Source of the DNA: Clostridia bacterium
GTDB lineage: Bacteria > Bacillota > Clostridia > HGM11514
Assembly: GCA_045586685.1 (NCBI GenBank)
Contig: JAZNAU010000039.1
Span: forward strand, 10,024 to 74,023
Length of the DNA: 64,000 nucleotides
Direction: 5' to 3'
The notes beneath the pieces were generated by a model. That model saw only the letters and a list, made by a program, of their open reading frames with translations, did no database searches and was not told the DNA's origin. Shown here one piece after another: positions 1 to 64,000 of this stretch (its first letter is position 1; each line of letters starts with the position of its first letter). The position numbers and the translations under genes were made by a program.

Positions 1-696
1 AAACCCTACTTTTGTTTCCTTTTTCTTTTGCATTTCTTTTTTCTGACACGAAAGCAAAGCTTTTTCCACTATTTTTTCTGTTTCTTTTACATTTAAATTC
101 TTGTCTATAATTTCCTGTAACAGCTTTAATTGTACTTCTTCGTCATATATTTTCAGCAATGCTCTTGCATGACGTTCCGATAATTTATGAATGACCAGCT
201 GCCGTTTTACGGATTCGTTTAAACGAAGCAGTCTCATTTTATTAGCTACCGTTGACTGGTTTTTTCCAACCCGATCTGCTATCATTTCCTGAGTCATTCC
301 ATGAACCCGCATCAAGGTATCAAACGCAGTTGCTTCTTCCCAATAAGAAAGATTGCTTCTCTGAATATTTTCTATCAATGCCACCACTGCCGTATCCTTT
401 TCATCAAATTGTTTGATAATCACAGGAACTTCATGTAAACCCGCCTGTTTTGCAGCTTTTAATCTTCTTTCCCCTGCAATTAGCTCATATCCGTTTATAG
501 TTTTTCTAACTAATAATGGTTGTAAAATCCCATACTGACGAATGGACAGACACAACTCATCAATAGAATTTCTGTCAAACACCCGCCTTGGCTGATATGG
601 GCTTGGCATAATCTGTTCAGTAGAAATATAATGTACTTTATCCTCTGCTTGTCCGGTAACTTGCTCAAAAATCTCATTAAAATGAAAAATCGACAT
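1..696 (-). CDS. noc: ParB-family nucleoid occlusion protein (Noc-like), 3' end truncated by the window edge
   Basis: Not in the ORF track. Manual translation from ATG 696 (RBS AAGGAG) gives MSIFHFNEIF...PSPYQPRRVF...GILQPLLVR...YELIAGERRLKAAK...ALIENIQR..., then an HTH. Position downstream of rsmG is typical of noc. Confidence 0.85.
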   Translation of the reverse strand, partial: MSIFHFNEIFEQVTGQAEDKVHYISTEQIMPSPYQPRRVFDRNSIDELCLSIRQYGILQPLLVRKTINGYELIAGERRLKAAKQAGLHEVPVIIKQFDEKDTAVVALIENIQRSNLSYWEEATAFDTLMRVHGMTQEMIADRVGKNQSTVANKMRLLRLNESVKRQLVIHKLSERHARALLKIYDEEVQLKLLQEIIDKNLNVKETEKIVEKALLSCQKKEMQKKKETKVGF

Positions 697-804
697 CCCT
701 TTCTCTCCTTTATCCGGTATTTTTACAGTTCTATTATACCATAAATCAATAAATACGGAGAAAAAATCGTTCGACTTTTCAAAAAAATATTTAGTTGTTT
801 TTCG

Positions 805-1503
805 TTAAGATAAGGGGTTTTTCGAGGGGGTTCCCGCCTTGCGGGGGTACTTTTTAGGTGTATTTTCTGTTTTTTCAACGGAAATAACCGTATGACTGTC
901 GATTGTCGTTGTAACAAACTCTTTTGTCCTTCCGCCTAGTAGGGTAATGGCTTTTTTCGCCTGTTCCAGCTCTGCCTGACCCTGACTTCCTTTCATGGCA
1001 ATCCAGTATCCACCCTTTTTGACAAAGGGAAGACACAACTCTGCCAACACATTCATTGGTGCCACTGCTCTTGCAACCGCAAAGTCAAATTGCTCCCGAA
1101 ACTCCGACTTTTGTCCCGCGTCCTCAGCACGGGCATGAACAAAAGAAACTCCTTCCAAACCAAGGTCCTTTTGGACTTCTTCTAAAAAAGTCAATCGTTT
1201 TTGCAAGGAATCAAGAAGAACCATTTCAATAGAAGGACAAACAATTTTCAAGGGAATGGAAGGGAATCCCGCGCCCGTTCCCACATCAATCAATCTTCCT
1301 CTTTTCAACAATCCTGTTTCCAGACAGGTTAAGCTATCCACAAAATGTTTTTGCACTACTTCCTCGGCTTTCGTGATGGCAGTCAGATTCATTTTCTGAT
1401 TCCATTCAGTTAATAATTGGTAGTACCGTACAAATTGTTCAAGCTGTTTTTCGGTTAACATAACGTTAATTTTTTTTGCTTCGTTTTTTAAGTATTCTTT
1501 CAT
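805..1503 (-). CDS. rsmG: 16S rRNA m7G527 methyltransferase
   Basis: WNQKMNLTAI, HFVDSL, DVGTGAGFP, RAVA motifs; synteny with mnmG. Confidence 0.97.
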   Translation of the reverse strand: MKEYLKNEAKKINVMLTEKQLEQFVRYYQLLTEWNQKMNLTAITKAEEVVQKHFVDSLTCLETGLLKRGRLIDVGTGAGFPSIPLKIVCPSIEMVLLDSLQKRLTFLEEVQKDLGLEGVSFVHARAEDAGQKSEFREQFDFAVARAVAPMNVLAELCLPFVKKGGYWIAMKGSQGQAELEQAKKAITLLGGRTKEFVTTTIDSHTVISVEKTENTPKKYPRKAGTPSKNPLS

Positions 1504-1504
1504 A

Positions 1505-3364
1505 TTATTTGTTCAAATATACCATCAGAACGGCAATATCCGCCGAAGATACTCCTGAAATTCGGGATGCCTGCCCCAAGGATTCCGGTCGGATTTGGTC
1601 TAATTTCTGCCTTGCTTCCAGCCTTAAACCATAAATCTGATGATAATCAATCTCCTGTGGAATTTTTTTACTTTCCATTTTTAAAAATTGCTCTACTTGT
1701 TGTTTTTGTTTTTCAATATATCCCTGATATTTAATAGAAATATTTACCTGTTCTGTTACGTCAACCGGTAATTCCGGTCGTTCTTTGTCTGCAAACCCAA
1801 GCCCCTCATAGGTCACCGTTGGTCTTCGAATCAGTGCCGCAAGACGGATTCCGGTGGTCAATTTACTTTCTCCTTGTTCCTCCAGATAACGATTTAATTG
1901 GTCGGAAGGGGGGAGGGTAGTGGATTCACAACGCTTAATTTCTTGTTCTATAAGCCGCTGTTTTTCGCAAAATTCATCATACCGTTCCTGTGAAATCAAT
2001 CCGATTTCATAGCCCAATGGGGTCAATCTGGCATCTGCATTATCCTGTCTTAATAACAGCCGATATTCAGACCGTGCCGTCATCATTCGGTACGGCTCTC
2101 GGGTGCCCTTGGTCACCAAATCATCAATTAAGGTTCCAATGTATCCTTGGCTTCGGTCAATGATAACAGGTTTTTTTTCTTGAATTTTCCGTGCAGCATT
2201 GATTCCCGCAACCAAACCCTGAGCTGCTGCTTCCTCGTATCCTGATGAACCGTTAAACTGTCCTGCGCCATACAATCCGCTGATTTTTTTTACCTCCAAG
2301 GTAGGTTTTAATTGAAGTGGGTTGATACAATCATATTCAATGGCATACCCCGTCCTCATTACTTTGACGTTCTCAAGGCCAGAAACAGACCGCAAAAATT
2401 TTAACTGGACATCCTCTGGCAAACTGCTTGACATACCCTGTACATACATTTCCTTGGTATCAAGTCCTGTTGGTTCAATAAACAACTGATGCCGTTCCTT
2501 ATCGGGAAACCGCATCACTTTATCCTCAATAGAAGGGCAATATCGTGGACCCACCCCCTCAATTTGTCCTGAGTAAAGAGGGGAACGATGGATATTGTCA
2601 CGAATAATGTCATGAGTCGTCTGATTGGTATAAGTTAACCAGCAAGACAGCTTATTTTCTAACTTTTCCTTGGTGGCAAACGAAAAGGGAACAATCTCGT
2701 CATCACCTTTTTGCTCCTCCATTTTGCTGGTATCCACACTGTCAAAATGAACCCTTGCCGGAGTCCCCGTTTTAAACCTCATCAGTTCAATTCCCTGGTC
2801 AATCAGACATTGACTAAGCTTAGTCGCTGCAAACATTCCGTCAGGGCCGCCAGTATAAAACACATCACCAATAATGATTCTGCCTTGCAGATAGGTTCCG
2901 CTGGCAATAATAACAGCTTTTGCCCCGAATTCTGCACCTAAATGGGTCACCACACCCTTTACATGATTCTCTTCAAACAAAATTTCTGTTATTTCACATT
3001 GTTTTATATCAATGTTGGGCTCACGTTCCAGCCGTTTTTTCATTTCCTGCTGATATTTTCTTCTGTCTGCCTGCGCACGAAGAGAGTGAACCGCCGGACC
3101 TTTCCCTCTGTTTAACATTCTTGATTGCAAAAAGGTTTTATCAATCACATGGCCCATTTCGCCTCCCAATGCGTCAATTTCACGCACCAGATGACCTTTT
3201 GAGGTTCCGCCGATACGGGGATTGCAAGGTAAATTTGCAATAGCATCCAAATTCATAGTAAACAAAGCAACACTGCAACCCAGTCTTGCTCCCGCAAATG
3301 CCGCTTCACATCCTGCGTGTCCTGCACCGATAACGGCAATATCATAATCTCCTCCGTGATACAT
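1505..3364 (-). CDS. mnmG: tRNA uridine 5-carboxymethylaminomethyl modification enzyme GidA
   Basis: [32 protein letters not shown]. Start moved to ATG 3364 (MYHGGDY) to avoid overlap with mnmE. Confidence 0.97.
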
Positions 3365-3375
3365 CTCTTTCACTC

Positions 3376-4722
3376 CTATTTTCCTACACAAAAGTCCGCA
3401 AAGATATGCTTTACGGTATCTTCGCTGACTTCCAGTCCCGTAATTTGTCCCAAATACCTGCAAGCATCCGTTAAATCAATGGAAACCATGTCAAGTGGCA
3501 TTTCACGACCCAACAAAGCTTCCTCTATACTTTTTAGAGCTTGCTCTAAGCATTGTTTGTGCCTTACATTATTCATCAAAGGAGATTGGGACAACTCCCG
3601 CTCCTCCGTTACCGCTATCCTGTAAATTTCATCATAAAGAGCCTCCATTCCTTCTCCTGTCTTACAGGAAATGGGGAGTACATTCATTTCAATGTCCCAT
3701 TGGGAAGGTAAATCTCCTTTATTTTTCAGATATAATACTTGTTTTCCGTCCAATAAAGAAAAAATCTCCTTATCATTTTCATCCAAAGGACGGGACCCGT
3801 CCAAAACGAATAAAATCAAATCGCTTTTGGGTATCAATTCCTTGCTTTTTTCCACACCGATTTGTTCCACTTTGTCCTCTGTCTGACGAATTCCTGCTGT
3901 ATCAATCAACCGAACAGGGACACCTTTGATTTCCAATTCATCTTCTATAACATCACGGGTGGTTCCTTCAATTTCCGTTACGATTGCTTTTTGTTCTTTT
4001 AATAAGAAATTCAAAAGAGAGGATTTTCCCGCATTGGTTTTGCCGATAATCAACGTTTTCAAGCCGGTTTTTAAAATTCTTCCCCGCTCAAATTCTTTTA
4101 ATAAACAAATAATTTCCTTCTTAACGTTTTCTAATGCATTAAAAAATTCTTCTTTTTCCCATTCTTCTATTTCTTCATCGGGAAAGTCAATCACCGCCAG
4201 AATTTTTGCATTGATGGATACAATTTTTTCCCTCAATCCGTTAATTTTTTGCGAGATACCGCCCGCTAACTGACCGGCAGATTGATAGACTGCACTTTCC
4301 GCACCGGAATTTATTAAATCGATCACAGCCTCTGCTTGAGAAAGGTCCATTTTCCCATTTAAAAATGCACGTTTTGAAAACTCTCCTCGCTCTGCATTTC
4401 TGGCTCCCCCACGGAGAACCTCTTCTAATACCAGCAAGGTGTTTTTCACACCGCCGTGACAATAAATTTCAACTGTGTTTTCACCCGTAAAGGAGGAAGG
4501 TGCCCGAAAAACACCGCACAATACCTGGTCAATGACTGTTTCGTTTTTCATAATTTTCCCGTATACCATGGTGTATCCTGCTGTTTCTGCCAAGGTCTTA
4601 TTTCCGCGAAAAATTCGATCACAAATGGAAAAAGCATCTTTTCCGCTGACCCGAATCATAGAGACCGCACCCTTTCCGGGTGGTGTGGACACGGCAGCAA
4701 TGGTGTCCTCTGTCATCATCAT
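3376..4722 (-). CDS. mnmE: tRNA modification GTPase TrmE
   Basis: [31 protein letters not shown]-terminal FCVGK; start at 4722 after GGAGGT. Confidence 0.97.
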
Positions 4723-4792
4723 TTCCAAGACCTCCTTATCGTAAAATGGCGAGGAAACCATCATTTCCTCGCCAATGTGTTTGCATTATTTC

Positions 4793-5533
4793 TTATTCCT
4801 CATCCGACTGAACAGGCCGTCTGTAGCTTCGACGGTTATAATTATTATTTCTTTTCATTGCGTTTTTTGGACTGATGATAATTTTTCTGTTTGGTTCTTC
4901 ACCTACACTGTAAGTTTGAATCATATCATCCTCCTGCAATGCGGAGTGAATGATTTTACGTTCGTAAGCATTCATCGGCTCCAAGGAAACATTTCTTCTG
5001 TTTTTCTTTGCTTTTTCTGCCAAGCGAAGTGCAAGATTTTGCAAAGTTTTCTCTCTTTCGCTTCTGTAATTTTCCGTATCCAAAGAAATCTTATAATAAT
5101 CGTCAGATGACTTATTGACAGCCAATGTGGTCAGATATTGTAATGCATCAAGGGTTTCCCCCCGTCTGCCGATTACTGCTCCCATTTCATCCCCCGAAAG
5201 ATTGATGCGGATTTCTTTTTCGCCTATTGTATATTCCACTTTTACTTCCAGATTCATTTTTTCAAATACTTGGGATAAAAATTCTTTTGCTTTATTTCCT
5301 GCATTGTGACCCTGTTCATATTTTTCTGGGGAGATTTCTTGTGCCGGTTCGTCCTGTTCCTCCAGTGCTGTCAGCCTTACCTTTGCCGGTTTGCTTCCAA
5401 TACCTAAAAATCCGCTTTTTTCTCTTTCAATAATTTCAACAGTAACCTCTGCTTCGCTTAAGCCTAATGTTTGTAAGCCTTGCTTCATTGCTTCTTCTAC
5501 TGTTTTTCCTTCTTGTTCAATTTGTCTTCTCAT
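4793..5533 (-). CDS. jag: Jag/EloR (KhpB) RNA-binding protein (Jag_N, KH, R3H)
   Basis: EGKTVEEA, IGRRGETLDALQYL, ERKIIH (R3H); synteny. Confidence 0.95.
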   Translation of the reverse strand: MRRQIEQEGKTVEEAMKQGLQTLGLSEAEVTVEIIEREKSGFLGIGSKPAKVRLTALEEQDEPAQEISPEKYEQGHNAGNKAKEFLSQVFEKMNLEVKVEYTIGEKEIRINLSGDEMGAVIGRRGETLDALQYLTTLAVNKSSDDYYKISLDTENYRSEREKTLQNLALRLAEKAKKNRRNVSLEPMNAYERKIIHSALQEDDMIQTYSVGEEPNRKIIISPKNAMKRNNNYNRRSYRRPVQSDEE

Positions 5534-5534
5534 A

Positions 5535-6407
5535 TTACATTTCACCGTCTTTCTTTTTCGACGAAAACTTTTCCATCATCACTTTTCTGTTAAACCATAA
5601 TTGCTGTAAAATGGATAATACATTATTGATAATCCAGTACAATCCTACACCGGAAGGCATCATAAAACAAAAATACCCTGTCATCAAAGGCATAATGGTC
5701 ATCATGCTCTTGCCCATAGATGCCGCATTATCATCGGTATTCATATTAGGCTGTGTCCATGTTGTAATCTTACTGGTCAAATAGGTTGTAATAACCGCTA
5801 AAACCGGAATAATCCATAGTAAACTGATTTTCGATAATTGGGGAGTTGTTGCTAAATCCAACCCCAAAAAATTAAAATCGATAGACTGTATTCCATCAGG
5901 TAAAATATCTCCTAATTTCTGAATCACATCAGGAGTCATTTTATTTGCAATTTCTATTTCTTTTGTCATCAAAATGTTTTTATTGGTTACATTGATATCT
6001 AACTTCAATGCATTGATAATTTTAATAACCGTTTCTGACCCAATGCCCATAATGTAGGTCATAGGTTGATTGATGACACGATACAACGCAAAAATAATAG
6101 GAAACTGAATCAACATGGGCAAACATCCTGCCGCAGGGTTTACATTATGCTGTTCATATAGCTTCATCGTTTCTTTTTGCAGTTTTTCTTTGTCATTTTT
6201 GTACTTTTTATTTATTTTTGCCAGCTCAGGCTGTATTAAGCGCATTTGATCCATTGACTTCTGCTGTTTCACATTCAGCGGAAAAATCAACAGTTTCATC
6301 AAAATTGAAAACAAAATAATAGCCAGGCCGTAATTATTCACAATCTGATAAATGAATTTTAATACAGGACCCAGCACAGGCGCTAGAAACGCCAACGCAT
6401 TCATCAT
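5535..6407 (-). CDS. yidC: Membrane protein insertase YidC/SpoIIIJ
   Basis: NYGLAII, GCLPMLIQFPI, GVGLYW; synteny. Confidence 0.95.
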   Translation of the reverse strand: MMNALAFLAPVLGPVLKFIYQIVNNYGLAIILFSILMKLLIFPLNVKQQKSMDQMRLIQPELAKINKKYKNDKEKLQKETMKLYEQHNVNPAAGCLPMLIQFPIIFALYRVINQPMTYIMGIGSETVIKIINALKLDINVTNKNILMTKEIEIANKMTPDVIQKLGDILPDGIQSIDFNFLGLDLATTPQLSKISLLWIIPVLAVITTYLTSKITTWTQPNMNTDDNAASMGKSMMTIMPLMTGYFCFMMPSGVGLYWIINNVLSILQQLWFNRKVMMEKFSSKKKDGEM

Positions 6408-6425
6408 AAAAACTCGTTCCTCCTA

Positions 6426-6638
6426 CTATTTAACGGGATCATATCCGCCTTTGCAAAAAGGATTACATCTCACAATCCTCTTGATTGCCATCCATCCTCC
6501 TCGCACAGCACCGTACTTTTCCACTGCCTCTATGGCATACACCGAACAGGTGGGATAATACCTGCAACATGGTTTTTTTAAGGGAGAAATAAATTTCCGA
6601 TATCCTTTTATCAAATATATTACTATTTTTTTCATCAT
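6426..6638 (-). CDS. yidD: Membrane protein insertion efficiency factor
   Basis: [10 protein letters not shown]...[13 protein letters not shown]. Confidence 0.95.
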
Positions 6639-6973
6639 TTTTTTTCAAGATTACAAGCAGAAAATAAAGAAAGAAGAGAAGAACGGATGGTATAGAAATC
6701 CGCATTTGCCGCTTTTGAACGTGCAACTACAACAAAATCATACCCTTGTACAATTCTTTCCTCATTTATCCTGTAATTTTCTTTAATCAATCTTCTGATA
6801 CGGTTTCTCACAACTGCGGTTCCAACCTTTTTACTTACCGTAATTCCCAAATGATTTTCCTGTCCGCGGTTTTTCCGATAATAAAGAACCAGATACTTGT
6901 CCGACATAGACTTTGCCGAACGGTACATCCTGCGAAACTGAAAATTCTTGTTCATTGATGTTGTATACCGCAT
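6635..6973 (-). CDS. rnpA: Ribonuclease P protein component
   Basis: [19 protein letters not shown] (RNR motif). Confidence 0.96.
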
Positions 6974-7048
6974 AACAATCTCCCTATTGAAGAAGGAAAA
7001 AGACCACTCGGGTGGTCTTTTGAAAATCCCCCGTCTATGCTTCTGCCT

Positions 7049-7183
7049 TTATGCAGACAGCTTTGCTCTGCCCTTCAGTCTTCTGCGAGCCAGCACCTTT
7101 CTTCCATTGGCAGTGCTCATTCTTTTTCTGAAGCCATGCTCCTTGCTTCTCTGACGCTTTTTGGGTTGATATGTTCTTTTCAT
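7049..7183 (-). CDS. rpmH: 50S ribosomal protein L34
   Basis: Not in the ORF track. Manual translation [44 protein letters not shown] (44 aa); RBS AGGAGGTG. Confidence 0.97.
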
Positions 7184-7439
7184 CTATGAATACACCTCCT
7201 TGCAAATAATAAACAAACCAAAATTCCCTTTACGAAAAGGGATACAAAAATGATTATACTTTATTTTATAGGCATTTGTCAATACAAATTTAAAAAAATT
7301 TCTATTTTAATGAAAAATTTTTTTATTTTTCTCACTTTTTCTATATTTTTTCTTGCAAATTTGTTATTTTTTTGATATAATGGTAAGGGTACTATTATAT
7401 TTATATATATTATATTTAAAGAAGAGGAAAAAGAGGTGA

Positions 7440-8756
7440 ATGATTACGAATACACAACATATATGGGAAAGAGCTTTGGCAATTTTAAAGGACGAAGTTT
7501 CTGAAATCGCATATAAAACCTGGTTTGCTGCTCTCACTCCCTTGGATTTTAAAAACCAAATATTTATTCTTTCTGCTCCCAATGATATTCATAAAAATAT
7601 GATTGTCAATAAATATCTGCCTCTGTTGCAAAGTGCAGTGGAAATGGCAGCCAATCAGGAATTAGAAATTGAATTATTGTTGCAGAATGAATATGTTTCT
7701 TCTCAGCCAAAATCTCAGCCTTCTTTTCATTCTAATTTAAATCCTAAATACACATTTGAAGAATTTGTTGTGGGGGAAAATAATAAATATGCTCATGCGG
7801 CATGTCTTGCAGTAGCAGAAAATCCTGCTATGATTTATAATCCTCTTTTTATTTACGGAAATTCAGGCTTGGGAAAAACTCATTTAATTCATTCCGTAGG
7901 ACATTATATTTTACAAAACAGTCCTGATGTCAAGATTATGTATGTGACCAGTGAAAAATTTACAAACGACATGATCAATGCAATCAAAGACGGAAGAATG
8001 GAAGAATTCAGAAGTATTTATCGATATGTGGATGTGTTGATGATAGATGACATTCAATTTTTTACCGGAAAGGTACGAGCACAGGAAGAATTATTCCATT
8101 GCTTTAATACTTTGTATGAAGCGAACAAACAGTTGATTTTTACCAGTGACCGTCCTCCAAAGGATATTGCTGTCTTGGAAGAAAGAATCAAAACCAGACT
8201 GGAAAGCGGGTTAATTATGGACTTGCAACCGCCTGACTTTGAAACAAGAGTTGCCATCTTAAGAAAAAAAGCACAATCTAACAATATTGAAATTCCTGAT
8301 AATATTATTGATTTAGTGGCAAACACCATTAAATCAAACATCAGAGAATTAGAAGGTGTTTTAAAAAGAATTCACGTTATGAAAACCTTATCCCACGAAC
8401 CCATTACTGAAGATAAGGTAACCGATATTTTACGTAACTTTTTCCATAGCGGTGATGACACTGTTCTATCGAATCAGGAAGTTTTAAAAGAAGTATCTCG
8501 TTATTTTGACATTCCGCAGGAAGAAATTCTTTCTAAAAAAAGAACAAAAGAAATTGCTTATGTCCGTCAGATCGCCATGTATCTGTGCCGTGAAATAGTG
8601 GGTGATTCATTAAAAGAAGTGGGTAACTTTTTTGGTAAAAAAGACCATTCCACTGTTTTACATGCCTGTGATAAAATTGAATCTGAAATGAAAAAAGACA
8701 TTGAGCTTCAAAATCAGATTGTTGATATTACAAAAAATATAAGACATGGAAATTAA
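7440..8756 (+). CDS. dnaA: Chromosomal replication initiator DnaA
   Basis: LNPKYTFEEFVVG, YNPLFIYGNSGLGKTHL, DDIQF, RQIAMYL, DHSTVLHA. Confidence 0.98.
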   Translation: MITNTQHIWERALAILKDEVSEIAYKTWFAALTPLDFKNQIFILSAPNDIHKNMIVNKYLPLLQSAVEMAANQELEIELLLQNEYVSSQPKSQPSFHSNLNPKYTFEEFVVGENNKYAHAACLAVAENPAMIYNPLFIYGNSGLGKTHLIHSVGHYILQNSPDVKIMYVTSEKFTNDMINAIKDGRMEEFRSIYRYVDVLMIDDIQFFTGKVRAQEELFHCFNTLYEANKQLIFTSDRPPKDIAVLEERIKTRLESGLIMDLQPPDFETRVAILRKKAQSNNIEIPDNIIDLVANTIKSNIRELEGVLKRIHVMKTLSHEPITEDKVTDILRNFFHSGDDTVLSNQEVLKEVSRYFDIPQEEILSKKRTKEIAYVRQIAMYLCREIVGDSLKEVGNFFGKKDHSTVLHACDKIESEMKKDIELQNQIVDITKNIRHGN

Positions 8757-8970
8757 GATTTATCCACTGCTTTTTCCACATTTGTGAATGAATAACTTGT
8801 GGATAAAAAGGAAAGAAAAAAAGTTATTCTTTTTTATCAACATCCTGTGTTTATAAAAATGCAAGGAATGAAAATTTATTTTCTCACTTTTCCACAAACT
8901 CACATTCCTTATTACTACTATTTATAAATTTTATTTATTCTTTTATTTTGATGAAAGGAGAAAAAATGAT
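8757..8970. other. oriC: Replication origin oriC (DnaA boxes, DnaA-trios, AT-rich unwinding element)
   Basis: DnaA boxes TTATCCACT 8760, TTTTCCACA 8772, TGTGGATAA 8798 (perfect), TTATCAACA 8834 and TTTTCCACA 8888, then TTATTACTACTA trios (~8909-8920) and an AT-rich tract, between dnaA and dnaN as in B. subtilis. Confidence 0.9.
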
Positions 8971-10080
8971 ATGAAATTCTCATGCGATAAAAATGTTTTA
9001 AATGAAGTTGTTTCTACCGTTCAAAAAGCTGTTAGTGCAAGAAGTAACGTTCCTGTTTTGGAAGGAATTCTGATAGAAGCAAATGCAGACGGAACTTTGA
9101 AGCTTTATGGAAACGATCTTGACCTTGCAATAGAAAGCTTTATGAGTGCAACTGTTACAGAACCGGGAAGTATTGTGATAAACGCAAGATTTTTTGGCGA
9201 TGTAATCAGAAAGATGGAGGAAAATGTTTTTTATTTTCAGGCAGACTCAGATTGTAATATTCAAATGAAATGCGGTTCTGCAGAGTTTTCTGTGATGGGG
9301 ATTTCTTCTCACGAATTTCCTGAAATTTCGTCTGTTGAAGAAAAGGATTCCTTTACGATAAAGGACAAGGTCTTAAAAAATATGATTAAAAATACCATTT
9401 ATGCAGTTTGTCTGGATGAAAATAAAGTTGCCTTAACAGGATCTTTATTTGAAATAGAGGATGGTTTCTTATCTGTTGTTTCGGTAGATGGATTCCGTCT
9501 TGCATTGAGAAAAGAAGAAATTTCTTCTCCCTGTGACAATCAATCCTTTATCATTCCCTCAAAAGTTCTGAATGAAGTTATGAAAATTTTAAAGGATTCT
9601 GAAAATGATGTGAAAATCGGTATTTCTGATAATAAAGTTCAGTTTGAAATAGAAAACTTTAAAATGATAAGCCGTTTATTAGAAGGGGAATTTTTAAATT
9701 ATAAACAAATTATTCCAACCCAAAGTAAGCTGAAGGTAACAGCAGGTGTCAGAAAACTTAGCGATTGTTTGGAAAGAGCGGCTTTGATGATTGCTAACGA
9801 AGGAACAAAATATCCTGTCAGATTGTCTATCAAGACAGATAAAATAAATGTAAGCTGTGCATCCCGTTACGGAAAAATGTCTGATACAGCAGAAGCTGTT
9901 ACTCAGGGAGAAGATTTAGACATAGGATTTAACTACCGTTACTTATTAGACGCCCTCAAAGCGTGCGAATGTGAAATGGTAATGATGGAATTCAGCTCAC
10001 CTCATAGCCCCTGTATTATTAAACCGGAGAAGGGCGACAGTTTTGTATTTCTGGTATTGCCCGTAAGAATGAAAGAATGA
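8971..10080 (+). CDS. dnaN: DNA polymerase III beta clamp
   Basis: PVLEGILI, SVDGFRLA, RLLEGEF, GFNYRYLLD, LVLPVR. Confidence 0.97.
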   Translation: MKFSCDKNVLNEVVSTVQKAVSARSNVPVLEGILIEANADGTLKLYGNDLDLAIESFMSATVTEPGSIVINARFFGDVIRKMEENVFYFQADSDCNIQMKCGSAEFSVMGISSHEFPEISSVEEKDSFTIKDKVLKNMIKNTIYAVCLDENKVALTGSLFEIEDGFLSVVSVDGFRLALRKEEISSPCDNQSFIIPSKVLNEVMKILKDSENDVKIGISDNKVQFEIENFKMISRLLEGEFLNYKQIIPTQSKLKVTAGVRKLSDCLERAALMIANEGTKYPVRLSIKTDKINVSCASRYGKMSDTAEAVTQGEDLDIGFNYRYLLDALKACECEMVMMEFSSPHSPCIIKPEKGDSFVFLVLPVRMKE

Positions 10081-10295
10081 TTGTTTTGGAAATTACCACC
10101 GACATGATTCGTCTTGGTCAGCTGTTAAAGGTAAGCGGGATTGCAGAAAACGGGGGAGCAGCAAAGGCAATGATTTTAGATGGATTAGTATCGGTGAACG
10201 GAGAAGTTACTTTACAACGAGGAAAGCAGATTGTATCGGGAGATAAGGTGAAGGTAATGAATCAAGAAATTCTGGTACAGCGGGAAAAAGTATGA
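10077..10295 (+). CDS. yaaA: S4-domain RNA-binding protein YaaA
   Basis: IRLGQLLKVSG...GGAAK...VNGE...RGKQ; synteny. Confidence 0.9.
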   Translation: MIVLEITTDMIRLGQLLKVSGIAENGGAAKAMILDGLVSVNGEVTLQRGKQIVSGDKVKVMNQEILVQREKV

Positions 10296-11395
10296 TTATC
10301 AATAAACTAATGCTCCATCAGTTTCGTAATTATGAACAACAGGAGATACAGTTTTCTCCCGGTGTCAATGTGTTGTACGGCAATAATGCTCAGGGAAAAA
10401 CAAATGTGTTGGAAGCTATTTATTTATTTTCAAACGGAAAATCTCATCGGGGAGTCAAGGATAAGGAATTATTGATGTTTGACCGCCCCAACGGGGATTT
10501 AACGATGTTTTTTGATGCCTATGAGCGGGAAAACAGGGCAGAAATAGAAATATTTTCGGACAAAAGAAAAAAGATTCGCTTAAATGGTGTTGCACTTAAC
10601 AGAGTCAGCAGAATGATTGGTTATTTTCAAACGGTGTTGTTTTGTCCTGAGGATTTGTATCTGATCAAGGGAGGACCGGGAGAAAGAAGAAGGTTTTTAG
10701 ACAGTGCCATCAGCCCTTTAAAACCCAATTATTTTACTGCCCTTGTTCAATATCAGAAAATTCTTGAAAATAAAAATAAATTATTAAGACAAATGGGAGA
10801 ATTTCCTGAATTTAGCCAGACTCTTGATATATGGAATGAAAAGTTGTGTGAAACGGGAGCCAGACTTATGGTGTACCGTTCCGCATTTATTAACAAATTA
10901 AACGAAATATGCGGTGAAATTTATCAGGATATGGCAGGCGGAAAAGAAACACTTCAACTTCGTTATAAACCATCTGCAGAAGTGATGATAGAAGATGAAA
11001 TGTCTGTTAAAAATCAACTGATGGAAATAACAGAAAAAAATAAAACCCGCGAATTGGCAGCAATGATGAGTCTGACCGGTCCTCATCGGGACGAAATAGA
11101 GTTATATATTAACGGTGCTCAGGTCAAACAGTTTGCTTCTCAAGGACAGCAAAGGACGGTAGTTCTTACTATGAAAATTGCCCAGATAGAGTTGGTAAAA
11201 CAATCGGTGGGAGAGTATCCTGTTTTGTTGCTGGATGATATTTTATCAGAGCTTGACAAAAGCAGACAAAGTTTTTTACTGGAAAGAATCCGTTGCAGTC
11301 AGGTCATTATGACCTGTACCGATGCTTATGCAATCGGGCGGGGAGAAAATAAAAGCTTTTATTCTGTACAAAACGGAATTGTAACAAAGGAGTAA
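10292..11395 (+). CDS. recF: DNA replication/repair protein RecF
   Basis: GNNAQGKTN, GPHRDE, SQGQQR, LLLDDILSELD. Confidence 0.97.
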   Translation: MIINKLMLHQFRNYEQQEIQFSPGVNVLYGNNAQGKTNVLEAIYLFSNGKSHRGVKDKELLMFDRPNGDLTMFFDAYERENRAEIEIFSDKRKKIRLNGVALNRVSRMIGYFQTVLFCPEDLYLIKGGPGERRRFLDSAISPLKPNYFTALVQYQKILENKNKLLRQMGEFPEFSQTLDIWNEKLCETGARLMVYRSAFINKLNEICGEIYQDMAGGKETLQLRYKPSAEVMIEDEMSVKNQLMEITEKNKTRELAAMMSLTGPHRDEIELYINGAQVKQFASQGQQRTVVLTMKIAQIELVKQSVGEYPVLLLDDILSELDKSRQSFLLERIRCSQVIMTCTDAYAIGRGENKSFYSVQNGIVTKE

Positions 11396-11401
11396 GCAGT
11401 A

Positions 11402-11659
11402 ATGTATCTTCATTTGGGACAGGATGTGGTGGTAAACACCATAGATGTGATTGCTATTTTGGATATGGATAATACCACTATTTCAAAAATAACCAAAGAA
11501 TTTTTAAAAAGCTCGGAGGAAGAAGGATTTGTGGTCAATGTTTCAGAAGACCTTCCAAAATCCTATGTATTATGTGAAAGAAATGGAAAACCGTATGTGT
11601 ATATTTCTCCCATTTCTTCTTCCACTTTATTAAAAAGAGCGGAACAAAGCCGCATATAG
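11402..11659 (+). CDS. remB: RemB/DUF370 family protein
   Basis: MYLHLGQDVVV...PKSYV...YISPISSSTLLKR; lies between recF and gyrB. Confidence 0.88.
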   Translation: MYLHLGQDVVVNTIDVIAILDMDNTTISKITKEFLKSSEEEGFVVNVSEDLPKSYVLCERNGKPYVYISPISSSTLLKRAEQSRI

Positions 11660-11692
11660 TTAGCTTGACATACTGTGATACAGGAGGAATAA

Positions 11693-13624
<1,932 letters not shown>

Positions 13625-13636
13625 CAGGAGTAAGCC

Positions 13637-16180
13637 ATGAAAAAATCAAATTTTGAAAATAATGATACCCACTTCGTAGAACATCTGGAAAACCAGACTA
13701 TTGTAGAAGTCGATATCGAAAAAAGAATGAAAGAAGCTTTTATTGATTACGCCATGTCCGTTATCATCAGCCGTGCACTTCCTGATGTGCGGGACGGTTT
13801 AAAGCCAGTTCACAGAAGAATTTTATATGCTATGTATGAAGAGCATCTGACAGCGGATAAACCCTTCTTTAAATCGGCTACCACTGTCGGTAATGTAATC
13901 GGTCGGTATCATCCTCACGGTGATGCTTCCGTTTACGATGCTCTGGTTCGTATGGCGCAGGATTTTTCCCTCCGTTATCCTTTGATAGACGGTCACGGAA
14001 ACTTTGGTTCTATTGACGGGGATCCTCCTGCTGCATACCGTTATACAGAAGCAAGAATGAGTAAAATTGCCAATGAATTGTTGGCAGATATCAATAAAGA
14101 TACGGTGAACTTTTCTCCCAACTTTGATGAAAAGCGAATAGAACCTACCGTTCTTCCTACCAGAATTCCTGTTTTGTTGGTAAATGGTTCTTCGGGTATT
14201 GCTGTTGGTATGGCAACCAATATTCCTTCTCATAATCTTCGGGAAGTGATTAACGGTGCCATTGCCCAGATGGAAAACCCTGAAATTACAGTGGATGAAT
14301 TGATGGAATATATTAAAGGTCCTGACTTCCCCACAAAAGCATCTATTATGGGCAGAACCGGTATCAGAAATGCCTATGAAACAGGTCGTGGCAGAATTAT
14401 TATCCGTGCAAAAACAGAAGTCATTGAAAATAAAGACGGCAGATATTCCATTGTGATTACCGAAATTCCTTATCAGCTGAAAAAGGTGGATTTGGTAAAA
14501 TCCATTGCTGATTTAGTAAAGGAAAAGCGGGTTGACGGTATTGCAGATATTCGTGATTTGTCCTCGAAACGTGTGGGATTAAAAATTATGATTGACCTGA
14601 AACGGGACGGTAATCCACAGATTGTGCTTAATCAGCTGTATAAGTTTACCCGTTTGCAGGATAGCTTTTCAATCAATATGCTTGCCATCGAGGATGGAAA
14701 GCCGAAAGTGTTGAGCTTAAAGCAAATTCTGCATAATTATATCAATTTCCAGAAAGAAATCGTTACCAGAAGAACGAAATATGATTTGAAAAAGGCAAAG
14801 GAACGGATGCACATTTTGGAAGGCTTGCGGATTGCCCTTGCCAATATTGATGAAGTCATTGAAATCATCAGAAGCTCTTATGATGATGCAAAAGAACGGT
14901 TGATGGAACGGTTTGGATTTTCTGATGTACAGGCACAAAGTGTTCTGGATATGCGTTTGGCACAGTTGCAACGCTTAAACGGTGAAAAGATAGAAGAAGA
15001 ATATAACGGACTTGTGGCATTAACCAAAGAATATCAGGAAATTCTGGATAATGAAGAACGATTGAAGGAAGTCATCAAGGAAGAACTAACTGCCATTGCG
15101 AATAAATACGGAGATGAACGACTGACCAGCATTGAAGCTGCTATTGATGACGTGGATTATGAAGACCTGATTGAAGAAAAAGAAAATGTATTTACGATTA
15201 CCCATTATGGTTATGTAAAACGTCTTCCTGTAGAAACCTACAGAAGCCAGAAACGCGGCGGTAAGGGTATCATGGGACTCAGTACCCGTGAAGAGGACTT
15301 TATCGAAAATATGTTTGTTGCTTCCACCCACGATTATATTCTGTTCTTTACCAATCGAGGCAGAATGTATCACTTAAAGGGATATCAGATTCCGGAAGCG
15401 GGGAGACAAGCAAAGGGCACACCTATTGTCAACTTGTTGCCCATTGAACAAGACGAAAAGATAACAGCAGGGATTCATGTTTCCAAGTTTGAAGAAGGGA
15501 AATTCCTGCTTATGGCAACCAAATATGGGGTTGTGAAGAAAACACCCTTGATTCAGTACGGTTCCTTAAGAAAAGGAGCGTTAAATGCCATTTCTCTTGA
15601 TGAAGGGGATGACCTGATTAAGGTAAAACTCACAGACGGAAATGATACCATGCTTCTTGGTACCAGTCACGGTATGGCAATCAAATTTAACGAAAAAGAT
15701 GTTCGTCCTATGGGAAGAACGGCACGTGGTGTTCGGGGTATCAGGTTAAAGGGAGATGATTTCTTAATCGGTATGACCACTGTATCAGAAGAGGGCACCC
15801 TGCTTGCTGTTACCGAAAATGGCTATGGTAAGAAAACCTCTTTTGAAGAATACCGTGACCAGAGCCGTGGCGGAATGGGTATTTCTACTTATAAGATTAC
15901 TGAGAAAACAGGAAATCTGATTGGGATTTCCAATGTAACAGAACAGGAAGATGTAATGCTGATTAACACAGAAGGAGTTATCATCCGTATGGCAGTTGCC
16001 TATATCAGTGAATACAAGCGTGCAACCCAAGGGGTTCGCCTGATTAAAATGGCGGATGGTGTTAAGGTTGTATCCCTGGCAATCACGGACCACGAGGAAG
16101 AGGAAGAGCAGGTGGTTGATAGTGTAACTCCTCCGGAAATTGCGGAAGAAAAGCAAGTACCGCCTGAGATTGAAGAATAA
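13637..16180 (+). CDS. gyrA: DNA gyrase subunit A
   Basis: [21 protein letters not shown], GyrA-box QKRGGKG. Confidence 0.97.
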
Positions 16181-16184
16181 TGAG

Positions 16185-16219
16185 AAAAAACCATCGGAAG
16201 ACGATTCCGATGGTTTTTT
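16185..16219 (+). terminator. Rho-independent terminator after gyrA
   Basis: AAAAAACCATCGGAA-loop-TTCCGATGGTTTTTT. Confidence 0.8.
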
Positions 16220-16269
16220 AATCATATAGAAAAGCAGAAAACCCCGAACACAAACGTGAACGGGGTTTT

Positions 16270-16346
<77 letters not shown>

Positions 16347-16421
16347 AAATAACTAACAAAAATTATTATACCACACATTTTCAAAAAAAGCAATCTTTTT
16401 TTTTAAAATATAGAAAAATTT

Positions 16422-17063
16422 TTATAGAATCCCTTTCCAAACCAATGCACTTAACACGCAGGTGGCTAATAACAGAATGGAAACCAGAAAAATTCCAATT
16501 TTATTATTCTTTGGTGCAGCGGCGGGTTCCAATAACTTTGTTTTCCGCAAAGCAGAAACAATGGGACGGTACAGAAGTAAAGTAATGGACATATTGAGTC
16601 CCCCTTTTAATAAGTTAAAGGGAAGAAAGACGGGCAATAACATTTTCGCAACGGATTCTCTGGGCATAATCAAATAAATGGGGGTAATCAGATAATTCCA
16701 TAACAGCATAATTCCTGTCATTGCAATAACACCAACGGTCAATCCCATGACTGCACCGGACAGGGTGTGTTTCCGTTTATAAATGGCAGCAGCCGTACAG
16801 GCAAAGGCACAGCTTGAAATCAGATTCATAATTCCGCCAATTAGTCCTGTGTCACTCACAGTAATCATTTCAACAAAAGCAACAACCAATGAAACCAAAA
16901 AGGAAACCAACGGGCCAAACAAAAACCCGCCCATGGTAATCAGAACATCCTTTGGTTCATATTTTAAAAATGAAACAATGGGAATCCGACATACCAGCAT
17001 TGCCACATACGACATGGCACAAAGCATTGCCACCGTTGTTAATTTTTTTGTTTTTGAATTCAT
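16422..17063 (-). CDS. ribU: ECF transporter S component, riboflavin (RibU-like)
   Basis: Hydrophobic S-component (FLKYEPKD, PFNLLKG) located under an FMN riboswitch. Confidence 0.85.
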   Translation of the reverse strand: MNSKTKKLTTVAMLCAMSYVAMLVCRIPIVSFLKYEPKDVLITMGGFLFGPLVSFLVSLVVAFVEMITVSDTGLIGGIMNLISSCAFACTAAAIYKRKHTLSGAVMGLTVGVIAMTGIMLLWNYLITPIYLIMPRESVAKMLLPVFLPFNLLKGGLNMSITLLLYRPIVSALRKTKLLEPAAAPKNNKIGIFLVSILLLATCVLSALVWKGIL

Positions 17064-17091
17064 AAAGTTTTTCCCCTTTCATTATACAATC

Positions 17092-17122
17092 AAAAACACC
17101 TGAATGGCAGGTCATTCAGGTG
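17092..17122 (-). terminator. Expression-platform terminator of the FMN riboswitch
   Basis: Minus strand CACCTGAATG-loop-CATTCAGGTG-TTTTT between the aptamer and ribU. Confidence 0.8.
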
Positions 17123-17142
17123 CAGTAAGGCAAAGTGTTGCC

Positions 17143-17252
17143 ATCTTCTTTCATCCAGACTATACTGTCGGTTTTGGAATTACACCAAATCATGCATACA
17201 TGCTTGCGGACTATACCGCCGATCGGGAATTTCACCCTGCCCTGAAGACATT
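17143..17252 (-). ncRNA. FMN riboswitch (RFN element)
   Basis: Minus strand TCTTCAGGGCAGGGTGAAATTCCCGATCGGCGGTATAGTCCGC...GGTGTAATTCC...CCGACAGTATAGTCTGGATGAAAGAAGA; preceded by TTGACA(17300-17295)-17bp-TATAAT. Confidence 0.96.
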
Positions 17253-17431
17253 GTATTCAACTGTTAGTATCATTATACCAAAATAGTTATCCCTTGTCAA
17301 GGTTTGTAAAATTGTAATGAAATTGCAATTATCTTGTAATAACGACGTAATATGACAGGCTTCTTTCCCCTTCTTATGTTACAGACATATTACGACAATG
17401 GAAAAAAATGTAAAAAACTTTTAAAAAACAC

Positions 17432-17460
17432 TTGCAATAATTTCCAATATATGGTATAAT
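17432..17460 (+). promoter_or_regulatory. sigmaA-type promoter of spo0A
   Basis: TTGCAA-17bp-TATAAT with extended -10 TG. Confidence 0.65.
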
Positions 17461-17493
17461 ATGGAATATAATAACAGGAAAAGGAGTATTATT

Positions 17494-18261
17494 ATGGAGA
17501 AACTTAAGATTTTTATGGCGGATGACAGTGTGGAATTTTGTGAAAATGTAAGTGATATGGTCAATCAGCAAGCTAGTATGGAAATGGTTGGTGTTGCTTA
17601 CAACGGGGAAGAAGCGTATGACAAAATTTGTTGTTTAAATCCTGATGTGGTATTGTTGGACAACTGTATGCCTTATATGGACGGGCTGGATGTTGTAAAA
17701 AAGATTCAGGATAACAAGGATTTGCTTCCAAAGGTTCCCGTTTTCATTATGCTCACCGCCATGAGTCGGGAAAAAACAATGCAGACAGCCATGCGATTGG
17801 GAGTGGACTATTATTTGGTAAAGCCTATCGATTTAAACATTTTAATGGAACGGATTCAGCAATTTTCCGGAACAGACCGATTGTTTATGCCTACGGCTTC
17901 CTTGCCGGTAACAGAAGATCTGGAAACCAGAGTCACAAAAATCATGCACGAGGTTGCCATTCCGGCACACATCAAGGGATACCAATATTTAAGAGAAGCC
18001 ATACTGTTGGTGATAGACGATGTAGATTTACTAAATGCCATTACCAAACAGCTATATCCCATGGTTGCAAAGAAATTTGCTACTACCCATTCCAGAGTGG
18101 AGCGTGCCATTCGTCATGCAATTGAGGTGGCATGGGACAGAGGGGACCCTGATGTTCTTTCCTCTTATTTTGGCTATACCATTCATACCAATCGCGGGAA
18201 GCCTACCAATTCCGAATTTATTGCCATGATTTCGGATAAAATTCGCTTGGCAATGAAGTAG
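17494..18261 (+). CDS. spo0A: Sporulation master regulator Spo0A
   Basis: Receiver domain plus Spo0A_C ([38 protein letters not shown]); start at 17494 after AAGGAG. Confidence 0.96.
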
Positions 18262-18264
18262 TAT

Positions 18265-18444
18265 AGAAAAGCCTATCCTCCGAACAGTGAAACTTAAGCT
18301 GCAAGCACGGACGAGAAACCAAGAAAACACGTATTGTGTTTTCTGTTTCGAGTTCAGCGGAGTTGCTTAAGTGAGCGACCGAGAGGGGGTGGAGGCTGGA
18401 CAGAGAAAAGCCTATGCCTCGAGCAACGAAACGTAAGCCGAAAG
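18265..18444. repeat. Long imperfect palindrome plus partial direct copy (REP/MITE-like element)
   Basis: Nested arms AGCCT/AGGCT, ACTTAAGC/GCTTAAGT, AGAAAACAC/GTGTTTTCT. The 41-bp left end (18265-18305) recurs at 18404-18444 and 59154-59194. Confidence 0.65.
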
Positions 18445-18447
18445 TGC

Positions 18448-18487
18448 AAAAAAACCGTTGGACAATAATAAACTCCGACGGTTTTTT
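18448..18487 (+). terminator. Terminator downstream of spo0A
   Basis: AAAAAACCGTTGGA-loop-TCCGACGGTTTTTT. Confidence 0.75.
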
Positions 18488-18673
18488 CTTGTAAAATAAG
18501 AAATAAATTGAAAAAGAAAAAGGAATATGATATAATGATTTTGCAAAGCAAACTTAATAAATTGCCTTGCGGCGTAAATTGAAATCGAAGATTTCATGAA
18601 TTGTACTAAAGTGCATTGAAAGGCAATTTATGGAGCAATAGAGCACCTTACTTAAGTACATAGGAGAAAGTGT

Positions 18674-19876
18674 ATGAATACAGTAAAAAACAGAATGGTG
18701 GGTCCGGATATTATAAAAAGTATGGCGGCAGTTCTTGTCATTTTTACCCACCACAAAAGTCAAAGCAGTCCGGATTTTTATTTAAAATACGGCTTGTTGG
18801 TTTTTTTCTTTTTGTTTATCGCTATAGGGTTGTCGGCGGGCATTGTCCGATATGGAAAGAAAAAGCAATGGAGCGAAAAAATGCTTTATTGGGCAAAGAG
18901 GGCACCCTATCTTTTGGTGGCATCTCTTTTTCTGCTTTATAAATTTTCGGTCTCCTTTTTCCTGATGATTTCAGGATTTATGCTGACCTTTTCCATAGAA
19001 AGAATGGAACATCCTCTGAGGGAATGGTATCGTCCTCATCAGTTGCTTCCCCGAATTCTTCGTTTTTACCTTCCTTTTATTCCAATTTTACTTGCCGGAC
19101 TTTTCATTCATATCGTTTTGCAAGAAAAGACCTATGATACCACCGGCATTCTGAAACGAATTTTTCTGGGGGGATTTGCACCGGGGAGCTATTACATAGT
19201 GGTCATGGTACAATTTATGTTTCTGTTTCCTCTTTTGTATCTGATTGTAAAACGGTGGAGGGGAAAGGGCATTTGCTTTCTGTTGTTGATGACCCTCATT
19301 TGGGACCTTTTTGCCACCTGTTGGGTTCCCATTTCTGTCAATAGCTATAAATTCTGTGCGTTTCGGTTAATTCCTCAGGTTTCTTTGGGGATTTATGCAA
19401 GGTTGACGGATTTACAAAAACACCCTTCCTTACATTGGGAGATGCTAATTATAGGATTTCTTTGCTATTTTATGTTTGACTTTTTTCCGTTAAAACACCT
19501 GTCCTTGTTTTACCAATGGCCTTGCGCCAACTTATTTGTTGCATTATTTTTATATCCGTTTTTGGTATGGACGCTTTCTGCATTTCAAAAGGTTTCTTAT
19601 ACAGATTCTAAAATCAGTTACAGTATCATCACCTTTTCCAATGCAACCTACCATATTTTTTTGGTACAAATGCTGTTGTATAACGTGATTTTGTATGCAT
19701 GGAACGAACAGGTCAATAATATTTTTCTTACCATGCCTGTCAATCTTTTCATTTGTATTACGGGAGGTCTCCTTTACTATCGGTGGCTTAGCCCTGTGGA
19801 ACACAAGATGTTAAAGGGGTTAAAATCCCGCTTGATGCCCCAAAAACGAAAAAGCAGAGAAAAGCAGATTTCCTGA
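18674..19876 (+). CDS. Acyltransferase family 3 (OafA-like) integral membrane protein
   Basis: R..PDIIK..A..LVIFTH, FFLMISGF, RILRFYLPF, SNATYHIFLVQ; multiple TM segments. Confidence 0.8.
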   Translation: MNTVKNRMVGPDIIKSMAAVLVIFTHHKSQSSPDFYLKYGLLVFFFLFIAIGLSAGIVRYGKKKQWSEKMLYWAKRAPYLLVASLFLLYKFSVSFFLMISGFMLTFSIERMEHPLREWYRPHQLLPRILRFYLPFIPILLAGLFIHIVLQEKTYDTTGILKRIFLGGFAPGSYYIVVMVQFMFLFPLLYLIVKRWRGKGICFLLLMTLIWDLFATCWVPISVNSYKFCAFRLIPQVSLGIYARLTDLQKHPSLHWEMLIIGFLCYFMFDFFPLKHLSLFYQWPCANLFVALFLYPFLVWTLSAFQKVSYTDSKISYSIITFSNATYHIFLVQMLLYNVILYAWNEQVNNIFLTMPVNLFICITGGLLYYRWLSPVEHKMLKGLKSRLMPQKRKSREKQIS

Positions 19877-19890
19877 CCGTAAAAAATGTT

Positions 19891-20124
19891 TTATAAGGAT
19901 ATCTTGTTAATCTTTTTAATGCAATCACGGCATATCATTTTTTCCTCAAGAGAAATTAAATCATCCTCAGTTTCGCAGAAGATGCAAGTGGGATATGCTT
20001 TTTTAATCATTAGAGTATTCATTTGTAAACTGACATCCAATTCATCTCCGGCTTGTATATTCATTTTCCGCCTGTATTTGACAGGTATGACAAAACGCCC
20101 TAAGGAATCAAGTTCATTTTTCAT
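19891..20124 (-). CDS. AbrB/MazE/SpoVT family DNA-binding protein with C-terminal CxxC...CxxC
   Basis: MKNELDSLGRFVIPVKYRRKMNIQAGDELDV...PTCIFC...ICRDC; start at 20124 after GGAGG. Confidence 0.88.
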   Translation of the reverse strand: MKNELDSLGRFVIPVKYRRKMNIQAGDELDVSLQMNTLMIKKAYPTCIFCETEDDLISLEEKMICRDCIKKINKISL

Positions 20125-20141
20125 AATTTTTTTCCTCCAAA

Positions 20142-20307
20142 TAAAAAATGTGTGGCAATCAACGAAAGCCACACATGAAAAATGTACGTCTCTCGTTATT
20201 GTCACACAACTCAAATATTTCACCATTACACGCAATGAAATAAAACGTACATTTTTACCAAAAGAAAAAATTACGCATAATGGATTTCTATATCGAATTG
20301 TGTGACA
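20142..20307 (-). ncRNA. Putative structured RNA / leader, copy 1 (~165 nt)
   Basis: TTTACA-17bp-TATAAT promoter (20341-20313); outer stem 20295-20307/20200-20212; inner stem 20270-20283/20223-20236 with G-U pairs; terminator 20176-20139. Confidence 0.6.
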
Positions 20308-20341
20308 TAATGATTATATCACAAAAAATTTGATTTGTAAA

Positions 20342-20512
20342 TAAAAAATGTGTGGCAATCAACGAAAGCCACACATAAAAAACGCATAGCTCTCAATTAT
20401 TGTCACATAATTTAATACACTATTATCACAAAGCGTATCCAAAAAAGAGCTTGCATTTTTATCAAAAAAATGCCGCTTTGCGATAACATTTTTATAATTA
20501 AATTATGTGACA
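20342..20512 (-). ncRNA. Putative structured RNA / leader, copy 2 (~170 nt)
   Basis: TTTACA-17bp-TATAAT promoter (20546-20518); 16-bp outer stem 20497-20512/20401-20416; inner stem 20474-20486/20423-20435; terminator 20376-20339. Confidence 0.6.
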
Positions 20513-20600
20513 TTTTGATTATATCACAAAAATTTTTATTTGTAAATACAAAAATAATAAAAATGGAAAAATTTACATGGCACTTGTTTATACTCCGTTG

Positions 20601-20634
20601 AAAAAACTCCCCCGATGGTTCGGAGGAGTTTTTT
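20601..20634 (-). terminator. Terminator after fucI
   Basis: AAAAAACTCC..CCGA-TGGT-TCGG..GGAGTTTTTT hairpin. Confidence 0.7.
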
Positions 20635-20650
20635 GTGATAAGAACAAATA

Positions 20651-22459
20651 TTATTTGTAGAGAGGTCCATAGGTCTGGCAAGCTCTGTAGTCCTGTCCTT
20701 CCTTGTCCATACCAAACGCATTCCATGCAGCGGGTCTGAAGATGTTGTCTTCGGGAACGTTGTGCATGCAAACGGGGATTCTCAAGATAGAGCACAGGGT
20801 AATCAGGTCGGCACCGATATGACCGTAGGAAATAGCACCGTGGTTCGCACCCCAGTTATTCATTACATCATAAGCGGTCTTGAAGGGAGAGCCTTCTTTC
20901 CCGTCACATCTGGGAGCAAACCATGTGCAAGGCCAGGTGTAGTCGGTACGAGCCCAGATTTTATCAGAAACTTCATCAGGCAGTTCAATGGTCCAGCCTT
21001 CCGCAATTTGCAGAACAGGACCGATTCCCTTTACTAAGTTTAATCTCATCATGGTAGCGGGCATTTCTGCACGGGTTAAGAATCTGGAAGAGAAACCGCC
21101 TCCTCTGAAGTATCCCAAATCTGCCATATTCCAAGTGGTAGCAGCCATTACCTTGTCCTGATCCTCTTGGGTCATTTCATACCAAGGCTTCATGATGCCG
21201 TTTCCATTTTCATCTTTTACTTCACCGCAAGCATCCAGACAGCAAGCACCGGAGTTAATCAGATGAATAAAGCCGTCTGCATCCTTTGCCTTGCCTTTGA
21301 TTTTATAGCCGGTGGCTTTCTTTACCGCATCACCGCTCCAGTAAGTTCTTACATCAGCAAACATCTGAGGTCTGTTGGTTAAGAGCTTACCGAACAGCAT
21401 ACAAAAGCTGTTTAATACGTCATTTTCTGTTGCCAGAATGTAAGGTTCTCTTGCACCGTTCCAGTCAAAAGAAGTGTTGAGCATTGCTTCGGGGAAGTCA
21501 CAGTTGGGATAAAAGTCTGTCCACTGTCTCTGACCCTGGAAGCCTGCTGCAATGGCGTTGTGACCCACTCTTTCTTCTTCACAGCCTTCAGGCAGATTTT
21601 CATTTCCGTTTATCAAATCCTTGATGATACAAGCCATTTTTACAACAAATGCAAACTGCTCTTCTTTTTCTGCATCGGATTTCTGCATATCAACAGGGTT
21701 TTTATCAAAGCCCATGTTGCATTTTTCTTTTGCCCAAGCAAGAGCTTTCTGATATTCTGCTTCGTCATAGATGCCCTCTGACATTCTTCTGATGACTTCT
21801 ACCTCGTCAACAGATTCCACTCTCATACCGAAATAATCTTCGATGAAAGCAGTGTCAATAATAGAACCGCCGATACCCATGCAGATAGAACCAATCTGTA
21901 AGTAAGATTTTCCTCTCATGGTGGCAGCTGCAACAGCCGCACGGCCAAACCGTAACAGCTTTTCTTCCACATCTGCGGGAATCTGACCGCACTCATCAAT
22001 ATTCTGAACGTCATGTCCGTAAATACCAAATGCAGGCAATCCTTTCTGTGCATGAGAAGCCAAAACGGCTGCTAAGTAAACCGCACCGGGACGTTCTGTT
22101 CCGTTAAAGCCCCAAACCCCTTTGATGGTGTTCTTGTCCATATCCATGGTTTCAGAACCGTAGCACCAGCAAGGAGTAACGGTCAGGGTAATGTCAACCC
22201 CTTCTTTTTTAAATTTATCAGCACAAGCAGCAGCTTCTGCAACACGGCCGATGGTGGTGTCTGCAATAACAACCTTAACAGGTTCGCCGTTGGAGTATTT
22301 CAAGTTTTCCTCAAACAGTTTTGCGGCAGCTTTTGCCATTCCCATTGTTTGATCCTCCAAGGATTCTCTTACCTTCAGGGGACCTCTTCTTCCGTCAATG
22401 GTAGGACGGATTCCGATTACCGGATAATCTCCGATCAATCTGCTCTTTGCCATTTTCAT
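20651..22459 (-). CDS. fucI: L-fucose isomerase
   Basis: [44 protein letters not shown]. Confidence 0.96.
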
Positions 22460-22574
22460 TTCCTCCTTATTGATAAAAATTTTCTTTATAATATCATTAT
22501 ATACTTGACTTTTATGGAATACTTGGAGTATAATAGTAAAAAAGTATAATTATATTCACTTTTTGGAGGAGAGC

Positions 22575-23408
22575 ATGAAGGTTACGGGAAAGTATGAAGA
22601 TATGCTGCGGGGGACGCCTGAATTTCCCCTTGGTTTTTACCGTGTGGACAACAGCCATCCCAACTATCATATGCAGCTTCACTGGCATGTGGAATATGAG
22701 ATGATTCACATTTGTACGGGAAGTCTGACCCTGTTTCTGGACGAAGATACGGTACAGTGCAGCGGAGGGGATTGTATTCTGGTGGCAGGAAGTACCTTAC
22801 ATGGTGCAACCCCACGAGGGTGCGTGTATGAATGTGCGGTATTTGATACCCGTTCTTTGTTTTTTGGTACGTGTCAAACCGCCTTAAGCGGTATGAACGG
22901 ATTTTTGAAAATGGAGGCAGGAAGTGAGGAAAACGCCGCCGCCCTTGATTTTTTTTACGCCCTTCAAGACACAGAGAACGGAAAGGAATTTATGATTTTA
23001 AGTGCTCTTTACCGTTGCATCGGGTTGTTACAACAGAACAATCTGTTTGAGCATAGTCCCGTTCAGCACAGTAAGAAAATTCAGCATTTAAAGAAGGCAT
23101 TACAATTGATAGAAACGGACTATTCTTCTACCATTACCCTGCCCCAGCTTGCTCGGGTTTGCGGAATGTCGCCCAAATATTTCTGCCGTTTTTTTAAAGA
23201 AATGACCCACAAGACCCCCATTGATTATCTGAACAATTACCGAGTAAAAATTGCTTGTGAAATGTTAAGGAAGAATCAGGAATCCATTACCGAAATTGCG
23301 TTAAATTGCGGGTTTAACGATCTGAGCTATTTTATTAAGACCTTTAAACGATATAAGGGGCTGTCCCCCAAAAGCTATCAAAAACAAATGCAGAACAACG
23401 AGGCATAA
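22575..23408 (+). CDS. AraC family transcriptional regulator (cupin + HTH)
   Basis: LHWHVEYEM cupin; ITEIALNCGFNDLSYFIKTFK; divergent from fucI. Confidence 0.92.
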   Translation: MKVTGKYEDMLRGTPEFPLGFYRVDNSHPNYHMQLHWHVEYEMIHICTGSLTLFLDEDTVQCSGGDCILVAGSTLHGATPRGCVYECAVFDTRSLFFGTCQTALSGMNGFLKMEAGSEENAAALDFFYALQDTENGKEFMILSALYRCIGLLQQNNLFEHSPVQHSKKIQHLKKALQLIETDYSSTITLPQLARVCGMSPKYFCRFFKEMTHKTPIDYLNNYRVKIACEMLRKNQESITEIALNCGFNDLSYFIKTFKRYKGLSPKSYQKQMQNNEA

Positions 23409-23419
23409 GGAGGATTTTT

Positions 23420-24373
23420 ATGAATATTGTGATATTGGATGCGGTTAATTTGGGAGAAGATCTGGATTTATCCTTATTTGATTGTCTTGGAAGGGTAACC
23501 ATCTATCATAATACGGCTCCCAATGAAACGAAGGAACGAATTTGCGATTGTGACGTGGTCATATTAAATAAGATAAAATTAACAAAAGAAAATTTATCCT
23601 CAGCAAACAATCTGAAACTGATTTGCGAAACTGCCACAGGATTTGATAATATTGATGTGGGGTATTGCCGTGAGAAAGGGATAGGAGTTTGTAACGTAAA
23701 GGGGTATTCTACCCATTCGGTAGCACAGTTGACAGGGGCAACGGTGCTGTCTTTAGTTCATCATTTACCTGAATATCATCAGTATGTGACCTCGGGGCAA
23801 TACACAAAAAGGGGAATTCCTAATCGGATTGCCCCTGTCTTTCATGAGCTTTATGGCAAGGTTTGGGGAATCTTAGGCTACGGAGATATCGGCAAGCAGG
23901 TCGGACGGATTGCCCAAAGCTTTGGGTGTCGGGTGATGGTATGTAAACAGATGCCTATAAAAGAAGCAGAATGTGTGTCTTTAAAAACCCTATGTCGGGA
24001 ATCAGACATCCTGACCATACATACGCCCTTGACCCCGAAAACACGAGGAATCATTGGAGAAGAGCAACTGTCAATGATGAAAAAGGATGTGGTTTTAGTC
24101 AATGCCGCCCGAGGGGCGGTATGGGATGAGTTCGCTGTGGCAAAAGCATTAAAAGAGGGAACCATAGGAGCTGTAGGATGTGATGTGTATTCTGTAGAAC
24201 CCATGGCTGAAAATCACCCCTTTCAGGATATTTTAAACCTTCCCAATCTGTGCCTGACTCCTCATATGGCATGGGGTGCCTATGAAGCACGGGTGCGGTG
24301 TATGGAAGAAGTGAAAGAAAATATTCTTGCTTTTTACAGAGGAGAAAAACGGAACAGAGTGGAAGAACAGTAA
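23420..24373 (+). CDS. D-2-hydroxyacid dehydrogenase (glycerate dehydrogenase/HprA-like)
   Basis: TGFDNID, GILGYGDIG, HTPLT, VNAARG, TPHMAW. Confidence 0.9.
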   Translation: MNIVILDAVNLGEDLDLSLFDCLGRVTIYHNTAPNETKERICDCDVVILNKIKLTKENLSSANNLKLICETATGFDNIDVGYCREKGIGVCNVKGYSTHSVAQLTGATVLSLVHHLPEYHQYVTSGQYTKRGIPNRIAPVFHELYGKVWGILGYGDIGKQVGRIAQSFGCRVMVCKQMPIKEAECVSLKTLCRESDILTIHTPLTPKTRGIIGEEQLSMMKKDVVLVNAARGAVWDEFAVAKALKEGTIGAVGCDVYSVEPMAENHPFQDILNLPNLCLTPHMAWGAYEARVRCMEEVKENILAFYRGEKRNRVEEQ

Positions 24374-24459
24374 CAATGGTTTTTAGGAAAGGATTAACAA
24401 ACTTGTTACAATGTAAAATTTATTTTACAAAGCAATTTCAATAGGTTTACAATAACAGG

Positions 24460-24580
24460 TTATTCACAATTTTTATCCGCTTTTCCACGACTTTTTCACA
24501 ATAAAAAGATAGGAATGATCGGTTATTCACAAAGTTATCCACAATATCCACATTTTTAGTTATTCTCTTATTGTGGATAA
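24460..24580. promoter_or_regulatory. DnaA-box cluster outside oriC
   Basis: TTATTCACA 24460, TTTTCCACG 24481, TTTTTCACA 24492, TTATTCACA 24523, TTATCCACA 24535, ATATCCACA 24544, TGTGGATAA 24572. Confidence 0.85.
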
Positions 24581-24640
24581 CAAAATCCTCTTTTTTTCGA
24601 CTTTATAAAAAAAGATTCTGACAAAAATGGAAGATATGTC

Positions 24641-24669
24641 TTGCAATCTATAGGAAAATGCACTATAAT
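24641..24669 (+). promoter_or_regulatory. sigmaA-type promoter of the hisD-like operon
   Basis: TTGCAA-17bp-TATAAT. Confidence 0.6.
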
Positions 24670-24701
24670 AGTAATAAGAACTTGAAAGGACGGAGAAGGA
24701 A

Positions 24702-25991
24702 TTGAATATTTTTACATTAAAGAATATGAGCCCGGAGGACAAGCGTAAAATAATGCGTCGGGCAGAAACGGATATCAGCGAATATATGCAGACCGCACGG
24801 GAAATTTCTCTGGACGTAAAAGAAAACGGAGATAAAGCGGTGCTTTCTTATACCAAAAAGTTTGATAGAGTAGAATTGAAAAACGGTATGAGGGTGACAG
24901 CGGAAGAAATTGAGGCAGGCTACGGACGGCTGGATGAGGAAACAAGAGAAGCCATCCGCTATGCTGCAGGAAATATCAGAACCTTCCACGAGGCACAAAT
25001 GCCGGAAGAACTCTGGTTTACCAATGTAAACGACGGAATTATGGCAGGGGAAAAAGTGACTCCTATTACTGATGTTTGTTTGTATGTGCCGCGGGGAAAG
25101 GGGAGCTTTCCTTCCGTACTGCTGATGCTGGGGATTCCCGCATTGGTGGCAGGAGTACCCAAAATTGTGGTTGTCACTCCTCCCAATGAACAGGGAACCT
25201 TAGATGATGCCATGCTGGCGGCAGCAAAAATTATTGGCATTACTGAAATTTATATGGTGGGCGGAATTCAGGCGGTGGCTTCTGTTGCATATGGTACGGA
25301 AACCATTCCGAAATGCAGTAAGATTATCGGCCCCGGAAACGCTTATGCCACGGCGGCAAAAAGAGTATTAGCAAATGAAATTGACACAGGCCTTCCTGCA
25401 GGGCCCAGCGAATCTATTATTCTGGCAGACGAATTTGCAGATCCTCATAAGGTGGCGCTGGACTGGATGATTGAGGCAGAGCACGGACCCGATTCTGCCG
25501 CATTGCTGGTCACCCATGACCATAGCTTACCAGACAAGGTTTTGCCTATTGTAGAACAGCAGCTGACAAAGATTTCTGAAAAACGGCGTTCCTTTGTGAC
25601 CACCAACTTTTCCACTTATGGAGGCATTATATTAACCGATTCTCTGGAAGAATCCATTGACTTTGTAAACGATTATGCACCCGAGCATATGGAAGTCATG
25701 ACAAAGGACCCCTTTGGCGTTCTTCCCAAAATCAAAAATGCAGGAGAAATTCTGCTTGGGGAGTACACGCCCATTACCATGTGTAATTTCGTTATGGGAC
25801 CCAATGCTATTTTGCCCACAGGGGGATTTGCAAAAACCTGTTCTTCTGTATCGGTTAACGATTTTCTAAAGAGAAGCTCGGTGGGTTATGTGACTCGTGA
25901 AGGCTTTGAAAAGGCAAGAGAACATGCTTATCGCATGGCTGTGGCAGAAGGATTTGATACCCACGGTCTTGCCGTAAAGGATAGAAAATAA
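24702..25991 (+). CDS. hisD: Histidinol dehydrogenase family protein (divergent HisD paralogue)
   Basis: GPGNAY, PAGPSE, EAEHG, APEH; several active-site substitutions. Confidence 0.85.
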   Translation: MNIFTLKNMSPEDKRKIMRRAETDISEYMQTAREISLDVKENGDKAVLSYTKKFDRVELKNGMRVTAEEIEAGYGRLDEETREAIRYAAGNIRTFHEAQMPEELWFTNVNDGIMAGEKVTPITDVCLYVPRGKGSFPSVLLMLGIPALVAGVPKIVVVTPPNEQGTLDDAMLAAAKIIGITEIYMVGGIQAVASVAYGTETIPKCSKIIGPGNAYATAAKRVLANEIDTGLPAGPSESIILADEFADPHKVALDWMIEAEHGPDSAALLVTHDHSLPDKVLPIVEQQLTKISEKRRSFVTTNFSTYGGIILTDSLEESIDFVNDYAPEHMEVMTKDPFGVLPKIKNAGEILLGEYTPITMCNFVMGPNAILPTGGFAKTCSSVSVNDFLKRSSVGYVTREGFEKAREHAYRMAVAEGFDTHGLAVKDRK

Positions 25992-26003
25992 GGAGAGGTT
26001 ATC

Positions 26004-26627
26004 ATGTTAAAAGTAACAAGAACCACCAAAGAATCGAAAATTGAGGTTGTGTTAGACAAAAAAGGGTTGCAACCTGATTATAAAAAGGATCTGGTGACTC
26101 AAAGTGCCATGCTCAGCCATATGTTAGAGCACCTGTCTTACCGTGCCGGTATCGGCATGAAGGTCAGCTGTGAATATGACGGATTTGTATTGTCGCACGT
26201 TTTGTTTGAAGATTTAGGGATTACGGTAGGACGTGCCTTTGCAGAGCTGTTGGAACGGTCTGTGGAGGAAGGCTGTTACGGATTCGGAGATGCAGTAGGA
26301 ATGATTGACGAAGCTTTTGTACAGGCTGGAATCAGCTTTGAATCCCGTTCCCTTTTTGTACTGGATGATTCTCAGATTACTATGCCCTCTGCCTGCGAGG
26401 ATACCACAAGCGAAGATTTAGCTACCTTCTTGGACGGATTTTGTCAAGGAGCGCGCTGTACCCTTCACGTTGTAATCAAACGAGGAGTCAATGCACATCA
26501 TATCTGGGAAGCGGTGTACCGGGCGTTAGGCACCTGTCTGGAGCATGCTTTTACTTCCAACCCGGCAAGAGCGGGAAAAACGTCAGGTGTTGCAGGGAAG
26601 ATTCAATTTACTGTTGAAGAACTGTAA
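26004..26627 (+). CDS. Imidazoleglycerol-phosphate dehydratase-like protein (divergent HisB)
   Basis: RTTKESKI, SHMLEH, HVLFEDLG, NAHHIWEAVYRALG. Confidence 0.75.
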   Translation: MLKVTRTTKESKIEVVLDKKGLQPDYKKDLVTQSAMLSHMLEHLSYRAGIGMKVSCEYDGFVLSHVLFEDLGITVGRAFAELLERSVEEGCYGFGDAVGMIDEAFVQAGISFESRSLFVLDDSQITMPSACEDTTSEDLATFLDGFCQGARCTLHVVIKRGVNAHHIWEAVYRALGTCLEHAFTSNPARAGKTSGVAGKIQFTVEEL

Positions 26628-26689
26628 GGAAGAAGCTGTAGCAAAATCATTTTGTTTTGCTACAGCCCCTTTTCTATAAAGGAGCTTTT

Positions 26690-27628
26690 ATGAAATACGA
26701 TATTATATTATTTGACATGGACGGGGTAATGACAGGCGAGCTGTATTATTGGAAAACGGCGGCTTTGACTGTTTGGGAAACCTTATATCACGAAGACGCC
26801 TCATCCATTGCCTCTCGGACAGAAGACATCTTTCAAACGGTATTTTGTAACAAAGAAATCATACAATATGCTAAGCGTGCGGGAGTGAATACCAACTATG
26901 ATTTGGCTTATGTCACAGCGGCCTTGGGAACGGTTTATCGGAACGAGGAAAAACCCTTCCAAAGGATAAAAGAATTTTTTCAAAAGGAAAACCGATTTGT
27001 GCCTGAGCTGTACCGTCAATGTGCTGAAATAGCGGGAGACGGCTGGGAGCATCAGGGTGTTATCTGGAAGAAATTGCATGATTTGTTTCAAAGCTGGTAT
27101 TTGGGGGACGGCGACAAGAAAGAAGGATTGATTCAGCAAGAAAAACCTTTGTTTTCTCCCCAAACATTAAAAGAATTTTTAACGGCATTAAACCATCGGG
27201 GGGTTCAATGCGGAATTGGAACGGGACGACCCAAGGCAGAAATTATTCCCCATTTAAAACGGTGGGAGCTGTATGAATTGTTTGATGAAAACCGAATTGT
27301 TACGTTGGATGAGGTGGTGAACGCCCAAAAGGAATTAGAACTATCTGTCTCTTTGAGCAAACCCCATTTTTATATGTTCGGAAAAGGTGTTGCGGGTTTA
27401 TCTTGCAACAACCGTGACGTGATTGACAGACGATTTGATCAGGAACTGGTGAAAAAAACTCTGGTGGTGGGTGATGCAGGAGCGGATATTTATGCCGCAA
27501 AAAGTCTGGGTGCGGATTTTGCCGCTGTTCTTACAGGGGTAAACGGAAAAGAGGAACGAGCCTTTTTTGAAAAAGAAAAGGCGGAATATATTTTTGAAAA
27601 TGTATTTGAACTTTTGTCCTTACTATAA
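26690..27628 (+). CDS. HAD superfamily hydrolase
   Basis: FDMDGV motif I, GTGRP motif II, SKPH and VGDAGAD motifs III/IV. Confidence 0.88.
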   Translation: MKYDIILFDMDGVMTGELYYWKTAALTVWETLYHEDASSIASRTEDIFQTVFCNKEIIQYAKRAGVNTNYDLAYVTAALGTVYRNEEKPFQRIKEFFQKENRFVPELYRQCAEIAGDGWEHQGVIWKKLHDLFQSWYLGDGDKKEGLIQQEKPLFSPQTLKEFLTALNHRGVQCGIGTGRPKAEIIPHLKRWELYELFDENRIVTLDEVVNAQKELELSVSLSKPHFYMFGKGVAGLSCNNRDVIDRRFDQELVKKTLVVGDAGADIYAAKSLGADFAAVLTGVNGKEERAFFEKEKAEYIFENVFELLSLL

Positions 27629-27662
27629 CAATCGCAAGGAAAGTAATTTCCTTGCGATTGTT
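27627..27662. terminator. Bidirectional terminator
   Basis: AACAATCGCAAGGAAA-GTAA-TTTCCTTGCGATTGTT between convergent genes. Confidence 0.75.
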
Positions 27663-27665
27663 TAT

Positions 27666-28769
27666 TTACTCCGCAGAGCCATTCATTTTTTTATCGTCCA
27701 ATAAATCGGAAAGGACATATTTTACTGCTGCCACCAGAGGAACACCCAAAATCATGCCTGTTGCTCCGAACAGACCGCCAAACACAGTAACAGAAAGCAA
27801 CACCAACAAAGGACTAACGCCTACAGAACGACCCAAGATTCTGGGTTGCAGGACATTGGAGTCTAACTGTGCTATCACAAACAAAGCAACCAAAATCCAG
27901 ACTGACCGCAAAAGACCTACCGTCAAAAAAGAAACAGATGCTATGACGATGGTTGATACAATAGGACCGAAAAAGGGAATCATGTTTCCAATTGCCGCCA
28001 GTACACCCAATAAAGGAGCATAAGGAACTTGAAATCCTGACAGAATCAGAAAGGTGGCACTGCCCATAATCAATGCATCAATAAACAGAGCGGAGAAATA
28101 GGAATAAAACAGAGTCACCATTTTAGAGCAAAAGAACAGCACCGTCGCGGTGGCTTTTCCGGGATTCTGAATAAAAAACACCCGCTTAAAGAAGGCAAAA
28201 AATGCATCTTTCTCCAAAATAATATAAATAGAAAAAATGATGCTCATAAAAGCGGACAAAAAGGAATTGGCAATTTTGCTGATGATTCCAATATATTGAT
28301 TCAGCGTTGCCAGATTCAACTTCGGTAAAATATTATTTTTTACAAATTGATTGATATTGATATATTCAAATAAGTCGTATTTTTCCATAAAATTTTCCAA
28401 GACAGCATAATATTTTGGAACCTGACCGATAAAATCTTCTATGTTTTTGTATAATATAGGAACAAAATACTTGACAATTAAGGACAGGGCAGAAAAGAGA
28501 ATCAAGTACACCAGCAACGTACTGATTGCCATGGAAAACCGCTTGACTAATTTCCCCTTACACCGACGAATCCACCCATTTAACTTTTTTACCGGACGAT
28601 ACAGAAAAAAGGCGATAATCAGTCCTGCAAAAAAAGGACTCATGGTAGATAGCACCTTTAAAAAGGCAAACCAAATGTATTCAAAATTATTGATAATCTT
28701 ATAGGCAAAAATCAACAGCAAGCCGATAATCAAAAGTTGTCCTTGCCCTGTTAGCTTCCATTTTTTCAT
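27666..28769 (-). CDS. AI-2E family transporter
   Basis: PFFAGLIIAFFLYRPV, NMIPFFGP, QLDSNVLQPRILG, GMILGVP. Confidence 0.9.
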   Translation of the reverse strand: MKKWKLTGQGQLLIIGLLLIFAYKIINNFEYIWFAFLKVLSTMSPFFAGLIIAFFLYRPVKKLNGWIRRCKGKLVKRFSMAISTLLVYLILFSALSLIVKYFVPILYKNIEDFIGQVPKYYAVLENFMEKYDLFEYININQFVKNNILPKLNLATLNQYIGIISKIANSFLSAFMSIIFSIYIILEKDAFFAFFKRVFFIQNPGKATATVLFFCSKMVTLFYSYFSALFIDALIMGSATFLILSGFQVPYAPLLGVLAAIGNMIPFFGPIVSTIVIASVSFLTVGLLRSVWILVALFVIAQLDSNVLQPRILGRSVGVSPLLVLLSVTVFGGLFGATGMILGVPLVAAVKYVLSDLLDDKKMNGSAE

Positions 28770-28942
28770 TGTTTTTTCCTCCCTTATCTATTATAACCAA
28801 CTGATGGAAAACTGTCAAGAAAATACAGGTAGTTTTATAAACTTTTCTTAAAAACCAAAAAAATTTTTTGAAAACTATTGACTTTATTGCAGTAAAGTGA
28901 TAAAATGTTTATATCAATAAAACAGAAAGGTTGGTTCTTATT

Positions 28943-29749
28943 ATGAACAAGAAAATTTTATCTTTAACATTAGCTCTGGTTTTGGTTGTTTTGGCATTGG
29001 CAGGCTGTGGAAACAGCGGAGCAGATCAGGCAGAATCCGATCTGGCTTACATTACTGATAAAGGCACTATGGTAATTGGCTACACTGTTTATGCCCCCAT
29101 GAACTATACCGATGACGATGGTAACTTCACCGGATTTGACACAGAGCTGGCAGAAGCTGTATGCAAAAAGCTGGGTGTTACTCCCGAATTTATTGAAATT
29201 GATTGGGACACCAAAGAAATTGAACTGAACGCAAAAAATCTTGATTGTATCTGGAACGGATTCACCATTACGGAAGAAAGAAAAGAAAACATTTCTTTCT
29301 CCAAGCCTTATATTGAAAACAAACAGGTTGTTGTAATCAGAACAGCAGACGCTGACAAATATACGGATAGTGCTTCCCTGTCTTCTGCAAATTTGGTGGC
29401 AGAAATTTCTTCTGCCGGAGAATCTGCCATTGCAGATGATGCGGACCTTTCCAAAGCAAATTATACTGCTGTTGCAAAACAGACAGACGGTTTGATGGAA
29501 GTAAAGGCAGGCACCGCAGATGCCGTTGTTCTGGATGTAACTCTGGCAAACGCAATGGTTGGAGAAGGCACAAGCTATGAAGATCTGCAGATTGTTTCCG
29601 GTTTGGATCTGGCTGTTGAGTTCTATGGTGTTGGTTTCAGAAAGGGCAGCGATGCTGTTGCGAAAGTGGACGAAGCATTTGATGCTCTGATTGCTGACGG
29701 CACAATGGAAGAACTGGGTGAAAAATACCAGGTTAATATCTGCAAATAA
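28943..29749 (+). CDS. Polar amino acid ABC transporter substrate-binding lipoprotein
   Basis: Lipobox LAGC; GFDTELA, WNGFTITEER, FSKPY. Confidence 0.92.
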   Translation: MNKKILSLTLALVLVVLALAGCGNSGADQAESDLAYITDKGTMVIGYTVYAPMNYTDDDGNFTGFDTELAEAVCKKLGVTPEFIEIDWDTKEIELNAKNLDCIWNGFTITEERKENISFSKPYIENKQVVVIRTADADKYTDSASLSSANLVAEISSAGESAIADDADLSKANYTAVAKQTDGLMEVKAGTADAVVLDVTLANAMVGEGTSYEDLQIVSGLDLAVEFYGVGFRKGSDAVAKVDEAFDALIADGTMEELGEKYQVNICK

Positions 29750-29827
29750 AAAACTGTAATTTGATATACGGGCAAAAACTAAGACCGGAGGGTCTTAGTT
29801 TTTCCTGTGTTTGAAAGGGAAATTGTC

Positions 29828-30484
29828 ATGAATTTGAATCAACTGGGACTGGTAACCGGAAAACTGCTGGAAGGCTTTCAATTTAATATTATCATATTTG
29901 CCATCACCCTTGTTGCATCTTTGCCCTTGGGACTGATTCTTTCCTTTGGCTCCATGAGCAAGATAAAACCCCTTGCCTGGGTGACTAAAATTTTTATCTG
30001 GATTATCAGAGGAACCCCCTTGATGCTTCAGATTATGCTGGTTTTCTTTGGTCCTGGACTGTTGTGGCACGGGGAATCTTTAAACCGTCTTGATGCGGCA
30101 ATCGTGGCTTTTGTGGTGAATTACGCTTGCTATTTTTCCGAAATTTTCAGAGGGGGCATTGAATCCATTCCCAAAGGCCAGTATGAGGCAGGTCAGGTAT
30201 TGGGAATGACCAAAACCCAGATTTTCTTTAAAATCGTACTGTTGCAGGTAATCAAACGAATTGTCCCCCCCACGTTTAACGAAATTATGACGCTGATTAA
30301 AGATACTTCTCTTGCAAGAATTATTTCTGTTGTAGAAATTACCAGAGTGGCAAACAATTTCATTACCTCTCAGGCGTTGATTTGGCCTCTGTTTTATTCC
30401 GGCATTTTTTACCTTGTTTTTTGCGGAGTTTTAACCATTTTGTCCGGATATATTGAAAGAAAGCTGAATTATTACAGGGGGTGA
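29828..30484 (+). CDS. Amino acid ABC transporter permease
   Basis: RGTPLMLQ, SEIFRGGIESIPKGQYEA, LIKDTSL. Confidence 0.93.
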   Translation: MNLNQLGLVTGKLLEGFQFNIIIFAITLVASLPLGLILSFGSMSKIKPLAWVTKIFIWIIRGTPLMLQIMLVFFGPGLLWHGESLNRLDAAIVAFVVNYACYFSEIFRGGIESIPKGQYEAGQVLGMTKTQIFFKIVLLQVIKRIVPPTFNEIMTLIKDTSLARIISVVEITRVANNFITSQALIWPLFYSGIFYLVFCGVLTILSGYIERKLNYYRG

Positions 30485-30489
30485 TAGGA

Positions 30490-31272
30490 ATGAGCATACT
30501 GGAAGTAAAAAACCTGAAAAAACGATTTGATAAAACAGAAGTGTTAAAAGGCATCGATTTCTCTATTGAACAAGGAGATGTGGTTGCCATTTTAGGCTCC
30601 TCCGGAAGCGGAAAAACTACCCTTCTTCGTTGTCTTAACTTTTTGGAAAAGGCAGATGCGGGGAAAATTTTTGTGGATGGAGAAATGGTATTTGACGGTG
30701 AAGAAAAAAAGAATTACTCTGCTGCTCAAATCAGAAAAAACCAGTTAAATTTCGGTCTTGTGTTTCAGCAGTTTAATCTATTTCCACAGTACAGTGCATT
30801 AAAAAATGTAATGCTTGCCCCCCTGCTATTGGCAAAGGAACGCCCTGATTACAAACAGAACAAAAAGCTGATAGAAGGGGAGATTCGGCGAAATGCTAAA
30901 GCGTTGTTAGACAGAGTGGGGCTTGCAGATAAGCACGACAATTATCCTTGCGAGCTGTCCGGCGGACAGCAACAGCGGGTTTCCATCGCCCGTGCTTTGG
31001 CACTGGAGCCCAAGGTGCTGTTTTTTGATGAACCTACCTCTGCGCTGGACCCTGAGCTGACAGGAGAAATTTTAAAGGTCATTAAGGATTTGGCGGCAAA
31101 GGACCATACCATGGTTATTGTGACTCATGAAATTGAATTTGCCCGCCATGTGGCAGACAGAATTATCTTTATGGATGACGGCGTTATTGCAGATGACGGT
31201 ACGCCGGAAGAAGTCATAGACAATCCAAAAAATGAAAGAACTGCCGCATTTTTAAGTAAATTTTATGACTAA
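30490..31272 (+). CDS. Amino acid ABC transporter ATP-binding protein
   Basis: GSSGSGKTT, LSGGQQQR, FDEPTSALDPE. Confidence 0.94.
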   Translation: MSILEVKNLKKRFDKTEVLKGIDFSIEQGDVVAILGSSGSGKTTLLRCLNFLEKADAGKIFVDGEMVFDGEEKKNYSAAQIRKNQLNFGLVFQQFNLFPQYSALKNVMLAPLLLAKERPDYKQNKKLIEGEIRRNAKALLDRVGLADKHDNYPCELSGGQQQRVSIARALALEPKVLFFDEPTSALDPELTGEILKVIKDLAAKDHTMVIVTHEIEFARHVADRIIFMDDGVIADDGTPEEVIDNPKNERTAAFLSKFYD

Positions 31273-31326
31273 TAAAAAAGGCTGTAGAAAGCAACTCTTT
31301 TCTACAGCCTTTTCTTCTGCTATTGA

Positions 31327-32517
31327 TTAGTCGGTTAAGTTATCAAAATAACCTTGAACCAGAACAACAGGTGTTCCCTTATCGCCGGAGCCGCTGGTCA
31401 AATCGCAGAGAGAACCGATTAAGTCCGTCAAACGGCGGGGAGTGGTGCCTTGGGAAGCCATATTCCCCACCAAATCATCATCCTTTTTCCGAATGGCGGT
31501 TTCAATGGCTTTTTTCAGTTCTTCACCCTTTAAATCGGCAAAATCATTGTCTGCCAGATATTTCAGCTTCAGCTCGTTGGGCGTTCCCTCCAGTCCTGCA
31601 GTAAATGCGGGGGAAACAATGGGGTCCGCTAATTCCCAAATTTTACCTACGGGATCTTTAAATGCACCGTCACCGTACACCATCACTTCCATGTGTTTTC
31701 CGGTACGGGCAAGCAACTGTGCCTGAATTTCATCTACCAAGTCAAAACAATCCTGAGGGAACAGTTTGACCGTATCTTCTGTGGATTTATTAGAACCAAG
31801 CAGACCGTATTTTTCATTAAAACCGCTGCCGTTAATAGATTCATTTAAAATTTCATCCAAACCAAAGACACGCTTTGCACCGGCAGCCTTTAAAATACGC
31901 TTGGTGCGTGCACGGGTATGAATATCACAGTTTAATACACTATCGGTATATTGTAAAATGGCACGAGGGTCATTTGCCAGAACAATTTCTGCCTCTGCAC
32001 CGCAGGAACGAATCAAATCACCGTAATAGGAGACATAATCCACACCGGTAAAGGGATGAGGATTTTCGCCGAACAGCTCACGGTATTTTGCTTCGCTCAA
32101 TACATCTGTATAAGGATTCACGCCGGCTTCGTCGAGTTGATCCAAAGAAACCAGGGCGTTACCCACTTCATCGCTGGGGTAATTCAGCATCAGTACAATC
32201 TTTTTTGCCCCTTTAGCAATCCCTCTGAGACAAATAGCAAAACGATTTCGGCTCAGAATAGGGAAAATGACACCCACTGTTTCGCCACCCAGCTTTTGCT
32301 TTACATCTGTTGCAATAGCATCCACAGATGCATAATTTCCTTGTGCACGGGCAACCACGGATTCTGTAATCGCAACCACATCACGGTCACGCAGAGCAAA
32401 CTGTTCCGCTTCTGATGCTTCAATGACACTGTTTACAACAATATTTGCAATACCGTCTCCTTCACGGATAATCGGACAACGAATTCCTCTGGAAACGGTT
32501 CCTGTTCTTCTTTCCAT
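31327..32517 (-). CDS. Coenzyme F420-0:L-glutamate ligase (CofE/DUF129)-like protein
   Basis: CPIIREGD, VAITESVVARAQGN, DLTSGSGDKGTPVVLVQGY. Confidence 0.75.
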   Translation of the reverse strand: MERRTGTVSRGIRCPIIREGDGIANIVVNSVIEASEAEQFALRDRDVVAITESVVARAQGNYASVDAIATDVKQKLGGETVGVIFPILSRNRFAICLRGIAKGAKKIVLMLNYPSDEVGNALVSLDQLDEAGVNPYTDVLSEAKYRELFGENPHPFTGVDYVSYYGDLIRSCGAEAEIVLANDPRAILQYTDSVLNCDIHTRARTKRILKAAGAKRVFGLDEILNESINGSGFNEKYGLLGSNKSTEDTVKLFPQDCFDLVDEIQAQLLARTGKHMEVMVYGDGAFKDPVGKIWELADPIVSPAFTAGLEGTPNELKLKYLADNDFADLKGEELKKAIETAIRKKDDDLVGNMASQGTTPRRLTDLIGSLCDLTSGSGDKGTPVVLVQGYFDNLTD

Positions 32518-32625
32518 AAAAAATCTCCTTCCGGTTCTTGACTTTTCTTACATCTCCTATTATAATATAATTACAGCCATTAGTAAAGCAGATAAAACTT
32601 ACAACAGTGATAAGGAGTTCTTATA

Positions 32626-33507
32626 ATGAAAACAAAATTGGACTATTATCGTATTTTTTATGAAACAGCCCGTTTTTCTTCCTTTTCAACCGCCGCGCAA
32701 CACCTATATATTTCCCAATCTGCCATCTCTCAATGCATCCGCCAGCTGGAACAGGATTTAAATGCTCAGCTTTTTGTACGGTCACGGCGAGGGGTTACCT
32801 TAACAAAAGAAGGGTTGCTCTTATTTCAAAAGGTAGAAAGTGCCATGCAGGCAATCGAGCAGGGAGAAACCTTGCTGGCGCGACTTCATCAGTTGGATAG
32901 CGGCTCTCTTATGATTGCTGCGGGAGATACCATAACGAGTCATTTTTTACTTCCTTATCTGGAACAGTTTCATGAAGCGTATCCCGGGATTCATATTGAA
33001 ATGGCAAATTCTTATTCCTACCATATGCTTCAATGCGTAAAAGAAGGGAAGGCGGAACTTGCTTTTGTGAATCTTCCCGTTACGGATGAGGAGCTTTGTA
33101 TTCAGCCCTGTTTGGAAATTCATGATATCTTCGTGTGCGGTTCTGAGTATTCTGCAAAACCAAGCTATACTTGGGAAGAAATAGCACAAGAACCTCTTAT
33201 TTTGTTAGAAAAAAACTCGACCTCCCGTCATTTTTTGGAGGAAAAATTTAAGGAAAAACATATTCCTCTCCAACCGAAAATAGAGATTGCGGCACATGAA
33301 TTGCTGATTCAGTTTGCATCCATTCACCTTGGGGTGTCCTGTGTTGTGGAAGAGTTTTCAAAGGAAAGTTTACAGAAAGGGCAGATTCGGAAAATGAATT
33401 TGACACCGCCCCTTCCTTCAAGACACATTGGATGTGCGTACCTTCGTCACAATCCTCTTTCCTTGCCGGCAAAAGCATTTTTAAATTTGATTCAAAAATG
33501 TCAGTAG
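32626..33507 (+). CDS. LysR family transcriptional regulator
   Basis: SFSTAAQHLYISQSAISQCIRQLE...LFVRSRRGVTLT. Confidence 0.94.
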   Translation: MKTKLDYYRIFYETARFSSFSTAAQHLYISQSAISQCIRQLEQDLNAQLFVRSRRGVTLTKEGLLLFQKVESAMQAIEQGETLLARLHQLDSGSLMIAAGDTITSHFLLPYLEQFHEAYPGIHIEMANSYSYHMLQCVKEGKAELAFVNLPVTDEELCIQPCLEIHDIFVCGSEYSAKPSYTWEEIAQEPLILLEKNSTSRHFLEEKFKEKHIPLQPKIEIAAHELLIQFASIHLGVSCVVEEFSKESLQKGQIRKMNLTPPLPSRHIGCAYLRHNPLSLPAKAFLNLIQKCQ

Positions 33508-33532
33508 CAATTTTTTGCTACTGACATTTTGA

Positions 33533-34957
33533 TTATAGGTTATAGTATTTATCAAATTCTGCAGGATGAGGAATGGCGGCAAGAGCTTTACATTCTTCCC
33601 TTTTTGCACGGATAATGCTTTCTAACAGTGATTGAGGGAATACTCCGCCGGCTGTCAAATAATCGTGGTCTTTTTCCAATGCATTCAGCGCTTCATCAAG
33701 AGAAGTAGGCAGGTGCTTTAATTTCGCTTTTTCCTCATCGCTTAAATGATACAAGTTCATATCATAAGGGCCCCAACCATTTTTATGGGGGTCAATTTTA
33801 TTTTTGATTCCGTCAAGACCAGCCATCAAAATTGCTGCATAGCAGAAATACGGATTACAGGTGGCATCAGGATTACGAAGTTCAAAACGACGTAAAGCTG
33901 GCTCTTTTGCATAGGCAGGAATACGGATTACCGCGCTGCGGTTGGATGTTGCATACCCAACCGTTACAGGTGCTTCAAAACCGGGAACCAATCGCTTAAA
34001 GGAGTTTGTACTGGGGTTTGTAAGAGCACAAAGGGATGCAATATGTTTTAACAAACCACCGATAAAGTAGTGTGCTTCCTTGCTTAAGTTGGAATAGCCG
34101 TTATCATCAGAAAAAACAGGCTGTCCATCTTTTAAAAGAAGCATATGGACATGCATACCGTTACCCGCTTCACCCATGACAGGCTTTGGCATAAAGGTTG
34201 CAGACATTCCGTATTTTCTTGCTGTGTTATGAATGATATATTTAATCATCATGGTTGCATCTGCCATTTTTGACATTTCCCCAAGCTCGGGTTCAATTTC
34301 AAACTGACCGCCAGCACCAACTTCGGGATGATGATAATTCAGTTTAATTCCCGCTTGTTCCATCAGCATGCACATCTCGCTTCTTGCTTCATAGGAAACG
34401 TCAAAGGGTTTTGCAATATGGTAATTTTTCTGCTTGGCAACAATATTTCCAGATCCTTCCATATTGCTGTTCCAGTGAGCCTGAACGGCATCGAGAGTCA
34501 TTCCGATAGAATTGGGATTAACTTCCCAGCCAACCTGATCAAACAGATAAAATTCAAATTCCGGCAGAATCAACATCGTATCAGCAATTCCCGAATCTTT
34601 CATGTATTGTTCTGCTGCAAGCACAATATTACGGGGATACTGTGCAAGAGGTCGGTTTTGAGGGTTATCAATAATCATTGCATTCCCTGTCATAGAAAGA
34701 GTAGGAATCTGGCAGAAGGGGTCAATCACAGCGGTATCCGGATCGGGAATAAATACCATATCGCTTTTTTCTACCACTGCATAACCGTAGTTTGATGCAT
34801 CAAAGCCAATTCCGTTTTTCATGGTTTTTTCAGAGAAATTGTTTGCCGGAATGGTAACATGACGATACTGACCGTTAATATCCACCATTTTGAAATCAAC
34901 CATTTTAATATCATGTTCCTTTATGATATCTAAAATGTCTTGCACTGTTTTTTTCAC
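33533..34957 (-). CDS. glnA: Glutamine synthetase type I
   Basis: GIGFDAS, HHPEVG, ATFMPKP, GNGMHVH, RLVPGFEAP, NRSAVIRIP. Confidence 0.93.
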   Translation of the reverse strand: MKKTVQDILDIIKEHDIKMVDFKMVDINGQYRHVTIPANNFSEKTMKNGIGFDASNYGYAVVEKSDMVFIPDPDTAVIDPFCQIPTLSMTGNAMIIDNPQNRPLAQYPRNIVLAAEQYMKDSGIADTMLILPEFEFYLFDQVGWEVNPNSIGMTLDAVQAHWNSNMEGSGNIVAKQKNYHIAKPFDVSYEARSEMCMLMEQAGIKLNYHHPEVGAGGQFEIEPELGEMSKMADATMMIKYIIHNTARKYGMSATFMPKPVMGEAGNGMHVHMLLLKDGQPVFSDDNGYSNLSKEAHYFIGGLLKHIASLCALTNPSTNSFKRLVPGFEAPVTVGYATSNRSAVIRIPAYAKEPALRRFELRNPDATCNPYFCYAAILMAGLDGIKNKIDPHKNGWGPYDMNLYHLSDEEKAKLKHLPTSLDEALNALEKDHDYLTAGGVFPQSLLESIIRAKREECKALAAIPHPAEFDKYYNL

Positions 34958-35121
34958 GAAAAATCACTCCTTATATTTTAAAATACTATGTTCTTATTAT
35001 ATAAAAATTATAATAAATTGTCAACAGGTTTCCGTTTTCTTATAAAAGATATGGGTTTTTAAATTTTCGTATTTTTATGTAACAGGGACGAGTACTATAA
35101 CCCGTCCCTGCTTTTTTCATT

Positions 35122-36753
35122 CTATTTTAACTGACTTTCCACTAAGCTTTCCCCGCAATAAATTTCACGAAGTTTAGGCTTCTCAATTTTTCCGGTGGGA
35201 TTTCTGGGCACCTGAGCAAAAATAACCTTATGAGGCCGTTTATAACGGGGCATTCCTTTGCAAAATTCCTGAATCTCTTCCTCAGAACAGGTTTCCCCTT
35301 CCTTGATCTCAATAATTGCCGTTGCAATTTCTCCAAGTCTAGCATCAGGAAGACCGATGACAGCAACATCCTTTACAGCATTGTGAGCACGGAGGAAATC
35401 CTCAATTTGGACCGGATAGAGGTTTTCTCCACCACTGATAATCACATCCTTTTTCCGGTCAACCAGATAGATAAAGCCATCTTCATCCTCTTTTGCCATA
35501 TCGCCGGTAAACAACCAACCGTCATGAAGCACTTCCGCTGTGGCTTTAGGGTCATTATAATAGCATTTCATCACTCCCGGACCGTACACTGCCAGCTCCC
35601 CGACCTCACCTTTTGGAACAACATCACCCTTTTCATCAACAATCTTTACCTGCCAGCCGTAGCCCGCAATGCCGATTGCACCGACCTTATGAATATTTTC
35701 CACGCCAAGATGAACACATCCCGGTCCGATGGATTCGCTCAAGCCGTAGTTGGTGTCGTAATCATGGTGGGGGAATATAGCTTTCCAACGTTTAATCAAA
35801 CTGGGAGGAACAGGTTGTGCTCCGATATGCATCAATCTCCAGGAAGACAAATCATAGTTTGACAAATCAATTTCTCCCCGATCAATGGCATCCAAAATAT
35901 CTTGTGCCCACGGCACCAAAAGCCATACAATACTGCACTTTTCGCTGGCTGCCGTTTCAATCACGGCAGAGGGACGAACCCCTTTTAACAGTACAGCTCG
36001 GCTTCCTGAAATCAAGCTTCCGAACCAGTGCATCTTTGCCCCGGTGTGATAAAGCGGCGGAATACACAAAAAGACATCATCATGAGTTTGTCCGTGGTGG
36101 TTTTGTTCCACCTGACAGGACTGAACCAGACTGGTATGGTCATGCAAAATTGCTTTGGGAAATCCTGTCGTACCGGAAGAAAAATAAATGGCTGCATCAT
36201 CTGAATCAGTAAGCGTAATTTCCGGTTTTGCACTGGAGAAATTAGCTGCCAGATGCAGATAATTTTCCGCAAAACTGGGACAGTTGTCTCCTATATAGAA
36301 CAATAGTTTTACCTGTGGAATCTTGTCACAAATTTCTTCCATACGGCCGATAAATTCAGAGCCAAACAACAGTGCATTTACTTCTGCCAGCTCCAAACAA
36401 TATTTAATCTCATCAGAGGTATAACGGTAATTAAGGGGCACCGCTAATGCACCTGTTTTCAAAATTCCGAAATAAACAGGAAGCCATTCCAAACAGTTCA
36501 TCAGCAAAATGGCAACCTTATCACCCTTTTTGATTCCCCGACTTAGCAACAGGTTTGCACAGCGGTTTGCTTTTTCTTCAAACACACTCCAGGTAATCTC
36601 ACGGCGGTACGCCTCTCCCTGATTCGATTCAATCAGTTCGTACTCCTTCCAGGTGACACGGCGAACCTCTTTCACCTCCGGGTTGATTTCCACCAGAGCA
36701 GTTTCTTCTCCATACAAATTGGCGTTTCTTTCCAAAAATTCTGTTATCGGCAT
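35122..36753 (-). CDS. Acyl-CoA synthetase / AMP-binding enzyme
   Basis: YFSSGTTGFPK, YGLSE, TGD, DRKKDVIISGGEN, PRNPTGKI. Confidence 0.92.
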   Translation of the reverse strand: MPITEFLERNANLYGEETALVEINPEVKEVRRVTWKEYELIESNQGEAYRREITWSVFEEKANRCANLLLSRGIKKGDKVAILLMNCLEWLPVYFGILKTGALAVPLNYRYTSDEIKYCLELAEVNALLFGSEFIGRMEEICDKIPQVKLLFYIGDNCPSFAENYLHLAANFSSAKPEITLTDSDDAAIYFSSGTTGFPKAILHDHTSLVQSCQVEQNHHGQTHDDVFLCIPPLYHTGAKMHWFGSLISGSRAVLLKGVRPSAVIETAASEKCSIVWLLVPWAQDILDAIDRGEIDLSNYDLSSWRLMHIGAQPVPPSLIKRWKAIFPHHDYDTNYGLSESIGPGCVHLGVENIHKVGAIGIAGYGWQVKIVDEKGDVVPKGEVGELAVYGPGVMKCYYNDPKATAEVLHDGWLFTGDMAKEDEDGFIYLVDRKKDVIISGGENLYPVQIEDFLRAHNAVKDVAVIGLPDARLGEIATAIIEIKEGETCSEEEIQEFCKGMPRYKRPHKVIFAQVPRNPTGKIEKPKLREIYCGESLVESQLK

Positions 36754-36771
36754 AGTATAATTTCCCCTTCT

Positions 36772-37692
36772 TTATAGTTGATAGACTAATATAATCAATG
36801 GAATGGTAATAATCGATAGTAATGTAGAAACAGATACAATTTCAGACGAATAATCTGCATCCAGATGATATTTGTGTGCAAACAACGTGGAAACTGCCGC
36901 ACTGGGACAAGCAGTGGAAATCATCACAGCCCGTGCCACAGTTTCCTCTAATTGCAGTGCTTTTGCAATCCCTATGGAAATCAAAGGAATGATAATCAAC
37001 CGCATTAAACATACAAAATACATCCCCCTGTTTTTAACCACCTTTTTTAAATCAAGATTAGCCAGAAAAGAGCCCAGCACAATCATAGAAAGAGGAGTAT
37101 TCAAATTTGCCAGATGTTTGATAGGGTCCAAAACAATGGCCGGCAATCTAATCTGCGCAAAAAAGAGCACCAAACTGACAATCGTTCCCACAACACCGGG
37201 ATTCAAAATCGCTTTTTTCAAAGAAATTTCATTTTTGTCCCCACCGGCATAGACATAAACTCCGTGAGTCCAATAAAGAACGGAAAATACTGCCAAGTAG
37301 GCAGAGCCGTAAAACACTCCTTCAGAACCCAGCGCTGCAGAAATGAGCGGAATCGCCATAAAACCACAGTTTGAATAAATGGAACAAAAAATATTGCTTC
37401 GGTACCGATTGGAGGGTTCTTTACGGAACAGCAAATGAGAAAGCAAAATGGCTACTCCGTGAGTTAGCAAAGTAAACAACATAGCCACCAGCAAACCCCG
37501 TACCAACTCTGCTTCAAACTCTTTTTGATAAGCATTCACAAGCACACAGGGTGTTACCACCTTTAAAAGAACACTTGTAATTTGGTCAATCCCTTCTTGG
37601 GTAACCAACTTTTTCCTTTTCGCTCCAACGCCCACCAGAATCAGCAGAAAAATGACCGCCACCCGTTGAGCTACAATCCATGCAAGCTCCAT
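36772..37692 (-). CDS. AEC (auxin efflux carrier) family transporter
   Basis: SNCGFMAIP, TPLSMIVLG, ACPSAA, STLLSIITIP. Confidence 0.9.
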   Translation of the reverse strand: MELAWIVAQRVAVIFLLILVGVGAKRKKLVTQEGIDQITSVLLKVVTPCVLVNAYQKEFEAELVRGLLVAMLFTLLTHGVAILLSHLLFRKEPSNRYRSNIFCSIYSNCGFMAIPLISAALGSEGVFYGSAYLAVFSVLYWTHGVYVYAGGDKNEISLKKAILNPGVVGTIVSLVLFFAQIRLPAIVLDPIKHLANLNTPLSMIVLGSFLANLDLKKVVKNRGMYFVCLMRLIIIPLISIGIAKALQLEETVARAVMISTACPSAAVSTLFAHKYHLDADYSSEIVSVSTLLSIITIPLIILVYQL

Positions 37693-37814
37693 TCAAACCG
37701 TCTCCTAAATCATTACATACAAAGCCATTATACCACTTTTTTTTATTTATTGCAAGAGAAAAGAACTTCTTTTTCAAAAATCCCGTTGGTTTTTTTAAAT
37801 TTACGGAAAAGCTC

Positions 37815-37873
37815 TTGACAAATATGAAAAAAGTGGTACAATTAAATTAGCACTCGAAATAAGAGAGTGCTAA
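37815..37873 (+). promoter_or_regulatory. sigmaA promoter and CIRCE (HrcA operator) upstream of htpG
   Basis: TTGACA 37815, TACAAT 37837; perfect TTAGCACTC-N9-GAGTGCTAA at 37847-37873. Confidence 0.95.
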
Positions 37874-37900
37874 ACATAAGAAAGAAGGATTGATTGTAAC

Positions 37901-39757
37901 ATGGCAAAAAGAATGTTTAAATCGGAATCGAAACGGTTGTTAGATTTGATGATTAACTCTATCTATACCCACAAGGAAATATTCTTGCGTGAGCTGATTT
38001 CCAATGCCAATGACGCCTTGGATAAATTGTATTATCTGTCTTTGACGGATGAAAATATTACATTCGACAGAGAAAATTTCTCTATCCGCATTACACCGAA
38101 TAAAGACGCCCGCACTCTGACCATCACCGACACAGGAATCGGGATGGACGAGGAGGAGCTGGACAAAAACTTGGGCGTCATCGCAAAAAGCGGTTCCTTT
38201 GCTTTCAAGCAAGAGCATGAAAAAGCGGAAGACGTGGATATTATCGGTCAGTTTGGGGTTGGTTTTTATTCCGCTTTTATGGTAGCGGACAAGGTTGTGG
38301 TCACCTCCAAGAAATTTGGCAGTGAGGAAGCCTTTCAATGGAGTTCCTCCGGTGCAGACGGTTATGAAATTAAACCCTCTCAAAAACAGACTGCAGGAAC
38401 GGAAATTGTGCTGTATTTGAAAGCCGATACAGAAGACGAAAAATACAGCGAATTTTTGGATGAATATAAGTTAAGAAGCTTGGTAAAAAAATATTCCGAT
38501 TATATTAAATACCCCATTAAGATGATGACCTCCCGTCAGAAACTCAAAGAGGGTACGGAAAACGAATATGAAACCTATCAAGAGGATGATACCTTAAATT
38601 CCATGGTTCCTCTGTGGCGGAAAAACAAATCGGAAGTAACAGAGGAAGAATATAACAATTTTTACAAAGAGAAATTCTTTGATTTTGAAGACCCTGTTAA
38701 GGTGATTCATACCAGTGTTGACGGTGCGGTGAGCTACAAAGCCTTGCTGTTTTTTCCTGCCCGTCCCGCTTTTGATTACTACACCAAGGACTACAAAAAA
38801 GGCTTGCAATTATACACTAACGGCGTTCTGATTATGGATAAATGCGAAGATTTGCTTCCCGATTATTTTGGTTTTGTCAAGGGGCTGGTGGATTCTGCAG
38901 ATTTATCCTTGAACATTTCCCGTGAAATGCTCCAGCACGACCGCCAGTTAAAAGCAATCGCATCCAGAATTAAAAAGAAAATTAAAAGCGAACTGGAAAG
39001 CATGATGAAAACAGACCGGAAAGGCTATGAACGCTTTTATGAAAACTTTAAGCGTCCTTTAAAGTTTGGTTTATATGATAATTACGGTGCAGATAAGGAT
39101 TTTCTGGTGGATTTGATTCTTTTCGATTCTTCTACCGAGGAAAGACCCGTATCCTTGCAGGAATATGTAGACAGAATGAAAGAAACTCAGAAATACATTT
39201 ATTATGCTTGTGGAGAAACCAAAGAAAAGATTGCAAAGCTTCCTCAGGTGGAAGCTGTTTTGGAAGAAGGCTATGAAATTTTATACTTTACCGAGGATGT
39301 GGACGAATTTGCCATTAAAATTTTAGGGAAATTCGGGGACAAGGAATTTAAATCTGTGTCTGACAGTGCCTCTGAACAAACGGAAGAAACCAGAGAGGAA
39401 GACAAAGACTTGTTTGCTTTTATGAAAGAAGCTTTAGGCGATCAGGTGGCAGAGGTAAAGGGAACCAGCAGACTAAAATCCCATCCCGTCTGCCTGTCCA
39501 GCACAGGGGAAATTTCCTTGGAAATGGAAAAAGTGCTTAATGCAATGCCCAACGACCAGAAGGTAAAGGCACAAAGAGTATTGGAGATTAACATCAATCA
39601 TCCCATGTTTTCTGCTTTACAAGCCATGCTTGGAGAAGATAAAGACAAATTGAAAAAATACACCAATGTACTATATAATTGTGCATTGCTCATAGAAGGA
39701 ATGCCCCTTGATGATCCTGTGGCATTTTCAAATGATACCTGTGACTTGATTTGTTAA
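37901..39757 (+). CDS. htpG: Hsp90 chaperone HtpG
   Basis: [39 protein letters not shown]. Confidence 0.97.
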
Positions 39758-39808
39758 TAAGAACATGCACCCCAAAAGAGAATTTCTTTTGGGGTGCAGT
39801 TTTCTTTC

Positions 39809-42145
39809 TTATTCATTTTCTTCTATAAAGGTTTGCTCAGGCTGACCGTTTCTTGCTATCATTTCCAAATATTGCTGTCGATTCATCAGCACTGCTCTGG
39901 GTTTGCTTCCCTCAAAGGGACCTACCACGCCTTGTTCTTCTAACTGGTCAACCAATCTTGCGGCTCGGGCATAGCCCACTCGCATTTTTCGTTGCAGCAT
40001 GGAGGTAGACGCCTGTTGCATTTCCACCACAATTTCAATGGCTTTAGGAAGCAAGGGATCCCAAAGGTCATCCTCTTCGTCATCCCCTTCTTCTCCCTGT
40101 TTTCCTTTTGTTTCGGGGGCACGTTTGATAAACTCCATGGCTTCTTCGTTATATTCAGCCTGGCCGGAATTATCCTTGACAAAGGTAACCACCGATTCTA
40201 CTTCCTTATCGCTGACAAACGCACCTTGCACACGGATCGGCTTGCTGACACCGATGGGATAATAAAGCATATCCCCTCTTCCTAAGAGTTTTTCCGCACC
40301 GGCAGAATCCAAAATGGTGCGGGAATCAATTTGAGAAGACACGGTAAAGGCTATTCGGGAAGGAATGTTTGCCTTGATAATACCCGTAATAACATCCACG
40401 GAAGGCCGTTGGGTTGCTATTACCAGATGCATTCCCGCCGCTCTTGCCATTTGAGCCAAACGGCAAATGGCATCTTCCACCTCGTTGGGTGCTACCATCA
40501 TTAAATCTGCCAACTCGTCAATAATAATCACAATCTGCTCCATGGGACGTAACGTTTCGTCTTCCAAGGCCAATTCATTATACCCATGAATATCACGAAC
40601 AGAATTGTCTGCAAACATTTTGTACCGTCTGGTCATTTCGCTGACTGCCCAATTCAGTGCATTTGCCGCCTTTTTCGGCTCCGTCACCACCGGGGAAACC
40701 AAATGAGGAATCCCGTTATAAATGCCTAACTCTACCACCTTGGGGTCCACCATAAGCAGTTTTACTTCATTAGGATTTGCCTTGTAGAGAAGACTGGTAA
40801 TAATCGTATTTATACATACACTCTTACCAGAGCCCGTAGCACCTGCAATCAACAGATGAGGCATTTTCCCAATATCTGCAATAATGGTTTTCCCAGTAAT
40901 ATCCTTTCCCAATGCAAATGCAATTTTGGAATCGCTTGCGGCAAATTCCGAGCTTTCCAAACAGGTTCTCATCATTACGGACGAACGGGTTTTGTTGGGT
41001 ACTTCAATCCCCACCGCACTTTTGCCCGGCACAGGAGCAATACGAATACCGGAAACTCCCAGTTGCAATGCCAAATCGTCTGCCAAACCCGTAATTTTAC
41101 TAAGTTTTGTTCCCATGACCGCCTCAATTTCATAACGGGTGACACTGGGGCCGGACTGAACATTGATCACCTTTGCAGTAACACCAAAGCTTTTAAAGGT
41201 TTCTATCAATTTTCCTGCTGTTTCCTTTAATTCCCGCACAAACTTTTCACTGTGACGGTCATCCTCCCCCTCTTTTAACAGGGTAACGGGAGGAATAATA
41301 TAATCAATTTGCTCTTCCCCAAATTCAGCATTAAACTCATGATTTTCGTCATCCTCATTAGTTTCTTCGGTTTCAAGCAAAGCGATCTGTCTTTCTGTTT
41401 TCGGCGTATCCTCGGGCAAATGGAAAATGGGAATATCCGGATCAAAGGGTTGTTCCTCCAAAGTTTCCAAAATAGAGGGTTTAGGCTCTTTGGGTTCTAT
41501 CTTTTTTTTCGGTCTTACAGCAGGGTCTTTTTCTTCTTGTGGAATCATATCTTTCGCCCATGAAATCATTGCCTTAACAACCGAAATCAAGGATTTCTCA
41601 AATAAAACAAGCAATGAGGCAATCAGACCTGCAATAATCACCACAACCGTTCCGAAATTACCAATCAGACTGCTGATAGCAAAGTAGAGAATCCCGCCAA
41701 TGACTCCGCCACCTTCCATTTCCATCCCAAGCGTCCAAAACTGTATCAGGTCAAACCCCAATTCCCAGACAGCATGGTCAAGCAGTTCAAACAACACAGA
41801 AAATAGCAGAAAAGCTCCTGTAAGAGCATAATATTTCCAAATTTTTTGGTTTTTTCGATGAAAAAACATCAACGCCGCCAGACTTACAAAAAACACCGGA
41901 AACAGGTAAGTATTCCGTCCGAGTAAGCCGCCGCAAAGATTACGGAACCAATGCCCTACAAGGCCTGCACCGTCTGTATAAATAGCGGCAGCAGATAAAA
42001 TTGCCAAAACGGAACAGGCAATCAGCTTAATTTCTGCATGATAAATAAATTGTTCCTGTTTAGCGGGCGCCGTTTCCTTAGAAGCCTTTGACCGCTTTTT
42101 CGTTTTATCTTTGCTGATTACTTTCACTTTCTTTTTCTGTGCCAA
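39809..42145 (-). CDS. ftsK: DNA translocase FtsK/SpoIIIE
   Basis: N-terminal TM segments, PHLLIAGATGSGKS, ATQRPSVDVITG, gamma domain GYARAARLVD. Confidence 0.95.
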   Translation of the reverse strand: MAQKKKVKVISKDKTKKRSKASKETAPAKQEQFIYHAEIKLIACSVLAILSAAAIYTDGAGLVGHWFRNLCGGLLGRNTYLFPVFFVSLAALMFFHRKNQKIWKYYALTGAFLLFSVLFELLDHAVWELGFDLIQFWTLGMEMEGGGVIGGILYFAISSLIGNFGTVVVIIAGLIASLLVLFEKSLISVVKAMISWAKDMIPQEEKDPAVRPKKKIEPKEPKPSILETLEEQPFDPDIPIFHLPEDTPKTERQIALLETEETNEDDENHEFNAEFGEEQIDYIIPPVTLLKEGEDDRHSEKFVRELKETAGKLIETFKSFGVTAKVINVQSGPSVTRYEIEAVMGTKLSKITGLADDLALQLGVSGIRIAPVPGKSAVGIEVPNKTRSSVMMRTCLESSEFAASDSKIAFALGKDITGKTIIADIGKMPHLLIAGATGSGKSVCINTIITSLLYKANPNEVKLLMVDPKVVELGIYNGIPHLVSPVVTEPKKAANALNWAVSEMTRRYKMFADNSVRDIHGYNELALEDETLRPMEQIVIIIDELADLMMVAPNEVEDAICRLAQMARAAGMHLVIATQRPSVDVITGIIKANIPSRIAFTVSSQIDSRTILDSAGAEKLLGRGDMLYYPIGVSKPIRVQGAFVSDKEVESVVTFVKDNSGQAEYNEEAMEFIKRAPETKGKQGEEGDDEEDDLWDPLLPKAIEIVVEMQQASTSMLQRKMRVGYARAARLVDQLEEQGVVGPFEGSKPRAVLMNRQQYLEMIARNGQPEQTFIEENE

Positions 42146-43280
42146 CTTTCTTCTCTCCCTTCAGGTAATTTCTCGCAAAACATTCCAACATACGGGAACC
42201 ATACCAGATACATTCTTCTTCCGCGATAAAGTCAGAGGAATGTAACGATGCTTTTCCCCCGCTTCCCAAATGGAATAATACTCCCTTTGCTTCCTTTGCA
42301 AAATAGGAAAAATCCTCGCCCCCCATAAAGGGAGCAGTTTCCTGCACAACGTTTTCTTCTCCCAAAACCTCTTTTCCCGTACGAAACAATAATTTGGTTA
42401 ACTCAGGATGATTATATACAGGAGGATATAATTTGCGAAAACGGTAATCACACTGTACTCCTCTTGCTTTGCAAATTTCCTTGGCAAGTATGCCGATTTC
42501 TTCTTCCATTTTCAGTCGCAGTTCTTGGGTAAAGGTGCGTACCGTTCCCAAAATTGTAACACGGTCGGGTATCACATTAAAGGAGCTACCCCCATTGATT
42601 GCACAAACACTGACCACGCAAAGCTCGTCCTTCATTTTCTGTTCCAATGAAGCAATGGCTGTTACAATTTCTGATGCCACAGGCAAGGGGTTTTTTGCAA
42701 GATGAGGATACCCTCCATGCCCGCCTTTTCCCGTAACTGTAATGGAAAATTCATCGGGAGAGGCATAATAATGCTCCGGCTTACAGGCAATTTTGCCAAC
42801 CTCAAGCCCTGGTTTTACATGAAGTGCTGCCGCTGCAGAAATACCCTTTGCCACGCCTTCGCCAATCATGGGCTCTGCACCTCCCGCTCCTTCCTCCGCA
42901 GGTTGGAACACAAATCGAACTTTACCGTTTTTGGGAGGGTTTTCGCAAAATAACGCGATACAACCAAGGAGACAGGACATATGAATATCATGTCCACAGG
43001 CATGCATTCTTCCTTTGTTTTTTGAGGAAAAGGGAAGGTTTGTTTCTTCAGTAACCGGCAATGCATCCATATCTGCACGCAACAAAATGACAGGGTCGCC
43101 ATTTCCAATTTCCGCCACAATTCCCGTTTTGGCAATTCCGGATTGAAAGTTCACGCCCCATTCATTTAATACATCACAAATAATCTGAGCGGTTTTCACT
43201 TCCTCAAATTCCAGCTCAGGATATTGATGTAGCGTTCTTCTGATTGGTATTATTTTTTCTAATAACGTATTTTTTTCCAA
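42105..43280 (-). CDS. M20D family amidohydrolase
   Basis: RRTLHQYPE, LRADMDALP, MHACGHD, FQPAEE, GEDF; probable TTG start at 43280 after GAGGTG. Confidence 0.9.
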   Translation of the reverse strand: MEKNTLLEKIIPIRRTLHQYPELEFEEVKTAQIICDVLNEWGVNFQSGIAKTGIVAEIGNGDPVILLRADMDALPVTEETNLPFSSKNKGRMHACGHDIHMSCLLGCIALFCENPPKNGKVRFVFQPAEEGAGGAEPMIGEGVAKGISAAAALHVKPGLEVGKIACKPEHYYASPDEFSITVTGKGGHGGYPHLAKNPLPVASEIVTAIASLEQKMKDELCVVSVCAINGGSSFNVIPDRVTILGTVRTFTQELRLKMEEEIGILAKEICKARGVQCDYRFRKLYPPVYNHPELTKLLFRTGKEVLGEENVVQETAPFMGGEDFSYFAKEAKGVLFHLGSGGKASLHSSDFIAEEECIWYGSRMLECFARNYLKGEKKVGTEKESESNQQR

Positions 43281-43344
43281 TAAAAAACACCTCTTCATGG
43301 TATAGTATATCATACCAAGAGGTGTTTGTAAAATGAAATTTTGA

Positions 43345-43599
43345 TTACAAAAATTTTCCCAACAGTAACAAAAGAGCCGCACCGGGCAATCCTAAAAATC
43401 CTGTCAGCAATACACTAAATAGATTGATTCCCACCGTCACTCCCGTAATTCCTTGCAAAAAATTAAATCCAACTAAAACCGCCAGTCCCGCAAGACTGTT
43501 CATTCCTAGTCGCAATAATAATTTCAATGGTTTTAAAAACAGGCGAATTGCCGCCAACACCAAAAAAATACCCACAATAATGGTAATCGGTTCACTCAT
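43345..43599 (-). CDS. bofA: Pro-sigmaK processing inhibitor BofA family
   Basis: Small TM protein ending GINLFSVLLTGFLGLPG; sigmaE-like -10 CATACAGT upstream (43625-43618). Confidence 0.8.
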   Translation of the reverse strand: MSEPITIIVGIFLVLAAIRLFLKPLKLLLRLGMNSLAGLAVLVGFNFLQGITGVTVGINLFSVLLTGFLGLPGAALLLLLGKFL

Positions 43600-43757
43600 G
43601 TCCATCCCTCCTGTTTTACTGTATGAGAAAAACAAAAGAAAAATACCGCTTTTTCAAACGGTATTTTCCACTTATTACAAAAAATAATTATTATTTTTAC
43701 TTTTTTCCATCCGGACGATTTTAACATTTCCATTGGGATTAGGGAAAATAGTGCAGA

Positions 43758-43827
43758 TTGAACAAACCGAACCCGCAGGGGTTACCAGAAGGCGTATGTG
43801 ATACGCCGAGAGGTGAGGTTTGTTCAA
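43758..43827. repeat. Branched palindromic intergenic element
   Basis: TTGAACAAACC/GGTTTGTTCAA enclosing ACCC-GCAG-GGGT and GGCGTAT-GTG-ATACGCC hairpins. Confidence 0.55.
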
Positions 43828-43832
43828 AACAA

Positions 43833-43866
43833 AAGGCAAAATGGCTTTATAAAACCATTTTGCCTT
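43833..43866 (-). terminator. Terminator after the EF-G paralogue
   Basis: AAGGCAAAATGG-loop-CCATTTTGCCTT followed by TT on the minus strand. Confidence 0.7.
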
Positions 43867-43897
43867 GTATGGTCTGTGCATTTTTCCACATCCCAAA

Positions 43898-45946
43898 TTA
43901 TTCGTCTTTATTTTTCTGTGCCTCTTCTATAATTTTTTGTGCAATGTTGGGAGGTGCTTCCTCGTATCGTTCAAAGGTGAAGGTAAAGCTTCCTCTTCCG
44001 CCGGTTGCGGAACGAAGGTCGGTGGCATACTTGGTCATTTCGCCCATGGGGACTTCTGCAATGACCTCACCGGGATTCATTCCCAGCACACGCCCCCGTC
44101 GCTTATTGATACCGCCGATTATATCACCCATATAAGAATCGGGAACATGAACCTCTAAACGTCCCACAGGTTCCAGTAACACGGGGCCTGCTTCTTCCAA
44201 CCCCTTCTTGTATGCGAGGGACGCTGCTACTTTAAACGCCATTTCGGAAGAATCAACAGGGTGGTAAGAGCCATCTACCAAAGTTGCTTTCAGGTTCACA
44301 ACAGGATATCCCGCCAGAACACCGTGAGCAATGCATTCCTGTAAGCCTTTCTCAACAGCAGGGAAGTAGTTCTTGGGAACAGCACCGCCAAAAATTTGCT
44401 CGGTAAATTCCAGTTCCGGTTTGTCCCCTGGTTCAAACTCAATCCATACATGACCAAACTGACCATGACCGCCGGATTGCTTTTTATGCTTTCCTTCTAC
44501 TTTTACCTTCTTACGAATGGTTTCCCGATAAGCAACCTTAGGTTCAATCAAATCAACAGAAACACCAAATTTCGCCTTCAGCTTACTTACAGTCACCTCC
44601 AAATGTTGTTCACCAAGACCTGACAACAACATCTGTTTGGTTTCGGTATTGTTCTCTAATTTTAAGGTAGGATCTTCTTCCAACAATTTATGCAAGCCGG
44701 CACTGATTTTTTCTTCATCGCCCTTTTCTTTGGTTTTGACAGCCAGTGACATAGCAGGAACGGGGAATGTAACACCGTCTAACACAATGGGCTTTCCTGT
44801 TGCACACAAAGTTTGCCCTGTTTTTGTTTTAGCCAGTTTTGCCACAGCGCCAATATCTCCTGCAGTGATTTCCGAAACCTCAATTTGTTTTTTCCCTCTG
44901 ACTACATATAATTTCCCAATCTTTTCCGGCTCTCCTGTAGAGGCATTCAAAACTTGGGAATCGGCTTTAATACTGCCGGAGAATACACGGAAATAGGACA
45001 TTTTTCCAACATAGGGGTCGGCCACCGTTTTAAATACCAAAGCAGATAAGCTATCCCCTGCAGTCAGTTCTACTGTTTCATCTTTGCCGGGAACCAAACC
45101 GGTCACTGTATCAGAAGGCATGGGCATATATTTCACAATCGCATCCAACAAAAGTGAAACTCCGCCGCCTGTCAAGGCACTGCCGCAGAATACAGGCACG
45201 ATTGCACCGGAACGAACCCCGCTCTTTACTGCCTTTACAATCTCTTCCTGAGTAAAATCTTCCCCTGCAAAATACTTTTCCATCAGGGAATCTTCTGTGA
45301 CTGCAATGGTCTCTTTAATCATATCAATAAATTTTTCAATGCCGTCTTCCAACCATTCGGGCATATCACAATCGGTCAGCTCGATACCGGTACCGTTTTT
45401 TGCTTTTTTATGTACCAAATCCACAAAACCGGTCAGCTTTCCATCTTCTTTTATAGGTGCTACAAACGGCATTACCGCGGTACCGAAACATTCTCTCAGT
45501 TGTTCGACTACCTTGGTATAGCCGGAATTTTCATCATCCATTTTGTTAACAAAAATAATAGAAGGAATTCCACGCTCCTGAGCATAATTCCACGCCTTTT
45601 CAGTTCCTACCGAAACGCCGGACTTTCCGCTGACAGGAATCAGCGCGGCATCAGCAACCCGAATCCCTTCCATCGCCTCTCCGGCGAAATCGAAGTAACC
45701 CGGTGTGTCCAGCATATTGATTTTACAGCCATTCCATTCAAAGGGCAATAGAGCTGTGCTAATTGAAATGGTTCTTTTAATCTCTTCCGGATCAAAGTCA
45801 GAAACGGTATTTCCGTCTGCCACTTTTCCCCAGCGGTCGGATGCGCCTGCCATATGCAGGCAAACCTCCCCTAAAGTTGTTTTGCCCGCATGTCCGCCTG
45901 AAACCAAGCAGATATTACGGATGCTTTCCATCGGGTATTGCTTCAT
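43898..45946 (-). CDS. fusA2: Elongation factor G paralogue (EF-G2 type)
   Basis: Degenerate G1 GGHAGKTT, DTPGYFDF, NKMD, KQSGGHGQFG, DGSYHPVDSSEMAF; not in an rpsL-rpsG-fusA-tuf context. Confidence 0.88.
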   Translation of the reverse strand: MKQYPMESIRNICLVSGGHAGKTTLGEVCLHMAGASDRWGKVADGNTVSDFDPEEIKRTISISTALLPFEWNGCKINMLDTPGYFDFAGEAMEGIRVADAALIPVSGKSGVSVGTEKAWNYAQERGIPSIIFVNKMDDENSGYTKVVEQLRECFGTAVMPFVAPIKEDGKLTGFVDLVHKKAKNGTGIELTDCDMPEWLEDGIEKFIDMIKETIAVTEDSLMEKYFAGEDFTQEEIVKAVKSGVRSGAIVPVFCGSALTGGGVSLLLDAIVKYMPMPSDTVTGLVPGKDETVELTAGDSLSALVFKTVADPYVGKMSYFRVFSGSIKADSQVLNASTGEPEKIGKLYVVRGKKQIEVSEITAGDIGAVAKLAKTKTGQTLCATGKPIVLDGVTFPVPAMSLAVKTKEKGDEEKISAGLHKLLEEDPTLKLENNTETKQMLLSGLGEQHLEVTVSKLKAKFGVSVDLIEPKVAYRETIRKKVKVEGKHKKQSGGHGQFGHVWIEFEPGDKPELEFTEQIFGGAVPKNYFPAVEKGLQECIAHGVLAGYPVVNLKATLVDGSYHPVDSSEMAFKVAASLAYKKGLEEAGPVLLEPVGRLEVHVPDSYMGDIIGGINKRRGRVLGMNPGEVIAEVPMGEMTKYATDLRSATGGRGSFTFTFERYEEAPPNIAQKIIEEAQKNKDE

Positions 45947-46185
45947 ATCATAAATCCTCCTTGTAATTATTTTTACTTGATATCCCAAGCTATGTTACCA
46001 TTATATCACCTTTTTTAGATATTTTCCATAGTTTTTTCGAATAATTTTTAAGTTTACCCTGAAAATATGCACAAAGATTTGTTTAAAATATAGGAATTTT
46101 AAACAAAAACCTTGTTTTTCATTGAATTTATGTAAAAAAATTGGTATAATAGAAAAAGAAATTTGTGAAAAGGAAGTCTTACATA

Positions 46186-47451
46186 ATGAAATTACAACCC
46201 AGAAAAAAATTACATGGAGAACTGACCGTTCCTCCTGATAAATCTATTTCCCACAGAGCGGTTTTATTCTCCTCCCTTGCAAAAGGAGAGTGTCAAATCA
46301 GAAATTTTTTGGAATCGGACGACTGCTTATCCACCATTTCCTGTATGCGACAGCTGGGGGTGTCCATTGAGCAAAAGGGAACAGAGGTAAGAGTAAAAGG
46401 AAAAGGCCTTCACGGGTTAAAAAGCCCTTCCGAATTGCTGTACACCGGTAATTCCGGTACTACCACAAGATTGCTTACGGGGATTTTATGCGGTCAGAAT
46501 TTTGTTTCTCAAATCAGCGGGGATGCCTCCATCTGCCGCCGTCCCATGAATCGGATTATTGACCCGCTTTCTCAGATGGGGGCAGACATTTCCTCTCAAG
46601 AAGGATTTTGCCCCATGACCGTTTCTCCTGCCAGATTACAAGGTATTTCTTATCAGATGCCTCAGGATTCTGCTCAGGTCAAATCGGCTATTTTACTGGC
46701 GGGACTCTATGCAGATGGTATGACCTCTGTAACGGAAAACAATCAGTCAAGGGACCACAGTGAACGAATGCTGACCGCCTTTGGTTGTCAAGTTAACAGG
46801 CGGGGAAACACGATTTTGCTAACCCCTCCGGAGGAATTATATCCTTGCGATATTGAGGTAGTAGGTGACATTTCTTCTGCTGCATTTTTCTTGGTGGCAG
46901 GAGCCATTTTGCCAAACTCTTGTATTACCGTAAAAAATGTGGGAATGAACCCTACCAGAACGGGTATTATTGATATATTACGCCAAATGGGTGCAAAGCT
47001 GACCATTGAGAATGAAAGAATGGTAGGAGGGGAACCCGCAGCAGATATTACGGTGCAGTCCTCTGATTTGAAAGGAGTTTCTTTCGGGGGAGATATCATG
47101 CCCCGATTGATTGACGAAATCCCCATTTTAGCGGTGGCTGCTGCCTTTGCAACGGGGGAAACGGTCATTTCCGGAGCACAAGAATTGAAGGTAAAGGAAA
47201 CCAACCGCATTGATACAGTGTGCGCAGAACTGCAAAAGGCGGGAATCCAAGTGACTCCCACCCATGACGGAATGCTTATCCGCGGTGGTGCGCGTATAAA
47301 AGGTGCCTCCTTTGAAAGCCACGGGGACCATAGAATTGCCATGGCATGTACCATTCTTGCCTTAGGTGCAGATGGAGAAAGTGAGCTTATCAATCCCGAG
47401 TGTGCTTCTGTTTCTTTTCCGGAGTTTTACGAAACGTTAAATCGATTATAA
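46186..47451 (+). CDS. aroA: 3-phosphoshikimate 1-carboxyvinyltransferase (class II EPSPS)
   Basis: PDKSISHRA, GNSGTTTR, SAQVKSA, RDHSE, NPTR, DHRIAM. Confidence 0.96.
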   Translation: MKLQPRKKLHGELTVPPDKSISHRAVLFSSLAKGECQIRNFLESDDCLSTISCMRQLGVSIEQKGTEVRVKGKGLHGLKSPSELLYTGNSGTTTRLLTGILCGQNFVSQISGDASICRRPMNRIIDPLSQMGADISSQEGFCPMTVSPARLQGISYQMPQDSAQVKSAILLAGLYADGMTSVTENNQSRDHSERMLTAFGCQVNRRGNTILLTPPEELYPCDIEVVGDISSAAFFLVAGAILPNSCITVKNVGMNPTRTGIIDILRQMGAKLTIENERMVGGEPAADITVQSSDLKGVSFGGDIMPRLIDEIPILAVAAAFATGETVISGAQELKVKETNRIDTVCAELQKAGIQVTPTHDGMLIRGGARIKGASFESHGDHRIAMACTILALGADGESELINPECASVSFPEFYETLNRL

Positions 47452-47485
47452 AAGGAAGGTCGCAGCCAACGGCTACGACCTTTTC

Positions 47486-49333
47486 TTATTGTTCTGTTTC
47501 TTTTTCCTCCGGAACTTCCTCTGCTTGGGGTTGTTCCATCACAGCTTTAAATTCATCTCCATCCAAAATTTCCTGTTCCAGCAAAGCATTTGCTACAGCA
47601 TGAAGCTTATCAATATGCTCTTTTAACATCTCAACTGCTTTTTCATAGCCGGATTCTACAATTTTATAAATTTCTTCATCAATTTTTGCGGCAATTTCCT
47701 CGCTGTATTGCTTAGAATGACCAAAATCTCTGCCGATAAACACTTCGTCCTGAGAAGATTTATAAGCAATGGGTCCCAAATTGTCGCTCATGCCGTAGGA
47801 CACCACCATTTCACGTGCCACTTGGGTAGCATGCTGAATGTCTCCCGATGCTCCGGTGGTTACATCCTCCATAATCAGCTTTTCTGCCGCACGACCACCC
47901 ATGGACATAATAATAGTTTGGGTCATTTGTTCTTTGGTCACATACTGGTCATCCGTTTTAGGAAGGGTCATGGTAAAGCCCCCGGCTCTTCCTCGAGGAA
48001 TAATGGTGACATGATGCACATCATCCACCAAGGGCAGCAAATATGCGGTAATGGCATGGCCTGCTTCGTGATATGCAGTGATTCTCTTATCACGGTCGGT
48101 TACCACACGGGATTTTTTCTCCGGTCCCATGGTAACTTTCAGCATGGCTTCTTTTAACTGAGGCATGTGAATCACTTTTTCTCCGGCTCTTGCACAAAGA
48201 AGAGCAGCCTCATTCATCAAATTTTCCAAATCTGCACCAGTAAAACCAATGGTGGTTTTTGCTAAGGTTTTCAAATTCACATCGTCGCCCAAAAACTTTC
48301 CCTTTGAATGAATTTTTAAAATTTCTTCCCGACCCTTTACATCGGGAGCACCAACCACGACCTGTCGGTCAAAACGACCCGGTCTTAACAAAGCGGGGTC
48401 CAGAATATCCGGACGGTTGGTAGCGGCAATAATGATAACGCCCTCGTTCACTGCAAAACCATCCATTTCCACAAGCAACTGGTTTAAGGTTTGCTCTCTT
48501 TCATCATGACCGCCCCCTAAGCCCGCACCTCTTTGACGGCCCACAGCATCAATTTCATCAATAAAGATAATGGCAGGAGCATGTTTTTTTGCCTGCTCAA
48601 ATAAATCACGAACACGGGATGCCCCCACACCTACAAACATTTCCACAAAATCAGATCCGCTGATAGAAAAGAAGGGAACCCCCGCTTCTCCCGCAACTGC
48701 CTTTGCCAGCAAAGTTTTTCCTGTTCCCGGAGGACCTACCAATAAAACCCCTTTTGGGATTCTGGCACCAACCTCAATAAACTTAGAGGGGTCGCGCAAG
48801 AAATCAACAATTTCTGCCAGTTCTTCCTTTTCCTCGTCTGCTCCCGCAACATCGGCAAAGGTATGTTTTTTCTTATCGTCCGTTAACATACGGGCCCGGC
48901 TTTTTCCAAAGGACATTGCTCCTCTGCCGCCTCCTCCCCCTTGTCCTTGCTGGAACAGAATAAACATAAATCCGCCAAACAGTAACAAGGTCAACAGGGT
49001 AGGCAACAGGGAAATCCACCAGTTATTTCTTTCATGCTCTGCTTTTACAACCAGAGAGCCCTGTTCCACTGCTTTGTTAATGGCATCCCCTGCATCCTGA
49101 TATAAAATATCCTGACTGGGGATATCAATTTGGTATTCCGTTCCGTTTTCCAGTAAAACGGCAACAACCGTATCAGACAATATCATTTCGGTTACTTCGC
49201 CCTGTTCCAGATATTGAACCAGGTCGGAATACACTTTATTGTTGCCTTCCGTGCCGATACCAAACAATGTCCACATTCCCCAAATCAATACAAACAATAA
49301 TAAGTAAAACCCCATGTTTTTCAAAAATCTCAT
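47486..49333 (-). CDS. ftsH: ATP-dependent zinc metalloprotease FtsH
   Basis: Two TM segments, [18 protein letters not shown]. Confidence 0.97.
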
Positions 49334-49417
49334 TTCAAAAATCCATAGCCTTTCTGTCCGCCTGCATTAAAATTTTTCCGTCTCTTGTCGCGAACAAACA
49401 AGAAATGAACCCCGCTA

Positions 49418-49963
49418 TCAGCCTTCGTAAACCTCTCTTTTTAACACTCCTAAGTAGGGAAGATTACGGAAATCTTCTGCGTAATCCAAGCCATAGCCAA
49501 TGATAAACTCATCGGGCACTTCAAAACCGGTATATTTTACAGGAACCTCCACCTGACGGCGGGAGGGCTTATCAAAAATTGTGCAAACCTCTACGCTTTT
49601 CGCCCCTTGTTCTTTCAGATAATTGATTAAAAATTTCAGGGTATTTCCACTGTCAACCACATCTTCTGCAATAATAACATTCTTCCCTTCTACCGGAAAA
49701 TCCAATTCCTTTGTCACCTGTATCCTTCCGGAAGAGGTTGTGCTGTTGCCATAGGAAGAAAGGCACATAAAATTGATATTTACAGGCAAGCTGATTGCGC
49801 GCATCAAGTCTGAAGCAAACACAAATGCGCCCTTCAGCACGCAAACCAGCATAATTTCCTTTCCCTCATAATCTTTGGTAATTTCTTCACCCAGCTCTGC
49901 CACTTTTTCGGCAATTTGTTTCTCAGTAAACAGTACCTTTTCCACCATTTTGTCCAATGTCAT
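49418..49963 (-). CDS. hpt: Hypoxanthine phosphoribosyltransferase
   Basis: VLKGA, EDVVDSGNTL, GYGLDY. Confidence 0.96.
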   Translation of the reverse strand: MTLDKMVEKVLFTEKQIAEKVAELGEEITKDYEGKEIMLVCVLKGAFVFASDLMRAISLPVNINFMCLSSYGNSTTSSGRIQVTKELDFPVEGKNVIIAEDVVDSGNTLKFLINYLKEQGAKSVEVCTIFDKPSRRQVEVPVKYTGFEVPDEFIIGYGLDYAEDFRNLPYLGVLKREVYEG

Positions 49964-51275
49964 TTGTTTTCATCCTTTCCTGATTTACAATCAAGCAATC
50001 TCCCTTTTTTCCGCGGTATTCCTTCGCAACGCCCAATCCTGTTACGGCAATTACCTCACCGTTACACTCAGCAACCAATGCACGGTTTCGGATTCTTCGG
50101 GGAATTTTTCGATCAATAAACAGCTTCTTTAGTTTTCGATGTTTACCGTTTAGGCAAAACACATCTCCCTCTTGTCTGCTTCTTATATCAATTCCGGTTT
50201 TCACCAGATTATAATCAAATATCCATGTATCCGTTTCTCTCGGTTCTCTCCGAACAGCGGACACGACAATATCCGTATTCGGAATCTTAACCGTTTCCCC
50301 TTCTTTCAAAGAAACACAGAAGGAAAGGGGTTTACTTTCTTTTGCTATGAGCAATTCATCATAGCTGTTTTCTGCCCAGATATTTTTTCCGAGACACACC
50401 TTTTTTCCTGTTTTTCCTTGAGAAAACAGCTGTAATGCCGCCTCTAAGGGTGCAAACCATAAATCTGCTTTTTCTCCTGTAAGAGATTCCCAGCATTTTC
50501 GTACGATTCGCCTTTGCAAGGAGGGAGAAAGAGTTAATAAATCTTGTCTTTTACAATAAAACCCATCCTCAAACGGGTAAAACACTTCTTGTCTTTCTGC
50601 ATCCTGTTTTAATTGCTCCCCATCATCTCTCACAAGCAACGCCGTTTTGCAAAGGGCATCGACCACCTCTGGGTTGATTTGTTCCAATAACGGAATCACC
50701 TCTAATCGCAAGCGGTTTCTGGTATATTCCAATGAAAAATTACTTTGGTCGGTACAAAATTCCAATCCCTCTGCTTGACAAAAAGATTCAATTTCTGCAC
50801 GGCTTACATTCAAAAGAGGTCTGATATACTTTCCTCTTTTGGGTGACATTCCGCCCAAACCTTCTGTCCCGCATCCCCGAAGGAGATGCAAAAGGACCGT
50901 TTCTGCCTGATCGTTTTTATGATGGGCAAGAGCAATTTTATCTTGCTCCAAGGAATCAAAAAAGGTATATCTTAAGGCTCTTCCTACAGCCTCCGTATTC
51001 ATACCGGATTGTCTGGCACATCCTTTTGTTTCAAAAAAGGGAACCTCCCATTTTTTGCACAAAGCTCTGCAAAAATCCGCCTCTCGGTCTGCTTCCTTTC
51101 GCAAACCATGATTCACATGAGCGGCAGAAAGAGAAAAGGGAAGCCGTTCCCGCAATCTTGTACACAAATATAACAAGCAAACGGAATCGGCACCTCCCGA
51201 CAGGGCTACTGCCACTCGGTCGTGAGGCTGAATCAAACCTTGCTCTGTTACAACCTTACAAAACCAATCAACCAT
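49923..51275 (-). CDS. tilS: tRNA(Ile)-lysidine synthetase
   Basis: SGGADS, AHHKNDQAET, RNRLR. Confidence 0.95.
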   Translation of the reverse strand: MVDWFCKVVTEQGLIQPHDRVAVALSGGADSVCLLYLCTRLRERLPFSLSAAHVNHGLRKEADREADFCRALCKKWEVPFFETKGCARQSGMNTEAVGRALRYTFFDSLEQDKIALAHHKNDQAETVLLHLLRGCGTEGLGGMSPKRGKYIRPLLNVSRAEIESFCQAEGLEFCTDQSNFSLEYTRNRLRLEVIPLLEQINPEVVDALCKTALLVRDDGEQLKQDAERQEVFYPFEDGFYCKRQDLLTLSPSLQRRIVRKCWESLTGEKADLWFAPLEAALQLFSQGKTGKKVCLGKNIWAENSYDELLIAKESKPLSFCVSLKEGETVKIPNTDIVVSAVRREPRETDTWIFDYNLVKTGIDIRSRQEGDVFCLNGKHRKLKKLFIDRKIPRRIRNRALVAECNGEVIAVTGLGVAKEYRGKKGDCLIVNQERMKTNDIGQNGGKGTVY

Positions 51276-52602
51276 TGTGCCGCTCCAAATTACTAAACTT
51301 TGTAAATTGACCCAAGAAACTTAACTCAACCTTACCGGTAGATCCATTTCTGTGCTTAGCAATGATACATTCCGCTACATTAGGATTTTCTGTGTTTTCA
51401 TTATACATCACGTCGCGGTATAAAAACATAACAATATCCGCATCTTGCTCGATGGCGCCCGATTCGCGAAGGTCTGCCAGCATAGGGCGATGGTCCGCAC
51501 GTTGTTCTGATGCACGGGACAGCTGAGAAAGGGCAATCACCGGTACATTCAGCTCTTTTGCCATCATTTTCAAAGAACGGGAAATGTCACTGACTTCTTG
51601 CTGACGGGACTCGCTTTTGCGACCCTGCATCAGCTGCAAATAGTCAATTACAATCAACCCTAAATTTTTCTCCTGCTTTAACCGTTTACATTTCGAACGA
51701 ATTTCATTGATAGAAACACTTGCGGTATCATCCAGATAAAAGGGTGCATTGTAATACATTTTGGCAGCCTTCGTTAATCTGTCCCAATCGTTTGCGTCCA
51801 GATCTCCAACCTTCATTTTCCCCGCATCCACCAAAGCTTCGGAAGATAATAAACGGTTTACCAGCTGTTCCTTTGACATTTCCAATGCGAAAAAGGCAGT
51901 GGGAACTTTGCCCCGGGATGCCGCATACTGAGCTATATTAAGCGCAAGAGTGGATTTTCCCATTGCGGGACGGGCAGCAATCAGAATCAAGTCTGAATTA
52001 TGAAGCCCAGCAGTCAGTTTATCCAGATCTATCAGTCCTGTGGAAATACCGGTCACGGTGCCTCCTTGTTTTTGCAACTCTGCCAACAGCTCAAAGCTTT
52101 TGGGAATCACCTCTCCCACCGTAACAAAATCACGAGAGTCCTTATTTTGCAGAATATCAAAAATTTTCTGTTCCGCCGCATCTAATACGACAGACACCTC
52201 TTCTGTTTCTGCAAGGCATAAATTTTGGATTTCTCCTGTTGCGGTTAACAGCTTACGAAGGGTAGACTTATCCTTTACAATTTTAATATAGTAATGTAAA
52301 TTTTCGGTGGTAGGAACTCCTGCCGCCAACTCCGATAAGTAATTCAGTCCGCCGATTGCGTCAAGACTGCCTCGCTGAATCAGCTGATCCTGCAGTACAA
52401 CTGCATCAATGGGCTTGCCTACATGGTATAAATCCATCATGGCACAAAAAACCTCTCTGGTTGCCTGCAAATAAAAATCGTCTTCCCGCAAGGTTCCGGC
52501 TATTACGGAAACCTGTTCCGGATCAAACAATATGGCCCCCAGAACACTTTGCTCTGCTTGACGGCTATAGGGTACTGTTCTCATTCCTTCCGTCTGATTC
52601 AT
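51268..52602 (-). CDS. dnaB: Replicative DNA helicase (DnaB family; dnaC in Bacillus nomenclature)
   Basis: AARPAMGKS, DYLQL, LSQLSR, DLRESGAIEQDAD. Confidence 0.97.
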   Translation of the reverse strand: MNQTEGMRTVPYSRQAEQSVLGAILFDPEQVSVIAGTLREDDFYLQATREVFCAMMDLYHVGKPIDAVVLQDQLIQRGSLDAIGGLNYLSELAAGVPTTENLHYYIKIVKDKSTLRKLLTATGEIQNLCLAETEEVSVVLDAAEQKIFDILQNKDSRDFVTVGEVIPKSFELLAELQKQGGTVTGISTGLIDLDKLTAGLHNSDLILIAARPAMGKSTLALNIAQYAASRGKVPTAFFALEMSKEQLVNRLLSSEALVDAGKMKVGDLDANDWDRLTKAAKMYYNAPFYLDDTASVSINEIRSKCKRLKQEKNLGLIVIDYLQLMQGRKSESRQQEVSDISRSLKMMAKELNVPVIALSQLSRASEQRADHRPMLADLRESGAIEQDADIVMFLYRDVMYNENTENPNVAECIIAKHRNGSTGKVELSFLGQFTKFSNLERHNG

Positions 52603-52615
52603 GTTTTTTCCTCCG

Positions 52616-53065
52616 TTATACTTGTGTTACCTTTACCGTGCATGTTCCATGCACCTGAGGATGAAGCTTCACCTCTAATTTATGAGTGCCGGTGGTTTTC
52701 ACCCCACCGTCGGGCACTACCAATTTTCTCTTATCAATCACAATATGATGTTGCATTTTTACTGCTTCTGCAATATCTTTTGCGGTAATAGAACCAAACA
52801 GTTTACCGTTTTCTCCTGCCTTTGCAGACAATTCCACCACAACACCTGAAAGCTTAGAAGCCGTTTCCTGTGCCTGTTCTAATTCCTGCTGTTGCCGAAA
52901 TGCTTCTGCTTCTTTTTTTCCTTTTAACACATTCAGGTTAGATTTATTTGCTTCTACTGCCAATCCTTTGGGAAGCAAGAAATTACGGGCATATCCGTCA
53001 CTTACTTCAATATAATCGCCCTTTTTTCCTTTTCCTTTTACATCCGCCTGTAAAATAACCTTCAT
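52616..53065 (-). CDS. rplI: 50S ribosomal protein L9
   Basis: MKVIL...[11 protein letters not shown]...KLFGSIT. Confidence 0.97.
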
Positions 53066-53081
53066 TTTATCTCAACCTTTC

Positions 53082-55034
53082 TTAATTAGTCTCATATTCT
53101 TCTATGGCTTTTATTACCCTATCTTTTGCTTGTTCTAACGTCAGGTCTTCTAATTTTGTTCCTGCCGAAGTCTGATGACCGCCTCCGCCAATTTTTTCCA
53201 TAACCAGCTGTACATTTATTTCACCGCGGGAACGGGCGCTAACATGCACGTGCCCCTCATGAGGGCAGAGCACAAAGCTTGCCTGTATGGAATCAATGGT
53301 CAGCAATTCATCTGCCGTCATAGGCATAATTTGCATATCATCCTTACCCGGCAGACAATAGGTAATGGCATATTTTTGTTTATAAATATTGGCTTCTTCC
53401 ACTGCTTCGGAAATCTTTTGATAGGTTTCCAGATCGGTACGGAACATATTTTGTACCTCAATGGGATCCGCTCCCTGACGGCGTAAATAAGATGCTGCAT
53501 CAAAGGTGCGTACGTTGGTTTTTACCGTAAAATTCTTAGTATCCAGTACAATTCCGCAAAGAAGAGCTTCAGCTTCTGCTTTGGAAAGTTTTAAGCCGTT
53601 TCCCACATACTGCAAAATTTCACTGACCATTTCACAGGTAGAAGACGCATAGGGTTCCTGATACATCAGCACAGGACGGCTGATAAAATCTGCACTTCTG
53701 CGATGATGGTCAATTAGCACCACATGAGAAGACCGCTCCACAAGCTCAGGACATTCCACCAACGAAGGGCGGTGAATATCCACCACTACCAGCAACGTAT
53801 TTTCCTGAATAAAATTTTTTGCATGAACCGGTTCCATCCAGATAGGGGGTAATTCCTTTTTTAAAGAACCAACCAGTTTTTTAACAGAGGAATTACATTC
53901 TCCTAAAATAATTCTTGCAGGAGTGTTCAGATGTCTTGCAATGGCACAAACTCCCAATGCCGCACCGATGCAGTCCGCATCAGGATTTTTATGCCCCATT
54001 ACAATCACATCCGGAGCATTTTCAATCAGGCTGTACAAGGCCTGAGAAATGACTCTTGCCCGTACACGGGTCCGTTTTTCCAGTTCTCTGGAATTTCCCC
54101 CGAAAAAGGAAAACCGATCCTCTTGTTTTACAACCGCCTGATCACCGCCACGACCCAATGCCAACTCCAACGCTGCCTGAGAAGCAGATACCGCTTCTGC
54201 TACTGTAGACTGATGACTGCCTACTCCAATACTTAAGGTAACCGGAATATCATTATACCCCTTAATACTTTTCACTTCATTTAAAATCTTAAATTTTTCC
54301 TCCAACAGTTGGTTCAAATGCTGTTGGTCAACAATCAGTAAAAACCGGTCTCTGTCCGTTCGGCGAAACATTCCTTCCAAAGGAGACGCCCATTGATAAA
54401 GAGAGGTTTCAATTTCCATAATCAGCTTGTTCTGTTCCCCTTCTGTAAGGCCGGACGTCACTTCCGCATAATTATCCACCGTAATAGAGCCTGCCGCAAT
54501 TCTTCCTGATTCATACAAATCTTCCAATTCACGTTCGCGGGTAACCTCCAAAAAGGTCAATCCTCGGGCATTCCATTCTCCTTCTAACTTCTGAGCAATC
54601 AAGGAATAGGTTTTTTCACCCAGTGTAATATCCCGTACAAATGCCGCTTTTTCGCTTAATTCCAAACACTGGGGCAACAAGGATGAAACGGGTTCTCCAA
54701 TCAACCGTTTTCCCGGAAACAACTGTCCCAATGCCACATTGAACCATTGAATGATTCCTTCGTCATCGGTAATCATGCAGGGCAGTGCCAACTCCATTAA
54801 CAACTGACGGGTGCTGTTGTCCGCCGTTTCGTTGGCGTTTTTTATTGCACATTCTAATTTTTTTTCAAAGAACTGTTGCTGAGTTTTTTGGGCTTTGTAG
54901 CGAGCTATCGATAACAGCACCCCACAAAACGCCGTAAATATTCCCCAAAGAGGAGCTTCCAAAAGTAACACGACCGTTACCATTGCAAGCAGAATAGTAT
55001 TTCCCAAAAACATCAGCATGGCCGTCTTCTTCAT
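53082..55034 (-). CDS. gdpP: Cyclic-di-AMP phosphodiesterase GdpP (TM-PAS-GGDEF-DHH-DHHA1)
   Basis: ALGRGGDQA, GHKNPDADC, IDHHR, GGGGH; between yybS and rplI. Confidence 0.92.
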   Translation of the reverse strand: MKKTAMLMFLGNTILLAMVTVVLLLEAPLWGIFTAFCGVLLSIARYKAQKTQQQFFEKKLECAIKNANETADNSTRQLLMELALPCMITDDEGIIQWFNVALGQLFPGKRLIGEPVSSLLPQCLELSEKAAFVRDITLGEKTYSLIAQKLEGEWNARGLTFLEVTRERELEDLYESGRIAAGSITVDNYAEVTSGLTEGEQNKLIMEIETSLYQWASPLEGMFRRTDRDRFLLIVDQQHLNQLLEEKFKILNEVKSIKGYNDIPVTLSIGVGSHQSTVAEAVSASQAALELALGRGGDQAVVKQEDRFSFFGGNSRELEKRTRVRARVISQALYSLIENAPDVIVMGHKNPDADCIGAALGVCAIARHLNTPARIILGECNSSVKKLVGSLKKELPPIWMEPVHAKNFIQENTLLVVVDIHRPSLVECPELVERSSHVVLIDHHRRSADFISRPVLMYQEPYASSTCEMVSEILQYVGNGLKLSKAEAEALLCGIVLDTKNFTVKTNVRTFDAASYLRRQGADPIEVQNMFRTDLETYQKISEAVEEANIYKQKYAITYCLPGKDDMQIMPMTADELLTIDSIQASFVLCPHEGHVHVSARSRGEINVQLVMEKIGGGGHQTSAGTKLEDLTLEQAKDRVIKAIEEYETN

Positions 55035-55048
55035 ACCGATCTCCCTCA

Positions 55049-55999
55049 TTACAAAATCTTAGGCTTTCGAAAATCCCGTATTGCATCAATAAGTCCCAGT
55101 AAAACAATAATCTGATACAAAAATATCGCAAAGGGCAGTATCAAACAAAGCAAAAACAAGGAGATGCTTTTTGGTACTCCGCTTTTATTGATCAAATATT
55201 TTATCAAGGAAATGCCCCCTACCAAGAGGATACAAGAGATTACTAAATTAACATTGTAAATTAAAAAATATAAGGATTGGTTTCTCCTTGCCATCAGTTC
55301 CCCTATTGTCAAAATGATATAGCCCCATGCAATGGTTTTTGGCACATGAAGCTGACTAAAGGAAGGCAAATAGGAAAACGATTTTTTCAATCTGCAAAGC
55401 ACTCCTCGGCTTAATAATATGCTGCATAAAGCAAAGAAGCCTGATCCCATTATTAAGGCAGAGGGAATGGTCAAAATCAAGGTGTTTGTTAAAGTCGGCA
55501 GAATGTTCATAACCTGATCTGCTGTTTGCCGATTGGAAAGTTCAGGGGAAGACTCTATGACAGAAACAAGCATTTTCATGGATTGTTCTGCCATGCTTTG
55601 AATTTCCTCAATCATGTCTAAACCATACAACATTTTTGATAGCAGAACAGTGCCTACAAATGCCAGAAGATAAGCCATTCCGCCCCAAATCATCATGACA
55701 GAAAAGGGTTTTTTTACCCGGAAACAGCTTCCGATGACAGTTCCCGGCAGAACAATCATTAAAACACCGGAAAACAACATGGTTTGAACATTGGAAAACA
55801 TAGCTGTCAGAAGCATGGAAACTGCCAAAGCCGTTAGCGATACTTTAAAAGATTGAACATAGGTCAGCAGAACTGTTACGGCACAAACCCCTAAAAACAT
55901 TCCCATAAAAGAAAAGAGAGGAAGATAAATAAAGGACAAGGCAAAAAGAGCAATCAATGCAGCAAGCAATGCTCCCTTGGTCAATTCCTTTGTTTTCAT
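55049..55999 (-). CDS. yybS: YybS/DUF2232 membrane protein
   Basis: Multi-TM protein ending GLIDAIRDFRK; synteny with gdpP-rplI. Confidence 0.8.
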   Translation of the reverse strand: MKTKELTKGALLAALIALFALSFIYLPLFSFMGMFLGVCAVTVLLTYVQSFKVSLTALAVSMLLTAMFSNVQTMLFSGVLMIVLPGTVIGSCFRVKKPFSVMMIWGGMAYLLAFVGTVLLSKMLYGLDMIEEIQSMAEQSMKMLVSVIESSPELSNRQTADQVMNILPTLTNTLILTIPSALIMGSGFFALCSILLSRGVLCRLKKSFSYLPSFSQLHVPKTIAWGYIILTIGELMARRNQSLYFLIYNVNLVISCILLVGGISLIKYLINKSGVPKSISLFLLCLILPFAIFLYQIIVLLGLIDAIRDFRKPKIL

Positions 56000-56070
56000 T
56001 CCTTAATCACCTTCTTTTTGGGTTTTTATCCTATTATTATAACATAATTTTTTCAAAAGTACAATGGTTT

Positions 56071-56856
56071 TTATAAAATCTCTTTACTTTCATGTAAAAA
56101 AGCATTTATTTCATTTCCCAAAAGAAGGGAAAAGGACACCAGATATAACCAAAAAAGAAGAACAATAAAACCACCCAACGTACCATAAACCAAGGTATAA
56201 TTTCCAAAATTGTTAATATATATTTCAAATCCCACCGTACAGATAATCCATAACAGTGTTGCAATAATTGCACCGGGAAGGACTTCTTTAAATTTTAATC
56301 GAATACGGGGAACAAGTGCATACATTGCAGAAAGAGCCAGCACAAACACCACAAACATTCCCCAAATTCTTAACTGACTCAGTAAAAACACCACCCGACT
56401 ATGTCCTATAAACTGCAAAATAAATCGATTGCTCAACAAAATTACCGTAAGAGAAAATGCAATAAACAAAATCAAGGACAGGGTAATCCCAAAAGAAATG
56501 AAATACGTAATCAGAAAGGGTCTCTTCTCCGTTTCATATGCTTGATTTAAACTTTTGTATATTGCTTTTGAACCTCGGGTTGCAATCCAAAGGGTTGAAA
56601 TAAAACCAATAGAAAACATTCCCCCCCGAAGCCCTGAAAAAATCTCCATATTTTCATTTACCAGCCGAAAAGCGGGCTCAGGAACAACCGATTGAATCGA
56701 ATCCATTAAAAGCTCCACGCCAGCAGGGAAATAATCAAGCAGTGACACCACCGCAATAATCAAAGGAAAAAAGGATAGCAGCAAATAAAAGGAAAGCTGC
56801 GCCGCAACATTCCAAAGTTCGTTATCCCGTACGCGTTTAATAAACTGCCAAAGCAT
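56071..56856 (-). CDS. YihY/virulence factor BrkB family membrane protein
   Basis: AAQLSFYLLLSFFP, YGTLGGFIVLLFWLY, GNEINA. Confidence 0.9.
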   Translation of the reverse strand: MLWQFIKRVRDNELWNVAAQLSFYLLLSFFPLIIAVVSLLDYFPAGVELLMDSIQSVVPEPAFRLVNENMEIFSGLRGGMFSIGFISTLWIATRGSKAIYKSLNQAYETEKRPFLITYFISFGITLSLILFIAFSLTVILLSNRFILQFIGHSRVVFLLSQLRIWGMFVVFVLALSAMYALVPRIRLKFKEVLPGAIIATLLWIICTVGFEIYINNFGNYTLVYGTLGGFIVLLFWLYLVSFSLLLGNEINAFLHESKEIL

Positions 56857-57029
56857 GATCTCCCTCCTCTTTCTTCTTTATTATACTACAAAAAACAGGA
56901 AAAAAAAAGAAAAATTTTTAATTCTGTTAAAAAATCCAAAAAAGCATTGCATTTACTCAAAAAATATAATATAATAATAAAAGATAAAGTTGTTTGAAAC
57001 GGTATAAAAATAAAGGAGAGAAAACAGTT

Positions 57030-57734
57030 ATGGCGGCAAAATACAATAATGTTATGCTCAAATTAAGCGGCGAAGCGTTGGCGGGAGAAAACAAAACAGG
57101 CTTGAATTTTGATATTTTAAACACCATTGCAGTACAAATTAAAAAAGTAGTAGAGATGGGCGTTAAGGTGTCTATTGTGGTAGGCGGAGGAAATTTTTGG
57201 AGAGGCAGAAGCGGCGGCCAGATGGACAGAACAAGAGCTGACCACATGGGAATGCTTGCAACGGTTATTAACGCACTGGCAATGGCAGACTCTTTAGAAG
57301 CAAACGGTGTTCCCACCAGAGTGCAGACAGGAATTGAAATGCGTCAGATTGCGGAGCCTTATATCAGAGGACGGGCTGTTCGCCATTTAGAAAAAAGCCG
57401 AGTGGTGATCTTTGCTTGCGGAACGGGAAATCCCTATTTTACCACCGATACAGCAGCAGCACTTCGTGCAGCGGAAATGGGCGTTGAAGTTATTCTGTTG
57501 GCGAAAAATGTAGACGGAGTTTATGACAGCGATCCCAACAAAAACCCCAATGCAAAAAAATATGACCATATTTCCTTTATGGAAGTACTGAATCAGGGCT
57601 TGGGTGTTATGGATTTAACTGCTGCTACCCTTTGCAAGGACAACCATATTCCCTTGCTGGTATTCGGTCTGGACTGTCCTGAAAATATTGTAAAAGCGGT
57701 TTCCGGTGAAGCCATCGGAACCTTAGTAGATTAA
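57030..57734 (+). CDS. pyrH: UMP kinase
   Basis: [24 protein letters not shown]. Confidence 0.97.
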
Positions 57735-57748
57735 AGGAGGAAGTAACC

Positions 57749-58303
57749 ATGAAAGGCAATTATGAAGTATACGAAACAAAAATGAAAAAAAGCATCGGAA
57801 ACCTGAAAGATACTTTGGCAACCGTACGGGTAGGCAAAGCAAGTGCAGCAGTGCTGGATCGGGTTACGGTGGAATATTATGGAACCCCCACCCCTATCGC
57901 TCAGGTAGGAACCATTTCCTCTCCCGATCCTAAAACGTTGATGATTCAACCTTGGGACGGAAGTATTTTAGGAGAAATTGAAAAAGCAATTTTAAAATCC
58001 GATTTGGGATTAACCCCCAATAATGATGGTAAGGTTATCCGCCTGTCCTTCCCGCCCTTAACGGAAGAACGAAGAAAGGAACTGGTAAAACAAGTTCGCA
58101 AGTATTCAGAAGAAGGAAAGGTTGCCATCCGCTCCATCAGACGAGATGCCATTGAAGCCTTCAAAGCTCAGAAAAAGAACAGCGAAATTACAGAAGATGA
58201 TTTAAAGGGTGCAGAAAAGGATATTCAAGACATGACCGATCGGTACATCAAGGAAATCGATCAGGTTTGTGCAAGCAAGGAAAAGGAAATTTTGGAAGTA
58301 TAA
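57749..58303 (+). CDS. frr: Ribosome recycling factor
   Basis: VEYYGTPTP, PPLTEERRKELVK, KEKEILEV. Confidence 0.97.
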   Translation: MKGNYEVYETKMKKSIGNLKDTLATVRVGKASAAVLDRVTVEYYGTPTPIAQVGTISSPDPKTLMIQPWDGSILGEIEKAILKSDLGLTPNNDGKVIRLSFPPLTEERRKELVKQVRKYSEEGKVAIRSIRRDAIEAFKAQKKNSEITEDDLKGAEKDIQDMTDRYIKEIDQVCASKEKEILEV

Positions 58304-58350
58304 AATAAAAATTGTGGGCTGTAGCAAACGTTTTTGCTACAGCCCTTTTA

Positions 58351-59019
58351 CTATCTTATATTGTATTTTTTTAAGATTCTGTCAGCAAAAAAAACAGAAA
58401 CAAAACTTACTGTGGCAAAATAGAAAAAAGCCAGTAAAAAGAGGGATAAGAAGGGAACGGAATAGAGTCCCCAGAATAAAAGTACTATGATGGCCAAAAT
58501 CCCCAACGTCTGATAAATTCTGCTCAATGCCAGCAAAAAGGCATTTTTGTAAATATCAAGTATGGTATACTTTCCTGTAATAAGCAAGGGATAAATGTAA
58601 ATCTGCATCATTAAAAACACAATGGCAATAATGCCTAAAAGCCCTAAGATAATCATGGTAAATACCGAGGGTCTGCTATAAAGAATCAACCCGTCCAGGG
58701 CCAGCATAAACCACAAAAGTGCATTGATCAACCATACCCAAAAACCCTGTTTAAAATGCCGTTTCATGGCTTGTCTGAAATCTGTCCAGATAAAAACGGG
58801 ACGCTCCTGGGAAACCTCCCGAAAAATATGAGTCATTCCCGCGGTAGCAGGGCCGATGGTGATAATCGGTATGCAACAAAGTAAAAAAACTACATTCATC
58901 TGCATAATGGTAAACAATTTTCTGAAATATAACTCTAAAAAGAAAAAGAAGGGTCTTTTTTTCGGTGCGTTGGGGTCAATCCCCTTGCCCGGCTTGTCGT
59001 AATTGATAAATCGAAACAT
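58351..59019 (-). CDS. YesL/DUF624 family membrane protein
   Basis: CCIPIITIGPATAG, F...F KQG, multiple TM segments. Confidence 0.8.
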   Translation of the reverse strand: MFRFINYDKPGKGIDPNAPKKRPFFFFLELYFRKLFTIMQMNVVFLLCCIPIITIGPATAGMTHIFREVSQERPVFIWTDFRQAMKRHFKQGFWVWLINALLWFMLALDGLILYSRPSVFTMIILGLLGIIAIVFLMMQIYIYPLLITGKYTILDIYKNAFLLALSRIYQTLGILAIIVLLFWGLYSVPFLSLFLLAFFYFATVSFVSVFFADRILKKYNIR

Positions 59020-59231
59020 TTTCTCTCTCCCATCAATGTAATGTCTTTATTATAACACAAACCTTTTTTTCGGTCAATTCTTTTTGGGAAATAAAAATTT
59101 TTAAATTTTTTTAATTAGGGGTAGATTTTTGTCGAAAAATAGTGTATAATGAAAGAAGCGCTTATGCCTTGAGCAACGAAACCTAAACTGAAGGTATATT
59201 AAAACTGATTTAATACATAGGAGGTATTTTT

Positions 59232-60152
59232 ATGGCAACCATTAGCTGCCCAAATTGTAATGCCCAGCTTGACGAAAGCAAGAAGTTCTGTACCGAATGC
59301 GGTAAAAAACTGCCCGTTATGGAAGAACAGCAGCAGGACGAAATTGCAATGCAAGCCACTCAAAAATTTAGCATTCAGGAAGACAAAAAATTGGAAGAAG
59401 CCGTGAAAGCGGTATTCCAAAAAGACGCTGAAGATGAAGAGGAAAAGAAGGGTAAAAAATCCCGCAAAGAAAAGAAACAAAAAAAATTAGAAGAAAAAGA
59501 AAACAGGGAGCAACAAACCATTGTTGATTTTTCTGCATTGGCAGGTTCTACGTTGGACGATTCTCCCTACGAACCCATTTCTGCATGGGGCTTTATCGGA
59601 ATTTTAGCACTGTTTGCGATTCCCGTAATCGGATGGATTTTTGCCATTATCTGGGCTTGCGGCGGATGCCGGAAGCTGAATAAGAGAAATCTGTCAAGAG
59701 GATACTTGATTATTCTGGCTCTGATTGCCGTTTTTTCCGCTTGTGCATTTTTGGCATTTTGGAAAATTGCACCCGCTTATCTTGAAAACAGCCAGCCAGT
59801 TTCCGTTGTAACAGAAGATCCGATTTACTCCGTTGAAGGCACCAACCCATCCAACGAGGTCGAAGCACCGGAGTTTGTAGAAGGCGAAAATTCCTTGATT
59901 ACTTATTTGCGCGATGTAGGGGATCAGATTTGGAACGCTTATTATGACAGATCTTTACCGGGAGGTGAAGAGCTGACTGCTATTTTGGACGAGGACAGAG
60001 ATGCTCTGCTGAATTTGGGCTATAGCGAAAACAGTGTTGATCAGGTATTAAACATGGTAAACGGTGATTTTGAGGCACTGAGCAGCTTATTAAATCTGAT
60101 TGAAGGACAGGCAACAGAAGTATCTGATGAAGCAGTAGAAGTTGTAGAATAA
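59232..60152 (+). CDS. Zinc-ribbon domain membrane protein
   Basis: N-terminal CPNC...CTEC, charged linker, TM segments, acidic C-terminal domain; RBS AGGAGG. Confidence 0.75.
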   Translation: MATISCPNCNAQLDESKKFCTECGKKLPVMEEQQQDEIAMQATQKFSIQEDKKLEEAVKAVFQKDAEDEEEKKGKKSRKEKKQKKLEEKENREQQTIVDFSALAGSTLDDSPYEPISAWGFIGILALFAIPVIGWIFAIIWACGGCRKLNKRNLSRGYLIILALIAVFSACAFLAFWKIAPAYLENSQPVSVVTEDPIYSVEGTNPSNEVEAPEFVEGENSLITYLRDVGDQIWNAYYDRSLPGGEELTAILDEDRDALLNLGYSENSVDQVLNMVNGDFEALSSLLNLIEGQATEVSDEAVEVVE

Positions 60153-60298
60153 AATGTTTTCCCAAGGAAAATTTCTTTTTCCTTGGGATTTTTTGTGCAA
60201 TTTTTCAAAATTCCCTCTTTTTCATAAAACCACTTGACAAAAAACCAAAAAAATGGGATAATAAATAGGTATATGAAATTTTTTTCGGAGGATTGTTT

Positions 60299-60481
60299 AT
60301 GAAGTATGCGGCGGCGGGTATTGTACTTTTGGGTGCATTACTTTCTTATTTATCCAAGCCCTTATTCCGATGGCTGAAAAAGACGGAGCCGGATGAGCAA
60401 AATATGATTAAAATAAAGCTGGTAGGTTTGGGTATTGCTGCGGTAGGCGTATTACTGTTGTTTATATCAGAAGGAAGGTAA
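60299..60481 (+). CDS. Small two-TM membrane protein, upstream of valS
   Basis: RBS GGAGG; two hydrophobic helices; promoter TTGACA(60234)-17bp-GATAAT. Confidence 0.6.
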
Positions 60482-60498
60482 GTAAGGAGGAATTTTCT

Positions 60499-63135
60499 GT
60501 GGAACAAAAAAATCTTGAAAAGGTATATAACCCGAAAGAATTTGAAGAAAAAATTTATGAAATGTGGAGTGAAAACGGGTACTTTGGGGCTGACCCTGTC
60601 AGTAACAAGCCGGCATTTTCCATTGTCATTCCCCCTCCCAATGTAACAGGTCAGCTGCATATGGGACATGCTCTTAACGTAACATTACAGGATATACTGG
60701 TTCGTTATAAGAGAATGGCCGGTTACGAGACATTGTGGGTCCCCGGTTATGACCATGCGGGAATTGCAACTCAGATTAAGGTGGAAGAAGTGCTTCGTAA
60801 GGAAGAAGGCTTAACACGTTATGATTTGGGACGTGAAAAGTTTTTAGACCGTGTCTGGGATTGGAAAAACAAGTACGGTAGCACCATTGTCAATCAGATT
60901 AAAAGAATGGGTTGTTCTTGTGACTGGAGCAGAGAACGGTTTACTATGGACGAGGGCTGCTCGAAAGCCGTTCGCCGAGTCTTTGTTGATTTGTATGAAA
61001 AGGGACTGATCTATCAGGGCAGTCGTATTATTAACTGGTGCCCTAATTGTATTACCGCTCTTTCTGATGCGGAAGTGGAATATCAGGAACAGGCCGGTCA
61101 TTTCTGGCATATTAAATATCCTTTCAAGGACAGTGATGAATGTGTGATTTTAGCAACCACCCGTCCTGAAACACTTCTTGGGGATACTGCAGTTGCGGTC
61201 AATCCCAACGATGAACGGTACAAGCATCTGGTTGGAAAAACCTTGATTTTGCCTTTGGTAGGAAGAGAAATTCCTCTCATTGCTGACGATTATGTGGATA
61301 TGGAATTTGGTACAGGTGTGGTGAAAATCACCCCCGCTCATGACCCCAATGACTTTGAAGTGGGTCTGCGTCATAACTTAGAGCAGATTAAGGTATTGAA
61401 TGATGATGCTACCGTCAATGAATATGGCGGAAAGTACTGCGGAATGGACCGATATGAAGCCAGAAAGCAGATGGTAAAGGATTTAGAAGAACAAGGCTTT
61501 TTGGTAGAAGTAGAAGACCATTCTCACAATGTGGGTCAGTGTTACCGTTGCGGAACTACCGTAGAACCCATGACCTCCAAGCAATGGTTTGTAAAAATGG
61601 AACCCTTGGCAGTAGAAGCATTAAGAGTGGTAAAGGACGGAACCATTTCCTTTATTCCCGACCGTTTTTCCAAGACTTACTTAAACTGGATGGAAAACGT
61701 ACATGACTGGTGTATTTCCCGTCAGCTATGGTGGGGACATCGGATACCTGCGTTTTACTGTGAAAAATGCGGAGAGACTACCGTTTCTGAAACAGACATT
61801 ACCACCTGTCCCAAGTGTGGCGGAAATGTAAAACAGGACGAGGATGTACTGGATACCTGGTTTAGCTCTGCTCTGTGGCCTTTTTCCACTTTGGGATGGC
61901 CTGAAGATACAGAAGAACTGAAAAAGTTCTATCCCACCAGTGTTTTGGTAACTGCTTATGATATTATTTTCTTCTGGGTTGCCAGAATGATTTTCTCCGG
62001 TATGGAACAGAAAAAGGAAATGCCCTTTAAGCACGTATTTATTCACGGTATTGTCCGTGATGAACAGGGCAGAAAAATGAGTAAATCCTTAGGAAACGGG
62101 ATTGACCCCTTAAAGGTAATTGATGAATACGGAACCGATGCTCTGCGGTTTACTCTGGTGACCGGCAACTCTCCCGGAAACGACATCCGTTTCTCTTGGG
62201 ACCGTGTGGCTTCCAGTCGTAACTTTGCCAATAAAATCTGGAACGCGTCCCGGTTTGTGTTGATGAACCTAAATGTGGATAGCTGTGATTTGCCCAACGA
62301 AAGCTTATTGCAAACAGAAGATAAATGGATTTTAAGCCGTCTGAATAAAGTGGCAGCACAGGTAAACGAAAACCTGGATAAGTATGAATTAGGAATTGCA
62401 TCTGCTAACCTTTACGACTTTATCTGGGACGAATTTTGCGATTGGTACATTGAATTGGTAAAACCCCGCCTGTATGGTGAAGACAAGGAAGCCAACGAAA
62501 GTGCACAGCGGGTTCTTTGCTATGTGTTGTCAAAGACCTTGTGTTTATTACATCCCTTCATGCCGTTTATTACAGAAGAAATCTGGCAATGTCTGCCTCA
62601 CGGCGAAGGAGAAAGCATTATGGTTCAGGCATATCCCGCTTTTTCTGATGCTTTGTCTTTTGAACAGGAAGAAAGCAAAATGGAACAAATTATGCAGATG
62701 ATTAAGAGCATTCGTAATTTGCGTTCGGAAATGAATGTTCCCCCCTCCCGTAAAGCACAGGTTATGGTGGTCACTGAGCAAACAGATATTTTTGATTCTG
62801 CAGCACCCTTCTTTGAACGGTTATGTTCGTCAGCAGGATTACAGGTCATGTCAGATGAAAGCGAAATTCCGGAGGATACTGTATCCGTTGTCATCCCAGG
62901 TGCGAAGGCGTTTTTACCCTTGGGCGAGTTAGTAGATAAGCAAAAAGAATTGGAACGTCTGGAAAAAGAAAAGGACCGTTTGGAGGATGAAATTAAGCGT
63001 GTGGACGGCAAACTGGCAAATGAAAAGTTTGTTGCCAAAGCCCCCGCTCACTTGGTAGAACAAGAACGGGAAAAGAAACAGAAGTATCAGGAAATGTTAG
63101 ATGAAATCTTAGCAAGTATTGCAAAAATGAAATAA
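60499..63135 (+). CDS. valS: Valine--tRNA ligase
   Basis: [30 protein letters not shown]-terminal coiled coil. Confidence 0.97.
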
Positions 63136-63145
63136 ACAAAAAATA

Positions 63146-63175
63146 GCCCATCCGAAAAATATTCGGATGGGCTTT
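63146..63175 (+). terminator. Terminator after valS
   Basis: AGCCCATCCGAA-loop-TTCGGATGGGCT. Confidence 0.75.
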
Positions 63176-63191
63176 CCTGTGACTCAAAGAA

Positions 63192-64000
63192 TTATTGAGA
63201 AAGATTTATTGTTTTTGGTTCACATAAAGGAATCATTTTTTCTAAACTGTTCCAGACAAAAGCTTTGACTTCTGTCATTTCTCCTTCTAAATCAAAATAT
63301 AACCTTTGCCCTTTATTTTCAGTTTTTAATTTTTTCGTTTCTTGCGCAATCAAAACTCCGTTTTTGTATCCGGCTACGATTAAAACACTGGGATTTTCGG
63401 ATGAAATATTTTCAACAGTAACAGAGACAGAGGTACTTACATCAGCCCATCCTGCACGTAATTGAGTAATTATTGTAGGTAGTTCTTTAACAGTAAAAAA
63501 GTAGGGGTTGCTGTAAGTCCATTCCCAATGGTTCTGTTCGTCATTCCAAAAATTTTGATTAATCGAACGTAAAACCGCTTTATACTCTCCTTCCGGTAAA
63601 AAACAATTTACGGATAAACCAGCGGTTTCAAAATCTTCATAATGTTGATAATCTCGATTGATTACTTGTCCGTCATAATAAGTTTCTTCCATTTTGTAAA
63701 TGTCTAACAAATAATCAGTAGTGTTTTCTGTTTCATCCCATTCAAAGAAAATAGGTTGCCTTGTGGTATAAGTATCTTGCATGTATTTTAATGCAGGTTT
63801 GGAAGGCTTAGCGGAAACGGTAAAGTATTCCCAATCGCCATCACGATATAACCATGTTTTAAGATCGTCTATCCAGCAATATGAATTTGTAGATTGTAAT
63901 TGCACTCTGTAACTTCCTGCTGGTAGAGTTCTTGTTATTCCGTTTTCAGCATAGTGTATAGGTTCATACATACTATATACACCGTCATTCAAACTCTGTA
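63192..64000 (-). CDS. C-terminal part of a probable secreted/surface protein with beta-rich repeats (5' end outside the window)
   Basis: Frame stays open to the window edge; repeated LP.G.Y...L.S.N motif; aromatic-rich; C-terminal KAFVWNSLEKMIPL. Confidence 0.7.
   Translation of the reverse strand, partial: QSLNDGVYSMYEPIHYAENGITRTLPAGSYRVQLQSTNSYCWIDDLKTWLYRDGDWEYFTVSAKPSKPALKYMQDTYTTRQPIFFEWDETENTTDYLLDIYKMEETYYDGQVINRDYQHYEDFETAGLSVNCFLPEGEYKAVLRSINQNFWNDEQNHWEWTYSNPYFFTVKELPTIITQLRAGWADVSTSVSVTVENISSENPSVLIVAGYKNGVLIAQETKKLKTENKGQRLYFDLEGEMTEVKAFVWNSLEKMIPLCEPKTINLSQ

Follow-up and report, generated by a model that had tools for sequence, protein, structure and literature searches.

What do the two similar units at 20139-20548 on the minus strand of the window encode, and how are they related to the small AbrB-like gene that follows them? 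The window is the whole stretch of 64,000 nucleotides analysed here, and it belongs to a Clostridia genome of 1.55 Mb in 56 contigs (97% complete). The original prediction proposed a new system of paralogous, structured RNAs linked to the AbrB-like regulator. According to the present analysis, the units probably belong to a leader RNA of about 150-220 nt that is found in many copies across the class and would act as a three-helix transcription attenuator.

Tandem units and the AbrB-like gene

The two units are arranged head-to-tail with a period of 205 bp, and the mean column identity between them is 83%. Each unit opens with TTTACA, a 17-nt spacer and TG-n-TATAAT, at 20546-20518 in unit 1 and at 20341-20313 in unit 2 (all features of the units are on the minus strand). 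Both promoters match at 11 of 12 positions, and they are the top two of the seven promoter-like sites between 19700 and 20800. The two units of about 200 bp with extended -10 promoters, as originally described, are thus present. In both of them the first paired base is located 6 nt past the end of the -10 box, a spacing that makes it plausible for transcription to begin at the hairpin base.

The long hairpin of unit 1 covers 20401-20512, in which the outer helix P1 is formed by 20497-20512 with 20401-20416 and the inner helix P2 by 20474-20487 with 20422-20435. In the case of unit 2, the hairpin covers 20200-20307, with P1 formed by 20295-20307 and 20200-20212, and P2 by 20270-20283 and 20223-20236. 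The outer and inner stems quoted in the original prediction were recovered in the folds of both units. The fold energy is -61.0 kcal/mol for unit 1 (z = -8.5) and -56.5 kcal/mol for unit 2 (z = -6.5), and none of the 200 shuffles of either unit was as stable as the native fold. The stems contain no mismatch. The minimum-energy folds include six G-U pairs in unit 1 and seven in unit 2, and the complementary strand is less stable than the minus-strand RNA by 13.6 and 18.1 kcal/mol, respectively. These values agree with the earlier remark that the non-Watson-Crick positions in the stems are G-U on the minus strand.

The intrinsic terminator of unit 1 is located at 20343-20376. Its stem (20368-20376 with 20348-20356) encloses an 11-nt loop and has an energy of -14.9 kcal/mol, and its U-tract extends to 20343. 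The terminator of unit 2 (20143-20176) has the same sequence in the stem, the loop and the U-tract, as had been claimed. Both terminators were missed by the terminator scan because the loop has 11 nt and the scan permits loops of at most 8 nt.

The GGAGG ribosome-binding site (20134-20138) and the AbrB-like gene (ORF 20124-19891) follow on the same strand and together occupy 19891-20138. The end of unit 2 is only 4 nt from the GGAGG and 18 nt from the ATG. As there is no space for another promoter between the unit 2 terminator and the gene, expression of the AbrB-like gene depends on read-through of unit 2. The encoded protein has 77 residues and a C-terminal CxxC...CxxC. The single sequence scores just below the curated cut-offs (21.5 against 24.7 bits for Pfam, 27 against 28.3 bits for TIGR01439). 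The subfamily profile matches the structures of AbrB, Abh and the SpoVT N-domain with E = 2.7e-8 to 8e-6, and by this profile the protein belongs to the AbrB/SpoVT family, which has an N-terminal looped-hinge-helix, swapped-hairpin DNA-binding domain.

Two more leader copies in this genome are located directly upstream of AbrB paralogues of the same subtype. Across five genomes of the genus, the leader is present at all 14 same-subtype paralogues with 330 nt of upstream sequence (three more at contig edges were left out). At nine canonical or other abrB-like genes from the same family of genomes, no match to R1, the covariance model of the leader, was found. The subtype itself is rare: a large protein search gave 15 clusters, and in the scan of one genome per species its relatives were found in metagenome-assembled genomes of the same genus only. 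No relative of the subtype was found in viral contigs, and none in metagenome contigs, where the three loci obtained are all at 35-42% identity. The expected co-occurrence of the RNA with AbrB-like genes holds within the genus (14/14 against 0/9) and fails across the family of RNAs, where AbrB-like proteins account for five of 78 downstream ORFs. An RNA system tied to the AbrB-like regulator is therefore not borne out, as seven copies are present in this genome, 41 of 151 genomes of the class are positive, and many unrelated genes are located downstream.

The motif GTAAA / T run / CC is found at 20565-20576 on the minus strand, some 20 nt before the -35 box of unit 1. It recurs upstream of nine of the 14 paralogue leader promoters in the genus (the window site and loci L049, L059, L050, L042, L051, L062, L066 and L010). 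Among 106 copies of the RNA family examined with their flanks, it is present at two, both of them AbrB-linked copies of this genome. From its distribution, the motif may be a candidate operator specific to the AbrB-paralogue loci of the genus, for example for autoregulation.

Several observations concern the surroundings of these genes. The spo0A gene (receiver domain and Spo0A_C) is located at 17461-18261 on the plus strand of the window, at a distance of about 1.6 kb to the AbrB-like gene; the Spo0A of Bacillus is a repressor of abrB. At locus L059 (genome G001, contig C65), one paralogue of the subtype has AGG in place of the ATG start, which may reflect a sequencing error, an alternative start or the decay of the gene to a pseudogene. 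Contigs C39 and C43 of this genome start inside or next to AbrB-subtype paralogues. The repeated cassettes of leader and gene seem to break the assembly, and thus the copy number in this genome may exceed seven.

Spread of the family and covariation of the helices

Two covariance models were used. R1 covers the 3' half of the RNA, from the apical loop to the terminator, and R2 covers the antiterminator. The window units score 101.8 and 94 bits with R1. This model detected seven copies in the genome of the window, 83 copies in 10 of the 12 genomes of its family, and copies in 41 of the 151 genomes sampled from the class, with up to 17 per genome. When only class genomes at least 90% complete are counted, 37 of 135 are positive. 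The proposed search for structural homologues in other Clostridia genomes thus found them class-wide. No R1 match was detected in the 147 genomes of other classes included in a 151-genome sample of the phylum, and the only two positives of that sample both belong to Clostridia. One phage record matches only the part of a copy that comprises strand b and the terminator. The extended -10 box is present upstream of 92 of the 106 copies with flanks.

The units match no Rfam 15 family, as had been suspected. At the gathering threshold, Rfam 15 gave only FMN and tRNA in the whole window. When matches to the window units with E up to 10 were included, the best one scored 21.7 bits against cut-offs of at least 40 bits. 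Nine loci carrying other copies were also searched with Rfam 15, and no match was located at any copy. In the literature searched, including RNA-discovery papers, we found no description of the family; the supplementary motif tables of these papers may hold one. The FMN riboswitch of the window (17139-17253, minus strand, 110 bits) precedes a 213-residue membrane protein (16422-17063, minus strand), probably a riboflavin transporter, and the tRNA gene is located at 16273-16346 on the minus strand. A drum RNA (RF02958, 76 bits) is found at L130:391-508 on the plus strand, about 270 nt upstream of a three-unit array in another genus.

The closing helix P1 covaries among the copies. When 15 copies were aligned with plain MAFFT, 10 of its 12 pairs were changed on both sides and 97.8% of the cells were paired, against at most 56% in registers that were slid as controls. 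RNAalifold predicted P1 (13 pairs) and the terminator (9 pairs) from 49 copies, and 20 of the 22 pairs show compensatory changes. In 87 of the 90 copies folded, P1 is the closing helix of the minimum-energy structure. P2 is predicted from single-sequence folds, in about half of which an extra hairpin is found at the P1/P2 junction. All 90 copies fold better on the sense strand than on its complement, with a median difference of 18 kcal/mol. Sequence conservation is unusually high at the terminator loop and at the base of the terminator stem. According to the folds, the covariation and the strand asymmetry, the proposal of paralogous structured RNAs of attenuator form on the minus strand is well founded.

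These results bear on the question of whether the repeats act as DNA, either as a MITE-like mobile inverted repeat or as a palindromic protein-binding site, with the RNA fold as a by-product. The multicopy nature of the family, the long inverted repeats and the assembly contigs C39 and C43 that break at copies would suit such an element. On the other hand, the copies within this genome are at most 74% identical to each other apart from the tandem pair, and they differ by compensatory changes; the G-U pairs are on the transcribed strand, on which the fold is more stable in every copy; no flanking duplications or terminal repeats were seen; and the pseudoknot and antiterminator pairings would be meaningless in double-stranded DNA. 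A DNA-level origin of the pattern is very improbable.

Competing pairings of strand b and the terminator 5' arm

The original prediction contained two stems, the outer and the inner one. To these stems our model adds a pseudoknot and an antiterminator, which are the two pairings that would make the RNA a switch. The apical loop of the long hairpin contains a conserved stretch, A5-UGCA..., here named strand a (20447-20460 in unit 1, 20242-20256 in unit 2). Strand a is complementary to strand b, which is located just 5' of the terminator; the linker and strand b together cover 20377-20400 in unit 1 and 20178-20199 in unit 2. In an alignment fitted to the structure, the pseudoknot a:b has 15 pairs with 91% of the cells paired and eight pairs changed on both sides, and none of 500 shuffles was as good. 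The a:b duplex has a median energy of -15.8 kcal/mol among the copies, and the pairing is found in both window units (-15.6 kcal/mol in unit 1 and -15.2 kcal/mol in unit 2). Part of strand a is sequestered by weak local hairpins with a median of -4.25 kcal/mol. The pseudoknot is a predicted structure, and it would require the long hairpin to fold back on itself.

The second partner of strand b is the terminator itself. When the 3' arm of the terminator was left out, the 5' arm paired with b in 87 of 90 copies. The resulting antiterminator hairpin has a median energy of -14.4 kcal/mol, compared with -14.9 kcal/mol for the terminator and -7.05 kcal/mol after the right arm was shuffled; in 83 of 90 copies the shuffle falls short of it by 3 kcal/mol or more. 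In unit 1, the linker and b pair with 20364-20376 in a 13-bp hairpin of -16.0 kcal/mol. In unit 2, they pair with the terminator 5' arm and loop (about 20160-20176) in a 16-bp hairpin of -13.1 kcal/mol, which takes in part of the unusually long terminator loop.

In an alignment again fitted to the structure, 80.3% of the cells in the antiterminator columns are paired against 76.3% in shuffles, which is a moderate difference, and 68 double changes were counted against 33.9 in shuffles. For the 4-bp core between b and the terminator 5' arm, considered by itself, sequence conservation suffices as an explanation (78.2% against 76.6%), and nearly the same pairing is reached when the register is shifted by two columns. 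Only the longer hairpin including the linker and the terminator loop stands out above the controls.

An alignment-free test was also performed, in which each arm was paired with its own partner and with the partners of the other copies (90 copies). For P1, the energy was -19.35 kcal/mol with the own partner and -7.8 kcal/mol with the others, and the own partner was in the top 10% in 85 of 90 copies. The terminator gave the same count of 85 (-12.25 against -7.3 kcal/mol). The corresponding values are -16.05 against -11.6 kcal/mol with 55 of 90 copies for the pseudoknot, and -17.35 against -12.3 kcal/mol with 59 of 90 copies for the antiterminator. The family is compact, with four well-delimited helices.

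Strand b can pair either with strand a or with the terminator 5' arm, and the 5' arm can pair either with b or with the terminator 3' arm. These mutually exclusive pairings have the logic of an attenuator with an anti-antiterminator. They also bear on the reading of each unit as a constitutive cassette that spreads together with accessory genes and consists of a promoter, a hairpin stabilising the 5' end and a leaky terminator, by which expression is fixed at a low level. The hairpin begins at about +1, as it does in known 5' stabilisers, the downstream genes are unrelated accessory and surface proteins, and the protein-domain searches of this genome found no sensor. In a fixed attenuator, however, two conserved, covarying pairings that compete for b would be needless, and the conserved base and loop of the terminator stem fit a dual pairing constraint. 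We consider a cassette without any switching rather improbable. The conserved competing helices and the strand asymmetry make both the fixed cassette and the DNA-level element less likely.

Downstream genes and the proposed control

Most copies of the RNA are closely followed by a gene. Among the 106 copies with flanks, the distance from the match end to the next ORF start is at most 40 nt in 51 and 41-160 nt in 27 more. Another complete unit comes next in four copies according to the script and in about five further copies by eye, three copies are located at contig ends, and about 15 to 21 have no close downstream ORF. Tandem arrays in which each unit has its own promoter recur in other genomes; L130, for example, contains three units, and L131, L102 and L106 contain two units each.

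The 78 downstream ORFs were analysed with Pfam. BspA-type LRR proteins (9/78) and proteins with a Cu-amine-oxidase N-terminal domain (8/78) are the most frequent, followed by AbrB/MazE (5/78, two of them from other bacterial families), SLH (4/78), NPCBM (4/78) and zinc ribbons (2/78). Many of the remaining ORFs have no Pfam match. Two other copies in this genome (L127:1187-1474 on contig C25 and L128:1221-1472 on contig C47) are followed by genes of small acidic proteins (84 and 96 residues), which are paralogous to each other and for which no Pfam family scored above the cut-off, and similar small proteins are located behind copies in other genomes (L125, L160 and L164). In the case of eight gene-less copies (L152, L153, L154, L185, L197, L202, L203 and L126), a stretch resembling the P1 5' arm and then a second terminator are located 30-110 nt past the first terminator, and thus a read-through RNA could refold completely. 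In L152 this stretch shows complementarity to the linker and to the beginning of strand b as well.

The units may also be regarded as free-standing sRNA genes, which act as trans regulators or as sponges for protein or RNA. The RNA of about 170 nt would then be the product, and read-through would be incidental leakage. This reading is consistent with the strong promoter and the terminator that each unit possesses, with the recurrence of arrays of complete units, and with the base-paired ends of the terminated RNA, which would favour stability. Two features fit it better than they fit an attenuator: the upstream gate of a tandem pair can be bypassed as each unit has its own promoter, and the gene-less copies, like window unit 1, have no ORF directly behind them. 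Against this, the same-strand ORFs within 160 nt behind 78 of 106 copies (51 of them within 40 nt) leave no space for another promoter, and the antiterminator pairing is kept, which would have no use if every transcript were terminated. As the variable parts covary inside the individual copies, little shared single-stranded seed is left, and Hfq was found in only 13 of the 41 RNA-positive genomes. We judge it unlikely that sRNA production is the main role of the units. In view of the self-promoted units and the gene-less copies, the terminated RNAs may have a function of their own in addition.

For the attenuator, which we prefer, the following course is proposed. A strong sigma-A-type promoter would start the transcript at the foot of the P1-P2 hairpin. 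The leader would then present, in order, the hairpin with strand a in its apical loop, the linker, strand b, the terminator with its arms c and d, and the ribosome-binding site. If the pseudoknot a:b is formed, b would be locked, the terminator would form, a stable RNA of about 165-170 nt would be released and the gene would be off. If strand a is unavailable, the linker and b would pair with c and the terminator loop, and the antiterminator thus formed would permit read-through into the gene. Of the window transcripts, those started at the first promoter would face two gates and those started at the second promoter only one. We infer the transcription start, the termination, the read-through and the direction of control.

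The choice between a:b and the antiterminator could depend on a small ligand or a protein, or on when the polymerase pauses. According to the calculated energies, the combination of pseudoknot and terminator would be favoured. Kinetically, the local antiterminator hairpin should form before the long-range a:b pairing. Since the energetics and the kinetics favour opposite folds, the choice is probably set by timing or by a factor that captures or releases strand a. Between b and the terminator there is a U-run, which presumably resembles the T-rich NusG-dependent pause sites. This genome encodes a single NusG, and no LoaP-like NusG paralogue was found in it.

Other candidates for the input were searched for in the same genome. 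CsrA and RNA-binding domains of the CAT/LicT type were not found in this 97% complete assembly. The ANTAR search gave no match, and the control search also matched in no genome. One GGDEF protein is encoded; c-di-GMP as the input is neither supported nor excluded. Hfq is encoded here and in 77 of the 151 class genomes above the cut-off, and it was dropped as an obligate partner because of its low frequency among the RNA-positive genomes. A leader peptide is unlikely, as the AUG of the apical loop is not kept: its U position is C in 24 of 105 copies and its G position is A in 10 of 105. A short frame starting in the terminator 5' arm is, by eye, not conserved either.

As a tentative extension, the family may be a new class of sensor RNA, either a riboswitch or the target of an RNA-binding factor. 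Across the class, its pseudoknot would gate a regulon of accessory surface proteins, small proteins and AbrB-like regulators, and the abundant terminated RNAs of tandem and gene-less units would serve as decoys that buffer the signal. If so, one global signal would remodel the cell surface. Under the attenuator model, an unannotated RNA switch would be present in about one quarter of the Clostridia genomes sampled, with 1-17 copies in each, and would control surface proteins (BspA-type LRR, Cu-amine-oxidase-N and SLH) and small regulators. Such genes shape how the bacteria meet their surroundings, and knowledge of the input would expose a global signal that is at present invisible in annotation. 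The model would also explain how the expanded set of AbrB-like genes in the genus is controlled, as these genes have no promoters of their own.

The family was compared with known RNA systems. ToxI-like RNAs of type III toxin-antitoxin systems are short tandem repeats transcribed from one promoter and followed by the gene of an endoribonuclease toxin. The present units were rejected as such a system, as they have a period of 205 bp, each has its own promoter and terminator, and the downstream protein is AbrB-like. T-box leaders are similar in forming a multicopy leader family of Firmicutes, in which a trans-acting molecule can tip the balance between terminator and antiterminator. They differ in that they are not known to form tandem arrays of self-promoted units. 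An assignment as a T-box was rejected as no T-box model matched and the downstream genes encode surface and small proteins, not synthetases or proteins of amino-acid metabolism.

The ZTP/pfl, preQ1, SAM-II and fluoride riboswitches close a pseudoknot, and c-di-GMP riboswitches control clostridial surface proteins. The present family resembles the former in its distant pseudoknot, the 3' strand of which adjoins the expression platform, and the latter in its regulon of surface and accessory proteins. Unlike these riboswitches, it has no Rfam match, its helices are long and nearly perfect, and it contains few conserved unpaired nucleotides. LhrC1-4 of Listeria are tandem multicopy sRNAs with their own promoters and terminators, which act in trans through conserved single-stranded motifs. 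The likeness consists in paralogous RNAs arranged head-to-tail, each with its own promoter and terminator; in the present family, in contrast, an antiterminator is present and a gene follows directly in most copies.

The L20 leader is a single-copy element, which is bound by ribosomal protein L20 and controls ribosomal genes. Here, in contrast, up to 17 copies per genome precede unrelated genes, and the distant strand is located in an apical loop, from which the pseudoknot is formed. The two are alike in that a leader of about 200 nt attenuates transcription by competing structures; such complex competing structures are described for infC-rpmI-rplT of Bacillus subtilis (PMC1865079). The SLH motif is reported as an orphan riboswitch candidate found in Clostridia upstream of S-layer-homology proteins and unknown proteins, with 80 examples, originating from a Synergistota genome and preceding SLH genes in about 60% of cases (Stav et al., 2019; PMC6429828). 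In the present family, SLH proteins account for only four of the 78 downstream ORFs, and judged by gene context the two RNAs may be distinct. The leader represents a new family that probably uses a known principle, transcription attenuation. It is unusual in its high copy number, in the tandem arrangement of units with their own promoters, and in the unrelated accessory genes that would make up its regulon.
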